The notes: a model not told the origin generated them from the sequence alone. A DNA stretch of 64,000 bases from Bacillota bacterium (GCA_030057555.1 JASGUU010000020.1:5286-69285), one strand, 5' to 3'; numbered from the stretch's first letter, positions 1 through 64,000 are shown. Program-made: numbers and translations.

Positions 1-399
1 GGCCGCCGCGACTTCGTGGAACGCGCCCGCCGCGCCCGCAAGTGGCTGGGCGGCGGCTGGCGGCAGGCCGGTGTGATCGCGGCGGCGGGGCTGCTTGCGC
101 TTGAGAACCGTCATGAGGCCGTCCGCGACATTGAGCGCGCACACCGGACGGCCGGACAGCTGGCAGCCCTCGAGGGCTGCCAGATTCTCCCGGAGCGTCT
201 GGCCATCAACATGATCTATCTGCAGCTTCCCGCCGGGCTGGATCGGGCTCTACTCGACGAACTGACCGCCCGCCGGCTGGGTCACTATCCGCCCGAACGC
301 GGTCTCTGGCGCTTTGTCGTCCACCGCGACATCACGGACGAGGCGCTGACGGATCTCGTCGCAGCCGTGGCCGCGGCGCTGGGACAGGCGCAGCCGTGA
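1..399 (+). CDS. ltaE: Low-specificity L-threonine aldolase, C-terminal part (5' end outside window)
   Basis: Frame 1 open from base 1 to TGA 397-399. Translation contains RKWLGGGWRQAGVIAAAGLLAL, the K-x-LGGGxRQAG PLP-lysine region typical of threonine aldolases. Confidence 0.7.
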   Translation, partial: GRRDFVERARRARKWLGGGWRQAGVIAAAGLLALENRHEAVRDIERAHRTAGQLAALEGCQILPERLAINMIYLQLPAGLDRALLDELTARRLGHYPPERGLWRFVVHRDITDEALTDLVAAVAAALGQAQP

Positions 400-459
400 G
401 GCCTGCCCTGCCCGGCCTGCCCGGCCGTGTCCGAACCGCATTCCTGCGCCGATAGCAGA

Positions 460-498
460 GAAGACCCCCGCGCAACAATTCTCTTCGCGGGGGTCTTC
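460..498. terminator. GC-rich hairpin between convergent ltaE and htrA
   Basis: Perfect 13-bp inverted repeat gaagacccccgcg (460-472) / cgcgggggtcttc (486-498) with a 13-nt loop. Only a weak T-tract on either strand. Confidence 0.5.
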
Positions 499-554
499 GC
501 CCTGATCAGATTCTGGACCACTCTGTCGCGGGCCGCGGCAGCGGCCGGATCCGC

Positions 555-1880
555 CTAGTTGGTCCCGGCCGGCTCGAGCGTTAATTCAAGGACGATGATC
601 TCGCCGTTGCGCTCAACAGTCAGCTTGAGCTGCTCACCTATGTCAGTCTGATACTTGATCCTGTTCACATCGTCGACACTCGTGACATCCTGGCCGTTGA
701 CCTGGGTGATGATATCGCGCACCCTGACACCGGCCTTGTCGGCCGGGCTGCCGGGCTGAATCTCGCGCACCAGTACCCCGGGTGTGAGGTCGTAGGGGTT
801 GTTCGCCGGCACATCGGAGCCGGTGATCCCGATCATGGGGCGCTGGACGCTCCCCGACTCCATCAGCTGCTCGGCGATCGGCTGCGCGGTCGAGACGGGG
901 ATTGAGAAGGCGATGCCCTCGACACCGGTGCGGACCGGCTTCGCCACATTGATCCCGACGAGCTCGCCACGCGTGTTGAGCAGAGCCCCTCCGGAGTTGC
1001 CGGAGTTGATCGCAGCATCCACCTGGATGACGCCGTACAGTGTTCCGCTTTCAGTTTCGACATCGCGGTTGAGAGCCGAAACATAACCGGCCGTCACCGT
1101 ACCCTGCAGGTCGCCCAGAGGATTTCCGATCGCAACGATCTGATCGCCGACATGCAGCTCGGAACTGTCACCGAACTCGAGGAAGGGCAGATCCTCCTCA
1201 TCGATTTTCAGGACCGCCAGGTCTGTAACGTCGTCACTGCCAACGAGCTCGGCCTCGTACTCGTTGCCGTCAGCCAGACGCACCTGCACGCTATGGCTGT
1301 TTTCGATGACATGTCTGTTCGTCAGGATATAGCCGTCGGCGGTGATGATGACGCCGGAGCCGGCACCCTCGACCAGCTGGCGGCCAAAGAAGGTGTCCTG
1401 AATGCCTTCCACATAGATGGCCACGACCGCCGGCGATGCCTTTTCGGCGATATCCCGCACACTCATCTGCCCTTCGGCCAGCGTCGCTGCAGGGGGTGCC
1501 GCCGTTTCGGCGGGCAGCACTTCAACACTGGTCGTCACCGGTGTCTCGGTTGTTGCAGCCGCTTTCCCGCCCGTTTCTTCGCCCGTCGTCGCCAGCAGGT
1601 TCACGGCGAGAAAACCGCCGGCCAGTCCCGAGAGCAGTGAACTGCCGAGTATGGCGGCCACGATACCGAGTGCACGTCCGCGCCGTGGCCTTCCGCCGCG
1701 CTTCGGCCCCCTGACCGGGGGCGGTGACACCCGGCCGGCATTGCCGTCCGGCTGCGGCATCCAGCCGGAGGCCGGCGCCTGCCGATTCTGCCAGCCTGTC
1801 GGCGCCTGGGTATTCTGCCAGCCCGGACGCGGCTCCTGTTCCGGCTGCTGATTGTTGTACTGGAGATTGTTATCCATCAT
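555..1880 (-). CDS. htrA: HtrA/DegP-family serine protease with N-terminal membrane anchor and C-terminal PDZ domain
   Basis: Trypsin-like S1C motifs (TNRHV, DLAVLK, GNSGGALLN) followed by a PDZ-like C-terminus. Start moved to ATG 1880 (MMDNNLQ) because GGAGGAGG lies 9 nt upstream. Confidence 0.9.
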   Translation of the reverse strand: MMDNNLQYNNQQPEQEPRPGWQNTQAPTGWQNRQAPASGWMPQPDGNAGRVSPPPVRGPKRGGRPRRGRALGIVAAILGSSLLSGLAGGFLAVNLLATTGEETGGKAAATTETPVTTSVEVLPAETAAPPAATLAEGQMSVRDIAEKASPAVVAIYVEGIQDTFFGRQLVEGAGSGVIITADGYILTNRHVIENSHSVQVRLADGNEYEAELVGSDDVTDLAVLKIDEEDLPFLEFGDSSELHVGDQIVAIGNPLGDLQGTVTAGYVSALNRDVETESGTLYGVIQVDAAINSGNSGGALLNTRGELVGINVAKPVRTGVEGIAFSIPVSTAQPIAEQLMESGSVQRPMIGITGSDVPANNPYDLTPGVLVREIQPGSPADKAGVRVRDIITQVNGQDVTSVDDVNRIKYQTDIGEQLKLTVERNGEIIVLELTLEPAGTN

Positions 1881-2030
1881 TCCGTTTCTGCCTCCTCCTG
1901 CGGACAAAGGGCGCGGAGCTTCTCCTGCCAACCCCTGTTCTCATTCACTGTTCACAGTTTAGCGGGCGAGGCTGTAACGATTCTGAACCGGACCACTCCG
2001 GACGTAAAATTTCCGTGAACGAAAAGCAGC

Positions 2031-3374
2031 CTAGGACTGATACCAGTCCCTGGCCTGAGGACCGCGCCGCGGACGTTCGAGAAAGCGACGCACCAGGGTT
2101 CGCTCGTAGGTGAAGCGGCGGAAGCCCTCATGGCCGAGGTACTGCCCGTGCCCGGCCTGACCGGGGGCGCCGTGGCTGGGCGCGAGCGGCAGCGAGGCGG
2201 GCAGGCTGTTGAGGCAGATCTGTCCGGCCATCAGGGCCTTTGACACGAGCTTCCAGTCCTGCTGGCGTCTCGTGAAAACCGCGGCCATGAGAGGATGCGG
2301 CAGCAGGTTGAGGCGGCTCACCTGGCCGGCCAGATTGTCAAAGCCGAGCACGGGCAAAATGGGGCCAAAGACCTCCTGGCGCATGATCGGACTGTTGTAG
2401 TCCACACGATCGAGGACGGTCAGTTCGATCTGCCGCGTCTGGTCGTTGGAACGCCCGCCCCAGACGATACGGCCGCTCGGCAGCAGCTCGCGCAGGCGCA
2501 GGTACTGTTCATGGTCGAGCGCAGGCTGGTAGGAAGGGTCGTGGAGGCTGTCAGCTGCGGTAGAGTAGCGCAGATGCCAGCTGAGACGTTCCAGAAAGGC
2601 CTCCATAATGCCTTCGTCAACCAGGCAGTAGTCCGGTGCCAGGCAGTCCTGGCCACAGTTGATGCGCTTCGCCTGCAGGATGCTGTGGGCCGCCTGGTCG
2701 AGGTCGGCGTCGCGGCAGACAATAACCGGATTCTTCCCCCCCAGCTGCAGCGTCAGCGGTGTCAGGCGACGGCTGGCAATGCGCATGATGCGCGCCGCCG
2801 AGACCGGATTGCCGGTCATGACGATATGACTGAGCGCCTCGGCGGCGAGGCGTTCGGCGAGCTGGTGATCTCCGTCGATAACCGTCACATAGCTGGCGGG
2901 AAAGGCCTCGGCGATCACAGCGGCGAGAATATCGGAGAAGGCCTGCTGACCCGGCGCCGGTTTAAGGATGACGCAGTTGCCGGCGGCGAGTGCGTCCACA
3001 GCCGGCAGCAGAGTATAGCGCAGCGGCCAGGCGGCGTTGCCGAAGATGGCTATCACCCCCTGGGGTTCGCGTGTCGCCTCATAGCAGCAAAGCCTGCCAT
3101 GATGCCAGACGAGCCGGCGCCGGGGCCGCATCCAGGCGGACAGCCGGCGGCGGCAGCGGGCAATTTCGTCATGGATGGGCACGAGCTCGCTCTGCCATGT
3201 CTCGTTCTCGGAGCGGCCGAGGACGACATGGATGGAGGCGGACAGCGGCTCACGGTAGGCCCGCAGAAAGCGATCCAGGGTCGCCAGTGCCTGGCGACGG
3301 GCTCGCAGACTGCGGGTCTGACCGGAGAGAAACCAGCTGTGCTGGGCCTTGACGCGTTCGCGAAGCGGAATCAA
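2031..3374 (-). CDS. Aldehyde dehydrogenase, class-3-like
   Basis: ALDH family motifs LQLGGKNPVIV and NCGQDCLAPDY (catalytic Cys). Length 447 aa. TTG start with no clear SD, so the start is uncertain. Confidence 0.85.
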   Translation of the reverse strand: MIPLRERVKAQHSWFLSGQTRSLRARRQALATLDRFLRAYREPLSASIHVVLGRSENETWQSELVPIHDEIARCRRRLSAWMRPRRRLVWHHGRLCCYEATREPQGVIAIFGNAAWPLRYTLLPAVDALAAGNCVILKPAPGQQAFSDILAAVIAEAFPASYVTVIDGDHQLAERLAAEALSHIVMTGNPVSAARIMRIASRRLTPLTLQLGGKNPVIVCRDADLDQAAHSILQAKRINCGQDCLAPDYCLVDEGIMEAFLERLSWHLRYSTAADSLHDPSYQPALDHEQYLRLRELLPSGRIVWGGRSNDQTRQIELTVLDRVDYNSPIMRQEVFGPILPVLGFDNLAGQVSRLNLLPHPLMAAVFTRRQQDWKLVSKALMAGQICLNSLPASLPLAPSHGAPGQAGHGQYLGHEGFRRFTYERTLVRRFLERPRRGPQARDWYQS

Positions 3375-3391
3375 CGGATCATCCGGGCTTT

Positions 3392-4861
3392 CTAGCTGAG
3401 CTGCGAGGGCGCGACGATGGTCTCCTCTTCGGAGAGAACTGCGGCGACGCGCATGGTGTTGGTCGTCCCGCTGCGTCCGACGGGCGTGCCGGCGGAGATG
3501 ACGACGAGGTCGCCCTCGTTTACCAGGCCGGTGTCGCGGGCCGCCGCAATCGAACTCGTGAAGAGTTCGTCCGTTGTCTCCACCTCGGGAATCACACAGG
3601 GCTCGACGCCCCAGGTCAGGGCCAGCTGCCGGCTCTGGCGCTCGCCGATGGTCGGCGCGATAATCGGCGCCTCGGGGCGGAAGCGCGCGATCAGGCGGGC
3701 GGTGCGGCCCGAGTGCGTGACCGCGATGATGGCCGCAGCCGAGAGGTCGCGGGCGGTCATGCAGCAGGCATGGCTGACGGCGTTCGTGATGCTCGGCAGC
3801 AGGTCAAACGTCGTGCGCTCAAAGATGTCCCAGTAGTCGATATTGGCCTCGGTAAAGAGGGCAATCTCGCGCATCATCTTCACCGCTTCAACGGGGTAGC
3901 GGCCGCTCGCCGTTTCACCGGAAAGCATGACGGCTGACGTGCCGTCGAGAATGGCGTTGGCGACGTCGCTGACCTCGGCCCTGGTCGGACGGGGATTGCG
4001 CTGCATCGAGTCGAGCATTTCCGTGGCGGTGATGCAGGATTTTCCGCGCATGTAGCAGCTGCGGATCATGCGCTTCTGCATCGTCGGAACCTCATAGCTC
4101 GGGATCTCGACACCGAGGTCGCCGCGGGCCACCATGATGCCGTCGGCGGCATCGAGGATGCCTTCGAAGTTGCGGATGCCCTGGCGGTTCTCAATCTTCG
4201 CGATGAGCTGGATGTCGGGGGCACCGGACTCCTTCAGCAGCTCGCGGATGGCAAAGATGTCGGATGCCGAGCGCACGAAGGAGACAGCGATGAAGTCAAA
4301 GCCCTCCTTGGCGGCGAAGCGGATATCGGAGATGTCCGCCTGCGAGAGAGAGGGCAGCTTGAGGGCTACGCCCGGGAAGTTAAGCGACTTGCGGTTCGAG
4401 ATGTCGCCGCCGTTGATCACGTTGAGACAGATGTCACGGCCCTCGATACGCTCGACGGTCATTTCGATGCGCCCGTCGTCCAGCAGGACGGTGTCGCCGA
4501 CCTTGAGATCGCGGTCGAGATCCTTATAGGTTACGGAAAAGGCGTCATGGCTGCCGACGACATCGTTCTGGTAAATCCAGACGGTAGAGCCGGTCTCAAA
4601 GGTGGCTTTGCCTCCCTCAAAGGTGCCCGTGCGCACCTCAGGCCCCCTGGTGTCCATCATGATGGCGACATGCTTGCCCTCTTCATCGCGGATGCGCTTG
4701 ATGAGGTCAACCTTTACCTTGTGACCACGCTGGTCATCATGGGAAAAGTTCAGGCGGCAGACGTTGATGCCCTCGCGAATCAGAGCGCGAAGAGTATCTT
4801 CATCCTGACTCGCGGGTCCGATGGTTGCAACAATTTTAGTTTTCCTAGCGGCTGGCTTCAT
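3392..4861 (-). CDS. pyk: Pyruvate kinase
   Basis: KTKIVATIGPAS, NFSHD and MVARGDLGVEIP motifs. Start set at ATG 4861 (MKPAARKTKIV), preceded by AAGGAGA. Confidence 0.95.
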   Translation of the reverse strand: MKPAARKTKIVATIGPASQDEDTLRALIREGINVCRLNFSHDDQRGHKVKVDLIKRIRDEEGKHVAIMMDTRGPEVRTGTFEGGKATFETGSTVWIYQNDVVGSHDAFSVTYKDLDRDLKVGDTVLLDDGRIEMTVERIEGRDICLNVINGGDISNRKSLNFPGVALKLPSLSQADISDIRFAAKEGFDFIAVSFVRSASDIFAIRELLKESGAPDIQLIAKIENRQGIRNFEGILDAADGIMVARGDLGVEIPSYEVPTMQKRMIRSCYMRGKSCITATEMLDSMQRNPRPTRAEVSDVANAILDGTSAVMLSGETASGRYPVEAVKMMREIALFTEANIDYWDIFERTTFDLLPSITNAVSHACCMTARDLSAAAIIAVTHSGRTARLIARFRPEAPIIAPTIGERQSRQLALTWGVEPCVIPEVETTDELFTSSIAAARDTGLVNEGDLVVISAGTPVGRSGTTNTMRVAAVLSEEETIVAPSQLS

Positions 4862-5525
4862 GGACGATCTCCTTTTCTGTGCGTTGCGGGCGGTTGGCGA
4901 ACAGATGGCGGATCCGGTATCGCAGGCGGTGGAAGAGGGCTTCGGCTCCCACATGCAGACGATCCGAAAGAGCCTGGGCGAGTGTCACGAGTTTGAGGTA
5001 GAGAATCGGCAGACTGGTCAGTATAAGAAGGGCTCCGAGGAAGACAGCGATACCGAGGAGAACCAGGAGCAGCGAACTCGCGATGAGGCCAAACACCTGA
5101 TTCATCTCGGTGTTGCGCTCAATAAAACTGCCGGCCGTATCATCGAGAAACTGAAGGAGGGCCGGCAGCAGGTTTTCCGTATCCACGCGCGTCGAAGGGA
5201 CAAACCAGGACCAGATGGCGAGGAGAGCGGTGGCGTACTTCAGAGCGTGGAGTGCGAGGACCGGAAAGCGGGCGATCAGGGGCAGACGATAGTAGAAGCG
5301 CGACAGCAGGGGCAGAACGATGACAAGCAGGAGCGTCAGAGCAAACCAGAAGGAGCTGCCGCCCGGCCAGGGCAGTGTCCCCGCGCGGTTCATGCGCAGG
5401 ACGAGGGCGGCTGTCAGGAGCCAGAACGCAAAGCTCGACCAGAGCCAGACGCCCGTGTGGCGACGGTTCTCGTAATCGGTATCGCTCCAGATACGTCCCA
5501 GCAGGGCACCCTCGAGATAGTCCAT
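4845..5525 (-). CDS. Multi-pass membrane protein, unknown function
   Basis: Several long hydrophobic segments and co-directional with pyk (17-nt overlap). Start ambiguous (ATG 5525 or TTG 5555). No family recognised. Confidence 0.5.
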   Translation of the reverse strand: MDYLEGALLGRIWSDTDYENRRHTGVWLWSSFAFWLLTAALVLRMNRAGTLPWPGGSSFWFALTLLLVIVLPLLSRFYYRLPLIARFPVLALHALKYATALLAIWSWFVPSTRVDTENLLPALLQFLDDTAGSFIERNTEMNQVFGLIASSLLLVLLGIAVFLGALLILTSLPILYLKLVTLAQALSDRLHVGAEALFHRLRYRIRHLFANRPQRTEKEIVHEASR

Positions 5526-5590
5526 CGCGTATGGTCCGCTCCTCTCTACATGCAAATCAGAATCATTTTAGCAGATGCTATGATGCTTTT

Positions 5591-6325
5591 ATGAGACTCG
5601 ACACACTTCTGGCCCGCAGCGGCCTCGGCAGCCGTCGCGATGTCGCCCGCCTGATCCGCTCCGGAGCGGTCACGCTGGACGGCCGGACCCTGCTCGACGC
5701 GGCCACTGCGGTGAGTGCGGAGGAAGCCGGCCGGCTCCTGCTCGACGGCGAGGCGCCCGTTCTCGTGCGCCACCATCATCTGCTGCTGAACAAGCCCGCA
5801 GGCGTGCTCACCGCCCTCCACGACGCCCGTGAAGCAGCGGTCGGGGACTGGCTGACTCCGGTTCTGCGACAGCGCGGTGTAGCGCCCGTGGGCCGCCTCG
5901 ACCGTGATACCACCGGCCTGCTGCTGCTGACGAGCGACGGCCAGCTCGCCCACCGCCTGATGTCGCCGCGCTGGGGAATCGAGAAGGAATACCGTGTACG
6001 CCATGGCGGCGCCCCGCTGACGGCAGCGGAAGTCGCACGTTTCGCCGCCGGCATGCAGCTCGCCGATGGCCCCGTCCGCCCCTGCCGCCTCGAGATACTG
6101 GCTCCGGACAGCGCAATCATTGTGGTGAGCGAAGGGCGCAACCGCCTGGTGCGCCGTCTTTTTGACGCGATCGGGCGGCCGGTGCTGGCACTGGAGCGCC
6201 TCCGTATCGGTCCGCTCCACCTCGGCTCCGACGATCGCTGCGGTGAGCTTCGTCGCCTGGATGCCGCAGAAACAGCTGCCCTCTACGAGGCGGTCGAGCT
6301 CAAGGAACCGGGGCTTTTCGATTAG
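5591..6325 (+). CDS. Pseudouridine synthase, RsuA/RluB family (S4 domain + catalytic GRLDxxTxGLLLLT)
   Basis: MRLDTLLARSGLGSRRDVARLIRSGAVTLDG (S4-like) and GRLDRDTTGLLLLTSDG (catalytic Asp motif). ORF trimmed to ATG 5591. Confidence 0.9.
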   Translation: MRLDTLLARSGLGSRRDVARLIRSGAVTLDGRTLLDAATAVSAEEAGRLLLDGEAPVLVRHHHLLLNKPAGVLTALHDAREAAVGDWLTPVLRQRGVAPVGRLDRDTTGLLLLTSDGQLAHRLMSPRWGIEKEYRVRHGGAPLTAAEVARFAAGMQLADGPVRPCRLEILAPDSAIIVVSEGRNRLVRRLFDAIGRPVLALERLRIGPLHLGSDDRCGELRRLDAAETAALYEAVELKEPGLFD

Positions 6326-6477
6326 TGCGGGGCGGCCTCGAGAATCTGGCGAACGTTCCGCGCGCCGTGTGCGGCCGGGGCGGACGCTCCGGATTTGTCA
6401 TGCGTTTGGGCCCGACACCATCCGATGGTATAAACTACGCTATATTAAATTAACTAAATCATCATGGAGGCAAAGCG

Positions 6478-7452
6478 ATGAACAAGGTAGAACGTTTGAC
6501 CCGTGCATTTTCCGGCCAGCCCGTGGACCGGGTGCCATTCAGCTTCTGGTATCACTTTCAGCAGGAGCGTCTGGGTGATGACAATGGCCTGAAAGCCCAC
6601 ATGGACTACTATCGTTCCTCCGGTGTGGACTACATGAAGATCATGTCGGACGGCTATGGCGCGCCGGCAGATTACTCCGGCGTGAAAAAGGCCTCGGACT
6701 GGGCGAGAATTCCCCGCGGTGGCAAAAACAGCCGCTACTTCGTCGGGCAGCTCGACAGGGTCAAGCGCATCAACGACGCGCTGCAGGGCGACTGTCTGAC
6801 CTTCTACAACATTTTTGCACCCTTCTCGCTGATGCGACAGGACAATCGTGAGGAAATGGTCATGCAGCACCTGAAGGAGGACAGGAAGAGCGTGCTTCAG
6901 GGACTCGAGATCATTTCCGACGACGTGCTCGAGCTGGCCGCAGCCCTGATGACCGAGGGCGGCTGTGCAGGGATCTACATGGCCCTGCAGGGCGGAGAGA
7001 AATGGCGTTTTTCGCCGGAGGAGTACGCGGAGATCGTCGCCCCCAGCGACCTGAAAGTACTGAACGGCGCCAGAAGCATACGCGACATGAATATCGCCCA
7101 CCTCTGCGGCTGGGCCGGTGATCCCAACAATCTGGAAATCTGGAAGGACTATCCGGCCCGTGCGTTCAACTGGGCCATCTTCATCGAGGGTGTCAATCTG
7201 GTGGAGGGCAGGCGCTACTTCGGGGGCAGGACCGTAATCGGCGGCTTCGATAACAGGCACGGCGCCCTGCTGCACAAAGCCGGCTCAAAGGAGGAAGTGA
7301 AGGACTTTGCCAGGCAGACGGTGCTGGATTATGAGGCTGCTTTCGGCAGCAGGCAGGGTCTCATCATCGGAGCAGACTGCACCATCCCGTCCGATGTGGA
7401 TGACAGCAGATTCCGCTGGGTCCTGGAAGCGCTGGAGGAGCTCGGCGCCTAG
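6478..7452 (+). CDS. Uroporphyrinogen decarboxylase (URO-D)/MtaA-like family protein
   Basis: Length, N-terminal RLxxAxxGxPxDRVP pattern and overall resemblance to URO-D-like proteins. SD GGAGG 8 nt upstream of the ATG. Confidence 0.7.
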   Translation: MNKVERLTRAFSGQPVDRVPFSFWYHFQQERLGDDNGLKAHMDYYRSSGVDYMKIMSDGYGAPADYSGVKKASDWARIPRGGKNSRYFVGQLDRVKRINDALQGDCLTFYNIFAPFSLMRQDNREEMVMQHLKEDRKSVLQGLEIISDDVLELAAALMTEGGCAGIYMALQGGEKWRFSPEEYAEIVAPSDLKVLNGARSIRDMNIAHLCGWAGDPNNLEIWKDYPARAFNWAIFIEGVNLVEGRRYFGGRTVIGGFDNRHGALLHKAGSKEEVKDFARQTVLDYEAAFGSRQGLIIGADCTIPSDVDDSRFRWVLEALEELGA

Positions 7453-8117
7453 ACCTCATCTCAGGCCTGCTCCGGCCACACGGAGCCGGCCTTGAGCCGA
7501 GCCCTGAACCCTGCAGCCTGTTCTCAAGCGCCTGCTGGCGCTGCAAAAGCATCGGGGCCCCCGTACAGGACACGTCCGGCACCCCTGAGATGAGACTGAG
7601 GGAATAAGACAACCTGTCTGAGACCACAACATGGACTGCACACCGGAAAAATGGATGAAACACGTTTTGAGGTGTGCTGTGTACCGAACATTTCAGGCCG
7701 CCCGCCTCGGACCGAAGAAGCTTCCCTTCCCGATGCCGGTTACGAACCGGATTGGGGACGAAATGGCCTTTGCCCGACTGGTGGATGAAAAGATTCACTG
7801 AGATTCCAGGCAGTGGAATAGCAGCCCTGGCGCCTTGCCTCATGTGCTGATCCTTTCGACCACGACAGAGAACGGCAGGAGGCGCACCCAGGCGGGAAGC
7901 GGATGGTCGGCCGGGGCAGCCAGGCTCTGACAATTTCTGCCTGTCACCAGTTCTGCGACAAGAGCAAGGGCATCCATCAGGAGAAGACGGGATACGGGAG
8001 CTATGACATCCATGGCATGGCTGACCCAGCGCTTATTCTTTTGGATCTCCTCAAACTCGAGCATGTCAAGCTCACGGAGTGTCTGTGGACCATGCATGGT
8101 GTTGCTACCAGGGAGCC

Positions 8118-8927
8118 GCCTGCCCTTTTAAGCGACAGCAATGAAACGGAGCAAAGCTGCACCCAGAAAGCGCGCGTGTCTGACTGCATCCGCAGGCAGA
8201 CAAGCTCATGTGGCCACTCACGGACAGGAAAAACGAAAGTTCGCCGCCGACCCCGGCGGATGCATGTTCCTTCGACAAAACGGGGTGCAAGTCAGGAGTT
8301 TCGGGAAGCGGTTGAGCATGCAAGGAGGACGGCTGGCAGGGAAAAAGCAGCCTGCGGACTTCTGGTGGTCAAAACGAAGAGTAATCCAAAAAACAATTTG
8401 GATTACTCGTTATCCTGACCACAAAAGGGGGGGTTCTGGTCAACTTTGGGAGTTATCCAAAAAATAATTTGGATTTCTCGCGATCCTGACCACAAAGGGG
8501 GCGTTTCTGGTCAACTTTGGGAGTAATCCAAAAAACAATTTGGATTACTCGTCATCCTGACCACAAAAGGGTGGTTTCTGGTCAACTTTGGGAGTTCGCC
8601 AAAAAACAATTTGGATTACTCGCGATCCTGACCACAAAGGGGCTGTTTCTGGTCAAAACGAAGAGTAATCCAAAAAATGATTTGGCAAAGTCTCCATCTT
8701 GACCACGAGAGGCGCGCTGCTTATCAGAATCGCCTTTATCACACGACAACAGGGCAACAGAATCTGGATTGCTTCACAATCTTCTGGAACGTGCCAGACC
8801 GTGCCTGTCTGCCTCGCTGCCCGCTATCCTATTCCTATCCCATTCACATTCCGGCCGTCTGTGAGTCTGGCCGCTACGCCGGCACATGGAGAAGGGATTT
8901 CTCCTGCGCCTGCATGCAGACTGCGCT
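8118..8927 (+). repeat. Modular non-coding dispersed element, copy 1 (left arm, 4.5 x 71-nt array, right arm)
   Basis: Aligns by eye end to end with the reverse complement of 37055-37498. No ORF is conserved between the copies. Confidence 0.75.
8367..8710 (+). repeat. Tandem array of 71-nt double-hairpin units (4.5 copies)
   Basis: Unit starts ggtcaa at 8367, 8438, 8509, 8580 and 8651. Each unit holds gagtaatccaaa-aaacaa-tttggattactc plus tgacca-N15-tggtca. Confidence 0.9.
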
Positions 8928-9128
8928 AAAGCTTCGATGTTTCAGGTGTTTAGGAAGGCTCAAAAAGGTTTGACTTGTCCCGACAACAAATACGACATGC
9001 CCCCCAAATGGAGCTTAAATGAACTACAGGGTGCCGGATGTGTAGTACAGGGGGCCCTTCATCTGGTTCTGCACTGCCTGTACAGGATTCCTGTCTGTCG
9101 GGGAGCACCGGGGCACCTGCCTGCCGCT

Positions 9129-10148
9129 TCAGGGCTCTGCCGTGCTCTCCCCGGCCGCCCGGTTTTCTGCAGCCGCCTGCTCCTCCGCGATTCTGGCCGC
9201 CTCTTCCCGGACACGGATGCGCTCAAAGAGCTCATCCTGATCCGCGACAATCCGGTCGAGGAGGTCGAAGCCGAGATCCTTTTCGCCGCCGAAACTGGGT
9301 TTCATCAGAAAGACCTCGCGTCCGTAGATTCCGAAAGCCTCGAAAATACCGCTCTCCGTGGCGTCTAAGATGTAGATGGGCACTTCCGCTCCCGGCGTCC
9401 CCGCTCCGCCCGTCGTGGCGTTTTCCTCCTCAGGCTCACGCGGGGCCAGACGGACCGGTGTGAACAGTCTCAGGACGCGCTCTTCGCCGTGCTTCGCGAC
9501 GAGCCGCTCCCAATAGTCGTCAAACGGCTCGAAAAAACCCTCCTCGTGGAAAAGATCAACATGGCTCTGGTCCAGAAGCATCAGATCGGTCGGCTGCGAG
9601 CCGGACATATAGATCATGCGCTTCGTAATGGCGGCCATCTCCATCTCGGGATCGATGTCGCCCCCTATGGTCAGAACTTCGAAGACAGGCTTCTCGATCG
9701 TTTCGATCTTCGCTGCATAATCACCAAGTGACTCAATCTTCTGGTCCTGTGTCAGACTCGAGCTGCCGACATCGACAATGGCTCCGATCGCCGCCAGCTG
9801 CAGATCCGGCTGCTTGTTCGTAAGGACCGTCACGATGATCGAAATAACGAGGGCGAGCGCCAGTGCGATGGCGATAAAGGGCCGCCAGCCGTAGTGGATG
9901 ATGTTTCGCCACTGATAGACGGACTTCCCGAAAACCACGCGGCGGTCACTGGCTTTCGGCGGAACAAAGGGCTTATCGTCGCCCTTGAGGTGCCGGTAGG
10001 CGGCATTGATGCGCTCAAGCTCCGCTTTTCCCGGCTCGTCGATGCGTTTGGCATAGCCCTTGATCAGGCGGCCATAGCGCGCCTCGATCTCGTGGCTGTT
10101 CGCCTTTGTTCCCAGACCCAGAATTTCAAGGGCTTCTCTGTTGGTCAA
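9129..10148 (-). CDS. Membrane-anchored protein with N-terminal J-like domain (no HPD motif)
   Basis: N-terminus REALEILGLGTKANSHEIEARYGRLIKGY...INAAYRHLKG resembles a DnaJ J-domain but lacks HPD. One TM segment (FIAIALALALVISIIVTVL). TTG start with GGAGGAAG upstream. Confidence 0.6.
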   Translation of the reverse strand: MTNREALEILGLGTKANSHEIEARYGRLIKGYAKRIDEPGKAELERINAAYRHLKGDDKPFVPPKASDRRVVFGKSVYQWRNIIHYGWRPFIAIALALALVISIIVTVLTNKQPDLQLAAIGAIVDVGSSSLTQDQKIESLGDYAAKIETIEKPVFEVLTIGGDIDPEMEMAAITKRMIYMSGSQPTDLMLLDQSHVDLFHEEGFFEPFDDYWERLVAKHGEERVLRLFTPVRLAPREPEEENATTGGAGTPGAEVPIYILDATESGIFEAFGIYGREVFLMKPSFGGEKDLGFDLLDRIVADQDELFERIRVREEAARIAEEQAAAENRAAGESTAEP

Positions 10149-10468
10149 GTCTCACTTCCTCCGAGCGGCTTCTTTGGGAAATTCAGATCATGCAATGTAC
10201 AGATGTCGAGCAGGAGCCGATTACAGACATGTCCAGATCGGCAATATCCCAAAGCTTCATAATCCTTCCGGCATGCTGTAACCCTACATGACACTGCTCT
10301 CCTGCGCTCAACACCTGGAGATTATAACGCTTTTTAAAAAACGGCCGATGAACGTCCGGCAAACAGGAAAGAAAACATGTCCGTCCGAGGATCCGGCCAG
10401 AGGTGGTGAAAAGGCTGACATCAGCTGCCGAAAAAGAAGAGTTCGCGCTGTTTGTCTTCAGATGCGGA

Positions 10469-11719
10469 TTACAGCTTAATCCTTTTCGGAAAGGCTTCCC
10501 TGCTCATGATGCCCCACATTTTGTCGATGTACGAATATGTGTAAAAGCTCTCGTAGTGATGGTAGTAAAATGCCCCTTTTAATGTCATGGAGTAGGTGCC
10601 ATCTTTTTCTTCCAGCAAGCCCAGTTTCTCAGCCACTCGAAACTCAAGCCCGTAAAAGCGGTAAAAATCCTCTCCGAAAAAGGCCTCAAAATCGCTTACA
10701 CGCATTTCGTTGCCATACAGGGTCCAGAACAGATAGTAGATCATCCTCTGTCTAAGCGAGAACTTGATCGTGAGGGATGTCGGGAGGCGATGATCATGAA
10801 CACGCCTGATGTACTCCTCCACGGAGAATGTGTTTATCTTAAAGCTGTCCAGCAGCAGGGTTGTCGCCGAACAGCCGAATCCCAGAAAGTTGTCTCTGGT
10901 CATGGATGAATAACCGGCATCCTTTTGACTGGCAAATGTCCAGATGGATTTGCGCACACAGCCTTTGTCCAGCAGATACCTGGTCGTCTGGTCGAGCAGC
11001 TTTCTTTTCTCGTCTTTCTTCATTTCGCCTATTTCGTTTTTTGTAAAGGCAAAATCGATGAAGGGATAAATGGCTACGTGGTTCGCTCCCAGCGCAAAGG
11101 CCATGTCCAGATCCGCTTTCAAGTCCGCGAAGGACTGGCCGGGCAACGCAAAGATAAAGTCCATGGACACCGTGTCAAAGCTGAAATCCGACAGGATCCT
11201 GGACAGATGATCCGTATCTATCTTTTTCCTGCCCAGTATATGCTGGTATTTGTTGTTAAACGACTGAATTCCGATGCTGACTCTGTCTATGCCGGCCATC
11301 TTCAGGGAGCCCAGGATATCTTCCTGCAGATCGCTCGGATGCAGCTCAATCCCCATGCCTTCTTCGATATCGAAATATGTCCCGAGCTTTTTCACGACCT
11401 CGCCTGTTCTGTCTGAAAGCAGAGCCGGGCTTCCGCCGCCAAAGTACAGGCTCGTGACCTTTCTCCTCTCCTTTCCGGAGCAGACCAGGTCTATCTCATG
11501 CATTAACGCGTCCATGTATCTGTCCGCCAGATCCGGAACGTATTGCATTTTGCAGTAGGGACAGAATTGGCAGATGCTTCTGCAAAAGGGTATGTGCACA
11601 TAGAGGCCCAGATTGACCAGATCCTGATATTCGACGGAACTGTCATTCCTGTCGGTAAAAACGAAGGGTCTAAAAGACCTCGTGAGATACATTCTGGTAA
11701 CGGTAGACAGAATACTCAT
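10469..11719 (-). CDS. Radical SAM enzyme, HemN/HemW (coproporphyrinogen III oxidase-like) family
   Basis: CxxxCxxC motif in YVHIPFCRSICQFCPY, GGGSPALL, and a HemN_C-like C-terminus. SD AAGGAGAA. GC about 42-48% against 58-68% in neighbours. Confidence 0.9.
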   Translation of the reverse strand: MSILSTVTRMYLTRSFRPFVFTDRNDSSVEYQDLVNLGLYVHIPFCRSICQFCPYCKMQYVPDLADRYMDALMHEIDLVCSGKERRKVTSLYFGGGSPALLSDRTGEVVKKLGTYFDIEEGMGIELHPSDLQEDILGSLKMAGIDRVSIGIQSFNNKYQHILGRKKIDTDHLSRILSDFSFDTVSMDFIFALPGQSFADLKADLDMAFALGANHVAIYPFIDFAFTKNEIGEMKKDEKRKLLDQTTRYLLDKGCVRKSIWTFASQKDAGYSSMTRDNFLGFGCSATTLLLDSFKINTFSVEEYIRRVHDHRLPTSLTIKFSLRQRMIYYLFWTLYGNEMRVSDFEAFFGEDFYRFYGLEFRVAEKLGLLEEKDGTYSMTLKGAFYYHHYESFYTYSYIDKMWGIMSREAFPKRIKL

Positions 11720-12140
11720 GGTCTTCTCCTTGTGAGATTCTCATACAACCAAATGTATTACTTGCCTTCAGCCATTCGGCACCCTGTTTGTGGCCGGTGC
11801 TGGACTGTTTCACGACTGCAGCCTTTGGCAGCCTGGCAGCGGCCCGCATCATTCCATCTTCACCGCTGCTGGTCCACCGCAACCAGGTATACGTGCAGAC
11901 ATGCCTGTCGCTCCTGCCGACAATGACGTTGCCGTCAACGACCCGGCGGGGAAAGACCCGATAGAAACAGCAGCCCGGCGTCGATAATGTGTCGTTGAAG
12001 CCCACAGCGCTCACCACGCAGAGACAGCTCATCCTCGTCTCGCCCGGTGCCTGACGGTAGATGACCTGAGTCTCAGCATCCGGAGAAGCCGTCCAGCACA
12101 ACTGTGCGGTGCTTCCGAACAGGTGAAACAGACGAGTCAT
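11670..12140 (-). CDS. Hypothetical Cys-rich ORF, possibly a gene remnant
   Basis: Only an open frame. It overlaps the radical SAM start by 50 nt and runs through that gene's SD. No family recognised. Confidence 0.25.
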   Translation of the reverse strand: MTRLFHLFGSTAQLCWTASPDAETQVIYRQAPGETRMSCLCVVSAVGFNDTLSTPGCCFYRVFPRRVVDGNVIVGRSDRHVCTYTWLRWTSSGEDGMMRAAARLPKAAVVKQSSTGHKQGAEWLKASNTFGCMRISQGEDHEYSVYRYQNVSHEVF

Positions 12141-12164
12141 CCGGAGTTCCGTAATCCGGTGAAA

Positions 12165-12201
12165 ACGGCCGGGACGTACTGCTTTCAGCTGCCTCGGCCG
12201 T
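12165..12201 (-). terminator. Possible terminator downstream of lysS
   Basis: 7-bp stem acggccg/cggccgt with a 23-nt loop, followed on the minus strand by TTTC. Confidence 0.35.
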
Positions 12202-12228
12202 CTGTTGTGGCATAACCCGAATGGTCCG

Positions 12229-14154
12229 CTAGTACAGCTTGGCCCCGACCGGTATATCGTCGTCCAGGATGAGAAGGTTCAGGCCTTCTCCCCCATCATA
12301 TTCATACACGGCCGAGATAAGCATTCCCTGTGAGGGGATGCCCATCATTTTCCTTTCCGGCAGATTGGTTATGGCGACGAGGGTCTTCCCGATCAGGTCT
12401 GCGGCCCGGTAGTATTTTTTGATCCCGCTCAGGATGATCCGATCCGTTCCAGATCCGTCGTCCAGGGTAAACTTCAGCAGCCTGTCGCTCTTCGGAATCT
12501 CTTCACAGTCCAATACCTTCACCACTCTGAAGTCAGACCGCGAGAAAGTCTCGAAGTCAACCATGTCTTCAAACAGCGGTTCAACTTTCACTCTGGAGAG
12601 GTCCAGACTCCGGCGGGCGGCCGTCGGCTGGGTCTGCGCTCCGGCACTGCCCTCGCGGGATTGTTGTTCATCGGGCGCATTCACCCCGAGTGGCTTCATC
12701 GTCGGGAACAGCAGGACGTCGCGGATTGAAACGGCATCCGTGAGCAGCATGACCAGGCGGTCAACACCGATGCCGAGACCGCCGGCCGGCGGCATGGCAT
12801 ATTCGAGAGCCGTGCAGTAGTCCTCGTCCATGCGGCTGGCCTCCTCGTCACCGGCCTCGCGCAGCCGCAGCTGATCGTCAAAGCGCGCCCTCTGATCGAG
12901 GGGATCGTTGAGCTCGGAGTAGGCGTTGGCCATTTCGCCGCCGTTGATGAAGAACTCAAAGCGCTCCACGATATCCTCGACACCAGCCTTCCGCTTGGCG
13001 AGCGGCGAGATGGCGAGCGGGTAGTCATAGACAAAGGTCGGCTGAATCAGCTGCGGTTCACAGAAGGTTTCGAAGAAGGCGTTAAAAACCTCGCCCCAGC
13101 CCCAGTGCGCCTCCACCGTCACCTGGTGTGCCGCAGCCGTCGCGGCCAGCTCCACAGGATCACGCAGCGCATAGAAATCTATACCGGTGGCCTCGAGCAC
13201 GAGATCGCGCATGCTGACACGGCGGAAGGGCGGGGTCAGGTCGATGGCGACCTCCCCCCAGCAGAGCTCGGTCGTCCCGCACACGGCCTCTGCACAGGCG
13301 ACAAACAGCTTCTCCGTGAGGTCCATCATGCCGCGGTAATCCGTGTAGGCCTGATAGAGCTCGAGCATCGTGAATTCAGGGTTGTGGCGCGTCGAGATGC
13401 CCTCGTTTCTGAACATGCGGCCGATCTCGTAGACGCGGGTCAGGCCGCCGACCAGCAGGCGCTTCAGGTAGAGCTCCGGCGCGATGCGCAGGTAGAGATC
13501 GAGATCGAGGGTGTTGTGGTGGGTGACAAAGGGTCTGGCCGCCGCGCCGCCCGGGATGACATTCAGGATGGGCGTCTCCACTTCGAGAAAGCCCGCCTCA
13601 TCGAGTGTCCGGCGCAGCTGGCGCAGGACCTGGGCGCGCTGGATGAAGCGCAGGCGCGAATCCGGATTGACGAACATGTCGAGGTAGCGCTGGCGATAGC
13701 GCAGGTCGACATTCTGCAGGCCGTGAAACTTTTCCGGCAGCGGGCGCAGACATTTGGCCAGCAGCGTCCAGGAGGCGACGCGGATGGAGATCTCCCCCGT
13801 GCGTGTGCGCATCACCGTGCCCACGATGCCGAGCAGATCGCCGGTGTCAAGGTCGAGCCAGGCGGCGTAGTTCTCCTCGCCCAGCGCATCGATGCGGACA
13901 AAGAGCTGGATGCGGCCACGGTCGTCCTGCAGATCGCCAAAGGAGGCCTTTCCCATGCCGCGGCGCCCCATCAGGCGGCCGGCGACACGGACCTTCTCTC
14001 CCTCAAGGGTCTCGAAATTCTCCCGGATCTCGGTGGTGACATGCGTGACCTCGAAGGTGGTCAGGGCATAGGGATCGCTGCCGCTTTCCCGCAGACGGTC
14101 GAGCTTGTTCAGGCGGGCTTCTACTTGTTCATTGCTGTTGGGCAGACGCGGCAT
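12229..14154 (-). CDS. lysS: Lysine--tRNA ligase (class II) fused to a C-terminal tRNA-binding (Trbp111/EMAP-like) domain
   Basis: Class II LysRS core ending [13 protein letters not shown] 153-aa tail follows, with [42 protein letters not shown]...[25 protein letters not shown], as in MetRS/PheT tRNA-binding domains. Confidence 0.95.
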
Positions 14155-14182
14155 TTTGGGGGCCTTTCTTCGCTGCCGGGCT

Positions 14183-14680
14183 CTAAGCCTGGTCGCCGCT
14201 GGTGGGCACTTCGATCTTCAGGATCTTGTACTTCAGGACACCGGCGGGGGTCTGGACCAGGGCCACCTGGTTGCGGCGCTTGCCCATGATGGCCTGACCG
14301 ACCGGCGACTCCGTCGAGATCTTGTTCGCGAGGATATCCTCTTCCTTCGGGCTGACCACGGCGTAGACCTCGGTCTCGCCGGTGCCGTCATCGAGCAGCG
14401 TGACCAGGCAGCCCGTCGTCACGTTGGTCTTCGAGATGTCCTCATCCTCGATGATACGGGCGTTTTTGAGAATCGACTCGATTTCCTGGATGCGCGCCTC
14501 GTTCTCGCCCTGGGCCTGCTTGGCATCGTCATACTCGGAGTTCTCCGAGAGGTCTCCGAAAGCACGTGCGGCCTTGATCCGCTCGGCGATCTCGTCGCGC
14601 TGCTGGAATTTTCTCTGGTCGAGCTCCTCCTGGAGCCGGTTCATACCATTGACGGTCAGTTCATAACTCTGAGCGGGCAT
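14183..14680 (-). CDS. greA: Transcription elongation factor GreA
   Basis: Coiled-coil N-terminus with [14 protein letters not shown] and a C-terminal FKBP-like domain. The greA-lysS order is common in Firmicutes. Confidence 0.95.
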
Positions 14681-14695
14681 ATGTACCTCCTGCGC

Positions 14696-16201
14696 CTAGG
14701 CCCGGCGCTCTGATTCTTTGGCGATCACGTCGTGCGCGCCGCCCTCGACGATGCTGGTGGCACTGACCATCACGAGGCGGGCGTGCTCCCGGAAATGGTC
14801 GAGATTGGTGGAGCCGCAGGAGACCATGGTCGCCTTCAGCTTGGCGAGGGTGCTGTCGAGATTCTCGCGCAGGGAGCCGGCATAGGGAACATAGCTGTCC
14901 ACGCCCTCCTCGAAAGCCAGACCCGTCTCGCTCCCGGAATGGCCGTAGCGCTGCCAGTTGCGCGCACGGTTCGAGCCCTCGCCCCAGTACTCCTTCACAT
15001 AGGCACCGTTCACCACCAGGCGACGGCCGGGACTCTCGTCGAAGCGGGCAAAATAGCGTCCGAGCATCAGGAAGTCCGCGCCCATCGCCAGCGCCAGCGC
15101 CATATGGTAGTCAAAGACAATGCCGCCATCCGAGCAGATCGGAATATACCAGCCGGTCTCCTCAAAATAGCGGTCACGGGCCCGGGCTACCTCCATGACA
15201 GCGGTGGCCTGACCACAGCCGATGCCCTTCTGCTCGCGGGTGATGCAGATGGAACCTCCGCCGATGCCGACTTTGATAAAGGAGGCGCCATGATCGGCGA
15301 GATAGCGGAAGCCCTCCTCGTCCACCACGTTACCGGCACCGATGGGGATGTCGGGATAGTTTTCGCGCACCCAGTCCAGCGTGTCGGCCTGCCATTCGGA
15401 GAAGCCATCGGAAGAGTCGATGCAAAGCACATCTGCTCCCGCCTCCACGAGGGCCGGCACGCGCTCCCGGAAATCGCGCGTGTTGATGCCGGCTGCGGCC
15501 AGCAGGCGTTTCGAGGCATCCAGCAGCTCGAGGGGATTATCCTTATGCTGCTCATAGTCCTTCCGGAACACGAGTCCCACGAGATTCCCATCGCCGGTAA
15601 TGATGGGCAGCTGGTTGATCTTGTGATCCCAGATGATATCGTTGGCCTCGCTCAGGCTGATGCCCTCCGGAGCGGTCACGAGTTTCTCCAGCGGGGTCAT
15701 GAAAGAGGTCACCACATCGCTGAGTTCCATGCGGCTGACACGCGTGTCGCGCGAGGTCACGAGGCCCAGCAGCCGGCCATTCGAGCTGCCGTCATCGGTG
15801 ACGGCGATGGTGGCGTGTCCGGTCCGCTGGCGGATCTTAAGCACATCGGCGAGTGTTGCCGTCGGCGTCAGGTTGGTGTCCGAGACGACGATGCCGGCCT
15901 TGAACTTCTTCACCTGACGGACCATGGCTGCCTGATTCTCGATCGACTGCGAGCCGTAGATGAAAGACAGACCCCCCGAGCGGGTCAGGGCGATGGCGAG
16001 ATTGGCATCCGAGACCGCCTGCATGATGGCGCTCGTCATGGGGATGTTGAGCTGCAGCGGTGAGGCTTCCTGGCCGCGACGATAACGGACGAGGTCGGCG
16101 CGCAGCTCGACATTTTCCGGAATGCAGTCACGGGTTGTCAGATTTGGGATCAGCAGAAATTCGCTGAAGGTACGGGATTCCTGTTCAAATAATCGGGCCA
16201 T
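14696..16201 (-). CDS. guaB: IMP dehydrogenase
   Basis: [11 protein letters not shown]-terminus, CBS pair, catalytic loop [12 protein letters not shown]. Start set to ATG 16201, preceded by GGAGGAG. Confidence 0.88.
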
Positions 16202-16375
16202 GACTCCTCCACAAGCGCGTGTGCCGCAGTGAGCGGCAGCGGGGCCGATGTGAGAAACGATCGTCCCTGCCGTGCGGAAGATCGAAAGCCAGGGACAAGC
16301 CCTCCTTTCCTCACACAGCCAAGCGATCGTTTTTATAATGGCGCTATGATAGCACACGGCCGGCTTTTTGCAGCA

Positions 16376-16408
16376 ACAAAAACAGCCGCTCCGCAGGGAA
16401 ACGGCTGC
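16376..16408 (-). terminator. Rho-independent terminator after dfx
   Basis: Minus strand reads cagccg-N13-cggctg followed by TTTTTGTTG. Confidence 0.6.
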
Positions 16409-16434
16409 TTCGCTTCCGGAAATCCGGTCAGAGC

Positions 16435-16812
16435 TCAGGCCTCGGCCATCCAGAGTCCGTGCAGATTGCAGTACTCGTAGACCCGTACCGGGCCCTCACC
16501 GACGCAGAAGTGCGCGCGCGGCTCCTCGCCAGGCTTCAGATACTGAATCTGGACCTTCCCGCCGCAGACGGCGGCGATGAACTCGATATAGTGCACCTCG
16601 AGCATCGGATGCTCGACTGATCCGACTACGACGTCGATGCAGTCGCCCGTCCGGGTTACGTCGGGCACATGCTTCTCGCGGGCGGCATCAACAGTGCCTG
16701 CATCGAGCAGGACCATGGGGCTGCCGCAGCAGGCGGGCACGATGCCGGCGTCATGCAGCATCATCACGATGTTGCCGCATTTTTCACAGCGGTAGAGTTT
16801 GAAATCAGCCAT
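16435..16812 (-). CDS. dfx: Desulfoferrodoxin (2Fe superoxide reductase)
   Basis: N-terminal desulforedoxin CxxC...CC ([10 protein letters not shown]...PACCG) plus SOR domain (KHVP, HPM, CNLHGLW). Start ATG 16812 with GGGAGGA. Confidence 0.9.
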
Positions 16813-16913
16813 GGGTGTGTCCTCCCTCGCCATCACTTCGAGTTATTGTAGCCTGCTTCGAAGGCCATGATGAAATGATAGCCGTTATCATTATAGCACA
16901 TCGCCGTCACGCC

Positions 16914-17153
16914 TCAGGCGGCATCGTGTCGCGCCTGCTCAGCAAAGGCTCCCGGCCGCGGAAAGGCGGCACTCCTGAGCCTGTCATGTCCGGCAGGTGC
17001 ATCATCTGCGCGGCTGCCCGCCGACTGCAGCTGTATCTCCCGCAGGCTCCGCTCCAGACGCTTCCGCTCACGGGTGTACCTGTCCAGACGACGCAGATGA
17101 GCGGCATAGAGAACCATCCAGAGCAGTCCGGCAAGTAATATCGCGATGGCCAT
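16914..17153 (-). CDS. Small single-pass membrane protein (79 aa)
   Basis: ATG 17153 preceded by AGGAGGA. MAIAILLAGLLWMVLYAA TM segment, then a charged tail. No family recognised. Confidence 0.45.
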   Translation of the reverse strand: MAIAILLAGLLWMVLYAAHLRRLDRYTRERKRLERSLREIQLQSAGSRADDAPAGHDRLRSAAFPRPGAFAEQARHDAA

Positions 17154-17328
17154 GGGTATCCTCCTGCTGCACGGTCGACACCGTACATTCGTTCGGTTTT
17201 TGCCAGAATACACCGAACATACATTCCCTGTCAAGCTGTTCGCGGGCAAACAGTTATGATGGAAAGAACAACATGCTCCGTCGCCTGCGGCAGCGTCAGG
17301 CGCTGCCAGCCATCCGGGAGGATCGCCC

Positions 17329-18390
17329 ATGAAACCCGCACATCGTTCGGATCCGGAAACCTGCTTCGATCTCGTAGCTCTCGGCGAGCTGCTGATCGAC
17401 TTCACTCCCCTGCCCACTGCCGGCGGAGAGGCTCTGCCACGGACATTTATCGCCCACGCCGGAGGCGCGCCGGCGAATCTCGCCTGCCAGGCGGCCAGAC
17501 TGGGACGCCGCTGTGCCTATGTCGGCGCGATCGGCAACGATGCTCTCGGGCATCGTATCGTCGCCACGCTGGCCGCCCATGATATCGACGTATCCCTCGT
17601 TGCCGTCATTCCGGATGCCCCGACGACCCTCGCCTTTGTCGATCTCAAGCCGGACGGCGAACGCGATTTTTCCTTCGTCCGCAATCCCGGAGCCGATACC
17701 AGACTCGTTATGCACTCCGGGCTCGAGGCCCTGCTCGCCAGGGCGCGCTGCCTGCACCACGGTGCCCTCTCGCTGACCCATGAACCGGCATTTGCCACCA
17801 CGACAGCGGCGGTACGGCAGGTACGGGAGCAGGGCGGCCTCGTCTCCTACGACCCCAATGTCCGTCTGCCGCTCTGGCCGGATGTCGGACTGCTGCGCTC
17901 CCGCTCGCTTGGCGCACTCGCCGGCTGTGATCTCGTCAAGCTCAGCGATGACGACCTCGCGGTGCTCGAGCCGGAGGAGGGCCGGGAGGCACTCGGCGCC
18001 TGGTTTGAGCGCTATCCACTGCGGCTTATCCTGCTGACGTCGGGACGGGCGGGGGCAGAGGCCATCTGGCGGCGTGCGGACGGCCGCGTGGAACGAACGG
18101 GCGTCGCCGCGAGCGATCCCGGACGGCCCTCCGTCGACAGTACGGGAGCAGGCGACAGCTTCACCGGCGCCTTCCTCAGCGCTCTCTTCGAGCGGCTGCC
18201 GTCGGCGGCGCCAACGGAGAGCCGGGCGAACTTTGCCGCCTGGATCGATTGGGTCGATCATGAAGAGATGCGGAAGCTGCTGCGCTATGCCGCCCAGATT
18301 GCGGCCATCTCGACGACACGCTCGGGCGGAATCTCGAGCCTCGGCGATGAGGCCGAACGGCGCCGGATCTTCCCGTCTGAAAAGCGGTAA
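17329..18390 (+). CDS. PfkB-family carbohydrate kinase (fructokinase/ketohexokinase-like)
   Basis: LGELLIDF N-terminus and DSTGAGDSFTGAFL ATP-binding signature. SD GGAGGA. Confidence 0.85.
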   Translation: MKPAHRSDPETCFDLVALGELLIDFTPLPTAGGEALPRTFIAHAGGAPANLACQAARLGRRCAYVGAIGNDALGHRIVATLAAHDIDVSLVAVIPDAPTTLAFVDLKPDGERDFSFVRNPGADTRLVMHSGLEALLARARCLHHGALSLTHEPAFATTTAAVRQVREQGGLVSYDPNVRLPLWPDVGLLRSRSLGALAGCDLVKLSDDDLAVLEPEEGREALGAWFERYPLRLILLTSGRAGAEAIWRRADGRVERTGVAASDPGRPSVDSTGAGDSFTGAFLSALFERLPSAAPTESRANFAAWIDWVDHEEMRKLLRYAAQIAAISTTRSGGISSLGDEAERRRIFPSEKR

Positions 18391-18478
18391 CGAATGCTTC
18401 GGCGCAAAGCCGCCCGAAGACACATACTTCCGGATCAGGCGCCTGACGCCGTGATTGTTTGAAATGAGAGATAAACGA

Positions 18479-19408
18479 ATGGAACGACACGATATCATCA
18501 TTGTTGGAGCAGGCCCGGCCGGCATGGCGGCAGCCGTCTATGCGAGCCGCGCCGCCTGGGATGTCCTGATGCTGGAACAGCAGATGCCGGGAGGCAAGCT
18601 GCTGCTGACAAGCGAGGTGGAGAACTACCCCGGGACCGGGCTGCTTTCGGGCCCGGATCTGGCCGATGAAATGTACCGCCACGCCACCATGTTTGGAGCC
18701 GTCCACGCCTGGGGTGATGTCCGGAAGATCGAACGCAGTCCGGAGGAGGGGGCTAACAGCCTGCTCGTGCACTGTGCGGACCGCAGCCTGGAGGCCAGGG
18801 CCGTAATCGTCGCCTCGGGAACAAAGGAGCGCAAACTCGGGATTCCCGGTGAGGAAGAATACTATGGCATGGGCGTTTCCTACTGCGCCGTCTGTGACGG
18901 GGCCTTCTTCCGCGATCGCGAGACACTCGTCATCGGGGGCGGCTCGACCGCCTTTGAGGATGCTCTGTACCTGACCAGATTCGCCTCGAAGGTGACGGTC
19001 GCCATGCGCCGCGATGTCTCGCGTGCCGAGGTGCTCACCCAGCAGCGCGTTCGTGACAATCCGAAGATCGATGTCAGACACTGGTGGGTGCCCCTCGAGA
19101 TTCTGGGGGAGAACGGCCGGGTGAGTGCGGTGCGCTTCAAAAACGTCAAGACAGACGAAGTCTTCGTCCATCAAACGGCGGTGGTCTTCCCGCTCATTGG
19201 CGTGCTGCCGAATACGGACTTCGTCGCAGCTGAGATCCTGGACGGCGAGCGCTATATCGTGACCGATGAGCGCATGCGCACCGGCGTGCCGGGCCTCTTC
19301 GCCGCCGGAGATGTGCGTGCCAAGCGCCTGCGCCAGATCGTCACGGCAACGAGCGACGGCGCCATCGCTGCCGAGGAGGCAGGCCACTATCTCGACATGC
19401 TGGGGTAG
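18479..19408 (+). CDS. trxB: Thioredoxin-disulfide reductase
   Basis: IIIVGAGPAGMAAAVYA, redox CAVCDG, GGGSTA, AAGDV. Start chosen at ATG 18479 (MERHDIIIVG); ATG 18464 is possible. Confidence 0.93.
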   Translation: MERHDIIIVGAGPAGMAAAVYASRAAWDVLMLEQQMPGGKLLLTSEVENYPGTGLLSGPDLADEMYRHATMFGAVHAWGDVRKIERSPEEGANSLLVHCADRSLEARAVIVASGTKERKLGIPGEEEYYGMGVSYCAVCDGAFFRDRETLVIGGGSTAFEDALYLTRFASKVTVAMRRDVSRAEVLTQQRVRDNPKIDVRHWWVPLEILGENGRVSAVRFKNVKTDEVFVHQTAVVFPLIGVLPNTDFVAAEILDGERYIVTDERMRTGVPGLFAAGDVRAKRLRQIVTATSDGAIAAEEAGHYLDMLG

Positions 19409-19470
19409 ACGGCTGCGGCCGGGCCAGGCCCTGTGCCTTCGCGCGGCCGTGCGGACATCAGGCAGATGCA

Positions 19471-19504
19471 GACAGCCTGTCCGGGCAGATCCGGGCAGGC
19501 TGTT
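19471..19504. terminator. Strong hairpin between convergent trxB and zinc-ribbon gene
   Basis: 13-bp stem acagcctgtccgg / ccgggcaggctgt (one G-U) with a 6-nt loop. T-rich run (ttgtcagtatt) on the plus strand. Confidence 0.5.
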
Positions 19505-19548
19505 GTCAGTATTGGGCGGCTGGCGGGCAGTCTGATGGCCCGCAGCAT

Positions 19549-20346
19549 TCAGGAGGCGGTGTCGGTCGCCTCCGTCCCGGCTGCGCTTTCCTCTGCGCCC
19601 GGTTCTGTCTCGGGCGCTGTGGGTGCGGGCTGGGGCTTCGTCAGCGAAACCTCGCCGCCGCGCACTTCATAGAGACCCTGACTGGACGCGACACGAAGCC
19701 GGACATTCGCCTGCTCATCGTCGCTGTCGAGGCCATAGACGTCAGCCCGTGCGGCTTTGAATCGCTCATAGATCGCGGCGACGTCGCTCTCGCTCAGCTC
19801 TTCTTCGCTCGTCAGGATGAGGCTGTGGTTGCGCAGCCCGCTGAAGCCGTAGGCTTCCTCTGCAATCTCTTTGCCGGCGATGACGGCAATCCCGGCTGAG
19901 AGCTGGGCACGGCGCGACTCACGCATCAGGGTCAGGGGAACAAAGATGAGGGCCAGCACCAGCAGGATGGCGCTGACTCCGATAATGAGGCGGATGCGGT
20001 CGCCCTTCTGGATACGGGGAATGACCAGCTCCTTCTTCTGCAGAGCAACCTTCTGGGCCGGGGTCAGGCGGCCGGGCTGCGGTTTCGCCTTTCGCGGCTG
20101 CCGCTGGACGGCGGCTGTGGTCAGCGTAACCTGCCGCGTGGTGCTGAAGGCCAGTTCGCGTTCCGCGTCGGTCGGCTCATCCTGCTCTTCGTTCGGAAAA
20201 TCGTAGGCATCGGGATCCTCGTCGATGCGGATCGCCTCCGCCGGGGTGAAGCGGGCCCAGCAGAACATGCAGACAGCCCTGCTCTGACGATCATCGACCG
20301 TCAAAATGGATCCGCAGTTCGGGCAGCGCCCCTGTTTCATCGCCAT
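19549..20346 (-). CDS. Zinc-ribbon membrane protein, unknown function
   Basis: N-terminal CPNCGS...CMFCW zinc ribbon, one TM (IIGVSAILLVLALIFVPL). SD AGGTGA. Confidence 0.6.
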   Translation of the reverse strand: MAMKQGRCPNCGSILTVDDRQSRAVCMFCWARFTPAEAIRIDEDPDAYDFPNEEQDEPTDAERELAFSTTRQVTLTTAAVQRQPRKAKPQPGRLTPAQKVALQKKELVIPRIQKGDRIRLIIGVSAILLVLALIFVPLTLMRESRRAQLSAGIAVIAGKEIAEEAYGFSGLRNHSLILTSEEELSESDVAAIYERFKAARADVYGLDSDDEQANVRLRVASSQGLYEVRGGEVSLTKPQPAPTAPETEPGAEESAAGTEATDTAS

Positions 20347-20461
20347 GTCTCAATCACCTGCTTAATTATTCGTCGCTATCTGTGTACAGCCTGAAAGCAA
20401 AAACAAAGCTATTATAATGGCGAACCATCTTCGGTGCAATTGAAGAGGAGGATGAAAGCAC

Positions 20462-21757
20462 ATGAAGCTACAAACAGTCCGTGAATGTCTGCGTCCCGAG
20501 GCGCCGCCGGCGATTTTCCGACAGATTTATCCCGACGTCAGTACGCATGCTGATCGGGTCCGGCGCTTCGCCGAACTCGTCGAGCGCTTCGCCGCCTATT
20601 TCCCCGGACACGAGGCTGGCCTTCGCCTCTTCTCCGCTCCCGGCCGGACGGAAGTCTGCGGCAACCACACCGACCACCAGCACGGCAGGGTCATCTGCGC
20701 CACCATCGATCAGGACATCATCGCCGTCGCCGCTCCGACCGACGACGGGATCATCCGTCTCAAGTCCGAAGAGTACGAAAATGAGGATCTGATTGACCTC
20801 TCCCGCCTTGAGCCGGTCGAAGAGGAGAGCGACCACTCCGCCTCCCTGATCCGCGGCGTGGCGGCGGCTTTCGCCGCCTGGGGCTATAAGATCGGCGGTT
20901 TCGTCGCCTACACCACGAGCCATGTCCCGCCCGGCAGCGGCCTGTCCTCATCGGCGGCCTTTGAAGTGCTCGTCGCCACCATCATGAGCGAGCTATACAA
21001 CGAAGGAAAGGTCGACCCTGTCACCCGTGCACGGGCCGGCCAGTATGCCGAAAATGTCTTTTTCGGAAAGCCTTCCGGCCTGATGGATCAGTGTGGTTCG
21101 GCTGTCGGCGGCTTCATGACGATTGATTTCGAGAATCCCAAAAACCCCGTGATTCGTGCGCTGGGCGCTCCGCTCGAGCAGGGCGGTCTCCATGTGGTCA
21201 TCACCCGCGCCGGCGGCACCCACGCCGACCTGACACCCGATTACGCCGCCATCCCCGTTGAGATGCGGCAGGTGGCTGCGGCTCTCGGCCACAGTGTCCT
21301 GCGCGAGGTCGATCCGGCCCGCTTCTATGCCGACTATGCCCGTCTGCGCGCCGCGGTCGGCGATCGGGCGATGCTGCGGGCGATGCACTTTCTGGCCGAA
21401 AACGAGCGTGTGCGTATCGCGGCGGATGCTCTCGAGGAGGCCGATCTCGACTGCTTCCTGGAGCAGATCCGGACTTCCGGACGCAGCAGCGACATGCTTC
21501 TGCAGAACGTCTGGACCGCGACCTCACCGCGCGAACAGCCCATCGCCGTTGCCACGGCTCTGTCGGAGCATCTGCTGGCCGGAGCCGGAGCCAGCCGCGT
21601 CCATGGCGGCGGCTTCGCCGGTACCATGCAGTCCTTCGTGCCGGAGGCGCTGCTGGCGGATTATGTCGCGGGCATGGAAGCCGTTTTCGGTAAGGGTTCG
21701 GTACTCCCGATCAACGTGCGCCCGCTCGGTGCCTGCGCTGTTCCGCTCGATATCTGA
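20462..21757 (+). CDS. Galactokinase-family GHMP sugar kinase
   Basis: GRTEVCGNHTDHQHG (galactokinase signature variant), PPGSGLSSSAA (GHMP ATP motif), GGGFAG. SD GAGGAGGA. Confidence 0.85.
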   Translation: MKLQTVRECLRPEAPPAIFRQIYPDVSTHADRVRRFAELVERFAAYFPGHEAGLRLFSAPGRTEVCGNHTDHQHGRVICATIDQDIIAVAAPTDDGIIRLKSEEYENEDLIDLSRLEPVEEESDHSASLIRGVAAAFAAWGYKIGGFVAYTTSHVPPGSGLSSSAAFEVLVATIMSELYNEGKVDPVTRARAGQYAENVFFGKPSGLMDQCGSAVGGFMTIDFENPKNPVIRALGAPLEQGGLHVVITRAGGTHADLTPDYAAIPVEMRQVAAALGHSVLREVDPARFYADYARLRAAVGDRAMLRAMHFLAENERVRIAADALEEADLDCFLEQIRTSGRSSDMLLQNVWTATSPREQPIAVATALSEHLLAGAGASRVHGGGFAGTMQSFVPEALLADYVAGMEAVFGKGSVLPINVRPLGACAVPLDI

Positions 21758-21758
21758 G

Positions 21759-22358
21759 ATGTCTGCAGAGGCCTGGACCGAAACAGATCGGGAGGCCATG
21801 GCCCTGGCCCTGGCCGAGGCAGGGAAGGCGGCGGCGGCCGGCGAAGTGCCGGTCGGCGCCGTCCTCGTTTCGGCTGCAGGCGAGATCATCGGCCGTGGCC
21901 GCAATCGCCGCGAGGCCCGTCAGGACGTTACGGCCCATGCGGAACTCGAAGCGCTGCGCGAAGCTTCCGAGAGTGCCGGCAGCTGGCGCCTCGACGGCAG
22001 TCGCCTCTATGTCACTCTCGAACCCTGTCACATGTGTGCGGCCGCCTGCCGCCAGGCCCGGGTGGCGGAGATTATCTTTGCCACCCGCGACCCAAAAACC
22101 GGTGCACTCGTCTCTGCCGACAGGCTGTATGAGCGGCCGCCCCACTTTCATGACCCGCTGCTGCGCGAAGGTCTCGAACGCGAGGCGGCGAGCCGGCAGC
22201 TGCGTGATTTTTTCGCTGCTTTGCGGCGGCGCAACCGCCGCCTCGCCAGACAGGGTTTCAGCCGCGGCGTGCTCCGTGATGCGCGAATCAGCGGGGAGCT
22301 GGACCGCCATGCGGATGTCGATGACGATAAAGATAATGATGGAAGCGGGCGGCACTGA
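21759..22358 (+). CDS. tadA: tRNA adenosine(34) deaminase with ~50-aa C-terminal tail
   Basis: HAELEAL and TLEPCHMCAAAC zinc motifs. ATG lies 1 nt after the stop of the kinase gene. Confidence 0.9.
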   Translation: MSAEAWTETDREAMALALAEAGKAAAAGEVPVGAVLVSAAGEIIGRGRNRREARQDVTAHAELEALREASESAGSWRLDGSRLYVTLEPCHMCAAACRQARVAEIIFATRDPKTGALVSADRLYERPPHFHDPLLREGLEREAASRQLRDFFAALRRRNRRLARQGFSRGVLRDARISGELDRHADVDDDKDNDGSGRH

Positions 22359-22385
22359 GTCGGCAGGCTTTCTCGCTCGTTTGGG

Positions 22386-22640
22386 CAGGATCGAGAGAAA
22401 TCCAAAAAGTAATTTGGAAAACTCCCCATCTTGACCACAAAAGGGTCGTTTCTGGTCAGGATTAAGAGAAATCCAAAGAGTTATTTGGAAAACTCCCCAT
22501 CTTGACCACAAAAGGGTCGTTTCTGGTCAGGATCAAGAGAAATCCAAAAAAAGATTTGGATTACTCGCCGTTTTGACCACCAGAGGACTGTTTCTGGTCA
22601 GGATCGAGAGAAATCCAAAAAGTAATTTTTCATCCTAATC
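22386..22640 (+). repeat. Tandem array of 71-nt units (3.5 copies), variant of the 8367 array, no arms
   Basis: Unit starts cagga at 22386, 22457, 22528 and 22599. Units contain agagaaatccaaa...tttgga and cttgacca-N15-tggtcagg. Confidence 0.85.
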
Positions 22641-22739
22641 TGGCCCTACACCCCGGTTTTCGGCCCGCTGCAGCAGCTATCGCTGTTCTTTGCCGCCTGC
22701 TTCAGCCTGTCGGGCTCCCCTGCCCCGTTTCGGTCCGCC

Positions 22740-25700
22740 TCAGTCAACCGCAAAGGCGCGGCGGGCGGGCAGAGACCAGATAAGGCGACGGGCAGGCGCG
22801 AGTCCCGTGCCCAGTTCCAGCGCCTGGCTGTAGAGCTCGATCTGGCGGCGATAGCGCCCGAGCAGCAGGGCGGCGGCCTCATTGGGATCCGGCGGTACGC
22901 GATCAGATTTATAGTCCACCAGCACCAGGCTGCCGTCTTCCGCCGTGAAGTAGATATCGATCATGCCCTGAATGAGGATGCTCTCATGCGGGGGGAAGTC
23001 GCGGTCGGGGAAGAGCTTTCTGGCCTCCCAGGCATAGGAAAAGGGAATCTCCCGATACAGGGGGCGTCCGGCCTCTTCGCAGGCGGCAATTTCGCCCGCC
23101 AGAGGCGAACGGTAGAAGGCAGCGAGATCCGCCTCGCGGCCGGCGATCAAAGCCCGCTCTTCTGGCAGCAGGACACCCTCCGCACAGAGCCCGTCAAGGG
23201 CGGCCGTCAGTGCGGCCGCGCTGTCGGCTGCTCTGTGCAAAGCTGCGACCGGCAGGAAACGCAGTGCCTGATGGAGCGCGGTGCCCCGTCTGCGTCCCTG
23301 ATCGGAGACGCTGTCGCGCCCGGAGAGATCCCAGTCATCCAGTTCCAGAACCTGACCACGGGCTTCGGGCAGCCTCAGACTGTCAACAGCGGTGCGCTCG
23401 CCGGCCTCTTCATACGTTTCTTCGAGGCGTTTCAGTTCACTCACGCTGTACTTCAGCACCGTGGTTGTCGCATCAGGCCAGGCATACGGCGCCAGCGGCT
23501 CCACAGCCACAGGTCCGGCGACAGGGAGCTGCGCTTCCGTGCGCGGCGCAGCCACCCGCGGCAGCAGGCTGCTTTCGCGCACGAGCTCCACGCGCGCATG
23601 GGCGGCCTCGAGGCTGCCCTCCCGCAGCAGCACATCCACCGGATCCCGGCTGAAGATCTCGAGCAGGATGAGATCACGCGCATTGGCGGCGGCGCGTACG
23701 AGGGCGGCGGGCCAGGGGCGGGCGGGTAGACAGGCGGCCCGTCCGGCCAGCGTCTCGAGGTAGTTCTGATCCTCGGGCAGCGAGGCGATGAGAGTCAGGG
23801 TGTTTTCCGCCCGGGTCAGGGCAACATAGAGCAGGCGCAGCTCCTCGGCCAGGTTTTCGCGCATTTCCTGCTCGCGGATGACCTGAAGGGCGATGGAGGG
23901 CCAGCGCAGGGGCTGTTCCGCCGGTGCCACCACCGCCCCCAGCCCGAGACGGCTGTGCAGGGCGGCGGCGGCCGTCGAACGGCGCTCGAGGCGGGCGTCG
24001 ACGCCGATCAGGTAGACCTCGGGAAATTCGAGGCCCTTTGAGCGATGCATGGTGGTTACGGTGACAGCATCCTCGCCCATATCGCTGTCTGCGAAGAGAT
24101 TCTGTTCCGGCCGGCGGGCCCGCTCACTCTCGAGGAAGTCGGCGAGACGGCCGAGATCACGGCCATGGACCGGCTCCCAGGCGGCGAGCCAGGCGAGGAA
24201 GCGGTCTAGGGTGCCGAGACGGCGTGCGCCTTCTGCACCCGCCGCGAGCAGGGTTTCGAGGCCCATGTCCTCGATTGCGAGGCGGGCGACATCGAGCAGG
24301 GAGTGCTCACGGGCGGCGGCGGCGAGGCGGTCGAGCCAGGCGAAGAAGCGCTCGAGCTGCGTGCGGAGGCGGTTGTCGGGGCCGGCTTTACAGTACCAGA
24401 GCACCGCTTCATGATAGGGTTCGCGGCGGGAGAGGGCCCCTGCTTCGAGGGCGGCGGCGCGGATCTCGAGCAGGTCTGTGTCATCGAAGCGGCCGTAGAC
24501 CGGAGCCTGTCGCAGGCAGGCAAGAAGCGGCAGATCCTGCAGGCGGTTGTTAACCAGGCGCAGCAGCTGATCCAGCAGGCCCAGCTCCCAGCTGCCCATG
24601 AAGCGCTCCTCCTGCCTCGCAGCGACAGGGATGCCGGCCGCCGTGAGCACCTGGGCCACCTGCGTCACGGCGCTGTTGCTGCGGCAGAGGACGGCAATGT
24701 CACGCCAGGAGAAGTCTTCTCCCGCCCTGCGCCGGGTGACCAGTTCTCCGGCAATCCAGAGCGCCTGCCGCTCGAAGCGATGCAGGTCGGCCATGTCCGC
24801 GCCCTCGTCTTCACCGGCCGCCTCCTCCCCCGTCAGCAGGACAAGGCGCACCGGACATCGGGGCGGCGCCTCACAGTCCCCGCGATGCGGGACCAGCGCA
24901 TGGCCGTCGCGGTAGTCGATATCGGCGCTCTCGCGGCTCATGATCGAGGCAAAGAGACTGTTCACGGCTGTGAGGACAGCGGGTACGCTGCGGAAGTTCA
25001 CCGACAGGCGCAGCAGTGTACCCGGCGTGCCGGGATCGGCGGCCTCATCCATGCGCCGCACAAAGAGTTCGGGTGCCGCATGGCGGAAGCGGTAGATGGA
25101 CTGCTTGATATCGCCGACGGCGAAGTCGCGGCCGGGGGCGAGACGGGCGATGATCTCATTCTGCAGGGCGCTGGTATCCTGATACTCGTCAATCAGGACC
25201 TCGTCGATGTTCCCGCCGAGCCAGCTCTGAACCTCGTCCCGTTCGAGCAGGGCGAGGGCGAGATGCTCAAAGTCAGCGAAGTCCAGCGTCTGCCCGGACT
25301 CGCGCCCGGCAATCAGCTCGTCGTCGAGCCAGCTGAGCAGCAGGCAGCAGGCATCGATGAGGGGCAGGGTCGATTCCAGTTCTGCGCCTATTTCGGAGGC
25401 GCTGAGGGTGAATACGCCGTCGAAGGGATCGCGGCGGCTTTTCGCCCGCGGCAGCAGCGGGGCAAGGGCGGGCTCCATTTCGCTTTTTATGTAATTTCGC
25501 AAAGCTTCGCTGGCGGGGCTTTGGTAGCGTCCCGAGTGCTCAGGGTAACTGAGCGTCCGGGCCTGGGCGACGATGTCATCCCAGCCCGGAGCAGCGGTCG
25601 TGAGTTCCCGATGGAGCCGGGCCGCTTCATCCATCAGATGGATCAGGCCACTGGTGACGGCGAGATTTCTGGCCTCGTTGGCACGTGCTTTCGGTGAATA

Positions 25701-26486
25701 GATCAGGGCATCCGGATCGGCAAGGAGTTCCAGCAGGGTCCCGCGCGTGGCGAGCAGGCCGCCGAGGCGTTCGGCGAGGAGCTCCAGCAGCCAGGCGGCG
25801 ATGGGTCCGGCTGCGAACCCGGCAGCCTCGCGGTGGGCGGCGCGGCGGGCGCTCTCGAGGCGGTCACGGTAGCGCGGGAGAGCCCGCAGCTGGTGGTAGA
25901 GATTGTCGAGAAGCACGCGCAGCTCCGGCTCCGGCAGCACATCGAGGAGCATGACGACGGCTGCGGTCAGCGGCTCACACTCCGTATCCGCTGCCGTATC
26001 GAGGCCGGCGGAGGCGAGGGCAAAGAGGCGGTCGAGCGCGTTCTGGAAGCTGCGGGCGGACTCCTCGGCATCGCACGTGCGGGTCTCGGCTGAAACCGGG
26101 CCGCGGCCGTCCCGTTCGCGGTCCAGGAGGTAACCGAACTGCCGCACGAGGCGCAGACAGGCCGCATGGATGGTAGAGATCTGAGCAAAGGGCAGGCTCA
26201 GCAGTTCTTCCTCAAGGCGCTGGCGATCGGCCTCTGTGGTGGCGGCACGCAGGGCCGTGTCGAGGCGCTGAGCGATTTTTCGCGTCATGGAAGCCGCGGC
26301 CGCTTCGGTAAAGGTCATGATGACGCAGCGGGAGAGCTTCACCTCTCCGCTCAGCACACGGCGGACAATGCGCTCGACCATGACAGTTGTCTTTCCGGAG
26401 CCGGCCGCCGCCGTCACCAGAATCGAGCCGGGAGGCGCGTCGATAACCCGCTGCTGTTCGGGCGTGAACTTCAGTGACCCGCTCAT
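22740..26486 (-). CDS. addA: ATP-dependent helicase/nuclease AddA
   Basis: UvrD-type helicase motifs (TAAAGSGKTT, DEYQDT) and a C-terminal PD-(D/E)XK nuclease (GMIDIY...DYKSD). Alternative TTG start at 26558. Confidence 0.93.
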   Translation of the reverse strand: MSGSLKFTPEQQRVIDAPPGSILVTAAAGSGKTTVMVERIVRRVLSGEVKLSRCVIMTFTEAAAASMTRKIAQRLDTALRAATTEADRQRLEEELLSLPFAQISTIHAACLRLVRQFGYLLDRERDGRGPVSAETRTCDAEESARSFQNALDRLFALASAGLDTAADTECEPLTAAVVMLLDVLPEPELRVLLDNLYHQLRALPRYRDRLESARRAAHREAAGFAAGPIAAWLLELLAERLGGLLATRGTLLELLADPDALIYSPKARANEARNLAVTSGLIHLMDEAARLHRELTTAAPGWDDIVAQARTLSYPEHSGRYQSPASEALRNYIKSEMEPALAPLLPRAKSRRDPFDGVFTLSASEIGAELESTLPLIDACCLLLSWLDDELIAGRESGQTLDFADFEHLALALLERDEVQSWLGGNIDEVLIDEYQDTSALQNEIIARLAPGRDFAVGDIKQSIYRFRHAAPELFVRRMDEAADPGTPGTLLRLSVNFRSVPAVLTAVNSLFASIMSRESADIDYRDGHALVPHRGDCEAPPRCPVRLVLLTGEEAAGEDEGADMADLHRFERQALWIAGELVTRRRAGEDFSWRDIAVLCRSNSAVTQVAQVLTAAGIPVAARQEERFMGSWELGLLDQLLRLVNNRLQDLPLLACLRQAPVYGRFDDTDLLEIRAAALEAGALSRREPYHEAVLWYCKAGPDNRLRTQLERFFAWLDRLAAAAREHSLLDVARLAIEDMGLETLLAAGAEGARRLGTLDRFLAWLAAWEPVHGRDLGRLADFLESERARRPEQNLFADSDMGEDAVTVTTMHRSKGLEFPEVYLIGVDARLERRSTAAAALHSRLGLGAVVAPAEQPLRWPSIALQVIREQEMRENLAEELRLLYVALTRAENTLTLIASLPEDQNYLETLAGRAACLPARPWPAALVRAAANARDLILLEIFSRDPVDVLLREGSLEAAHARVELVRESSLLPRVAAPRTEAQLPVAGPVAVEPLAPYAWPDATTTVLKYSVSELKRLEETYEEAGERTAVDSLRLPEARGQVLELDDWDLSGRDSVSDQGRRRGTALHQALRFLPVAALHRAADSAAALTAALDGLCAEGVLLPEERALIAGREADLAAFYRSPLAGEIAACEEAGRPLYREIPFSYAWEARKLFPDRDFPPHESILIQGMIDIYFTAEDGSLVLVDYKSDRVPPDPNEAAALLLGRYRRQIELYSQALELGTGLAPARRLIWSLPARRAFAVD

Positions 26487-26578
26487 CTGACGCAGAGCAG
26501 CATCCGTGGCTGCAGTGAGCCGCCTGCAGGGCCGGCGGACGGTGAAAAATGCCAGCAACTCACGCTGTTCACCTCCGG

Positions 26579-26708
26579 GTGTGCAATTTTTACGGGCTGG
26601 GCGGGTTTCGGCTGCGCTGAACGGAAATTTTGCACAGATAAGGGGGTGGAGTGTGCAAATTTTACAGGCTGGACGGGTTTCGGCTGTGCAGAACGGAAAT
26701 TTTGCACA
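26579..26708. repeat. Two 58-nt palindromic units in the addB-addA spacer
   Basis: gtgtgcaatttttac...ggaaattttgcaca at 26579-26636 and 26651-26708. Terminal inverted repeats of about 12 nt, 72-nt phase. Confidence 0.85.
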
Positions 26709-26790
26709 TTCTGGGGATTCTGTTCTGTCGACCCGGTCATCCGACGGCGTGCATCTTCACTCCAGACCCAGTCCACGCCCAAGCCGCCGT

Positions 26791-29700
26791 TCATGCTTCC
26801 TTCTCCTCTCCGCCCACCAGGCGGATGTAGCGTTCGCGCCGTCTTGAGTTCCGGCCAGATTCGGGCGGCGGCAGGCAGTTCTCGCGGCGCGATTCAGAGA
26901 GTGGCTCCTCGATGCCGCAGGCCTGGCGCTGCAGGCACCAGGCGCAGGGCAGATCGCTGCCCGAGGTGCGCCGCGGCGCGACCGGATAGCGGCCGGCCCT
27001 GATGTCCCGGGCATAGCGCTCGAGCCAGCGCCGGTTGTAGCGGATCGCCCGCTGCATCGTCACAGCGTCAAAATCCAGATTGCGGTAGCCGTAGCGCCTG
27101 TCCCTGATCCGCGCGCCCTCGGCGGCGGGATCATCCGGCCGCTGCGCGAGGCTCTCACGCGGACTGCGCAGCTGAACATAGCCGGCGTCGATGCCCGCGC
27201 CTGGCTCAGCCGTGCTGCTCAGGGCATCCGCATAGGTCAACAGCTGCAGATCAAGCCCGGCCGCCATGCGCTCCCATTCAATCTCGGCCGCGCCGGTTTT
27301 GTAGTCGATCAGGCGCTGGCCGCTGCCCTCCACCGCCAGGTCACGGCGGTCGATGACCCCGACGAGCCGGCTGTCCGCGTCCAGCTGCAGTTCGAAGCCC
27401 AGTTCGAAGGCATCGGGCCGCCATTTTTTGCTCCGCAGATCGTCCACGAGCACCGGCAGGGCGGCCCGGACGCGCTCGATGCCGCTGCGGCGCCGGGTCT
27501 GGAAGCCTCCGCCTGTGCGGTAGGCGGCGAAGCGCCCGTCCGCCGCGATGAGACGGTCGGCGCGGCGATCGAGGCCGCCGTGCTCGAGCCCGGCCTGCCA
27601 GTCCGCGATACGCGCCTCCTCACCCTGCTCCTCCTGCTCCGTCAACAGACCGACGAGCTCCGCCATCAGCTCTTCCATCAGGGCATGGACGAGATCACCG
27701 CGCAGGCGGGGATCGGCCTGCCAGCGCTCGCGCTCGTCGACTCCGAGCAGGATGCCGGCAAAAAACTGCCAGGGACAGGCAGCATAGCTTTCGAGCCGGC
27801 TGACCGATAACGTCGCCGGGCTGCCCAGCAGCAGGGGGACGCGGACGGCTGCCGCCCCGGCTTCGATGCTGGACTTGTTCGCAACGGGTTGAGGCCGTTT
27901 CCGCGCCGCCTGAAGCGCCTGCGTCCGCCGTGCGATCGCGGGAGAGGCGAGGCGCGGGTCACCAGCCGGAATCGCATCGGAAATCCGGCACTCCTCGACG
28001 CTCAGAAACTGGCAGCGCGCCCGCAGCATGGTGGCCAGCTCGCCCGGTTCACCGGCCAGCGAAATGGTCAGTCTCTCGGCCGGACAGCGGAACAGCTGCT
28101 CCACCCAGAACGCGTGGCGGATCTGCCGGCTCGCCTCAAAACCCGGCAGCCGCGCTCCGCCCTCTCCTTCGATGAGGGCGGCCTCCTCATCGCGCAGCAG
28201 ACTCGTCGCCGCCCCGGTTTCGGGCAGATGGGCGTTCGAGGCGCCGAGGAGATAGAGCTGCCTCACCGGCAGGAAGTCGAGGCGCCGCACGGGGCTGACA
28301 ATGACCTCATCCATCCGCGAGGGCAGGCTGCCGACGGCCTCCACCTGATAGAGGGCGTCGAGATGCCGGCCGAGCGAATGGGCATCCATCACGTCATCCG
28401 CAAAGTTCGTCCGCAGCCGGCCGAGAAAGTTCCCGAGTATGACCCAGGCACGCACCAGAGCCTCGGCCTCCGCCTCGCTGCCGGCAGCCTGCAGGGCCCC
28501 GATACGTGCCTCCAGCAAAGGCCGCAGCCCGGCCGCCTCGAGCAGCCGGGCGAGCGCCTCCCCGGCGGCGCCCCCGTTCTGTGCCCGGCCAAGAGCCGAG
28601 ACGGCCGGACGCAGCGGATCCAGCCATTCGCGTCGCAGGGCGAGAAGCTCGGGCACATCCTCGTAGCCCGGGTCGTGAAAAATCCGTCCGTGGTCCAGCC
28701 CACGGGCGATGAGATGGTTTTCCAGACGGTCGATCAGCTCCTCCCGCCCCGGGGGCAGCAGCAGCCCCGAGCGCAGGGCGGCGAGCAGCGCACCACGTGG
28801 CCAGTTCCGCGCCGCCAGAGCAGTCAGCTGCTGCAGCAGCCGGGCGAGGCTGACCTCGGCGAGCGGCGGCCGGTCATCGATATAGGCCGGGATATGGAAG
28901 CGGGCGAAGGCGCGGGCCAGCCGGGCGAGGCCGCCGGGCGAGGCCTGGCAGACCGCGATCTCGCGGTAGCGACGCCCCGCCTGCACCGCCGCATGGATAC
29001 GGGCGGCCACCGTTTCCGCCTCCGCGAGCTCCGATTCCGCGTAGAACAGCTGGACCGGATCCCGCGGCAGCCTGGCGGCAGGCGACTGACCCGTTTCCAG
29101 CACGATGCGCTCAAGTCCGGGCAGGATCCGCGCCAGCGCCGCATACGTCTCCGCCCCGCCGCGCCAGGCCGGCGCCGTGGCCGCGGTGGCCGCGGCGGCA
29201 GCCGCATCCTGCGCGCCTGCACCCGCCTCGGGCGGGAGCGGCTCGCGCACCAGCGTCACCGTCAGGCCGGCCAGGATGCGACCGAGAGAGCCGAGAATCG
29301 CGAGTTCCTGCGGCGTGAAGCCGCGCGTTTCCCCGAAGCCCGTGACCCAGACCCGCGCGTCGCGCAGCCAGGCGAGGCGCCGGGCACGGGGGGACACGGC
29401 TCCCCCCTCGACCTCGGCGAGCAGGTCCGCCAGCCGGTCCAGCAGGGCCGTCACCGGCTCCAGTCCGAGCTCGCCGAGCGCCGCCCGCTGATCGGCCTCG
29501 AGCCGCGCAAACTCCTCCAGCTTTGCGTGGCCGTGTGCGGCCGGCGCCAGAGCCGCCGCCCGTTCAAGCGCAGCGGCGTCGATGCCATAGCGGCGGAAGC
29601 TGTCCAGCAGCGAGGCGAGATGCCCCAGGAAGCTGTCCTCACTCACGAGCCGGTGAAAGAGCGGATAGCGCTCCCGGCCGCCACGGCGGATCACGCGGGC

Positions 29701-30009
29701 GATTACGAGGACGGCCTCACGCTGGCCGAGGCGCTCAGGCAGCGCGCAGCCCGCCTCGCCGAGCAGCCGTGTCGCGAGGCGCGGGAAGGACAGCACCTCG
29801 GCCGTCAGCAGGGCCGTGCCCGACTGGCGTTCGAGGTAGCGGCGTTCGGTTCGGAATTTGCGTGTCTCAGGAACGATGAGAAAGGAACGGTGGCGCGGCC
29901 AGACAGATTCGGCCGCCGCCACCTGATCCAGACAGTAGTCGAGGAGGCGGCCGGCCTGGGGCGCCTCGACGGCGCGGACCCGGGCTCCCGGCACAGCCTT
30001 TCCGCTCAC
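26791..30009 (-). CDS. addB: ATP-dependent helicase/nuclease AddB (Fe-S type)
   Basis: Position upstream of addA. C-terminal nuclease with Cys cluster (CPWQFF ... CAWCLQRQAC). GTG start overlaps the stop of the upstream ligase gene (GTGA). Confidence 0.9.
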   Translation of the reverse strand: MSGKAVPGARVRAVEAPQAGRLLDYCLDQVAAAESVWPRHRSFLIVPETRKFRTERRYLERQSGTALLTAEVLSFPRLATRLLGEAGCALPERLGQREAVLVIARVIRRGGRERYPLFHRLVSEDSFLGHLASLLDSFRRYGIDAAALERAAALAPAAHGHAKLEEFARLEADQRAALGELGLEPVTALLDRLADLLAEVEGGAVSPRARRLAWLRDARVWVTGFGETRGFTPQELAILGSLGRILAGLTVTLVREPLPPEAGAGAQDAAAAAATAATAPAWRGGAETYAALARILPGLERIVLETGQSPAARLPRDPVQLFYAESELAEAETVAARIHAAVQAGRRYREIAVCQASPGGLARLARAFARFHIPAYIDDRPPLAEVSLARLLQQLTALAARNWPRGALLAALRSGLLLPPGREELIDRLENHLIARGLDHGRIFHDPGYEDVPELLALRREWLDPLRPAVSALGRAQNGGAAGEALARLLEAAGLRPLLEARIGALQAAGSEAEAEALVRAWVILGNFLGRLRTNFADDVMDAHSLGRHLDALYQVEAVGSLPSRMDEVIVSPVRRLDFLPVRQLYLLGASNAHLPETGAATSLLRDEEAALIEGEGGARLPGFEASRQIRHAFWVEQLFRCPAERLTISLAGEPGELATMLRARCQFLSVEECRISDAIPAGDPRLASPAIARRTQALQAARKRPQPVANKSSIEAGAAAVRVPLLLGSPATLSVSRLESYAACPWQFFAGILLGVDERERWQADPRLRGDLVHALMEELMAELVGLLTEQEEQGEEARIADWQAGLEHGGLDRRADRLIAADGRFAAYRTGGGFQTRRRSGIERVRAALPVLVDDLRSKKWRPDAFELGFELQLDADSRLVGVIDRRDLAVEGSGQRLIDYKTGAAEIEWERMAAGLDLQLLTYADALSSTAEPGAGIDAGYVQLRSPRESLAQRPDDPAAEGARIRDRRYGYRNLDFDAVTMQRAIRYNRRWLERYARDIRAGRYPVAPRRTSGSDLPCAWCLQRQACGIEEPLSESRRENCLPPPESGRNSRRRERYIRLVGGEEKEA

Positions 30010-31826
30010 GGGAGATACTGGTCTATGTTGGCCCCGTCGAGTTCGCGCATCGTGCGTCCGATACGGCCGAGGAGCATTTCGAGCTTGGCATTCTCCTCGT
30101 TGCGCTTGACCTTCAGGGTCGTCGTCCGGATGTAGTCCTGTTCGGTGAAGATAAAGTAGCGCACGGCCTTGTACGCCGGCAGGTCGCGGTTGATGCGGGC
30201 GATCGCGGTCTTCAGATAAGCCGCCACGGCCTCATCATCATCACGCTTCTCAAGCGGGAGAGCGGAGCGCTCGAGGCGCAGGCTGGCACAGAGGTCAATC
30301 GTCTCACGGGCGTTCATTTCACCCCAGACGATACTCTCGGCCACACCGGGAATATCGTTCAGGCTCGCCTCAATCTCCTCAGGGAAGGCCTTCTTCCCGT
30401 TGGTCAGGACGATCATGGACTTCGTGCGGCCGGTAATAACGAGACAGCCGTGCTGGTCGAAGCGGCCCATGTCGCCGGTTCTGAGCCAGCCGTCCGACGT
30501 GAGTACCGCACTGGTCTCGTCCTCGTCCTCGAAATAGCCCAGCATGACCGACTCGCTCTGCACGAGAATCTCGCCGACGCCGTCGTCGCTGCCGCTGTCG
30601 TCGATGCGCACGCGGACATCACCGAGCGGCGGTCCCACCGTGCCCGGCACGTTGTTGCGTACCGTGCCAACCGAAACCACGGGTGAACACTCGGTCAGAC
30701 CATAGCCCTGCGTAAACATCACGCCGAAGTCATAGAAAGCCTGATGAATCTCGGCATCGATCGCCGCCGCGCCCGAGACCACCAGGCGCAGACCGCCGCC
30801 GAGGCCGTCGATGACGGACTTGAAGAGCTTGCGGTTCGTTTTGAAGCCGAAGTTTGCGAGCGCACGGCCGACCGGGCGCATCAGGCGCACCAGATCCGCC
30901 TTGCCCGACTCCGTGATGCGGTCCGAGACGCGCTTGTAAATGTTTTCAAAGAGCAGCGGCACCCCGATCATGAGGTTGATCTTCCACTCGACCAGATTGT
31001 TCGCGAGATAGCGCAGGCCGTCCATGAAGCAGATGCAGGCGCCGTTGTCGAGCATGGCGAACATGCCGGCAGTCGTTTCGAACGTATGATGCAGAGGCAG
31101 CACCGAGAGGCAGCGCTCGCCCGGGAAGATCTCGAGCGATCCGGTAATCTGGTAGAGATTGGCACAGATGTTGCGGTGGCTGAGCATCACGCCCTTTGAG
31201 CGCTGCGTGGTGCCCGAGGTGAAGAGCAGAATCGCGAGGGCATTCTCGTCGATCTTCCGGTCGAGATAGCCGCGGTCGCCGACCGCGAGGCGCTCATATC
31301 CGGCCAGCAGCAGGTCGCTGTAGAGGACGATGCGGTCGTCGTCAGGCTTCTCATAGGGCTTCTCATCCGTATGCACAGGATCCATGACGATGAGCCGCTC
31401 GAGTCCGGGACAGGACTCGAGGGCCGCGAGGCCCGCCGGCACAAGCTTTGGCGTAACAAACATGGCTCTCACCCGCGCACGCTGCGCGAGGTTGACCACC
31501 TCGACCTCGGGCAACATGCGATCCAGCGGGACGATGACACCCACGCCGCAGCAGACGGCGTTGTAGGCCACAGCCCATTCATAGCTGTTCTCGCCGGTCA
31601 CGGCGATGAAGGCATCTGCGAATCCCAGCGACATCAGAGCCGTGCCCAGCGCTTCGACATCGGTCACCAGCTCCTCGTAGGTGCGGATGTAGACGCGTCC
31701 GTTCGGCCGCCGGCGGAACATGTAGGCCGGGCTGTTGCGGTAGAGCTCGCGCCCGCGGCGCAGCATGTCCAGAATCGTGCGATGCCTTTGCCCTTCATAC
31801 AGACGGCGGCCAGTCATTTCCTGCAT
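30006..31826 (-). CDS. AMP-forming long-chain acyl-CoA/acyl-ACP ligase
   Basis: AMP-binding signature LFTSGTTQRSKGVMLSHRN, YGLTE, TGD...GR.K motifs. SD AGGAGAA. Confidence 0.88.
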   Translation of the reverse strand: MQEMTGRRLYEGQRHRTILDMLRRGRELYRNSPAYMFRRRPNGRVYIRTYEELVTDVEALGTALMSLGFADAFIAVTGENSYEWAVAYNAVCCGVGVIVPLDRMLPEVEVVNLAQRARVRAMFVTPKLVPAGLAALESCPGLERLIVMDPVHTDEKPYEKPDDDRIVLYSDLLLAGYERLAVGDRGYLDRKIDENALAILLFTSGTTQRSKGVMLSHRNICANLYQITGSLEIFPGERCLSVLPLHHTFETTAGMFAMLDNGACICFMDGLRYLANNLVEWKINLMIGVPLLFENIYKRVSDRITESGKADLVRLMRPVGRALANFGFKTNRKLFKSVIDGLGGGLRLVVSGAAAIDAEIHQAFYDFGVMFTQGYGLTECSPVVSVGTVRNNVPGTVGPPLGDVRVRIDDSGSDDGVGEILVQSESVMLGYFEDEDETSAVLTSDGWLRTGDMGRFDQHGCLVITGRTKSMIVLTNGKKAFPEEIEASLNDIPGVAESIVWGEMNARETIDLCASLRLERSALPLEKRDDDEAVAAYLKTAIARINRDLPAYKAVRYFIFTEQDYIRTTTLKVKRNEENAKLEMLLGRIGRTMRELDGANIDQYLP

Positions 31827-31845
31827 GGGAATTCTCCTGTGCTAT

Positions 31846-31857
31846 ATTGATGTCAAT
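31846..31857. promoter_or_regulatory. Palindrome attga-tg-tcaat in the divergent ligase/acyltransferase intergenic region (candidate operator)
   Basis: 5+2+5 inverted repeat 20 nt upstream of the ligase ATG. Loosely resembles the TTTGA-N3-TCAAA core of streptococcal FabT boxes, but with different spacing. Confidence 0.25.
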
Positions 31858-31905
31858 TCTGCTTGCGCTACAGAATATTATGCCAACTATAGTCAAGTAC
31901 CCCCG

Positions 31906-31917
31906 GACTGTACAGTC
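31906..31917. promoter_or_regulatory. Perfect 12-bp palindrome gactgtacagtc (candidate operator)
   Basis: Perfect palindrome about 27 nt upstream of the acyltransferase ATG. Confidence 0.25.
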
Positions 31918-31943
31918 TGCCGTTGCCGGCTGTTGCCGGGGAT

Positions 31944-32789
31944 ATGATACCTGCGACACTGAATATCAGCCGGCTCTCAGACCGGTATGTGGAGGCGTGG
32001 ATGGTGAGTGCAAAGAACGGACCGCAGCCCGAAATCAACATGGACCGGAAAACGGCTGTTACGCGGCAGCGCCGTCCGGCCGCCGAGACGCCCGTGCGTC
32101 CCGTACACCGTGGCATTTCGGGATGCCTGCTGAACAGCTTCGGCATGTGGCTCACACGCCATCTGGTCCGTCTCGAGGGCCGTGGGCTTGAAAACCTGCC
32201 CGCCTCCGCACCCTATATTCTGGCACCCAACCACGAAACCTTCGTAGACGGCATGTGGGTCGCCTCCTTCCTGCCCCGCGAGCAGTTCAAGCTGTTCTGC
32301 TCCCTCGCCGGCTCCGATCTGCTGACTGACTACGGTCTCTTCGGGCGCATCATCATGCGTGTCGGGCGCGGCGTCCCGATCGACCGCCACGGCTCACCGC
32401 TCAGCGGCCTGCAGCTCGCCCGTGCCCAGCTGGAGGCCGGCGAAATTCTGATGATTCATCCCGAGGGCACCAGAAGCCACGACGGCCGCCTCGGCCGCAT
32501 TCAGGAGGGCGCCGCCTTCATCGCGAAGCGCTGCCGGGTGCCCATCATTCCGGTTTTCATAGATGGCGGCTACGAGATCTTCGGACGCCACAGCACCTGG
32601 CCAACGCCGCGCGACGAGAACGGCGAGAAGCGCCGGCTCATTCTGACCTTCGGCAAACCCCTGGATCCGGCCGACTTCCGTTCGGCGCGCGACATGACGG
32701 CGGCTCTGGCCGCCTGGATGAACGAGAAATTCGCTCAAAAGGAAGTGCCGCGCCTTTACGCCTCGGAGAAGCAGGCGGGCAGCCCGTAG
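31944..32789 (+). CDS. 1-acyl-sn-glycerol-3-phosphate (lysophospholipid) acyltransferase family
   Basis: NHETFVDG (NHxxxxD) and PEGTRS motifs. Start uncertain (ATG 31944 or TTG 31923). Confidence 0.8.
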   Translation: MIPATLNISRLSDRYVEAWMVSAKNGPQPEINMDRKTAVTRQRRPAAETPVRPVHRGISGCLLNSFGMWLTRHLVRLEGRGLENLPASAPYILAPNHETFVDGMWVASFLPREQFKLFCSLAGSDLLTDYGLFGRIIMRVGRGVPIDRHGSPLSGLQLARAQLEAGEILMIHPEGTRSHDGRLGRIQEGAAFIAKRCRVPIIPVFIDGGYEIFGRHSTWPTPRDENGEKRRLILTFGKPLDPADFRSARDMTAALAAWMNEKFAQKEVPRLYASEKQAGSP

Positions 32790-33838
32790 CTGCGCGGCCA
32801 GGCGAGACGCAGCGCCCCCGGCTCGACGCGGATATCGACTTCGCGCGCCAGCAGGCCCTCGCCGTCGATGGTCAGGTAGAGAGGCTCGGCGTCCGCCGCT
32901 GCGGCCATGAACGCGGCTGACCGGTTCTGGCGAAACAGTGAAAGCGCCCTGTCATCCCCCTCCTTATAGGTCCCGGCGAGACGCAGGATATCAAACACGC
33001 TGACTACCCGGCTGACGCGGCTGTCGAGGAGACCGTCATCGATCTTTGCCAGGGGTGCCGGCTGAAAGCCTCCGCCGTAGTAGGAGGCGTTGCAGATGGC
33101 TCCGAGCGAGTATTCGACGGTTTCCTGGCCGGCGTCTCCGGCGTTCAGATGCATGCGAAAGCGCTTGTTGGAAAAGAGCAGGCGCACAACCCCGAGCACA
33201 TAGGTCAGGGGGCCGAGGCTGCCGAAACGCCGGGTGAAGCGATTGGCAAACATCGCCACGCGCGAATCGAAGCCGATCGATATGACATTGAGGCAGTGGG
33301 CGGTGACATCCTGAGGCCGGGCGAGAACCTCGCTGTCGGTCCACTCGGCTTCGCGGCATTCCAGTTTGAGGAGATCAATGGGACGGACGGAGAGATTCTC
33401 CCGCAGAATTTCCGTGAGCGGCCGCTTCGGTCCCTGCGGCGACCAGCCCAGAGCATCGAGCACATCGAGTCCGTCACCGGACCTGCCGCGGTAGATCGTG
33501 CGGCCGAAGTCATTGCCGCTGCCGACCGGCAGGACGAGCATGGGACTCGGGCTGCCGGCCAGCGCACCGGCTACCTCTCCGCTGCTGCCATCTCCGCCGG
33601 CAGCCATGATAAGAAGCTCCGGACCATAGCGCTCGCTCGCCTCCCGTGCCAGACGGCTGGCGTCGCCCGTCCCCTCTGTTTCGGCGAGGCGCAGCTGGCC
33701 CGGCGCGATCGTGACGGTTCGGTCAAGCGGCAGCGAATACGGGGCCAGCAGGCGGATGAGGCGGCGGGCGCGCAGGGAACGCGGATTGACAATGACCAGG
33801 GCGCGGTCGGGATGCGAATCAGGCATGGCGGGACGCAT
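32756..33838 (-). CDS. Diacylglycerol/lipid kinase family (DgkB/YegS-like)
   Basis: DAGK catalytic-domain pattern ALVIVNPRS ... AAGGDGSSGEV ... LPVGSGNDF. Confidence 0.85.
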   Translation of the reverse strand: MRPAMPDSHPDRALVIVNPRSLRARRLIRLLAPYSLPLDRTVTIAPGQLRLAETEGTGDASRLAREASERYGPELLIMAAGGDGSSGEVAGALAGSPSPMLVLPVGSGNDFGRTIYRGRSGDGLDVLDALGWSPQGPKRPLTEILRENLSVRPIDLLKLECREAEWTDSEVLARPQDVTAHCLNVISIGFDSRVAMFANRFTRRFGSLGPLTYVLGVVRLLFSNKRFRMHLNAGDAGQETVEYSLGAICNASYYGGGFQPAPLAKIDDGLLDSRVSRVVSVFDILRLAGTYKEGDDRALSLFRQNRSAAFMAAAADAEPLYLTIDGEGLLAREVDIRVEPGALRLAWPRSYGLPACFSEA

Positions 33839-34076
33839 TCAGTTCGCGCTCAACATAGGCGCTGATACGCGCGACCGAGCGCAGCTGGTCGATCACCTCA
33901 TCGGGAATGCGCAGCCGGAAGCGACTCTCCAGATCGACCACCACTTCGAAGACGGCGAGCGAATCCATGTGGAGGTCGTCCACCAGGTCCGCATCGGGAT
34001 CGATGGCGGCGCTGTCGAGGCCGGCGGCCTCCGCAACGGTCTCGCGAACGGCCGCCTCGACGGAATTCCTGTCCAT
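33819..34076 (-). CDS. Acyl carrier protein paralog (85 aa)
   Basis: LHMDSLAVFEVV phosphopantetheine Ser motif in a four-helix-sized protein. ATG 34076 preceded by GGAGGTG. Confidence 0.85.
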   Translation of the reverse strand: MDRNSVEAAVRETVAEAAGLDSAAIDPDADLVDDLHMDSLAVFEVVVDLESRFRLRIPDEVIDQLRSVARISAYVERELNASRHA

Positions 34077-34077
34077 G

Positions 34078-34578
34078 TCACACCTCCAGAGCATCCTGCC
34101 CGCTGTAGCGGGCATAGCGGGCGGCCAGAGAATCGTCGACACGCACGAGCATGCCGAGGAGCATGGCCTTCTCCTCCTCCGTATAATCGGCAACGATGTC
34201 GGCCACCAGCAGGTGGTGGAAGCGCCAGAGCAGACGGCAGGCGACCCTGCCGCGCCGCGTCAGTGAAAGCAGGACGATACGGCGGTCGTTTTCCGCCCGT
34301 TCACGGACGACATAGGCCTTTTTGACCAGGCGGTCAACGGCCACCGTAAGCGTACCGGTCGTGATATTGAGCGCCGCCGCCGTCTCCCCCATCGCACGCT
34401 TCTCGTAGGGGCCGATCACGGCGAGGGTGTGCATCTCCGCCTTCGTCAGATCCGGAAAGTAGCCCGTGATCAGGGCCTCCTCCTCGGTCAGCGAGATGCG
34501 CTCGTGGATCGACAGCAGGCGCTCCAGGATCAGACGGTTGAGCCCGCCTCCGTCAGCGGCCGGCAGTCCGGGCGCCAT
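34078..34578 (-). CDS. MarR-family transcriptional regulator
   Basis: Winged-helix region LTKAEMHTLAVIG...TTGTLTVAVDRLVKKAYVVRERAENDRRIVLLSLT. ATG overlaps the ackA stop (TGATG). Confidence 0.85.
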   Translation of the reverse strand: MAPGLPAADGGGLNRLILERLLSIHERISLTEEEALITGYFPDLTKAEMHTLAVIGPYEKRAMGETAAALNITTGTLTVAVDRLVKKAYVVRERAENDRRIVLLSLTRRGRVACRLLWRFHHLLVADIVADYTEEEKAMLLGMLVRVDDSLAARYARYSGQDALEV

Positions 34579-35786
34579 CAGACACCCGTTGCCAGCCGTG
34601 CCGTATCCTTCGCGATCATGAGTTCTTCGTTGGTCGGGATACAGTAGACGCGGACGCGGGAGTCGGCTGTCGAAATCAGGACCTCCTCGCCCCTTCTGGC
34701 ATTGGCTTCGGCGTCGATCTCAATGCCCAGATAGCCGAGGCGCTCGCAGACGGCGGCACGGAGCGCGGGCGTGTTCTCTCCAATGCCGGCGGTGAAGACG
34801 AGGCCGTTCAGGCCGTTCATCGCAGCGGCATAGGCGCCGACCGACTTCGCAACCTGATAGATGAACATGTCGAGAGCGAGCTGGGCGCGTTTGTTGCCCT
34901 CATCCGCCGCGGCATAGAGGTCGCGGAAGTCGGAGCTGACACCGGAGATCCCGAGAACACCGGACTCATGGTTCATGATCCTGTCCATGCGGTCGATGTC
35001 CAGGCCGTCCTCGCTCTTTGCATTCATCATGAAGCGGATGATGGCCGGATCGATGTCACCGCAGCGCGTGCCCATCGGCACACCGGCCAGCGGCGTCATG
35101 CCCATGGTGGTGTCGATCGAGCGGCCGGCGCGGACGGCGGTGATGGATGAACCGTTGCCGAGGTGGCAGGTGACGATCTTCGACTCTTCGAGCGGCAGGC
35201 CCATCAGGGCGATGGCGCGTTCGGCGACATACTGGTGGCTCGTGCCGTGGAAGCCGTAGCGGCGTACGCCGTGCTCGGCATAGAAGCTGTAGGGCAGAGC
35301 ATACATGTAGGCCTCGGCCGGCATCGTCTGGTGGAAGGCGGTGTCGAAAACGGCCACCTGGGGCTTCCCGGGCATGGCGTTCCGGCAGGCCTGAATGCCG
35401 GCGAGGTTGGGCGGGTTGTGCAGCGGGCTGAGCGGAATCATGGCGCGTATGGCGGCAACCACTTCCGCATCAATAAGGCATGAGCCGGCGAAGCGCTCAC
35501 CGCCGTGGACGACGCGATGGCCGACGGCATCGATGGCGTCCATCGTCTCCACCACGCCGCATTCAGGCGAGGTCAGGAGTTCCAGCACGCGCTGCATGGC
35601 GACGCTGTGGTTCGGCAGTTCCAGCACTTCGACCAGCTGCTCGGCGCCGGGACGGCTGTACTTGATCTGCGAGCCGTTGATGCCGATGCGCTCGGCGAGG
35701 CCCTTCGCGAGGACGCGGCCGTCCTCGCTGTCCATGAGCTGATACTTCAGCGACGAACTGCCGGCGTTAACTACGAGAATGATCAT
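34578..35786 (-). CDS. ackA: Acetate kinase
   Basis: ILVVNAGSSSLKYQL N-terminus, HRVVHGG, FHGTSH. Confidence 0.96.
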   Translation of the reverse strand: MIILVVNAGSSSLKYQLMDSEDGRVLAKGLAERIGINGSQIKYSRPGAEQLVEVLELPNHSVAMQRVLELLTSPECGVVETMDAIDAVGHRVVHGGERFAGSCLIDAEVVAAIRAMIPLSPLHNPPNLAGIQACRNAMPGKPQVAVFDTAFHQTMPAEAYMYALPYSFYAEHGVRRYGFHGTSHQYVAERAIALMGLPLEESKIVTCHLGNGSSITAVRAGRSIDTTMGMTPLAGVPMGTRCGDIDPAIIRFMMNAKSEDGLDIDRMDRIMNHESGVLGISGVSSDFRDLYAAADEGNKRAQLALDMFIYQVAKSVGAYAAAMNGLNGLVFTAGIGENTPALRAAVCERLGYLGIEIDAEANARRGEEVLISTADSRVRVYCIPTNEELMIAKDTARLATGV

Positions 35787-35820
35787 GGATTTCTCTCCCC
35801 TTCAGCTGTAGGCTCCGGCC

Positions 35821-36813
35821 TCAGGCGTTCTGAGCCTGCACGGCGGTAATGGCGATAACACCGAGGATGTCATCAGGTGAGCAGCCGCGCGAGAGGTCGT
35901 TGACCGGCTTCCCGATGCCCTGCAGCAACGGGCCGTAGGCATCGGCGCCGGCGAGGCGCTCGGTGAGCTTATAGGCTATGTTGCCGCTGTCGAGGTTGGG
36001 GAAGATGAGAACGTTAGCTTTGCCCTCGACCGGGCTGCCTGGCGCTTTCTTGGCGGCGATTGCCGGCACCAGGGCGGCATCCACCTGCAGTTCGCCATCG
36101 ATCTTCAGGTCCGGTGCCTTCTGACGGGCGAGCTCGTAGGCCGCGATCACCTTCTCGGTCAGCTCGGACTTCGCCGAGCCCTTCGTCGAATAGGAGAGCA
36201 TGGCGACACGCGCCTCCACACCCGTCCACATCTCAAGGGTTTTCGCCGACGCGATCGCGATTTCGGCGAGTTGTTCGACGTTCGGATTTTCGTTCAGCCC
36301 GCTGTCGGCATAGATCAGCGTGCCGTCGACGCCAAAGTCCGGGGTCGGCAGGGTCATGATGAAGTAGGCGGAGACGAGTTTCGTGCCAGGTGCGGTGCGC
36401 AGGATCTGCAGGGACGGACGCAGGACATCGGGGGTCGAATAGACGGCGCCAGCGACCATGCCATCGGCGACGCCCTCGTGGACGAGCATGACAGCGAAAT
36501 AGATCGGCTCGTCAAGCAGCACACGGGCCTTCTCGGGGGTCATCCCTTTGGCCTTCCGCAGTTCCACCAGCTCGGCCTCGTAGGCGGGACGTTCGGGGCA
36601 GTCCGCCGGGTCTATGAAGGTGGCGCCGGAGAGATCCCAGTCGCCGGCACGGCTGCGTATGCGCGCGGGGTTGCCGACCAGAATGATGTCGGCGAGGCCG
36701 TCAGCGAGTGCGCGCGAGGCGGCCTCGAGCACGCGGATATCGTCCGTTTCCGGCAGCACGATGCGCTGTCGATCGGCACGGGCACGATCCATAATTCCTG
36801 ACATGAAACTCAT
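35821..36813 (-). CDS. pta: Phosphate acetyltransferase
   Basis: PTA_PTB family (RIVLPE.DD.R.L.AA ... SYSTKGSA ... DLSRG). ORF trimmed to ATG 36813, preceded by GGAGGA. Confidence 0.93.
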   Translation of the reverse strand: MSFMSGIMDRARADRQRIVLPETDDIRVLEAASRALADGLADIILVGNPARIRSRAGDWDLSGATFIDPADCPERPAYEAELVELRKAKGMTPEKARVLLDEPIYFAVMLVHEGVADGMVAGAVYSTPDVLRPSLQILRTAPGTKLVSAYFIMTLPTPDFGVDGTLIYADSGLNENPNVEQLAEIAIASAKTLEMWTGVEARVAMLSYSTKGSAKSELTEKVIAAYELARQKAPDLKIDGELQVDAALVPAIAAKKAPGSPVEGKANVLIFPNLDSGNIAYKLTERLAGADAYGPLLQGIGKPVNDLSRGCSPDDILGVIAITAVQAQNA

Positions 36814-36933
36814 AGGGCTTTGGTCCTCCGATCTCTGACTTTCGCCATGCTCCGGGTTCACCCGGCAGCGGGCACGCCATAGCGGCGGACCACCATGCAG
36901 TTGCCAACGACCCACCGCTAAAAGTATAGATGC

Positions 36934-36942
36934 AGTATAGCA
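36934..36942 (-). promoter_or_regulatory. Putative extended -10 (TGcTATACT) for the pta operon
   Basis: Minus strand reads tgtttGCTATACTgcatcTATACTt about 120 nt upstream of the pta ATG. No good -35. Confidence 0.3.
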
Positions 36943-37054
36943 AACACCGGCCATGACGCCAGAACAATCACCGCTCCTCCTGCGTTTTCCCGTGAATCTG
37001 CCGGCTGCCCGTGTGCCTGCGCAGCGGGATCACGGGATGTGCCTGCTACCGGGC

Positions 37055-37498
37055 AACTGAGTCCATGCAGGCGCACAACCAGGCACGTTCCAGGAGATTG
37101 TGAAGCGATCCCAGCTTCTATTGCCCTGATGCCGCAGGATTATGGCGATTCCGACAAGCAGCGCGCCGTGCAGCGGCGTGCGCGCCCTTCTTTGTGGTCA
37201 AGATGACGAGTAATCCAAATCCGTTTTTGGATAACTCTGCGTTTTGACCACCAGAAGTCAGCGAGCTGCTTTTCTCTCCCCGTATCAGCCGTCCACCTGA
37301 CATGCACCCCCGCTTCCCGACACGCATGACATGCACCCCCATTCTGTCGAAGCAACATACGCCAGCTTAGGTCGGCGGCGAACTTTCAAGTTCCCTGCAT
37401 GAAGATGAACAACTGAAGCTGTTATTCCCGGCTTCGGTCATGTATGCCAGCTTTTTGGCGCAGCTTTGCTCCATTTCATCGCTGTCGTCCAAAAGCAG
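37055..37498 (-). repeat. Modular non-coding dispersed element, copy 2 (single 71-nt unit)
   Basis: Its reverse complement aligns with 8118-8927. The single hairpin unit lies at about 37188-37257. Confidence 0.75.
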
Positions 37499-37556
37499 CC
37501 ATCCATGTCCGTCCGCGGCAGCAGGCTGCGCTTTCCGTCGGTGCCGGGCACGGGGA

Positions 37557-39122
37557 TCAACCCGCCCCGAGCAGCAGCCAGATGTTATCGGCGAGCGTGA
37601 GGCGGACGGCCGTGGCGAGGTCAACCCGACGGAAGACCAGGCCCAGCAGCGGCGAGGTCGTAACGGTGCCGATCCGGCTCCGCTGCACCTCGGTCAGCAG
37701 TTCGCGCCAGGGATCGGCGTCATCGGCCCAGCGGTGCAGGCGCAGCAGCTGGCCGTAGCGCAGCGGCAGATCGGCGGCATCGAGGGCCTGGCCGCTCACG
37801 AGATCATAGCGTTCGGCGAGCGGACCTTCGCGCAGCCGCGCCATCAGCCAGGGACGCACCCCCGGATCCAGACGGTCCTGAGAAGCAAGCGAAAGCCAGA
37901 TCGCCATCTGATCCTCGAGAACCCAGGCGGGATCGTCGATCCAGGCCACATAGGACCCGGCTGCGGGATCGTATGCCTGCTGCGACCAGGGAAAGAGATC
38001 CGCTGCGGCGCCCGTAAGCAGTTCCAGCGAGCGGTTGTAGACGGCCTCGTAGCGCTCGTCGACACTCTGCAGCAGGCGCAACGCCTCGAGATCGAGGTCG
38101 GCGAGGCGGATCAGCTCAAGTCTCGCAGCCGCTGTCTCACCTGTGCCGGCCTCAGGCGTACTGACCAGCGGGCGCCAGTCCTCATCCTGAATCTCCCCCT
38201 CGGCATCGCGGCCTTCAGCGGGTTCGGCATAGGGCGTCGGCTGCGGGCTGCTGTAGAGCTCGTCCTCGAGCGGAGGCGGGTCGGCACCCTCGCAGAGAGC
38301 CAGCCAGGCCCCGGAGAGTCTCTCAATCGCGCTCAGCAGCCAGCCATCGCCACGGGCGTCATAGGCGAGTATGAGGGCACGCAAAGTCCGGAGCGTCGCA
38401 CCGTCATCGCGCAGACGATCCCCGGGCTGCTCTTCGGCAAGATATTCGCGCCCGTCTACCTGGCCTGCTCTGAAAGCCTCCTCCAGCTCCGCTTCCGGTA
38501 CGGCCTCGTCACGCAGGCGCAGCTCGCGCCCCTCCGCCCTGTCGCGCCAGGCCACCGGCGCCACCGCAGCCGCCCGCATGAGGACACCCTCCTCACGCAG
38601 CAGCGTGGTCTCCATGGAGTGCCAGACACTGTCGAAAAGCTCCTGGTCGCTGCTCTCGGCCGCCAGAAGAAGCAGGGCTGAGAGATCCCGGCTGCGTGTA
38701 AAGGCCTCAGGATCTTCATAGAAACGGCCGCTCGCCGCATCCAGCCAGCGCCCGCATGCGAAATTACCGTCTCCGTTCTCCAGTGCCAGCGTCATGCGGT
38801 TTATCAGGCGGTCGCGGTTGACCTCGGCGCCGCGGAGATCGCGGTTGGCGAGGCTGGCCGGGATTCTGGCCTCCACGGTGAAGGATCGCGTCAGCCTGCG
38901 CAGGCGGCCGCTCTGCCAGAGCAGTCCGAAGAGCAGCAGCAGGACCAGGACGGCGCCGATCAGCAGCGCAGGCAGCCCGAAGCGGCGAACACGGACCTCA
39001 CCGGCCTCCCGCCGCCCCGCAAACGAGCCGGCCTCGAGGACGGGTACAGCCTTTTTCGTCTGCTGCTCCTGCCTGTCCATCTCCTCGGTCACGCTACTCC
39101 TCATTTCTTGTTCCCTATTCAT
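37557..39122 (-). CDS. Membrane-anchored protein of unknown function (521 aa), last gene of the ABC efflux operon
   Basis: One N-terminal TM (LPALLIGAVLVLLLLFGLLW), then a large Ala/Leu/Arg/Asp-rich helical-looking domain. Overlaps the permease stop by 8 nt. No family recognised. Confidence 0.6.
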   Translation of the reverse strand: MNREQEMRSSVTEEMDRQEQQTKKAVPVLEAGSFAGRREAGEVRVRRFGLPALLIGAVLVLLLLFGLLWQSGRLRRLTRSFTVEARIPASLANRDLRGAEVNRDRLINRMTLALENGDGNFACGRWLDAASGRFYEDPEAFTRSRDLSALLLLAAESSDQELFDSVWHSMETTLLREEGVLMRAAAVAPVAWRDRAEGRELRLRDEAVPEAELEEAFRAGQVDGREYLAEEQPGDRLRDDGATLRTLRALILAYDARGDGWLLSAIERLSGAWLALCEGADPPPLEDELYSSPQPTPYAEPAEGRDAEGEIQDEDWRPLVSTPEAGTGETAAARLELIRLADLDLEALRLLQSVDERYEAVYNRSLELLTGAAADLFPWSQQAYDPAAGSYVAWIDDPAWVLEDQMAIWLSLASQDRLDPGVRPWLMARLREGPLAERYDLVSGQALDAADLPLRYGQLLRLHRWADDADPWRELLTEVQRSRIGTVTTSPLLGLVFRRVDLATAVRLTLADNIWLLLGAG

Positions 39123-40362
39123 GCCTCAGTGCCTCAATCGGGTCCAGTCGGGCGGCCCGGCGCGCCGGATAAAGTCCGAAGAAAAGGCCAACCGCGCTGG
39201 AAAAAAGGACCGCCAGAACAATGACACGGGGATCAAACACCATGCTGAAGCCGACGATACGCGTCACAATATAGGTAAAGACGAGCCCGAGCACAACGCC
39301 GAGGACGCCGCCGATGAATGTCAGTACCATGGCTTCGGCCAGTATCTGGGCGAGAATATCGCGCGTGCGCGCCCCAACCGCACGGCGGATGCCGATTTCC
39401 CTTGTCCGCTCGGTGACCGAGACCAGCATGATGTTCATCACGCCTATGCCTCCGACGACCAGCGAGATGCCGGCGACCACGGCGATGAAGGCCGTGATAT
39501 AGCCGATGACCGTGTCGACCTGTTCCAGAATATCCGCGATGACGACAACACGATAGCTGTTTCCGGTCGCCTCCGGATGGCGGCGGCGCAGAAAGGCGGT
39601 GAGGCGCTCCGCCACTTCGCCGGTGTTCTCGGGTCCGGTGCTCGCAGCCATCAGCATGACATAGCCGTCCGGCCGCCCCTCGAGCCGCTCGAGCGTGGCC
39701 AGCGGGATAAACAGTTCCCCCGGCACGCGCTCCATCATGCCGGCATCGGCCATCTGCCCATACTCGCTCTGCAGGGACCCGGAAAGGGTGCGCACCACGC
39801 CGACAACCCGCGCCTGCAGCCGGTAGTTCGACAACGTGAGATCGAGATCGCGCCCGACGGCGTCCGTGGTGCCGTAAAGGGCCTCAGCCGTGCTCTCGCT
39901 GACGAGAATCACTGGTGTGCCCTGGTGATGGTCGCTGTCGGTAAACTGGCGGCCGGCGATGGTCTCGAGCGCGAGGATGTCGGTATACCAGGGGTCGATC
40001 GCGGCGACAATAGCGTAGCCCTCGGTGCTCTCCCGGCCATCCGGCCGGGCTTTGCGTGTCAGACCCAGACGCTGCTGCAGGGCCGAAACCGCCTCGAGCC
40101 CGTCCAGCCCGGAGCGCAGCAGTTCGAGGTCCTCCGGCGTTACCAGCGTATCGCCACTGCGACGGTCGGTCACCTCGAGCAGGAACTGATTCGCACCGAT
40201 CTCGCGAAACTGGCCGAGAATGGCGTCCTTCCCGCCCTCGCCGATCGAGACGACGGCAATCACGGCGGCAATCCCGACGATGATGCCCAGCATGGTCAGC
40301 AGCGAGCGGATGCGGTTCGCCCGCAGACTGCGCCAGGCCATGCGGACGGCATCGCGAATCAT
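39115..40362 (-). CDS. ABC transporter permease, MacB/FtsX family
   Basis: MacB_PCD-type N-terminus (AWRSLRANRIRSLLTMLGIIVGIAAV) and a C-terminal FtsX domain. ATGA overlap with the ATPase. Confidence 0.9.
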   Translation of the reverse strand: MIRDAVRMAWRSLRANRIRSLLTMLGIIVGIAAVIAVVSIGEGGKDAILGQFREIGANQFLLEVTDRRSGDTLVTPEDLELLRSGLDGLEAVSALQQRLGLTRKARPDGRESTEGYAIVAAIDPWYTDILALETIAGRQFTDSDHHQGTPVILVSESTAEALYGTTDAVGRDLDLTLSNYRLQARVVGVVRTLSGSLQSEYGQMADAGMMERVPGELFIPLATLERLEGRPDGYVMLMAASTGPENTGEVAERLTAFLRRRHPEATGNSYRVVVIADILEQVDTVIGYITAFIAVVAGISLVVGGIGVMNIMLVSVTERTREIGIRRAVGARTRDILAQILAEAMVLTFIGGVLGVVLGLVFTYIVTRIVGFSMVFDPRVIVLAVLFSSAVGLFFGLYPARRAARLDPIEALRHE

Positions 40363-41066
40363 GTCAGCGGCCTCCCGACGGGCGTCTCCGTGAGGCGGCC
40401 GTCGATGATGTGGACCTGCCGCCGGGCCCGGGCGGCCACACCGGGATCGTGGGTGATCAGGAGCACGGTGCGCCCGGCTGCATGGATGGTTTCCAGAACC
40501 TCCATGATGTCCGCGGCGGAACGCGAATCGAGATTGCCGGTGGGTTCGTCGGCGAGCAGCAGACCCGGTCGGGTCACCAGGGCTCTGGCGATTGCGACCC
40601 GCTGCTTCTGTCCCCCGCTGATCTCGGTCGGCAGGTGGCGGCGCCAGTCGGCGAGACCGACCGTTTCGAGCTGGGCCATGGCCCGCTCGCGGCGTTCCCG
40701 CCGGGAAACGCCCTGGTAGATCAGGGGCAGCTCAACATTCTCCAGAATGTCCAGACGCGGCAGCAGGTTGAAGGACTGGAAGACAAAGCCGATGCGGCGG
40801 TTGCGCAGCAGCGCGAGGCCATCATCCGTGAGTCCCGAAACATCGTCGCCCTCAAAGAGATAGCTGCCGCTGGTCAGGCGGTCCAGACAGCCGATGATGT
40901 TCATCAGCGTGCTTTTGCCCGAACCCGACGGCCCGAGAATGGCGAGGTAATCCCCAGCTGCGACCTCGAGATCGATCTCCCGCAGCGCTTCGAAGCGTAC
41001 ACGTCCCGACTGGTAGATCTTGCCCGCCCGACGGAGCGAGATCAGGGGCCCGGGGGAGCTAGTCAC
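40359..41066 (-). CDS. ABC transporter ATP-binding protein (MacB/LolD-type)
   Basis: Walker A GPSGSGKST, signature LSGGQKQRVAIARAL, Walker B LLLADEPTGNLD. GTG 41066 overlaps the adaptor stop (GTGACTAG). Confidence 0.93.
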   Translation of the reverse strand: MTSSPGPLISLRRAGKIYQSGRVRFEALREIDLEVAAGDYLAILGPSGSGKSTLMNIIGCLDRLTSGSYLFEGDDVSGLTDDGLALLRNRRIGFVFQSFNLLPRLDILENVELPLIYQGVSRRERRERAMAQLETVGLADWRRHLPTEISGGQKQRVAIARALVTRPGLLLADEPTGNLDSRSAADIMEVLETIHAAGRTVLLITHDPGVAARARRQVHIIDGRLTETPVGRPLT

Positions 41067-42900
41067 CGGCCGCCTCGAGTGCCCGTACCGGATCACCTTC
41101 CCTGAGTCCGCCGGGCGGATGCAGAAGCACCCGGTCAGCGGCACCGAGACCATCCTCGACCTCGGCGGCGAAATCGGCGACCAGGCCGAGACGGATCATA
41201 CGTGTCTCGATACGCCCCTCGCTGTTGACGACCCAGACCCAGGGCTTCCCGTCACGGTAGAGGACCGCGTCGAGGGGGATGGCGGGCACTTCCTCGCGCA
41301 CCGCGAGCAGGATGCTGGCATCGATGTCAAAACCGATGACCAGAGCCTCGCGTGCCTCGCGCGTGCCCTCAATCGACATGGAAACAGGCACGGTCGCCTC
41401 CGTTCCGGCGCTCTGCAGCAGAGAGGAGGCCGTCTGGCCCGTCTGGGTGGAGACGCGGGCGATGGCGGTGATTTTGCCCGTGAAATCGAGCGAACCGTAG
41501 CTGTAGCTGACGTTCTGGCCCACGGCAATGCGGGCCAGATCGCTGCGATTGGCATCGAAGCAGGCATAGAGGCTGTCCTCGGCATAGACCGTCAACAGCA
41601 GACGGCCGGCAGCCACCTCGTCACCGGCGCTGACTTCCAGGCCCGAGACGATGCCGTCATGGTCCGCCCGCACTTCCCGCGGCGTCTCAGCCAGCAGCTG
41701 CCGCGCCTGCTCTTCGCTCAGGCGGGTGCCGGTCAGCAGGCTGTCCGCCTGGCCGAGCTGACCCTCGAGTTCCTCCAGATATGCTGCCAGTGCGGCCTCA
41801 TCGAGCCGGGCCGTATTGCCGGAGCGGCCGGTGAGACCGGCAAACATCGCCGCCCCGCCCGTCTCGCCGGAGGCTGTGGCTGTCGTCTGCTCCGAGTTCG
41901 GCGTCGTCTGCTCCGAGCTCGGCGTCGTCTGCTCGGGCTGCCCGGTCTCCGCTGCCGTGTCGTCCGGCGCAGCCGTAGGGTCCTCTGTCGGGGTGGTATC
42001 CGACAGGGTGGTCGTGGGCAGGCCCGGCAGATCCGACGGCAGCTGTTCAATCAGCTGCTGCAGCTGTTCTTCGAGCTCCGAGGCCCGCGCTTCGCAGTCT
42101 CCACGCAGGCCCTCGTATTCGCCCAGGGCCTCGTCGTAGCTGGTACGCAACCATGTGACAAAGTCCTGCAGCTGCGTCAAAGTCGTCTGGAAGGTAAGCA
42201 GCAGCTCCTGCAGCTGCTGCGACAGCTCGCCGAGCCCCTGCAGTGCCGCATCGCTGTCGCCCATGCCGCTGCGCAGTTCATTGAGCGCGTTGACGAGGCC
42301 GGCCAGACTCTCGAGTCCGGTGAGATCCGGCAGCTCGAAGCCGGACATGGAGGAACCCAGCGTCGAGAAGCCTGCCATCGTCTCCTGCAGGGCGGCGAGG
42401 CTCGCATTCAGGCGGTCAAGCTCCGAGCTGTTCGCACCGGAAAGCGCGGACAGGTCGACATCGCTGAGATTGCCAAGCCCGGCGAGAGCGGCGAGTTCAG
42501 TCTGTTCGGCCTGCATGGCCTCAAGCTGGGCCTCACTGTCGAGGCGCAGCTGCCGGGCTTCCTCATAGGCCTCCTCGAGAGCACTGAGGTCGAAGCGCAG
42601 CAGCAGGTCGCCGCGGCGCACCCGCTGACCGTCCTCCACATAGACGCGCGCAACCGGCACTCCCGCCGAAAAGACATCCTGCTGCCTGCCCGCCTCGATG
42701 CGGGCACGGACGTTGAGGTTCTGCTCCAGCGTCATCTTCGTGGGCGTGACCACGCGCAGTTCCGGACCGAGCCGCGACTCGTCACGACTGCTTTTCCACG
42801 CCCAGAAGAGGCCCCCCATGAGGGCGAGAGCTGCTGCGAAGGCCACCCAGCGCAGCGGGCGGGAACGGGGACGGCGTAGTATGGTCTTCTCTTCTCGCAT
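41059..42900 (-). CDS. HlyD/MacA-type periplasmic adaptor with long coiled coil and a Thr/Pro/Glu-rich insert
   Basis: N-terminal TM, biotinyl-lipoyl-like and beta-barrel segments, long heptad-like region. Operon context with the MacB-type ABC genes. Confidence 0.8.
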   Translation of the reverse strand: MREEKTILRRPRSRPLRWVAFAAALALMGGLFWAWKSSRDESRLGPELRVVTPTKMTLEQNLNVRARIEAGRQQDVFSAGVPVARVYVEDGQRVRRGDLLLRFDLSALEEAYEEARQLRLDSEAQLEAMQAEQTELAALAGLGNLSDVDLSALSGANSSELDRLNASLAALQETMAGFSTLGSSMSGFELPDLTGLESLAGLVNALNELRSGMGDSDAALQGLGELSQQLQELLLTFQTTLTQLQDFVTWLRTSYDEALGEYEGLRGDCEARASELEEQLQQLIEQLPSDLPGLPTTTLSDTTPTEDPTAAPDDTAAETGQPEQTTPSSEQTTPNSEQTTATASGETGGAAMFAGLTGRSGNTARLDEAALAAYLEELEGQLGQADSLLTGTRLSEEQARQLLAETPREVRADHDGIVSGLEVSAGDEVAAGRLLLTVYAEDSLYACFDANRSDLARIAVGQNVSYSYGSLDFTGKITAIARVSTQTGQTASSLLQSAGTEATVPVSMSIEGTREAREALVIGFDIDASILLAVREEVPAIPLDAVLYRDGKPWVWVVNSEGRIETRMIRLGLVADFAAEVEDGLGAADRVLLHPPGGLREGDPVRALEAAGD

Positions 42901-43060
42901 GGTGCGGACTCAAGCTGCCTCCTGATCACAGGAACCCCGCCGCGCTCCGTCTGCCTCGTGTGGCTGAAGACACGTCAGGGATCCGTCTTGAATTCGATTC
43001 TCAACTATAACAGGCCGGCAGGCAACAGAACGTGGCCGGTCTGTTAAGATTCTGACCATC

Positions 43061-44305
43061 ATGGATACCTGTGGCATTGTTGCCGAATATAATCCCTTCC
43101 ACCTCGGGCATCAGGCACAGCTCGCCTGGCTTGGCGAACGCCTGCCCGGGGCGGCCGTGATCGTCGTCATGAGTCCCTGGTTTACCCAGCGCGGCGAGCC
43201 GGCGGTGCTGGATCCCTGGACCCGCGCCCGTCTGGCGGTTCAGGCCGGCTGCAGCCTGGTCCTCGAGCTGCCCCAGGTTTTTGCCATGTCCTCTGCCTCC
43301 GCCTTCGCGGACGGCGCCGTGGCCACACTGGCTGCGAGCGGGGTCTGCCGCCGTCTCTGTTTCGGCTCGGAGACGGCTGACCTGGCGCCGCTCGCCGGGC
43401 TGGCTGAAGCACTCGACAGGCTCGAGGCCGATCCCGAGCTCGAGGCGTCTGCCCGAACGAGGCAGAAGGAGGGCCTGAGTTATGCCGCCGCCCGCGAGGA
43501 GCTCATCATTCAGACACTCGGCGCCGGAGCGGCAGCCCCCCTCCGTCAGCCGAACGACATCCTTGGCATCTGCTATCTGCGTGCCCTCGCCCGCCTGGCC
43601 GGGGAGCGTCGCATGGAGCCGCTGACCCACCCTCGCCTGGGCCCCGCCGAGCAGCTTCAGGCCGGCCTCCTGCGCGGGGCGCTTGCCCGCGCCGATAACC
43701 CCCGGCAGCTCGCCGCCGCCCTCGACGGCCTCGTTCCCGCACAGAGCGCGGCTGCCCTGATGGCAGCTGCCGCGGGGCGCCTGCCGCTGGTGCGGGAGGG
43801 AGCGGCGGGCTCTCTCGCCTACAGTCTGCTGCTGCGCGAAGAGCCGGAGCGCCTCGCCGCCTTCTCCGGAATGCAGGACGGGCTCGCCGGCCGACTGCGC
43901 CGCGCCGCTGTGACAATGCCCGCCGGAACTCCACGTTCCGGGCTCTGGCCGCGGCTGGTCGATGCCGGTGTTGCCCGCCATCTCAGCCGCGCCCGCGTGC
44001 AGCGGGCCCTCGCCGCCCTCCTGCTCAATCTGACCGCCGACACGCTCGCGGCTCAGCTGGCAGCCGGACCGCAGTATCTGCGCGTCCTCGCCTTCGACCG
44101 CCGGGGCCGCTACCTGCTGCGCCTGATGCGCCGCACGGCCCGGCTGCCCGTCATCACAAAGACCTCGGACTTTCTGGAGTATAGTGCGTCGGGCCCGGAT
44201 TTTGCCTGCCAGTACCGCCTCGACCTCCTCGCCTCCGAGATCTGGTCCATCCTCGCCGGGCGGGGCAGCGGGGCGGATTTTGACACGCTCCCGGCCATGC
44301 TCTAG
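43061..44305 (+). CDS. tmcAL: tRNA(Met) cytidine acetate ligase (YlbM/UPF0348 nucleotidyltransferase)
   Basis: GIVAEYNPFHLGHQ ... QRGEPAV...W.R...A...G..LV.ELP matches the B. subtilis YlbM/TmcAL N-terminus. Confidence 0.85.
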   Translation: MDTCGIVAEYNPFHLGHQAQLAWLGERLPGAAVIVVMSPWFTQRGEPAVLDPWTRARLAVQAGCSLVLELPQVFAMSSASAFADGAVATLAASGVCRRLCFGSETADLAPLAGLAEALDRLEADPELEASARTRQKEGLSYAAAREELIIQTLGAGAAAPLRQPNDILGICYLRALARLAGERRMEPLTHPRLGPAEQLQAGLLRGALARADNPRQLAAALDGLVPAQSAAALMAAAAGRLPLVREGAAGSLAYSLLLREEPERLAAFSGMQDGLAGRLRRAAVTMPAGTPRSGLWPRLVDAGVARHLSRARVQRALAALLLNLTADTLAAQLAAGPQYLRVLAFDRRGRYLLRLMRRTARLPVITKTSDFLEYSASGPDFACQYRLDLLASEIWSILAGRGSGADFDTLPAML

Positions 44306-44385
44306 AATCGACTGACCCGTCCTGTGGCCGCTGTCACGGTCCGCTGATGGACGGGTTTATCACGTAACGGAGGAGGAGACGCGAG

Positions 44386-45630
44386 ATGCATGATTCGAGG
44401 GCCGGATCGGTCTATGACACCCTGCTGGAGCGCGGCTACATCGCCCAGGTATCCGACGAAGACGGCGTGCGCGAACTGCTTGCCGGGACGGGTGTGCGCT
44501 TTTATATCGGCTTTGACCCGACGGCCGACAGTCTCCACGTTGGCCACTTCATCCAGATGATGGTGATGGCTCACCTGCAGCGGGCCGGCCATGTGCCCAT
44601 CGCGCTGATGGGCTGCGGCACCGCCATGGTCGGCGATCCTTCAGGGCGCACGGACCTGCGCCAGATGCTGACCCTGGAAACCATCACCCACAACGCGGAG
44701 CGGTTCCGCGAGCAGATGCGCATCCTGCTCGACTTCACGGACGACCGTGCCCTCATGGTCAACAACGCGGACTGGCTGCTGGATCTTAACTATGTCGACT
44801 TCCTGCGCGACATCGGCGTGCATTTCTCCGTCAACCGCATGCTGGCGGCCGAGGCCTACAGACAGCGCATGGAGAAGGGGCTGACCTTCCTGGAATTCAA
44901 CTACATGCTCATGCAGGCCTATGACTTCCTCGAGCTCCACCGCCGCTACGGCGTCCGCCTGCAGCTTGGCGGCGACGACCAGTGGTCGAACATCCTGGCC
45001 GGCGCCGACCTCATCCGCCGGAAGGAGCAGACGGAGGCCTACGCCCTCACGATCAAGCTGCTGACGACGAGCGAAGGGATCAAGATGGGGAAGACCGCCC
45101 GCGGCGCCCTCTGGCTCGATCCCGAGAAGTGCCCTGTATTCGACTTCTACCAGTACTGGCGCAACATCGACGACGCCGACGTTATCAACAGTCTGCGCCT
45201 GGTCACCTTTGTCCCCATGGAAGAAATCCGCGGCTGGGAGCATCTGACCGGCAGCCAGCTCAATCCCGTCAAGGAGCGTCTGGCCTGGGAGGTGACGGCC
45301 ATTGTCCATGGCCGTGAGGCGGCCGACAGTGCGAGGCAGCAGGCGCGTGCCCTCTTCGCCGGTCCCGGCGAGGCCAGTGACATGCCCGAGACGCTTCTCA
45401 GCGCTGCCGAACTTGAGGCAGGTGTCGGCCTCCTCGAGCTCCTTGAGCGCAGCGGGCTCTCGCCTTCCCGCTCCGCGGCACGGCGTCTCGTCCGTCAGGG
45501 CGGGGTGCGCCTCGACGACGAGGTGGTCCACGACGAGGCCCTCGTGCTGACCGCAGCGGACTTCGCCGACGGTCACCGGATCCTGCGCGCCGGCAAGAAG
45601 CGCTTCCACCGCCTCCGCCCCACAGACTGA
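44386..45630 (+). CDS. tyrS: Tyrosine--tRNA ligase
   Basis: HVGH (HIGH) in YIGFDPTADSLHVGHF, KMGKT (KMSKS), C-terminal S4 domain. SD GGAGGAGGAG. Confidence 0.95.
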   Translation: MHDSRAGSVYDTLLERGYIAQVSDEDGVRELLAGTGVRFYIGFDPTADSLHVGHFIQMMVMAHLQRAGHVPIALMGCGTAMVGDPSGRTDLRQMLTLETITHNAERFREQMRILLDFTDDRALMVNNADWLLDLNYVDFLRDIGVHFSVNRMLAAEAYRQRMEKGLTFLEFNYMLMQAYDFLELHRRYGVRLQLGGDDQWSNILAGADLIRRKEQTEAYALTIKLLTTSEGIKMGKTARGALWLDPEKCPVFDFYQYWRNIDDADVINSLRLVTFVPMEEIRGWEHLTGSQLNPVKERLAWEVTAIVHGREAADSARQQARALFAGPGEASDMPETLLSAAELEAGVGLLELLERSGLSPSRSAARRLVRQGGVRLDDEVVHDEALVLTAADFADGHRILRAGKKRFHRLRPTD

Positions 45631-45650
45631 CAGCGTCATTTTTTGACATG

Positions 45651-45685
45651 CAAAAACCGCCGTGGCGTCCGACGCTGCGGCGGTT
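45651..45685 (-). terminator. Rho-independent terminator after rpsT
   Basis: Minus strand: aaccgccg-N15-cggcggtt, then TTTTTG. Confidence 0.6.
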
Positions 45686-45704
45686 CTACGTTTGCTCAGC
45701 CGTT

Positions 45705-45971
45705 TCAGGCCTGGCTCTGACGGTTCACGGCCTTCGCCAGGCGCGATTTGCGCCGGGCGGCCGTGTTGCGGTGCATGCGTCCCTGGGCAACGGCCTGATC
45801 GATACGCTTCTGGGTGTCGCGCAGCAGATCAGCGGTCTGGTCGACTCCATCGGCGATCGCGCGATCGAGCGAGCGGATCTGCTTACGCAGAGCGGACTTC
45901 TTCATGCGGTTCTGACGGGTCTTCTTCTCCGCAATTTTGACGCGCTTGATGGCAGACTTAATATTCGGCAT
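45705..45971 (-). CDS. rpsT: 30S ribosomal protein S20
   Basis: MPNIKSAIKRVKIAEKKTRQNR is the canonical bS20 N-terminus. Confidence 0.95.
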   Translation of the reverse strand: MPNIKSAIKRVKIAEKKTRQNRMKKSALRKQIRSLDRAIADGVDQTADLLRDTQKRIDQAVAQGRMHRNTAARRKSRLAKAVNRQSQA

Positions 45972-46493
45972 CCTGATTCACCTCCTGACCTGCGGCTTAT
46001 GTGCGACCGAACGAACAATTGCCGCCGGCCGCGCACAGCAAAGAATAATAGCACAGGGCGAGAAAAAGGGGCAAGTGCCGCGGACGTGGCTCAGCCGGCG
46101 GTGGCAAAGAATATGACAGAAAAATTGTGGCAATGTACGAACGCATGACAAATTGAGACAGTACCCGCAAAATCAATCTACGCGTTACCGTTCAGGGGGA
46201 CAGCCAGGCATTTATGGCGGCTCCAATAGACCAGTCCACAAGCCTCTCTTTATTTACAGCTTTCTGCTCTCTACAAATGCCCTGTATCACAGCAATTCAG
46301 GTCGAAATCCTGTGACAAAATCATCTGCTTTTGGACGCTTTCTGCGTATCTTCAGGTGCGTTAGAGGCTGGCGCAACGAATGGAGACATGTATGCCTGTC
46401 ATTTTCGAACATGACAGGCAGTACGGAATTACCTATGCCTACGAGCCGAGGACCTACTGGGATTAGGAGACGAAAAGCGCAGGGCGAAATGGG

Positions 46494-46640
46494 GTGTGCA
46501 GAATTTCAACCTTCCGCGGTGAAAGTGCGCGGATACTTGAAATATTGCACATTTCAGAACCCTTCCGCTCAGAATTTCAACCTTCCGCGGTGAAAGTGTG
46601 CGGAAACTTGAAATATTGCACATTTCAGAACCCTTCTGCC
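46494..46640 (+). repeat. Two 71-nt hairpin units related to the 26579 family
   Basis: cagaatttcaaccttccgcggtgaaagtg.gcgga.acttgaaatattgcacatttcagaaccctt repeated at 46499 and 46570. Confidence 0.85.
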
Positions 46641-47706
46641 GGTATACGCACCCACGCTCTGCCTGCACGACGCTTTGTGCTCACCTCAATGTCGGTCAGC
46701 AGATACATCGGTGGCATCCCGCCACAATAAATGATAACCACATATGCCTGCATATCCAGATTCGACACACCAACCAGACAGGTGCGAACGTCAACGCTCT
46801 GGTTTTCCAGTCTGCCTTAATCCAGATTCCAGCGCGTGGTCTCCATGTTGTACTTACCCTCCATATACTCAGACGCAATCCTCGCTGCTGTCCTGCGTTG
46901 TCCCTTGTACTCGAAACAGCGATTATCTTTGTTACAGACGATGAAATGCTGATTTTCGCGTGTGTGGAAGAGTCCAAAAAGTGTCCGGCGACCATAAGCT
47001 CGGTCGAAGACAAAGCAGGTCCCCTCCGGGAATCGACCCGCCGCTCCCGGATGGCCTCGCCGGTTATGCGCATTTTGACGACTACATCGAGTACCAGTTC
47101 AAGACGAGCGAGCGCATCGTCAAACGGGATATGGCCGTGTGCTATCTGGACTGCTGCGCTGCCTCGTTTCGGACTCCCATACCCTTCACCGTCACGGCCA
47201 ACTCGGCAGCGTCAGCAGGCGTCTCGGCAGCGTGGATCCGACAGGGAGCGACAACACAGCTTCCCTGCAGCATGAACATGGCCAGAATGCCTGCAGTCTC
47301 ACGTAGAGCTTCTTCTCCCTGGCTCTTCTCCTTTGAATGAGATGGGGCAAGAAAAAGGATTACCAGACAGCAGCAAAAAACCTGGGGCTGTCTTCTGTCA
47401 GCAAATCAAGAGGCATCAGCACGCGGATCCAAAGCATCTCGAGAAACTAAGCACTTCACGTGCGTGGTATACTACAGAAGATTGACACCATGTTTGTCTG
47501 GGGATTCGGGCCCGGCGTGAATGCTGAACCGGCCGGCAGGGATCCCCCCTGAATGATATATGTGCAGTGAGAAGAAGAAGCTCCAGCTGCTGCGGGCCGC
47601 CCCGTTTGCCGGCACCCGGTATACATCCTTCGTACCAGAAGGCCCCATCCGTTTCCGTCCGCCTTTTTCCACTGTCCCAATCCCGCCTGTTCGAAAGGAG
47701 AACATT

Positions 47707-49884
47707 TTGGCCAGACGCAGAAGGACCGCGCCGCGCAGAAGCGGTGCAGGCGGATCCGATTCCGCCTCTTTCCTACCCCACCCCATTCCCAAATCAGAGT
47801 CACAGGAACAGTCTCCCCCAACCGCCAGGCGCCAGCCGCGGCGCAGCGACAGCGTTACCGTCCACGGCCCCGCAAAGGAGAGACGCCGGACTGGCTCAAA
47901 CGCCACGCAATCGAAGCGCAGCGAGTTGAAGCCTGCCGGCGGCTCCACCCGCCGCGAGAAAGCGGCGTCTGTCCCCTCCCAAAACACGAAGGGGAAGACA
48001 AACGACGAGCGCCCGACCGGCGTTGTCCCGCAGACGCTGTCACGAGGCCGCTCCACCCATCGCCGACGTCCCGGCAGCCATCGCGCCGACGTCCGCGGCC
48101 AGGATTCCTCCGTACGACAGCTGCCGCATTTCTCGCCGCAGTATGATATCCGCACCCTGCGCTCTCTCGGGCGCAATCCGGAGACGGCCTCCTACCGCAA
48201 CGTCAACCAGTCGAAACAGGACGCCCTGAAGGTCATCCCGCTCGGCGGTCTCTGCGAGATCGGAAAGAACATGACGGTCTACGAATATGGCAGCGACATG
48301 ATCATCGTGGATGTTGGCGTTGCCTTCCCGGAGGAGCATCAGCCTGGCATCGATTCCGTCATCCCGGACATGTCCTATGTCTTCGAGAACCGCGCGAAGC
48401 TGCGCGGCGTCTTCCTGACCCATGGTCACGAAGACCACATCGGCGCCATTTCCTGGCTGCTGCGCGACATCGACGTACCCGTCTACGGCCGCCCGCTGAC
48501 CATCGGTCTTGTCGACTACAAACTTGAGGACAAGGGAGTCCGCGGCCGCAGCCGCCTCCTGCACCCGGTCGAATATGGCGAGATCGTGAAGGCCGGCGTC
48601 TTCGGCGTTGAATTCATCAACGTCAACCACTCAATCGCCGACGCCGCCTCCCTCGCCCTGCACACGCCGGCCGGGGTCGTCATCCACAGCGGCGACTTCA
48701 AGATCGACTACACCCCCGTCTTCGGCGAGCCGATCGATCTCGGCCGCTTCGCCGAGCTGGGCAACCAGGGGGTCCTCCTGTTCAACTGCGAGAGCACCAA
48801 CATTGAGCGCCGCGGATCCACACCCTCGGAGCAGAAGGTTGGGGAGGCTTTCTCGAAGCACTTTGCAAAGGCCCCGGGCCGCATCATCGTCGCCACCTTC
48901 TCCTCGAATGTCTCGCGCGTGCAGCAGGTCATCAGCGCCGCCGAGAAGCACGGCCGCCATGTCGCCCTGATGGGCCGCAGCATGCTGAATGTCTTCCGCG
49001 CCGCGCGCAGGCTCGGCTATCTGCAGATCCAGCCCAACACGCTGATCGAGGCCGACGATATTGACAGACATGCACCGGAGAAGGTTGTGATCATCACCAC
49101 CGGGAGTCAGGGCGAGCCAACGTCGGGGCTGACGCGTATGGCCTATTCCGAACACCGCAGCATCGAAATCCAGCCCGGCGACATGGTGATCATCTCGGCG
49201 ACTCCGATTCCCGGCAATGAGAAGTCCCTCTACCGCGTCATCGACGAGCTCTACAAGCGCCGCGCGACCGTAGTCTACTCCGACCTCGCCGACATTCATG
49301 TCTCCGGCCACGCCTATCGCGATGAAATCGAGCTCATGCACCGCCTGATCCGGCCGCGCTATTTCATCCCCGGCCACGGCGAGTACCGCCACCTCCACAT
49401 CCATGCCGAGGTCGCCCACGCTCTCGGACAGAGCTGGGACACGATCTACCTGCTCAACAACGGCGACATCCTGGAGTGCACTCCGGAGTCGGCACGCATC
49501 GCCGGCTATACCAGCGCCTCTGCCGTCCTGATCGACGGCTCGCCGACCGGAACCGTCAACCAGGAGATTCTGGAACAGCGCCAGTCACTGTCGGACGACG
49601 GTGTCGTCGCCGTCGCGATCGCGGTGGACTCCAAACGGCGGCGCCTCGTGGGCGAGCCGCAGATCATGACGCGCGGCTTCATCTACGAAGAGGACAGCCG
49701 CAGCGTGGAACGCGACTGCATCCGCGAAATCCGCAACTATGCAGAAAAGGCCCTGAACAGCGGCCAGCCACTCATGACGATGCTCGACGCCCCCAGGCTG
49801 CGTGAGCGCATCCGCGACCAGCTCTTCCAGAAGACAGGGCGGCGCCCGGTCGTACTGATTCAGATTCTGGACGTGACGGCATGA
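47707..49884 (+). CDS. rnj: Ribonuclease J with ~173-aa Arg/Ser/Pro-rich N-terminal extension
   Basis: Metallo-beta-lactamase/beta-CASP core (KVIPLGGLCEIGKNM, THGHEDHIGA). TTG 47707 is 6 nt after AAAGGAG and no in-frame ATG lies before the core. The ATG 47560 start has no SD. Confidence 0.88.
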   Translation: MARRRRTAPRRSGAGGSDSASFLPHPIPKSESQEQSPPTARRQPRRSDSVTVHGPAKERRRTGSNATQSKRSELKPAGGSTRREKAASVPSQNTKGKTNDERPTGVVPQTLSRGRSTHRRRPGSHRADVRGQDSSVRQLPHFSPQYDIRTLRSLGRNPETASYRNVNQSKQDALKVIPLGGLCEIGKNMTVYEYGSDMIIVDVGVAFPEEHQPGIDSVIPDMSYVFENRAKLRGVFLTHGHEDHIGAISWLLRDIDVPVYGRPLTIGLVDYKLEDKGVRGRSRLLHPVEYGEIVKAGVFGVEFINVNHSIADAASLALHTPAGVVIHSGDFKIDYTPVFGEPIDLGRFAELGNQGVLLFNCESTNIERRGSTPSEQKVGEAFSKHFAKAPGRIIVATFSSNVSRVQQVISAAEKHGRHVALMGRSMLNVFRAARRLGYLQIQPNTLIEADDIDRHAPEKVVIITTGSQGEPTSGLTRMAYSEHRSIEIQPGDMVIISATPIPGNEKSLYRVIDELYKRRATVVYSDLADIHVSGHAYRDEIELMHRLIRPRYFIPGHGEYRHLHIHAEVAHALGQSWDTIYLLNNGDILECTPESARIAGYTSASAVLIDGSPTGTVNQEILEQRQSLSDDGVVAVAIAVDSKRRRLVGEPQIMTRGFIYEEDSRSVERDCIREIRNYAEKALNSGQPLMTMLDAPRLRERIRDQLFQKTGRRPVVLIQILDVTA

Positions 49885-50429
49885 CGCCCGCGGATGCCCG
49901 TGCCCACATCGGCGCGACGGCCCGCCGCATGTTGAATCACGAGGCCGGCGTGCCGGCCCGCACCCGCCATCTCCTCGCGGTCCACGGCTACGCCTGCCTG
50001 ATCGCAGACGGCGAGGGTCTGACACTGGACGGACCGGACTGCACCCTGCGCCTCATCATCGAACTCGCCGCCCTGACGCATGACATCGGCATCCGCCCTG
50101 CACTGGCCACGCACGGCAGCTCCGCGGGTCCTCTGCAGGAGGAGCTCGGGGCTCCCCTCGCCCGCGACCTGCTGGACGACCTCGGGCTGCCTGCGGAGAT
50201 CAGCGACCGCGTTGCCGGACTCGTCGGCAGCCACCACAGCTACGGCGGAGAACGGGGCCTCGATCACCAGATCCTGATCGAGGCGGATTTTCTCGTCAAC
50301 TTCCTTGAGAGTTCCTATACAGAGGAGGCCATGGCACACACGCTGGCCTCGGTATTTCGCACCCCGACGGGCAGCTCGCTCGCCCGCGAACTCTATCAGC
50401 TGCAGCCTCCGCGGGACTTCACCCGTTAG
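49881..50429 (+). CDS. HD-domain phosphohydrolase-like protein
   Basis: H...HD pattern (LLAVHGY ... ALTHDIG ... GSHH). ATGA overlap with the rnj stop. Confidence 0.7.
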   Translation: MTPADARAHIGATARRMLNHEAGVPARTRHLLAVHGYACLIADGEGLTLDGPDCTLRLIIELAALTHDIGIRPALATHGSSAGPLQEELGAPLARDLLDDLGLPAEISDRVAGLVGSHHSYGGERGLDHQILIEADFLVNFLESSYTEEAMAHTLASVFRTPTGSSLARELYQLQPPRDFTR

Positions 50430-50599
50430 CGAATAACAGACGGGCAGAAGGCTCCGACACAGGGCGGTCCACTCGTTCTGTGCCGCCGTGGCAGCGGACC
50501 TCCTGCGTCAGGCACACTGTCAGCCGCGGTCTGATATGCCAAAACCGGAGAGCCCGTCTCTCAGGAAACGAGCTGGAGCCGCAAAAAGCCGCGTTCATC

Positions 50600-50774
50600 G
50601 ACCCGGGTACAGTATGCAGTGCACAGAAATGCGAGTTATGCGCATTTTCTCTGTGGACAACTCGAATATTTGCACATAATCCGCTTTGAGTGCTGATTTC
50701 ACGCTCAATGATTCAAGATATACACGAGCCGGCGTGTATGTCTTGTAATCCTGCTCACAACCCCCTTATGCATC
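50600..50774 (+). repeat. Low-GC intergenic element, copy 1 of 2
   Basis: Shares gacccgggtaca.tatgcagtg, ttatgcgcattt, aactcg.at.at, tgcaca/tgtgcaa, gctcac and ttatgcatc blocks, in order, with 60472-60625. Confidence 0.6.
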
Positions 50775-50813
50775 CACCAGCGCACCTGAGCTTCATGGAC
50801 ATCAGAGTCGCCC

Positions 50814-51194
50814 TCACCAGAGCCAGGTCCAGACGCCGATAAAGAGATTCAGCAGCAGGCTCAGAGCGATGAGTACGCGGTCAAACAGACCCGTATAACC
50901 GGCCACGCCAAAGATATTGATGATAAAGAGGGCTGCGGAGCAGATGAGGCCCGCCCATCTGGCGACTCCCTGGGGCAGGAAGACCATGCCCAGAGCCATC
51001 AGGATGGGCACCAGCATAAACAGCGCCGCCAGCAGCAGCTGAAGCTGGCTCATCGGCCTGCCATCGATCACGGCCACCTCGCGACCTTTTTCATAGAGAC
51101 GCAGCACATCCCCCAGCAGATATATGAGCAGCAGCGCCAGCCAGCAGACGGCCAGCTGGACACGCCTCGACTCCATGCAGACTGTTGCAGGCAT
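50814..51194 (-). CDS. Small four-TM membrane protein, unknown function
   Basis: Hydrophobic throughout. ATG 51194 overlaps the stop of the upstream oxidoreductase frame (TGATG), 7 nt after GGAGGG. ATG 51200 is possible. Confidence 0.6.
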   Translation of the reverse strand: MPATVCMESRRVQLAVCWLALLLIYLLGDVLRLYEKGREVAVIDGRPMSQLQLLLAALFMLVPILMALGMVFLPQGVARWAGLICSAALFIINIFGVAGYTGLFDRVLIALSLLLNLFIGVWTWLW

Positions 51195-52153
51195 CAGCAT
51201 CCCTCCTCCTCATGCAGCAGCAGAATCACACTGCCCCGCTTGTGTCCGCTGTCCACGATGCGATGTGCCTTCTGCACTTCGTCCAGAGGCAGAACCGTCT
51301 CGATCACGGCCTGCAGCCCGCCCGCCGCAAAGTACTGCGCCAGCTTTTCCACCTGCTGGCGCCCTTCCCGGGCCAGCTCCCCGCCGGCAACATTGACCAG
51401 GCGGCCGCCTTTTTTCAGCGCCATCCTCGCCTGGCCCTTGTCCAGCGTGCCCACGCTGTCCAGTATGAGATCGTACTGAACGTCGGCAGCCAGAACCCGC
51501 TGCAGCTGATAGTTGATAAAGTGCTGCGCTCCCAGTTCCCGCACCAGCATTTCATTTCTGCCGCTGGCTGCCCCAGTCACCTCCAGCCCCAGCAGCCTGG
51601 TCAGCTACACCGCCATGCTGCCCACCGCTCCCGCGGCTCCGTTAACCAGGATGGACTCGCCCGCCGCAGCTTTGTATTTCTCCAGAAAATAAAGGGCGGT
51701 GGTACCGCCAAAGGGCAGGGCGGCCGCCTCCACGAAGCCCATGGATGAGGGCATGGAAGCCACGGGACCCGAGGCGGGGACCGCGACATATTCCGCATGG
51801 CAGCCATAGCGCATGCCCGGGGAGGAACCGAAGACCCTGTCCCCGACTTTGAAGCCGTCAACACCGGGAGAGAGGGCAGCGACAGTCCCCGCAAATACGG
51901 TACCCAGAATGGGCTGGCGGGGTCTGCTAAAGCCCAGCAGCAGCCGCATCAGAGTTCGCAGAGGTTCTGCCGCCTGCAGGCTTCTGGTTCTCGTATCCGC
52001 AGTATTCACCGCGGTGGCGGCAACGCGTACGAGAAGCATGCCCGGCTTTCGTTTCGGCAGAGGGACTTCCATGATCCGGACCAGTTCCGGACCGCCGTAG
52101 CCTGTTGCCAGAGCCGCCCTCATGTGTTCCGGCAGGGCGCTGTTGCGACTCAT
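51194..52153 (-). pseudogene. Zinc-type alcohol dehydrogenase / NADPH:quinone oxidoreductase interrupted by one in-frame TAG (51605-51607)
   Basis: ORFs 51605..52153 and 51194..51580 are in the same frame. The junction reads NGAAGAVGSMAV*LTRLLGLEVTGAAS, where family members have AVQLAK. Confidence 0.8.
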
Positions 52154-52171
52154 CTGCTTTCCCCCCGGACT

Positions 52172-52390
52172 TCACTCTTCGTCATAGTAAAAGACCTCTT
52201 CCAGACCCTTGCCAAAGACTCTGGCAATGGCAAAAGCCAGTTCCAGCGAGGGCGAATACCTGCCGTTTTCCACGGCCAGAATGGTCTGCCGGCTGACACC
52301 CACCAGATCGGCTAGCTCCTGCTGAGTCATTTCATTGGCCAGGAAACGCAGGGTACGGATCCTGTTTTCGATCCGGGTCTTTTTTGCCAT
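52172..52390 (-). CDS. XRE-family HTH transcriptional regulator (72 aa)
   Basis: MTQQELADLVGVSRQTILAVENGRYSPSLELAFAIARVF is a typical Cro/C1 HTH. ORF trimmed to ATG 52390. Confidence 0.85.
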   Translation of the reverse strand: MAKKTRIENRIRTLRFLANEMTQQELADLVGVSRQTILAVENGRYSPSLELAFAIARVFGKGLEEVFYYDEE

Positions 52391-52392
52391 GC

Positions 52393-52833
52393 TCAGCGTC
52401 CTTCCCCATACGCGACAGCGTAGCTGATCCACAGGCCAAGATCGGCCAGCAGCAGCGTGAAGGACAGCGCACGAAAGAAAACCTGCAGTCCCAGACCCAG
52501 TGCCAGCAGGGCTGCGGAGAGCAGCAGGGAGATTGTGATCACGATCCCGAAGGTCTTCATGGCCACACCCTCGATAAGGCAGTCCCGCTCGTCGCTTTTC
52601 TCTGCAAAGCCCTTTCCTCCGCCCGCCTTCTGCCGGCCCATGACCAGAGCCGTGATCAGCACGTTCAGCAGCAGAAAGCCCAGCATCAGCACGAGCAGGT
52701 ATATCCCCCACGCCCTGGCCAGACTTTCACCTTCCAGAGTGGCCACCCGCGACTGGTTCCAGGTGTAGCTGCAGATGAACCAGGCCAGATTGGATATGGC
52801 CGCGAGGATGGCTATCCTTGTGTAGTTGATCAT
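52393..52833 (-). CDS. Four-TM membrane protein paired with the XRE regulator (DUF2178-like arrangement)
   Basis: Hydrophobic profile. Stop lies 2 nt before the regulator ATG. SD GGAGGGG. The family call is from memory of this gene pairing only. Confidence 0.55.
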   Translation of the reverse strand: MINYTRIAILAAISNLAWFICSYTWNQSRVATLEGESLARAWGIYLLVLMLGFLLLNVLITALVMGRQKAGGGKGFAEKSDERDCLIEGVAMKTFGIVITISLLLSAALLALGLGLQVFFRALSFTLLLADLGLWISYAVAYGEGR

Positions 52834-53054
52834 GTATCCCCTCCGGAGTCAGCCGGAGTCCTCAGAAGCTCCATCATTCATGTTAATTATTCTTTACACC
52901 ATGTACAACTTTTTATACTTTATACACCAGCGCAGCAGCACATGTCAAAGATTCTTTACATCGGGGCACAGGCGGGGATCTGCAGCTGGATCAGGAAATA
53001 AAAAGGGAGCCCGGGCGGGCTCCCTGGCTGCAGCCGGATCGGACGCCTGGCGTC

Positions 53055-53717
53055 TCATCTGCTTTCCCTGTCCTGACGCCGCAGCCGGCGCAGCAGGCTG
53101 CCGATGGCGAGGCCGATGAGGGAGATCCCGGCTCCTGCCGGGATCATGCCAAAGCGCGGCAGATTGATTTTATGAAAGGCCACCATGTTGGCCATGCTGA
53201 AAGTCGCGTATTCCGCCAGCATGTACATGAGTCCAAAGGCGGGGGCGGCGAGCCATTTGCCCCGGCCCCAGTAATTGTTCCTGGCGATAAGAATCGACAG
53301 GATCAGTGTCAATACCGGCAGCAGGATCCAGAGATACATCAGGCTGAAACCCATGCCATCCGAGCCGCTGCTGAAAAACCAGAACACCAGCATGCCCAGG
53401 CTCCAGGCCGCGAGATAGGTCAGGATCACCAGCAGCTGACCCTGCCTCTCCCTGCTTTTGACCACATTGGTACTCTCTTCCAGATAATCCAGATAATTCG
53501 ACACCGTTTTCTCCTCCTTCAACAGGGCATCGAGACTGATGTTATAGAGATCGCTCATCTTCACCACGCTGACGATGTCGGGATAGGTTCTGCCGTTTTC
53601 CCAGTTGGAAATGGACTGGCGGCTGACACCCAGCTCTTCCGCGACCCGTTCCTGCGTCATACCGACATTTCTGCGTGCGTCCTTGAGTTTTGCTCCGATA
53701 TCCATCCCTTGTCTCAC
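53055..53717 (-). CDS. XRE-family HTH protein with C-terminal multi-TM domain
   Basis: MTQERVAEELGVSRQSISNWENGRTYPDI HTH followed by 4-5 hydrophobic segments. GTG 53717 after AAAGGAGAG. Confidence 0.8.
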   Translation of the reverse strand: MRQGMDIGAKLKDARRNVGMTQERVAEELGVSRQSISNWENGRTYPDIVSVVKMSDLYNISLDALLKEEKTVSNYLDYLEESTNVVKSRERQGQLLVILTYLAAWSLGMLVFWFFSSGSDGMGFSLMYLWILLPVLTLILSILIARNNYWGRGKWLAAPAFGLMYMLAEYATFSMANMVAFHKINLPRFGMIPAGAGISLIGLAIGSLLRRLRRQDRESR

Positions 53718-53934
53718 TGCTCTCCTTTGCCCCTGATTGAAGCCCGTCCCGGCTGACGAATCCAGCGAAGATCTTTGTCATACCCGGATTTTACGTGTCA
53801 AAATGCTTTTACATCGACCCTGCAGCAGCCTTTCAGGCCTGCAAAGCCCTTCTCGCGACCGTCAGACCGCTCCGTATGCCAGGCGCCGAAGAAAAGCCGC
53901 CTCCCAGGCGGCTTTCCCTCTGCCTCTTCCGGCG

Positions 53935-55359
53935 TCAGGCATCGGCCTGCCGCTCCCGGCGCTGCTTCAGGTCGGCGCTGATTCTGGCCAGAGTCTTTCG
54001 GTCAAGATTGTAGATCAGGCCAATGGAGATGATCTGGGCGATGGCGGTGACCAGCAGTCCGCCCGAGACCAGATAGCGCATGTTGAGCGCCGTGCGGGCG
54101 CTCTGTGCCGCGCCGAGCGAGGCCTCATAACCCAGCATGGTGGCGAGAACCAGACCCAGTGAAGGGCCGATGCCCTGCGCCAGCTTGCGGAAGAAGGAAT
54201 AGAGGGCGTAGGTCGTGCCCTCATCGCGGACGCCATTCTTCCACTCGTTGTAGTCGATCGCATCGGCAACCAGCGACCAGACCATGGCGGAATAGAGGCC
54301 GTTTCCGAGCGTGGCCAGCAGGGCGCAGGCCGTGTAGAGTATGAGGCCGTTGGCATCGGGACTCATCGGCAGGAAGGTCATCAGTGCGTAGGCAATGGCC
54401 GTCACGCAGAAGCCGGCCAGGATGGGCTCTTTCTTGCCGAAACGGTTGACGATCCTGTCGATGACGGGCATGTAGATGAACATGCCTAGCCAGGCAATCG
54501 TACTCAGCAGTCCGGAGATCTGCGCATTTTTGAAGTAGGACTGGAACATGATCTGGGCGGCGGTCATCACGCCGTAGAGACCGATAATCTCACAGACCGA
54601 GAGGCAGGCGACGCCGATGGCCGCCCGGTTTCTGGCGAAGTTGACCACGGCCTTGACCGGGTTGAACTTCGGCTGCTCCTCTTTCAGGGTGAGGCTGGTA
54701 TCCACGCGGATCGTGGTGTTGCGGATCATGAACTGGAAGGCCAGGAAGCCGATGCCGCCCAGAACCAGAGCGATCCAGAAGATGGAGCCGCCTTTCAGGT
54801 TGTTGTTCGAGTCATAGACGAGAACGGGCAGGAACATCATGATCGGGAGAGCGGCGAGCAGGGCTCCGGCACTGCGCCAGGTGGACAGCTGCGCCCGCTC
54901 GCCCGGATCGGTCGTGATCAGGGACATCACGGAGCCATAGGGCACATTCGCGATGGTGTAGAAGGCATCCCAGATAATATAGCCGGCGAGGAAGAGAATG
55001 TTTTTCACCATCGAGGGCATGCCGCGGAAAGGCAGAAAGCAGCAGGCACCCGCCACGAGCAGACCGACGGAGCCCACCGAGATGTAGACCAGGAACTTGT
55101 TGCGTTTATAGCGGCGCTGGTCGGCATCGATCAGACCGCCGATCACCGGATCGTTGATGGCGTCCCAGACCTGTACGAGCAGCAGCAGGGTGGCCATCAG
55201 GTAGGAGTCTATGCCCATGTACTGGGTCCAGAAGATGGTCAGATAGGACTTCAGGGCAAAGGACATGTTGCAGCCGAAGTCACCGGCGGCATACGCGACT
55301 TTGTCGCGCAGGCCAAACCGGGGATAACCGTTTGCGTCGAGTTGAGCGGTTTTTGCCAT
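53935..55359 (-). CDS. Glycoside-pentoside-hexuronide (GPH):cation symporter family transporter
   Basis: RDKVAYAAGDFGCNMSF...YLTIFWTQYMGI N-terminus typical of MelB/UidB-type carriers, about 12 TM. ATG 55359 after GGAGGAGG. Confidence 0.85.
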   Translation of the reverse strand: MAKTAQLDANGYPRFGLRDKVAYAAGDFGCNMSFALKSYLTIFWTQYMGIDSYLMATLLLLVQVWDAINDPVIGGLIDADQRRYKRNKFLVYISVGSVGLLVAGACCFLPFRGMPSMVKNILFLAGYIIWDAFYTIANVPYGSVMSLITTDPGERAQLSTWRSAGALLAALPIMMFLPVLVYDSNNNLKGGSIFWIALVLGGIGFLAFQFMIRNTTIRVDTSLTLKEEQPKFNPVKAVVNFARNRAAIGVACLSVCEIIGLYGVMTAAQIMFQSYFKNAQISGLLSTIAWLGMFIYMPVIDRIVNRFGKKEPILAGFCVTAIAYALMTFLPMSPDANGLILYTACALLATLGNGLYSAMVWSLVADAIDYNEWKNGVRDEGTTYALYSFFRKLAQGIGPSLGLVLATMLGYEASLGAAQSARTALNMRYLVSGGLLVTAIAQIISIGLIYNLDRKTLARISADLKQRRERQADA

Positions 55360-55416
55360 TCCAGCCTCCTCCCCCGGCGGCACGGTGCGGCTCCTCGTGC
55401 CGCGGCCGGCTCCGTA

Positions 55417-56517
55417 CTACAGAACGTCGGCGGGTTTCGTGAACCTGGCCTCCAGAGGATTCTGGCGCTCGATTTCGCGGAAGATGGCGATCTGTGCCTT
55501 GATATGTTCGGGCTTCATATAGAGTTCGGCACCGTTGACCAGCGTGTCATACCAGCTGTGGTAGAAACGGTTGGTACACTTGGCGTAGCTGTTCCAGACA
55601 TCGGCCTCGAAGTCCACACGCTCCTCATGCCAGACCAGGTGGTTGTTGCAGTAGGCAGGAGAGCCGTCCGGATGGTGGAGGGATTTGTGCTCGAGAACGG
55701 GCACGGGAACCTCCTCGTCGAGGAAGTAGCGGTAGATGATCCTGTCGCTGTAGACCCGCATGGTGCCGTGGCTTCCGTAGATGATGAATACTGCCGCGTC
55801 ACCGGCGAAGGCGTCGGAGGGATTGACCTCCATCTCGTAGCGGACGCCGTTCGGATATTCCAGCGTGCAGAACAGATAGTCCTCGGCATCGCCCACAGAA
55901 TTCCAGATATCCAGTTTGGAGATGATCTTCGGCATCTCGTCGCTGCCGGCCAGATCCATGATCTGCTCGATGGAATGGGCGGCGTTGTTGCGCATGGAGC
56001 CGGCATCGCGGTACAGCAGGGTCTGCCAGTCATAGCGGCGCGAGAAGGAATTCTGACAGGCCCTGACCAGCCTGACGTCTCCGATCACCTTCTTATTCAG
56101 CAGCTCATACATTTTGATGTAGTAGTCATTGAAACGGTACTGATGGAAGATGGTGAAAACGGCATTGTTCGCCTGGGCGGTATCAATCAGGTCCTGAACC
56201 ATTTCAGGCGTTTTGCACAGGGGCTTCTCGCAGAGCACGTTCAAACCGTGCGCCAGCAGATCCTTCGTAATGGGATAGTGCAGGTCGGAGTAGGAGGCGT
56301 TGACGACAAAGTCCAGATCGCTGCGCTCGAACAGCTCTGTGTAGCTGTTGCAGGTGTCACAGGCGAAGTGTTCTCCGGCAGCGGCTTCACGGGCCGGATC
56401 ATCCTCGACAACAGCAACAACGTTGCAGATATCGTTGCTGGGCGAGCGCAGGAAGGCTCCATGGATATCACAGCCGCTCCGGCCATAACCGATGATCGCT
56501 ACATTCAATTTCTTCAT
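55417..56517 (-). CDS. Gfo/Idh/MocA-family NAD(P)-dependent oxidoreductase
   Basis: MKKLNVAIIGYGRSG Rossmann N-terminus and EKP motif (LCEKPL). ORF trimmed to ATG 56517. Confidence 0.88.
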   Translation of the reverse strand: MKKLNVAIIGYGRSGCDIHGAFLRSPSNDICNVVAVVEDDPAREAAAGEHFACDTCNSYTELFERSDLDFVVNASYSDLHYPITKDLLAHGLNVLCEKPLCKTPEMVQDLIDTAQANNAVFTIFHQYRFNDYYIKMYELLNKKVIGDVRLVRACQNSFSRRYDWQTLLYRDAGSMRNNAAHSIEQIMDLAGSDEMPKIISKLDIWNSVGDAEDYLFCTLEYPNGVRYEMEVNPSDAFAGDAAVFIIYGSHGTMRVYSDRIIYRYFLDEEVPVPVLEHKSLHHPDGSPAYCNNHLVWHEERVDFEADVWNSYAKCTNRFYHSWYDTLVNGAELYMKPEHIKAQIAIFREIERQNPLEARFTKPADVL

Positions 56518-56779
56518 GGTTTTTTCCTTTCTTCTTCGTCGGAATCTGGGCTTTTTCATCAGTCGCAGGGGTACGATTTGTACAAATGGTATATCACATG
56601 ATACTGGCACTTTGTGTCTATCCATCGATCACTGAACCCATGGTAACAAACGACGCACAGAACGCGTGTGGGCCGGGGAGTTTGCAGATCACAAAAACGG
56701 ACACCGGCTGCTTCGTCTCATTGTTGGGACAAAGCCATGCCGGCGCCCGTCTTTCTGTATCTGGTGGCTGAATGCGTCA

Positions 56780-56899
56780 GCTGCAACCGGTGGTAGTGCC
56801 GCAGTCGCTCGTCTGCGGCGACCTGGCTGCAACCGGTGGTGGTGCCGCAGTCGCTCGTCTGCGGCGACCTAGCTGCAACCGGTGGTGGTGCCGCAGTCG
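56780..56899 (-). repeat. 46-nt tandem repeat (2.6 copies) duplicating the last 9 codons of nrdJ
   Basis: gctgcaaccggtgg starts at 56780, 56826 and 56872. The third copy is the nrdJ 3' end (DCGTTTGCS-stop). Confidence 0.9.
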
Positions 56900-59800
56900 A
56901 GGCAGACTTTGCAGGTGCCGTTCTGGACCATGCGGGTCGAGGAGCAGGTCGGGCAGGTCGAACCGTCATAGACGCGTTCGCCGTGCAGGGCGGCCTCGCG
57001 GGCGCTTTCGTGAATGAAGCCGATACTGTAGGGATCGTCCCCGATTTCGGCCAGCAGCTCTTCCTCCTCCGCCTGGCGGGCGCGCATGGTATTGGCGAGG
57101 TCCACCACCGCCTGTGGATTCAGCAGCGGCGGCAGAGCCTCCTCAACATTCTCGGGGCGCACCTGGACACGGCTGAAATCGCCGAGTTCAATGTCGATGA
57201 TCTTCGAGATCAGGTCGGATATGCTGGTGACGTACTTGATATAGGGATGGCGCTGGACGAAGCCGTAGGGCTCGTACTTCTGGCCGCGCAGCATCTTCGC
57301 GATGTTCCAGGCGGGGATGCGGTACTGCAGCATGACGGAGATGGTCTTGGACAGCGAGTTCAAAAGGCCCATGATGGTCGTGCCCTCGCGGTCGGTGGTG
57401 ATGTAGATCTCGGAGATCTCGCCCTCGCTGTTGCGGTTGACGGTGGTATAGATCTTGACATCGTCAATCTGGGCCGGATGCGTGTGGCCGGAGCGGATGC
57501 CGACGAGCTTCGTGCGCCGCTGCACATCCGGGGTACTGGCGGCGACCGGCCGGTCGGCAACCGGAGGCGGAGCGGGGCTCTGGGCGGCCGCGGCCACGGA
57601 TGTCCGGGCCATCAGCTTCTGCTTGGCCCTGCGGGCGTAGTCGAGCAGGGCCTGATAGCTGAGGTTCTCGAGATCCTCTTCGCCGGCGCCATCCTCGAGA
57701 CGGACGTTCAGGGGCTGGGCGCTCTTTGAACCGTCGCGATAGAGCGTAATGCCCTTGACGCCGGTCTTCCAGGCCAGCATGACGACGTTTTTGAAGTCAT
57801 CCACCGTAGCCTCGCGGGGCAGATTGACGGTCTTCGAGATCGCTCCGGTGACAAAGGGCTGCAGGGCCGCAACCATCAGCACATGGCCGCGGGGCGCGAT
57901 ATAGCGCCTGCCGCTGCCGCAGGTATTGGCGGTATCGAAGATGGGCAGGTGCTCCTCGCGCAGGTAGGGCGCGCCCTCGATCTTCCCGTCGAGGATCATG
58001 CCGTTCTCGTCCTGCCTGCCGATGTATTCGTGTATGGCCTCGACCTCCTCCTCGCCATAGCCGAGACGGCGCAGGGCCACCGGGATGATGGGATTGGCGA
58101 GGGTCATGAAACCGCCGCCGACGAGCTTCTTATAGACAATGTGGGAGAAGAAGGGTTCGATGGAGGTCGCACCGCAGTCCATGGCGAAGGAGATGGTTCC
58201 GGTCGGAGCCATGACGGATACCTGGGCGTTGCGGTAGCCACTGGCCGCGCCGCGCTCGACGGCTTCGGTCCAGACCTCCTGAACCATGGCGGCCAGACCC
58301 GGCAGTCCGTCGCCCTCCAGAACATCGAGGTCGATGGTGTAGGGGGTGTAGCTGAGGCCCTCGAAGGCATCCTCGCGGACACCGGCGGCCCGGGCGTGGT
58401 TGCGGATGACGCGAAGCATGTGCTCGCGGTTGAGCTCATAGGCGTCAAAGGGACCAAGGATTTCTGCCATGCGGGCCGAGACGGCATAGGAATGCCCGGT
58501 CAGGACGGCGGCGAGGGCGGCCGCGAGGTTGCGCGCCGCCGGCGAATCGTAGGGCAGGCCGAGCACCATCAGGAGCGAGGCGAGGTTGGCGAGGCCGAGG
58601 CCGGTGGTGCGGAAGCGCCAGGTTTTGCGTGCGATATCCTCCGTGGGGAACTGCCCCCAGTGGATGGAGGCTTCGAGGACCAGCTGGACGAGGCCGATGA
58701 GATGGCGGTAGCCCGCGAGATCGAAGCGGCCCGTCTCCTCGTTGAAGAAGCCGTAGATGTTGATCGAGGCGAGATTACAGGAGGTGTCGTCGAGGAAGGC
58801 ATATTCGCCGCAGGGATTGGTGGAGTTGAGGCGGTTGTGGTGGGCGCCGACCTCGCCGTCCTCGCCGGCGGGACAGGTATGCCACTGGTTGAAGAGGTCG
58901 CTGAACTGCGGGGCCGGATCGGCGCAGCGCCAGGCCGACTCGTTCATGAGATTCCAGAGGTCGGCGACGCGGACATCGCGGTTGACCGTGTCGTCGATGC
59001 GTCCGCGCAGCGTGATGGTGGCGTCGGGATCGATGTCGAGGAGATCAACCTTCTTCATGAAGTCGTCCGAGAGGCGCAGGGAATTGTTCGAGTTCTGACC
59101 GGAAACCGTGCTGTAGGCCTCGCCGTCGATGGAGCCGTCGTAGCCCATCTTGATCAGGGCGGCGACCTTGTCCTCCTCCTTCGCCTTCCAGGAGATAAAA
59201 CGCTCGATTTCGGGATGATCGATGTCGAGGCAGACCATCTTCGCGGCGCGGCGGGTGGTGCCGCCGGACTTGATCGCGCCGGCGTTGCGGTCGAGCCCTT
59301 TCAGAAAGCTCATCAGGCCGGAGGAGACGCCGCCGCCCGAGAGACGCTCGCCCTCGGCGCGGATGCTCGAGAAGTTGGTGCCGGTGCCGGAGCCGCCTTT
59401 GAACAGCTTGGTCTCGGTGACGTAGCTGTCGGAGATCGAGTGCGGTCCCAGCAGCTTGTCCTCGATCGAGAGAATGAAGCATGCCGAGGCCTGGGTGCGG
59501 GTGTAGTCGTCCTCGGAGAGAACCGTCTCGCCCCGCTCCTCGTCATAGTAGTAGTTTCCGTTGCCGGTACCCTCGATGCCGTAGGCACGCTTGAGACCGG
59601 TGTTGAACCACTGCGGCGAGTTCGGGGCAAAGAGCTGGGCCAGCATGCCGTAGGCGAGTTCATCGTAGAGGATCCGACGCTCCTCCCCTTCGGCTATCAG
59701 GCCCTCGTCGACCAGGGCGGCGACCCAGAAGTCAACCATGCGGTGGACGATCTGGCGCATGCTGGTCTCATGTCCGGTCCCGGGCACGCCTGCCTTGCGG

Positions 59801-60048
59801 AAGTACTTCGAGGCGATGATGTCGCAGGCGTTCTGCGTGTAGTGGGCCGGAAACTCGAGGTCCTCCATGTCGAGCAGAGTTTCGCCTGTCTTATAGTCGA
59901 GCAGGTGGACATCGCGGCGCTCCCAGGTGAACAGGTCATATACCGTACGCTCCAGGTCGGCGGCCAGGGCGCGCGTGAAGTAGCGCTCGATCAGGGGCGG
60001 GGCGGTGTGCGGGCGGACGGCCGCCTGGGCTTTGGCTTTGGCGCTCAT
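56869..60048 (-). CDS. nrdJ: Adenosylcobalamin-dependent (class II) ribonucleotide reductase
   Basis: Long-form class II RNR with catalytic NPCGE (STNPCGEY) and a C-terminal Cys-rich tail CPTCSS...CKVCLDCGTTTGCS. ATG 60048 after GGAGGAAA. Confidence 0.93.
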   Translation of the reverse strand: MSAKAKAQAAVRPHTAPPLIERYFTRALAADLERTVYDLFTWERRDVHLLDYKTGETLLDMEDLEFPAHYTQNACDIIASKYFRKAGVPGTGHETSMRQIVHRMVDFWVAALVDEGLIAEGEERRILYDELAYGMLAQLFAPNSPQWFNTGLKRAYGIEGTGNGNYYYDEERGETVLSEDDYTRTQASACFILSIEDKLLGPHSISDSYVTETKLFKGGSGTGTNFSSIRAEGERLSGGGVSSGLMSFLKGLDRNAGAIKSGGTTRRAAKMVCLDIDHPEIERFISWKAKEEDKVAALIKMGYDGSIDGEAYSTVSGQNSNNSLRLSDDFMKKVDLLDIDPDATITLRGRIDDTVNRDVRVADLWNLMNESAWRCADPAPQFSDLFNQWHTCPAGEDGEVGAHHNRLNSTNPCGEYAFLDDTSCNLASINIYGFFNEETGRFDLAGYRHLIGLVQLVLEASIHWGQFPTEDIARKTWRFRTTGLGLANLASLLMVLGLPYDSPAARNLAAALAAVLTGHSYAVSARMAEILGPFDAYELNREHMLRVIRNHARAAGVREDAFEGLSYTPYTIDLDVLEGDGLPGLAAMVQEVWTEAVERGAASGYRNAQVSVMAPTGTISFAMDCGATSIEPFFSHIVYKKLVGGGFMTLANPIIPVALRRLGYGEEEVEAIHEYIGRQDENGMILDGKIEGAPYLREEHLPIFDTANTCGSGRRYIAPRGHVLMVAALQPFVTGAISKTVNLPREATVDDFKNVVMLAWKTGVKGITLYRDGSKSAQPLNVRLEDGAGEEDLENLSYQALLDYARRAKQKLMARTSVAAAAQSPAPPPVADRPVAASTPDVQRRTKLVGIRSGHTHPAQIDDVKIYTTVNRNSEGEISEIYITTDREGTTIMGLLNSLSKTISVMLQYRIPAWNIAKMLRGQKYEPYGFVQRHPYIKYVTSISDLISKIIDIELGDFSRVQVRPENVEEALPPLLNPQAVVDLANTMRARQAEEEELLAEIGDDPYSIGFIHESAREAALHGERVYDGSTCPTCSSTRMVQNGTCKVCLDCGTTTGCS

Positions 60049-60145
60049 GGTTTCCTCCGAAAAGGAAGCGGACGCGTGAGGCGGCCGCTTCGAATGTACT
60101 GGAACCCAACCGTACACCAGATTTGCGGTGATGACAAGCGCACAG

Positions 60146-60192
60146 ACACTACATCTAGTCCCCTCTCACGAGCAATGCACTATATCTAGCGT
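60146..60192 (-). promoter_or_regulatory. Two NrdR-type boxes, 31 bp centre to centre
   Basis: acactacatctagtcc (60146-60161) and gcactatatctagcgt (60177-60192) match acaCwAtATaTwGtgt at 12/16 and 13/16. Located 100-145 nt upstream of nrdJ. Confidence 0.6.
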
Positions 60193-60206
60193 CTGCATCG
60201 TTCCAA
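60179..60206 (-). promoter_or_regulatory. Putative sigma-70-type promoter of nrdJ (TTGGAA-16-TATAGT)
   Basis: Minus strand: TTGGAA at 60206-60201 and TATAGT at 60184-60179. The -10 lies inside the distal NrdR box. Confidence 0.4.
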
Positions 60207-60471
60207 CCCGAAAGCTGCCATACAGGCTTCAGGACCGCCTCCAGCTAACATGCTGACATCAGGCAGGCAGGGGCTGCAGGCAGATTTCATGGAATTGTGA
60301 CAAAATTATGACAGCCATCTAACAACTTGCAGCACATGCTCCAGCCGCACAGCCGAACGTGTCCGGAGTCGGGCAGAAAGCTACTCTGCCGGGCTCGCCC
60401 CGCCGCAGCCTGGGTCCGCGCCTCAGCTGACAACGTTTCCGCGACAGGACATCCCCCTGCTTAGGATTCCT

Positions 60472-60625
60472 GACCCGGGTACAATATGCAGTGAGCAATA
60501 AATCGATTTATGCGCATTTATGCGTGTATAACTCGGATTATTGTGCAAATATTGCTCAATATTTCGACTTATGTACGGAATTGCGTGTACAGGTCGCTTT
60601 TTTGCTCACGCCTGGTTATGCATCA
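60472..60625 (+). repeat. Low-GC intergenic element, copy 2 of 2
   Basis: Same ordered sequence blocks as 50600-50774. Ends with a short hairpin and TTTTTT (60598-60603). Confidence 0.6.
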
Positions 60626-60691
60626 GGCAGCAGCCTCCGCATCAGGCGCCGGCTGCAGTCGGCGCGGCCGCCCGGACGGGCTGGACGGGCT

Positions 60692-63220
60692 TCAGGACAT
60701 GCCGCGCTGGACATCGATGACATCACGTACGGCCTTCAGGCGCCCGATGACACGGTCGAGCTGGGCCTGCGAGCTGATCTCGATTTCGAGGTGCAGGGTG
60801 GCGGTGACATCCTTATAGGCATGGACATTGCCGGAGAGGATGGAGATCTTCTCGTCGGCGATGGCGGTGGAGATATCGCCCAGCAGGTGATTGCGGTCGT
60901 GGGCAAGTATACGCAGCTCGACGCGGTAGAACTGGCCCTTCTCCTCCTCCTCGTCCCAGTAGACATCTATCAGACGGGAGGCCCGCTCGGCGTCGGCTGC
61001 ATTTCGGGAGGCGGAGGCCATGATGTTGCGGATGTTCTTGCAGTCGCTGCGGTGGACGGAGACGCCTTTGCCTCTGGTAATGAAGCCAACGATGGGATCG
61101 CCCGGCAGGGGATTGCAGCAGCGGGCGAGGTTCACCAGACAGTTGTCCATGCCGCTGACCGTGATGCCGAGATCGTTCGGCTTCCGGCGGCGGCGCTTCT
61201 TCCCGGGTGGATGCTGGGGCAGGATTTCGCCCTCTTCGGTAACCTGCATCAGCTGGGGCTCGTAGATGACCTGCCCGGACGGGGAGACCCGGTAGCCGAG
61301 TTCACTGCGCTCTTCGGGCGACAGATCGCGGATGAATTCGTCGCGCAGGCGCGGTATGACCTTCCCGGTGGAGAGGGTGCCGTGGCCGATGGTGGCGTAG
61401 AGGTCGTCGAGGCTGCTCAGGTTGTAGCGCTGCAGCATGGAGTCGACATAGGCGGGCTTCATCAGCTGCATGGGCGTGAAGCCGGTGCGCTTGAGTTCGC
61501 GCTCGAAGGCTTCCTTGCCCCGCTGAATGTTCTCGTCACGCATGGCGCGCTTGAACCAGTTGTTGATCTTCTGGCGCGCCGAGGAGGACTTGACGATTTT
61601 CAGCCAGTCGCGGCTCGGTCCGTGGACATTGTCACTGGTCAGGATTTCGACGATATCGCCATTCTGCAGCTCATAGCTGAGCGGGGCGATGCGTCCGTTG
61701 ACCTTCGCTCCATACATGCGGTTGCCGATGCCGGAGTGGACGGCATAGGCAAAGTCGATCGGACCGGCACCCGCAGGCAGGCCGATGACATCGCCGCGCG
61801 GGGTAAAGACGTAGACCTGCTCGCTGACAAGGCCGTTTTTAAGCGATTCCAGGTATTCCGAGGCGTCGCGCAGATCCTTCTGCCAGTCCAGCAGCTGGCG
61901 CAGCCAGGCGAGCTTCGAATCGAGGTCGTCCTTCGCTGCCTCCCCGGCAGACAGCTTGTCGCCCTCCTTATACTTCCAGTGGGCGGCGAGGCCGTACTCG
62001 GCCGTACGGTGCATGGCAACCGTGCGGATCTGCACCTCGAAGGGTATGCCGCCGGGCCCGATCACGGTGGTGTGCAGCGACTGGTACATGTTGGGCTTGG
62101 GCAGGGATATGTAATCCTTAAAGCGGCCGGGCATGGGCTTATAGAGCTCGTGGACGAGGCCCAGAACGCTGTAGCATTCATGGATGCTTTCGACGATGAT
62201 GCGGCAGGCGAAGAGGTCGAAGATCTCATCGAGATTGCGTTCCTTGAACTTCATTTTCCGATAAATGGAATAGAAGTGCTTCGGGCGGCCCTCTATCTCG
62301 CAGTCAATGCCCATCTCGCGGGTATGACGGCGCAGCTCGACGATGACCTGTTCGAGATAGGCCTCGCGTTCGCCGCGGCGCTGCGAAATGGCGCCGACGA
62401 GCTCGTAGTAGGCGGAGGGGTCCAGATAGCGCAGACAGAGATCCTCGAGCTCCCATTTCCAGCGATAGATGCCGAGACGGCTCGAAAGCGGGGCGTAGAT
62501 GTCCAGTGTCTCCTCGGCGATGCGGCGCTGCTTCTCGCGTGGCATGTATTTCATCGTGCGCATGTTGTGCAGACGGTCGGCCAGCTTGATCCAGACGACA
62601 CGGATGTCCTTCGCCATGGCCAGAAACATTTTTCGAAAGTTTTCAGCCTGCATCTCCTCGTGGGAGCTGTAGCTGATTTTGTCCAGCTTGGTCACGCCCT
62701 CAACCAGCTCGGTCACAGCGGTGCCGAAATAGCGCGTCACGAGCTCAGCTGTCAGCGGGGTGTCCTCGATCGTGTCGTGGAGGACGGCGGCGAGCAGGGT
62801 GTCGCGGTCCGTCTCGAGCTCGGCCAGCAGGTCGGCAACCGCGATCGGGTGCAGAATATAGGGTTCCCCGTGGACGCGCTTCTGGGCGTGATGCATGCGG
62901 ATGGCAACCACCAGAGCCGCGGTCAGCTGCGGGATGTCGTCGGGACGGCTCGGCCGCTGCTCTCCCCTGATCGTGGCTGACGCCAGTGCGCTGTGACCGC
63001 GCCGATGGTGCAGCAGTTCCTCGACGGCCGTCAGGACCTGCTCACGATAGTTGGCATCGACATGGGTATTGATGCTGTCCAGCAGATCGTCATGTTCCAT
63101 GCCGAACCCGGGCCCGGCGGCGAGAAAGCGGTCCTCGACGGGCCCCAGCAGTTCACGGAGCTCCTCCGGCAGTTCGAAACTCTGTGTTCGTCTGGTCTTT
63201 GTTCGCGTCGTCGTACTCAT
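60692..63220 (-). CDS. relA: Bifunctional (p)ppGpp synthetase/hydrolase, long RSH
   Basis: HD hydrolase (HPIAVADLL...LHDTIEDT), synthetase (YQSLHTTV...EVQIRT), TGS and ACT-like C-terminus. ATGA overlap with the recJ stop. Confidence 0.93.
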   Translation of the reverse strand: MSTTTRTKTRRTQSFELPEELRELLGPVEDRFLAAGPGFGMEHDDLLDSINTHVDANYREQVLTAVEELLHHRRGHSALASATIRGEQRPSRPDDIPQLTAALVVAIRMHHAQKRVHGEPYILHPIAVADLLAELETDRDTLLAAVLHDTIEDTPLTAELVTRYFGTAVTELVEGVTKLDKISYSSHEEMQAENFRKMFLAMAKDIRVVWIKLADRLHNMRTMKYMPREKQRRIAEETLDIYAPLSSRLGIYRWKWELEDLCLRYLDPSAYYELVGAISQRRGEREAYLEQVIVELRRHTREMGIDCEIEGRPKHFYSIYRKMKFKERNLDEIFDLFACRIIVESIHECYSVLGLVHELYKPMPGRFKDYISLPKPNMYQSLHTTVIGPGGIPFEVQIRTVAMHRTAEYGLAAHWKYKEGDKLSAGEAAKDDLDSKLAWLRQLLDWQKDLRDASEYLESLKNGLVSEQVYVFTPRGDVIGLPAGAGPIDFAYAVHSGIGNRMYGAKVNGRIAPLSYELQNGDIVEILTSDNVHGPSRDWLKIVKSSSARQKINNWFKRAMRDENIQRGKEAFERELKRTGFTPMQLMKPAYVDSMLQRYNLSSLDDLYATIGHGTLSTGKVIPRLRDEFIRDLSPEERSELGYRVSPSGQVIYEPQLMQVTEEGEILPQHPPGKKRRRRKPNDLGITVSGMDNCLVNLARCCNPLPGDPIVGFITRGKGVSVHRSDCKNIRNIMASASRNAADAERASRLIDVYWDEEEEKGQFYRVELRILAHDRNHLLGDISTAIADEKISILSGNVHAYKDVTATLHLEIEISSQAQLDRVIGRLKAVRDVIDVQRGMS

Positions 63221-64000
63221 TCGAACTCCCTCCCTTCGGCCGGGACCGGAGCGGACACAAGGCGCTCCCAGGTGGCGGTGGCATACAGGTCAACGCGTTT
63301 CGTTACCGGCAGCATGGCGACAATCAGCCGGCTGCCGGTGGCCGGGCGGCGGACGATCAGGCCCGCCTCATGATAGATGTCGAGAATGCGGCGCAGGCGG
63401 AAGCGGTCGGCAGCGGGCGTGGAGCTGTCGGGCAGCCCCTCGCGCAGGTGCTCGAGATCGAGAGTCGCACCGTGCGCGGGCAGGCGGTCGCGCAGGCGGG
63501 TGTAGACCGCCGCGAGCTGGCCGCGGGTTGGCAGCAGGTCGAAGGCGTCGAGACCGGCAATGGCGGCAATGTCAGCGAGACTCCAGTCCGGGAAGCTCCG
63601 CCAGCAGTCCTCGAGACTGAGACCCGACGTGTCGGCCGCGGCGCAGTCGGCCGACTCCGGCCCGATATCTCTCACATTCAGCTGCAGTCTGCTGACGCCG
63701 CGAAAACGGTTGACCCCCAGTGCGGCGATGATCTCGAGCGGACCCGTGCCCGCCGCCAGATCTTCCAGTTTGTCACCGGCACCAAACCAGACGCCCCCGA
63801 TTCTGCTCTCGGCTCCCTCGCCGATCAGTTCAAGGCGCAGATGCTGGCTCTCACGACCCATTGTCTGCATCTCGAGGATATAGAGCCCGGGCAGGTGAAA
63901 CAGCGGCTCCTCGTTGCCCCTGCCATAGGGTTCGAGGCGCTCGATGGCCTCGGCGGTCTCAAGCGTCAATTCATCGGCATAGAGACGACTGTCGAATATC
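63217..64000 (-). CDS. recJ: Single-stranded-DNA-specific exonuclease RecJ, C-terminal part (5' end outside window)
   Basis: LEPYGRGNEEPLF and the following OB-like region are typical of the RecJ C-terminus. The frame is open to the window edge. recJ-relA order is common in Firmicutes. Confidence 0.85.
   Translation of the reverse strand, partial: IFDSRLYADELTLETAEAIERLEPYGRGNEEPLFHLPGLYILEMQTMGRESQHLRLELIGEGAESRIGGVWFGAGDKLEDLAAGTGPLEIIAALGVNRFRGVSRLQLNVRDIGPESADCAAADTSGLSLEDCWRSFPDWSLADIAAIAGLDAFDLLPTRGQLAAVYTRLRDRLPAHGATLDLEHLREGLPDSSTPAADRFRLRRILDIYHEAGLIVRRPATGSRLIVAMLPVTKRVDLYATATWERLVSAPVPAEGREFE

Follow-up and report, generated by a model that had tools for sequence, protein, structure and literature searches.

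A probable composite interspersed repeat built around a 71-nt hairpin array in the genome of an uncultured Bacillota bacterium

The modules of BOX elements measure about 59, 45 and 50 nt. They are arranged as boxA-boxBn-boxC with a number of boxB modules that varies between strains, and in S. suis the boxE/boxF variants enclose that internal module in longer arms of 115-133 nt (PMC3049150). Richness in AT relative to the host is listed among the features of mobile repeats, and the stem-loops in transcripts of REP, BIME and BOX sequences have been proposed to stall exonucleases or to attenuate read-through (PMC3049150). REPINs are symmetrical inverted doublets with invariant outer motifs around a variable spacer and loop, which also form tandem arrays, and several REP sequence families of the same geometry coexist in one genome (PMC3116915). 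Here we compare with these systems a repeat found in a 64,000-nt stretch of DNA (the window) from an organism deposited at NCBI as 'MAG: Bacillota bacterium'. To our knowledge, no such elements have been described in this deep, uncultured Bacillota lineage.

The window is near-identical to ENA ERZ2647912 NODE_6, a 660-kb contig, and we lengthened it by 9 kb on each side via the proteins at its ends, which made ~83 kb readable and exposed a copy of the repeat just past the window's right end (copy 4). In these ~83 kb of the 660-kb contig, TRF, a degenerate unit pattern and arm models together identified at least four loci that contain a 71-nt unit, all of them intergenic, with the unit matches within the window falling at 8.4, 22.4 and 37.2 kb. 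A preliminary description of the window had spoken of two copies; that count was too low, as a third armed copy and an armless array have to be added. The parts of the four loci are as follows (window coordinates).

8125-8365, plus strand: left arm of copy 1, 241 nt, 58% GC; aligns with 37495-37251 on the minus strand
8366-8720, plus strand: array of copy 1, units at 8366, 8437, 8508 and 8579 and a degenerate fifth at 8650
8721-9000, plus strand: right arm of copy 1, 280 nt, 52% GC; aligns with copy 4 (L107 7190-6809) up to window position 9000
22382-22628, plus strand: array 3, armless, with 3.5 units that belong to the 71-nt family; between a convergent deaminase-like gene and addA
37251-37495, minus strand: left arm of copy 2, placed by alignment with the left arm of copy 1
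37180-37250, minus strand: single 71-nt unit of copy 2, placed by unit match
37047-37179, minus strand: right arm of copy 2, shortened, without the ~100 nt common to copies 1 and 4; distal edge approximate
+65807-66412 (L107 7414-6809): copy 4, the third armed copy, just past the window's right end

BLASTN and local alignment paired 8125-8425 of copy 1 (plus strand) with 37495-37191 of copy 2 (minus strand) at 75% identity over 310 columns (E 3e-51), and on the right side 8650-8795 aligned with 37250-37082 at 72%. The left arm that copies 1 and 2 have in common is ~245 nt long, with an identity of ~68-75% depending on how gaps are counted; its proximal ~85 nt in copy 1 can be aligned to copy 4 as well, and the first ~90 nt of the right arm of copy 1 align with copy 2. 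The blocks that had been quoted as shared are exact in both copies and occur in 0 of 100 shuffles, which upholds the earlier alignment by eye. Its edges were right overall, with the left ends moving to 8125 and 37495 from 8118 and 37498 and the end of copy 1 moving to ~9000 from 8927, giving copy 1 a length of ~875 nt (8125-9000). Copy 4 has ~85 nt from the proximal part of the left arm, followed by three units and a 300-nt right arm. At the locus of array 3, HMMs of the arms gave no arm match.

The order of left arm, array and right arm proposed in the preliminary description holds in all three armed copies, which have one to five units between the arms and identical junctions. Specifically, the full element spans ~0.6-0.9 kb: a left module that reaches 245 nt, then between 1 and 5 units of 71 nt in tandem, and a right module that reaches 300 nt. 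Copy 2 has the single unit attributed to it, and copy 1 has four full units and one degenerate unit where 4.5 had been counted. Two arms are shortened in ways that look like decay, copy 2 being without ~100 nt of the right arm and copy 4 without the distal ~160 nt of the left arm. The ~100 nt at ~8800-8905 of copy 1 had been taken for an addition to that copy; because copy 4 has these nucleotides too, they are ancestral and their absence from copy 2 is a deletion. We also considered whether copy 2 retains the distal terminus of the right arm, an idea that the alignment did not uphold.

The GC content of the arrays is 41-47% and that of the arms 52-60%, against 62% for the region, so that the repeat is AT-rich relative to its host. 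The orientation of the repeat relative to genes is inconsistent across the four loci: copy 1 and array 3 lie between convergent genes, copy 2 is co-directional with its neighbors, the gene for a 521-aa protein and pta, and copy 4 lies between the divergent genes for an acetyltransferase and rpsU. Copy 1 begins 670 nt from the gene upstream of it, and copy 2 follows a co-oriented gene after 60 nt and precedes pta by 240 nt. The proposal that both copies follow, and are co-oriented with, a preceding gene and so are probably transcribed does not hold generally, given the convergent setting of copy 1 and array 3 and the divergent setting of copy 4. Conservation along the arms is more uneven than in column shuffles (P 0.0025 for the left arm and 0.03 for the right), in part owing to clustered gaps, and some arm blocks may be under selection or constraint.

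In copy 1, TRF reported a period of 71 nt at 8379-8685 (4.3 copies, 85% matches) together with a higher-order period of 142 nt that outscores it; this array is a duplicated two-unit block. In every unit, TGGTCA/TGACCA closes an imperfect palindrome of 57 nt, after which comes a G-rich linker of 14 nt (AAAGGGGnnGTTTC). With the units in register the pattern reads TGGTCA, seven variable nucleotides, GAG-W-W-A-TCCAAA, a 6-nt loop, TTTGGA-W-W-A-CTC, seven nucleotides, TGACCAC and AAAGGGGnnGTTTC. Between arrays whose remaining sequence is 24% apart, the outer hexamers, GAG/CTC and TCCAAA/TTTGGA do not vary, and units are 85% identical within arrays as against 76% between arrays. Folded as DNA, the 57-nt palindrome of a single unit gave z scores of -6.2 and -3.3 relative to shuffles, and the whole array of copy 1, folded as RNA, reached -138 kcal/mol (z -10). 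The hairpin stems comprise 198 pair cells, 179 of them Watson-Crick and 15 A-A or T-T, with no G-T pair and a two-sided change in 1 cell; three mid-stem positions switch between A and T without compensation. Because these flips are uncompensated and G-T pairs are absent, the stem of the unit carries no signature of a selected RNA helix. The pattern fits a recent common origin of the motifs, or else a protein that recognizes their sequence. A CRISPR array was considered and rejected: the whole 71-nt unit is conserved, and its variable sites are scattered over the loop, the two 7-nt internal segments and the core of the linker, with no contiguous spacer.

The array had been described as expandable, and a comparison of two assemblies of the same strain agrees with this. 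Where array 3 of the window counts 3.5 units, NODE_6 (L094 11921-12238) counts 4.5, one exact unit being duplicated, and the flanking 20 kb differ by 1-2 bases between the window and NODE_6. A difference of one unit is what slippage or unequal exchange would yield, and it could also be the short-read collapse of two identical 71-nt units. The number of units in arrays 1 and 4 was constant in all samples seen.

Hairpin repeats of two other families, which we call C and B, occur in the window.

26579-26708: family C, between addB and addA; period 72, a 57-nt palindrome (TGTGCAATTTTTAC...GGAAATTTTGCACA) and a 15-nt G-rich linker
46495-46639: family B; period 71 nt, the first unit being a 57-nt TGTGCA...TGCACA palindrome

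Family C is unrelated in sequence to the 71-nt unit but alike in geometry (a 57-nt palindrome closed by TG..CA and a linker of ~15 nt), and at its site the relative GCA_023442635.1 has no gap. Family B has a closed 57-nt hairpin in its first unit only, so that its remaining likeness is the 71-nt period; in NODE_6 it comprises at least 3.5 units and then enters a run of N. A common geometry with unrelated sequence points to a class of hairpin repeats that is defined by structure in this organism, and the 71-nt unit is the most dispersed hairpin repeat that we saw in this genome. Gene calling yields spurious ORFs over such repeats, for example a call of 103 aa on the repeat between addB and addA. 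Logan contigs from several samples break off within the first unit of array 3, and further ones stop inside or near copies 1 and 2. Breaks in Logan contigs at window positions 7677, 8829 and 37439-37466 were considered as boundaries of the repeat and rejected, as one sample (L115) spans copy 2 intact; for this reason they more likely reflect heterogeneity between strains.

Evidence of insertion comes from copy 4, which is bracketed by a direct repeat (CTCGAGTCCTCAAGTCCTCA / CTCGAGTCCCCAAGTCCACA) that matches at 18 of 20 positions, a match that 0 of 500 shuffles equaled. This repeat ends 7 nt short of the element and starts again 1 nt beyond its other edge, and the flank is itself a simple repeat, a (AGTCCTCA)n-like tract. 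Twenty nucleotides is unusually long for a target-site duplication. Copy 4 may either have duplicated its target or have split a short repeat, and either way it looks inserted. For copies 1 and 2 the flanking direct repeats were not significant, 58 of 500 and 80 of 500 shuffles, respectively, being as good. A second line of evidence is the closest relative at hand, GCA_023442635.1 (L103), whose PTA is 66% identical and in which gene order is kept; it has 98 nt before pta, compared with 743 nt here, where copy 2 lies. Its orthologue of the 521-aa protein, which these 98 nt part from pta, is 32% identical and aligned to the C-terminus. The short spacer is consistent with copy 2 being an insertion, in a relative that is too distant to provide a clean empty site. 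In a second sample, the low-coverage assembly ERZ2647956, three of the four substitutions over 4.1 kb lie inside copy 1 (L012) and seven substitutions cluster in copy 4 (L108); because substitutions in this low-coverage assembly fall inside the elements, these appear to evolve like unconstrained DNA. No candidate for a mobilizing enzyme was seen, the sole transposase in reach being that of an IS66 element whose GTAAGCG-type ends are unrelated to the ends of the repeat, and there was no RAYT/Y1 transposase gene among the called genes of the 83 kb.

The absence of a conserved reading frame noted in the preliminary description was confirmed. Copies 1 and 2 share no ORF; every frame of copy 2 runs into stops in the left arm, the conserved blocks lie in a frame that switches twice from block to block, and a six-frame query of 8100-8830 found 0 matches among 5.8 billion proteins. 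An insertion sequence or pseudogene was rejected on these grounds, there being no encoded or decayed protein common to the copies. Neither was there a match for the repeat in plasmid and phage DNA. Rfam gave 0 matches in the window at the gathering score, and at E<=5 the only families that copies 1, 2 and 4 matched were eukaryotic and archaeal ones, below threshold and by chance; that no known RNA family had been recognized thus stands, and the earlier caution over naming the element is justified.

The arms fold no better than shuffles, with z scores of +0.76 (copy 1) and -1.42 (copy 2) for the left arm and +1.42 (copy 1) and +0.06 for the right, and strong structure is confined to the array. 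Alifold consensus energies are equal on both strands, with few two-sided changes, in alignments of two sequences per arm that are uninformative in this respect. We found no promoter-like sites in copies 1 and 2, and terminator-like sites were no more frequent than in shuffles. A short hairpin beside the conserved GAAAGTTCGCCGCCGACC block is present in copies 1 and 2, its 3' half differing between them. For the arms, the structured RNA suggested in the preliminary description is not supported by folds that resemble those of shuffles, by strands of equal energy or by copies 1 and 2 without promoter-like sites. Left and right arms also show no inverted relationship: no arm-arm inverted repeat was found, the best alignment of left with right arm was not significant (133 of 1000 and 170 of 1000 shuffles as good), and a candidate terminal inverted repeat picked by eye (GGGGTGCAWGTC...TCGGGA against the right end) was rejected as not significant.

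An exact-pattern scan with the unit pattern returned 0 matches in 185,579 GTDB species genomes (a representative set from which this genome is absent), JGI metagenomes and IMG/VR, and a pattern for the right arm returned 0 in JGI and IMG/VR. Among relatives of the PTA in the protein collection there is a gap between 100% and 66% identity, and the best GTDB loci reach at most 62%. The 83 kb contain no in-genome paralogues with which to sample further parts of the genome; a look-up through IS66 paralogues led to contigs from other samples, none of which has the unit or an arm. The repeat family, seen in one MAG, appears to be lineage-restricted. The neighboring genes, which encode a HemN-like radical SAM protein, an MtaA-like protein and two proteins without family assignment (339 aa and 521 aa), show no link to the element. 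Searches for defence systems among the neighbors gave no significant match; the sole PADLOC match was a weak one of the radical SAM protein to pVip (E 0.0026).

Set beside the systems described above, the repeat resembles BOX of S. pneumoniae and S. suis, in that two different end modules surround a tandem internal module that varies in number and folds largely alone, and in that the whole is intergenic and non-coding. The analogy with BOX drawn in the preliminary description therefore holds for the layout and for the variation in module number; it does not extend to the ends, the arms here being not complementary and without significant terminal inverted repeats. The modules here are also several-fold larger (~245, 71 and 300 nt), no short target-site duplication was seen, the host belongs to an unrelated lineage of uncultured, high-GC Bacillota, and the likeness drawn here is one of layout and module number. 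With REP, BIME and REPIN sequences of Enterobacteria and Pseudomonas the repeat shares extragenic imperfect palindromes, inverted doublets that fold into a long hairpin when the DNA or RNA is single-stranded, fixed linkers within tandem arrays and several families of the same geometry in one genome. It differs from them in that no RAYT was found in the 83 kb, in that the mid-stem is uncompensated and in that REP and BIME have nothing that corresponds to its long non-palindromic arms. MITEs such as Correia, RUP and Nezha are likewise non-autonomous, non-coding, intergenic and AT-rich relative to the host, with a strongly paired core, and one copy here (copy 4) has flanking direct repeats that may be comparable with theirs. 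Unlike MITEs, the element has no significant terminal inverted repeats and at up to ~875 nt is larger than usual, the one repeat that flanks a copy measures 20 nt and falls within a tract of simple repeats, and no IS with matching ends was seen. On these comparisons, in which BOX is matched by layout, the element would be a new family within the bacterial composite interspersed repeats and not a member of BOX, REP or any MITE.

We weighed several other readings of these loci. The elements could be large structured non-coding RNAs, or 3' or 5' UTR elements, with the arms as a conserved scaffold and the hairpin array as an expandable module. Such RNAs would account for the block-like identity of the arms, whose variance across windows exceeds that of column shuffles, for the great stability of the array as RNA (z -10), for the position of copy 2 (60 nt downstream of a co-oriented gene, 240 nt before pta) and for the short hairpin near GAAAGTTCGCCGCCGACC, kept in both copies with different 3' halves. 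They would not be expected to have arms that fold at the level of shuffles, alifold energies equal on the two strands with a handful of two-sided changes from two sequences, no promoter-like sites in copies 1 and 2 and terminator-like sites at the level of shuffles. Convergent, co-directional and divergent gene contexts, the tolerance of arm losses of 100-160 nt, an array without arms, uncompensated stem mismatches with no G-U pairs, the lack of an Rfam match and the accumulation of between-strain substitutions in the element regions also count against this reading, which we regard as unlikely. Equally unlikely, in our judgment, is that the 57-nt palindrome is the sole mobile entity, moved in the manner of a REPIN by a hairpin-recognizing HUH/Y1 (RAYT-like) enzyme, and that the arms are ordinary DNA co-duplicated with one array. 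Array 3 does have units without arms, the unit has the symmetrical inverted doublet, invariant outer motifs and variable spacer and loop of REPINs (PMC3116915), and family C has the same hairpin geometry and family B the same 71-nt period, with a closed hairpin in its first unit only. However, the array sits at exactly the same junctions in three independent armed copies, so that arms and array would have spread together at least three times; moreover, the readable 83 kb hold no RAYT/Y1 transposase gene, and the mid-stem changes are uncompensated here whereas compensatory changes are reported for REPIN spacers.

Less probable than either is that we are looking at plain ancient segmental duplications of one intergenic segment, with neither mobility nor function and with the array as a local variable tandem repeat. 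Four loci are known (in 83 kb), the copies are 70-75% identical and hence old, inverted termini are absent and no target duplication accompanies two of the three armed copies, as such duplications would predict. Yet the four loci within 83 kb occupy unrelated intergenic contexts and carried no flanking genes along, the edges of copy 4 are sharp and lie inside a 20-nt direct repeat, an armless array of the same unit exists elsewhere, and the relative L103 has only a short spacer at the site of copy 2. The least probable of these readings, to our mind, is an array of DNA sites for a binding protein (for instance a nucleoid-associated, partition or regulatory one) that reads the TGGTCA/TGACCA and TCCAAA/TTTGGA half-sites. 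It draws on the motifs in both halves of the palindrome, which are invariant across arrays 24% diverged, and on the base pairs between these motifs, which are free to break, so that recognition of sequence fits better than recognition of a hairpin; it is weakened by the lack of a candidate binding protein linked to any locus, by the four unrelated contexts and by a unit number that varies freely, and it leaves the arms unexplained. Known sites were also looked for by reading the units: integron attC end motifs, DnaA boxes (TTATCCAAA, in some units only) and a Rex half-site (TTCACAA, in the right arm) were rejected as not conserved across units or not palindromic as required. A bolder proposal is that the 57-nt TG...CA palindromes are substrates of an as yet unrecognized hairpin-specific recombinase or transposase and the armed copies of 0.6-0.9 kb a novel sort of non-autonomous composite element without inverted termini, or else that arm, array and arm are transcribed as a novel large modular RNA whose function is tuned by the number of hairpins. 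The recombinase version takes its cue from two families, unrelated in sequence, that have a geometry of 57 plus 14-15 nt in one genome; we hold this proposal, in either form, to be doubtful, on a par with the non-coding RNA and the REPIN-like palindrome.

The explanation we favor, as probable though well short of certain, is a composite interspersed repeat that is confined to one lineage and is of the same type as BOX and BIME: an armed element was inserted at several places in intergenic DNA and is decaying there around an array of varying unit number. The armed element would have spread by insertion, either as a non-autonomous element that depends on an enzyme encoded elsewhere in the genome or through illegitimate recombination. 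Its copies would afterwards decay roughly neutrally, by deletion, and the arrays would lengthen and shorten by replication slippage or unequal recombination between units. Any effect on the cell would be a by-product: once transcribed, the array would fold into successive stable stem-loops, and these could hold up 3'-5' exonucleases or act as attenuators of transcription.

Arrays of this kind disrupt short-read assemblies, and the number of units varies between assemblies, so that strains could perhaps be told apart by their arrays. One hairpin geometry recurs in unrelated families, which hints at a common mechanism. If the composite interspersed repeat is the right reading, the composite interspersed repeats, represented by BOX, BIME and NIME, would gain a new family whose members are unusually large.

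Two further hairpin families occur in the same genome as tandem repeats. The first, at window positions 46495-46639 (also found in the retrieved sequence L001, 1-420), has a period of 71 nt and is unrelated in sequence to the 71-nt unit of the element; a palindrome of 57 nt (TGTGCAGAATTTCAA...TTGAAATATTGCACA) makes up its first unit. The window holds two units of this repeat versus at least 3.5 in the ENA contig NODE_6 from the same strain, where a run of N comes next, so that either the number of units differs or the assembly is ambiguous there. The second family, at 26579-26708, comprises two units of 72 nt, each a 57-nt palindrome (TGTGCAATTTTTAC...GGAAATTTTGCACA) followed by the linker GATAAGGGGGTGGAG. 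It lies within the addB-addA gap of about 300 nt, across which gene callers place a 103-aa ORF and which has no counterpart in the syntenic relative L103.

Small palindromic repeats with words in common (e.g. ATATTTCGACTTRTG and TGTGCAAATATT) and an intact insertion element were also found:

Window 60523-60577: small palindromic repeat
Window 50600-50678 and 60472-60551: small palindromic repeats, a pair with 78% identity
L110 (retrieved sequence) 16906-17030: small palindromic repeats
L110 17033-19720, roughly 5-8 kb to the left of where the window begins: intact element of the IS66 family carrying three ORFs

One cluster of the small palindromic repeats adjoins the left end of the IS66 element, whose ends are inverted, 35 nt long and of the GTAAGCG type. 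Its ORFs encode a 116-aa protein, TnpB_IS66 and a DDE transposase of 544 aa, and a 94%-identical counterpart of the transposase is present in other samples.

The gene for class II ribonucleotide reductase has at its 3′ end a 46-nt tandem repeat (56779-56899) of 2.6 copies with 96% matches. This repeat appears to be one unit longer in the window than in NODE_6, as the overlap between BLAST segments is 120 nt in the window versus 74 nt in the retrieved sequence L107.

In sample ERZ2647956 (L108, 58-188), 65 nt of the right arm of copy 4 hold six transitions relative to NODE_6. Gene conversion of copy 4 by copy 1 is an unlikely source of these changes because only one of the six agrees with copy 1; the cluster reflects either real hypervariability or a low-coverage assembly error.

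Logan contigs from several samples share end points near copies 1 and 2, at 7677, 8829 and 37439-37466, and 8829 coincides with a short run of TATYCC hexamers. Since copy 2 is crossed intact in one sample (L115) and the JGI contig L123 reads through 7677, strain heterogeneity around the elements is a likelier cause of these shared breaks than repeat boundaries are.

Copy 1 itself lies within 4 kb (8000-12100) at about 50% GC, in a genome at 62-63% GC, together with three genes:

Minus strand: 339-aa protein without family
Minus strand: HemN-like radical SAM protein
Minus strand: 156-aa protein without family

This stretch may be acquired DNA.
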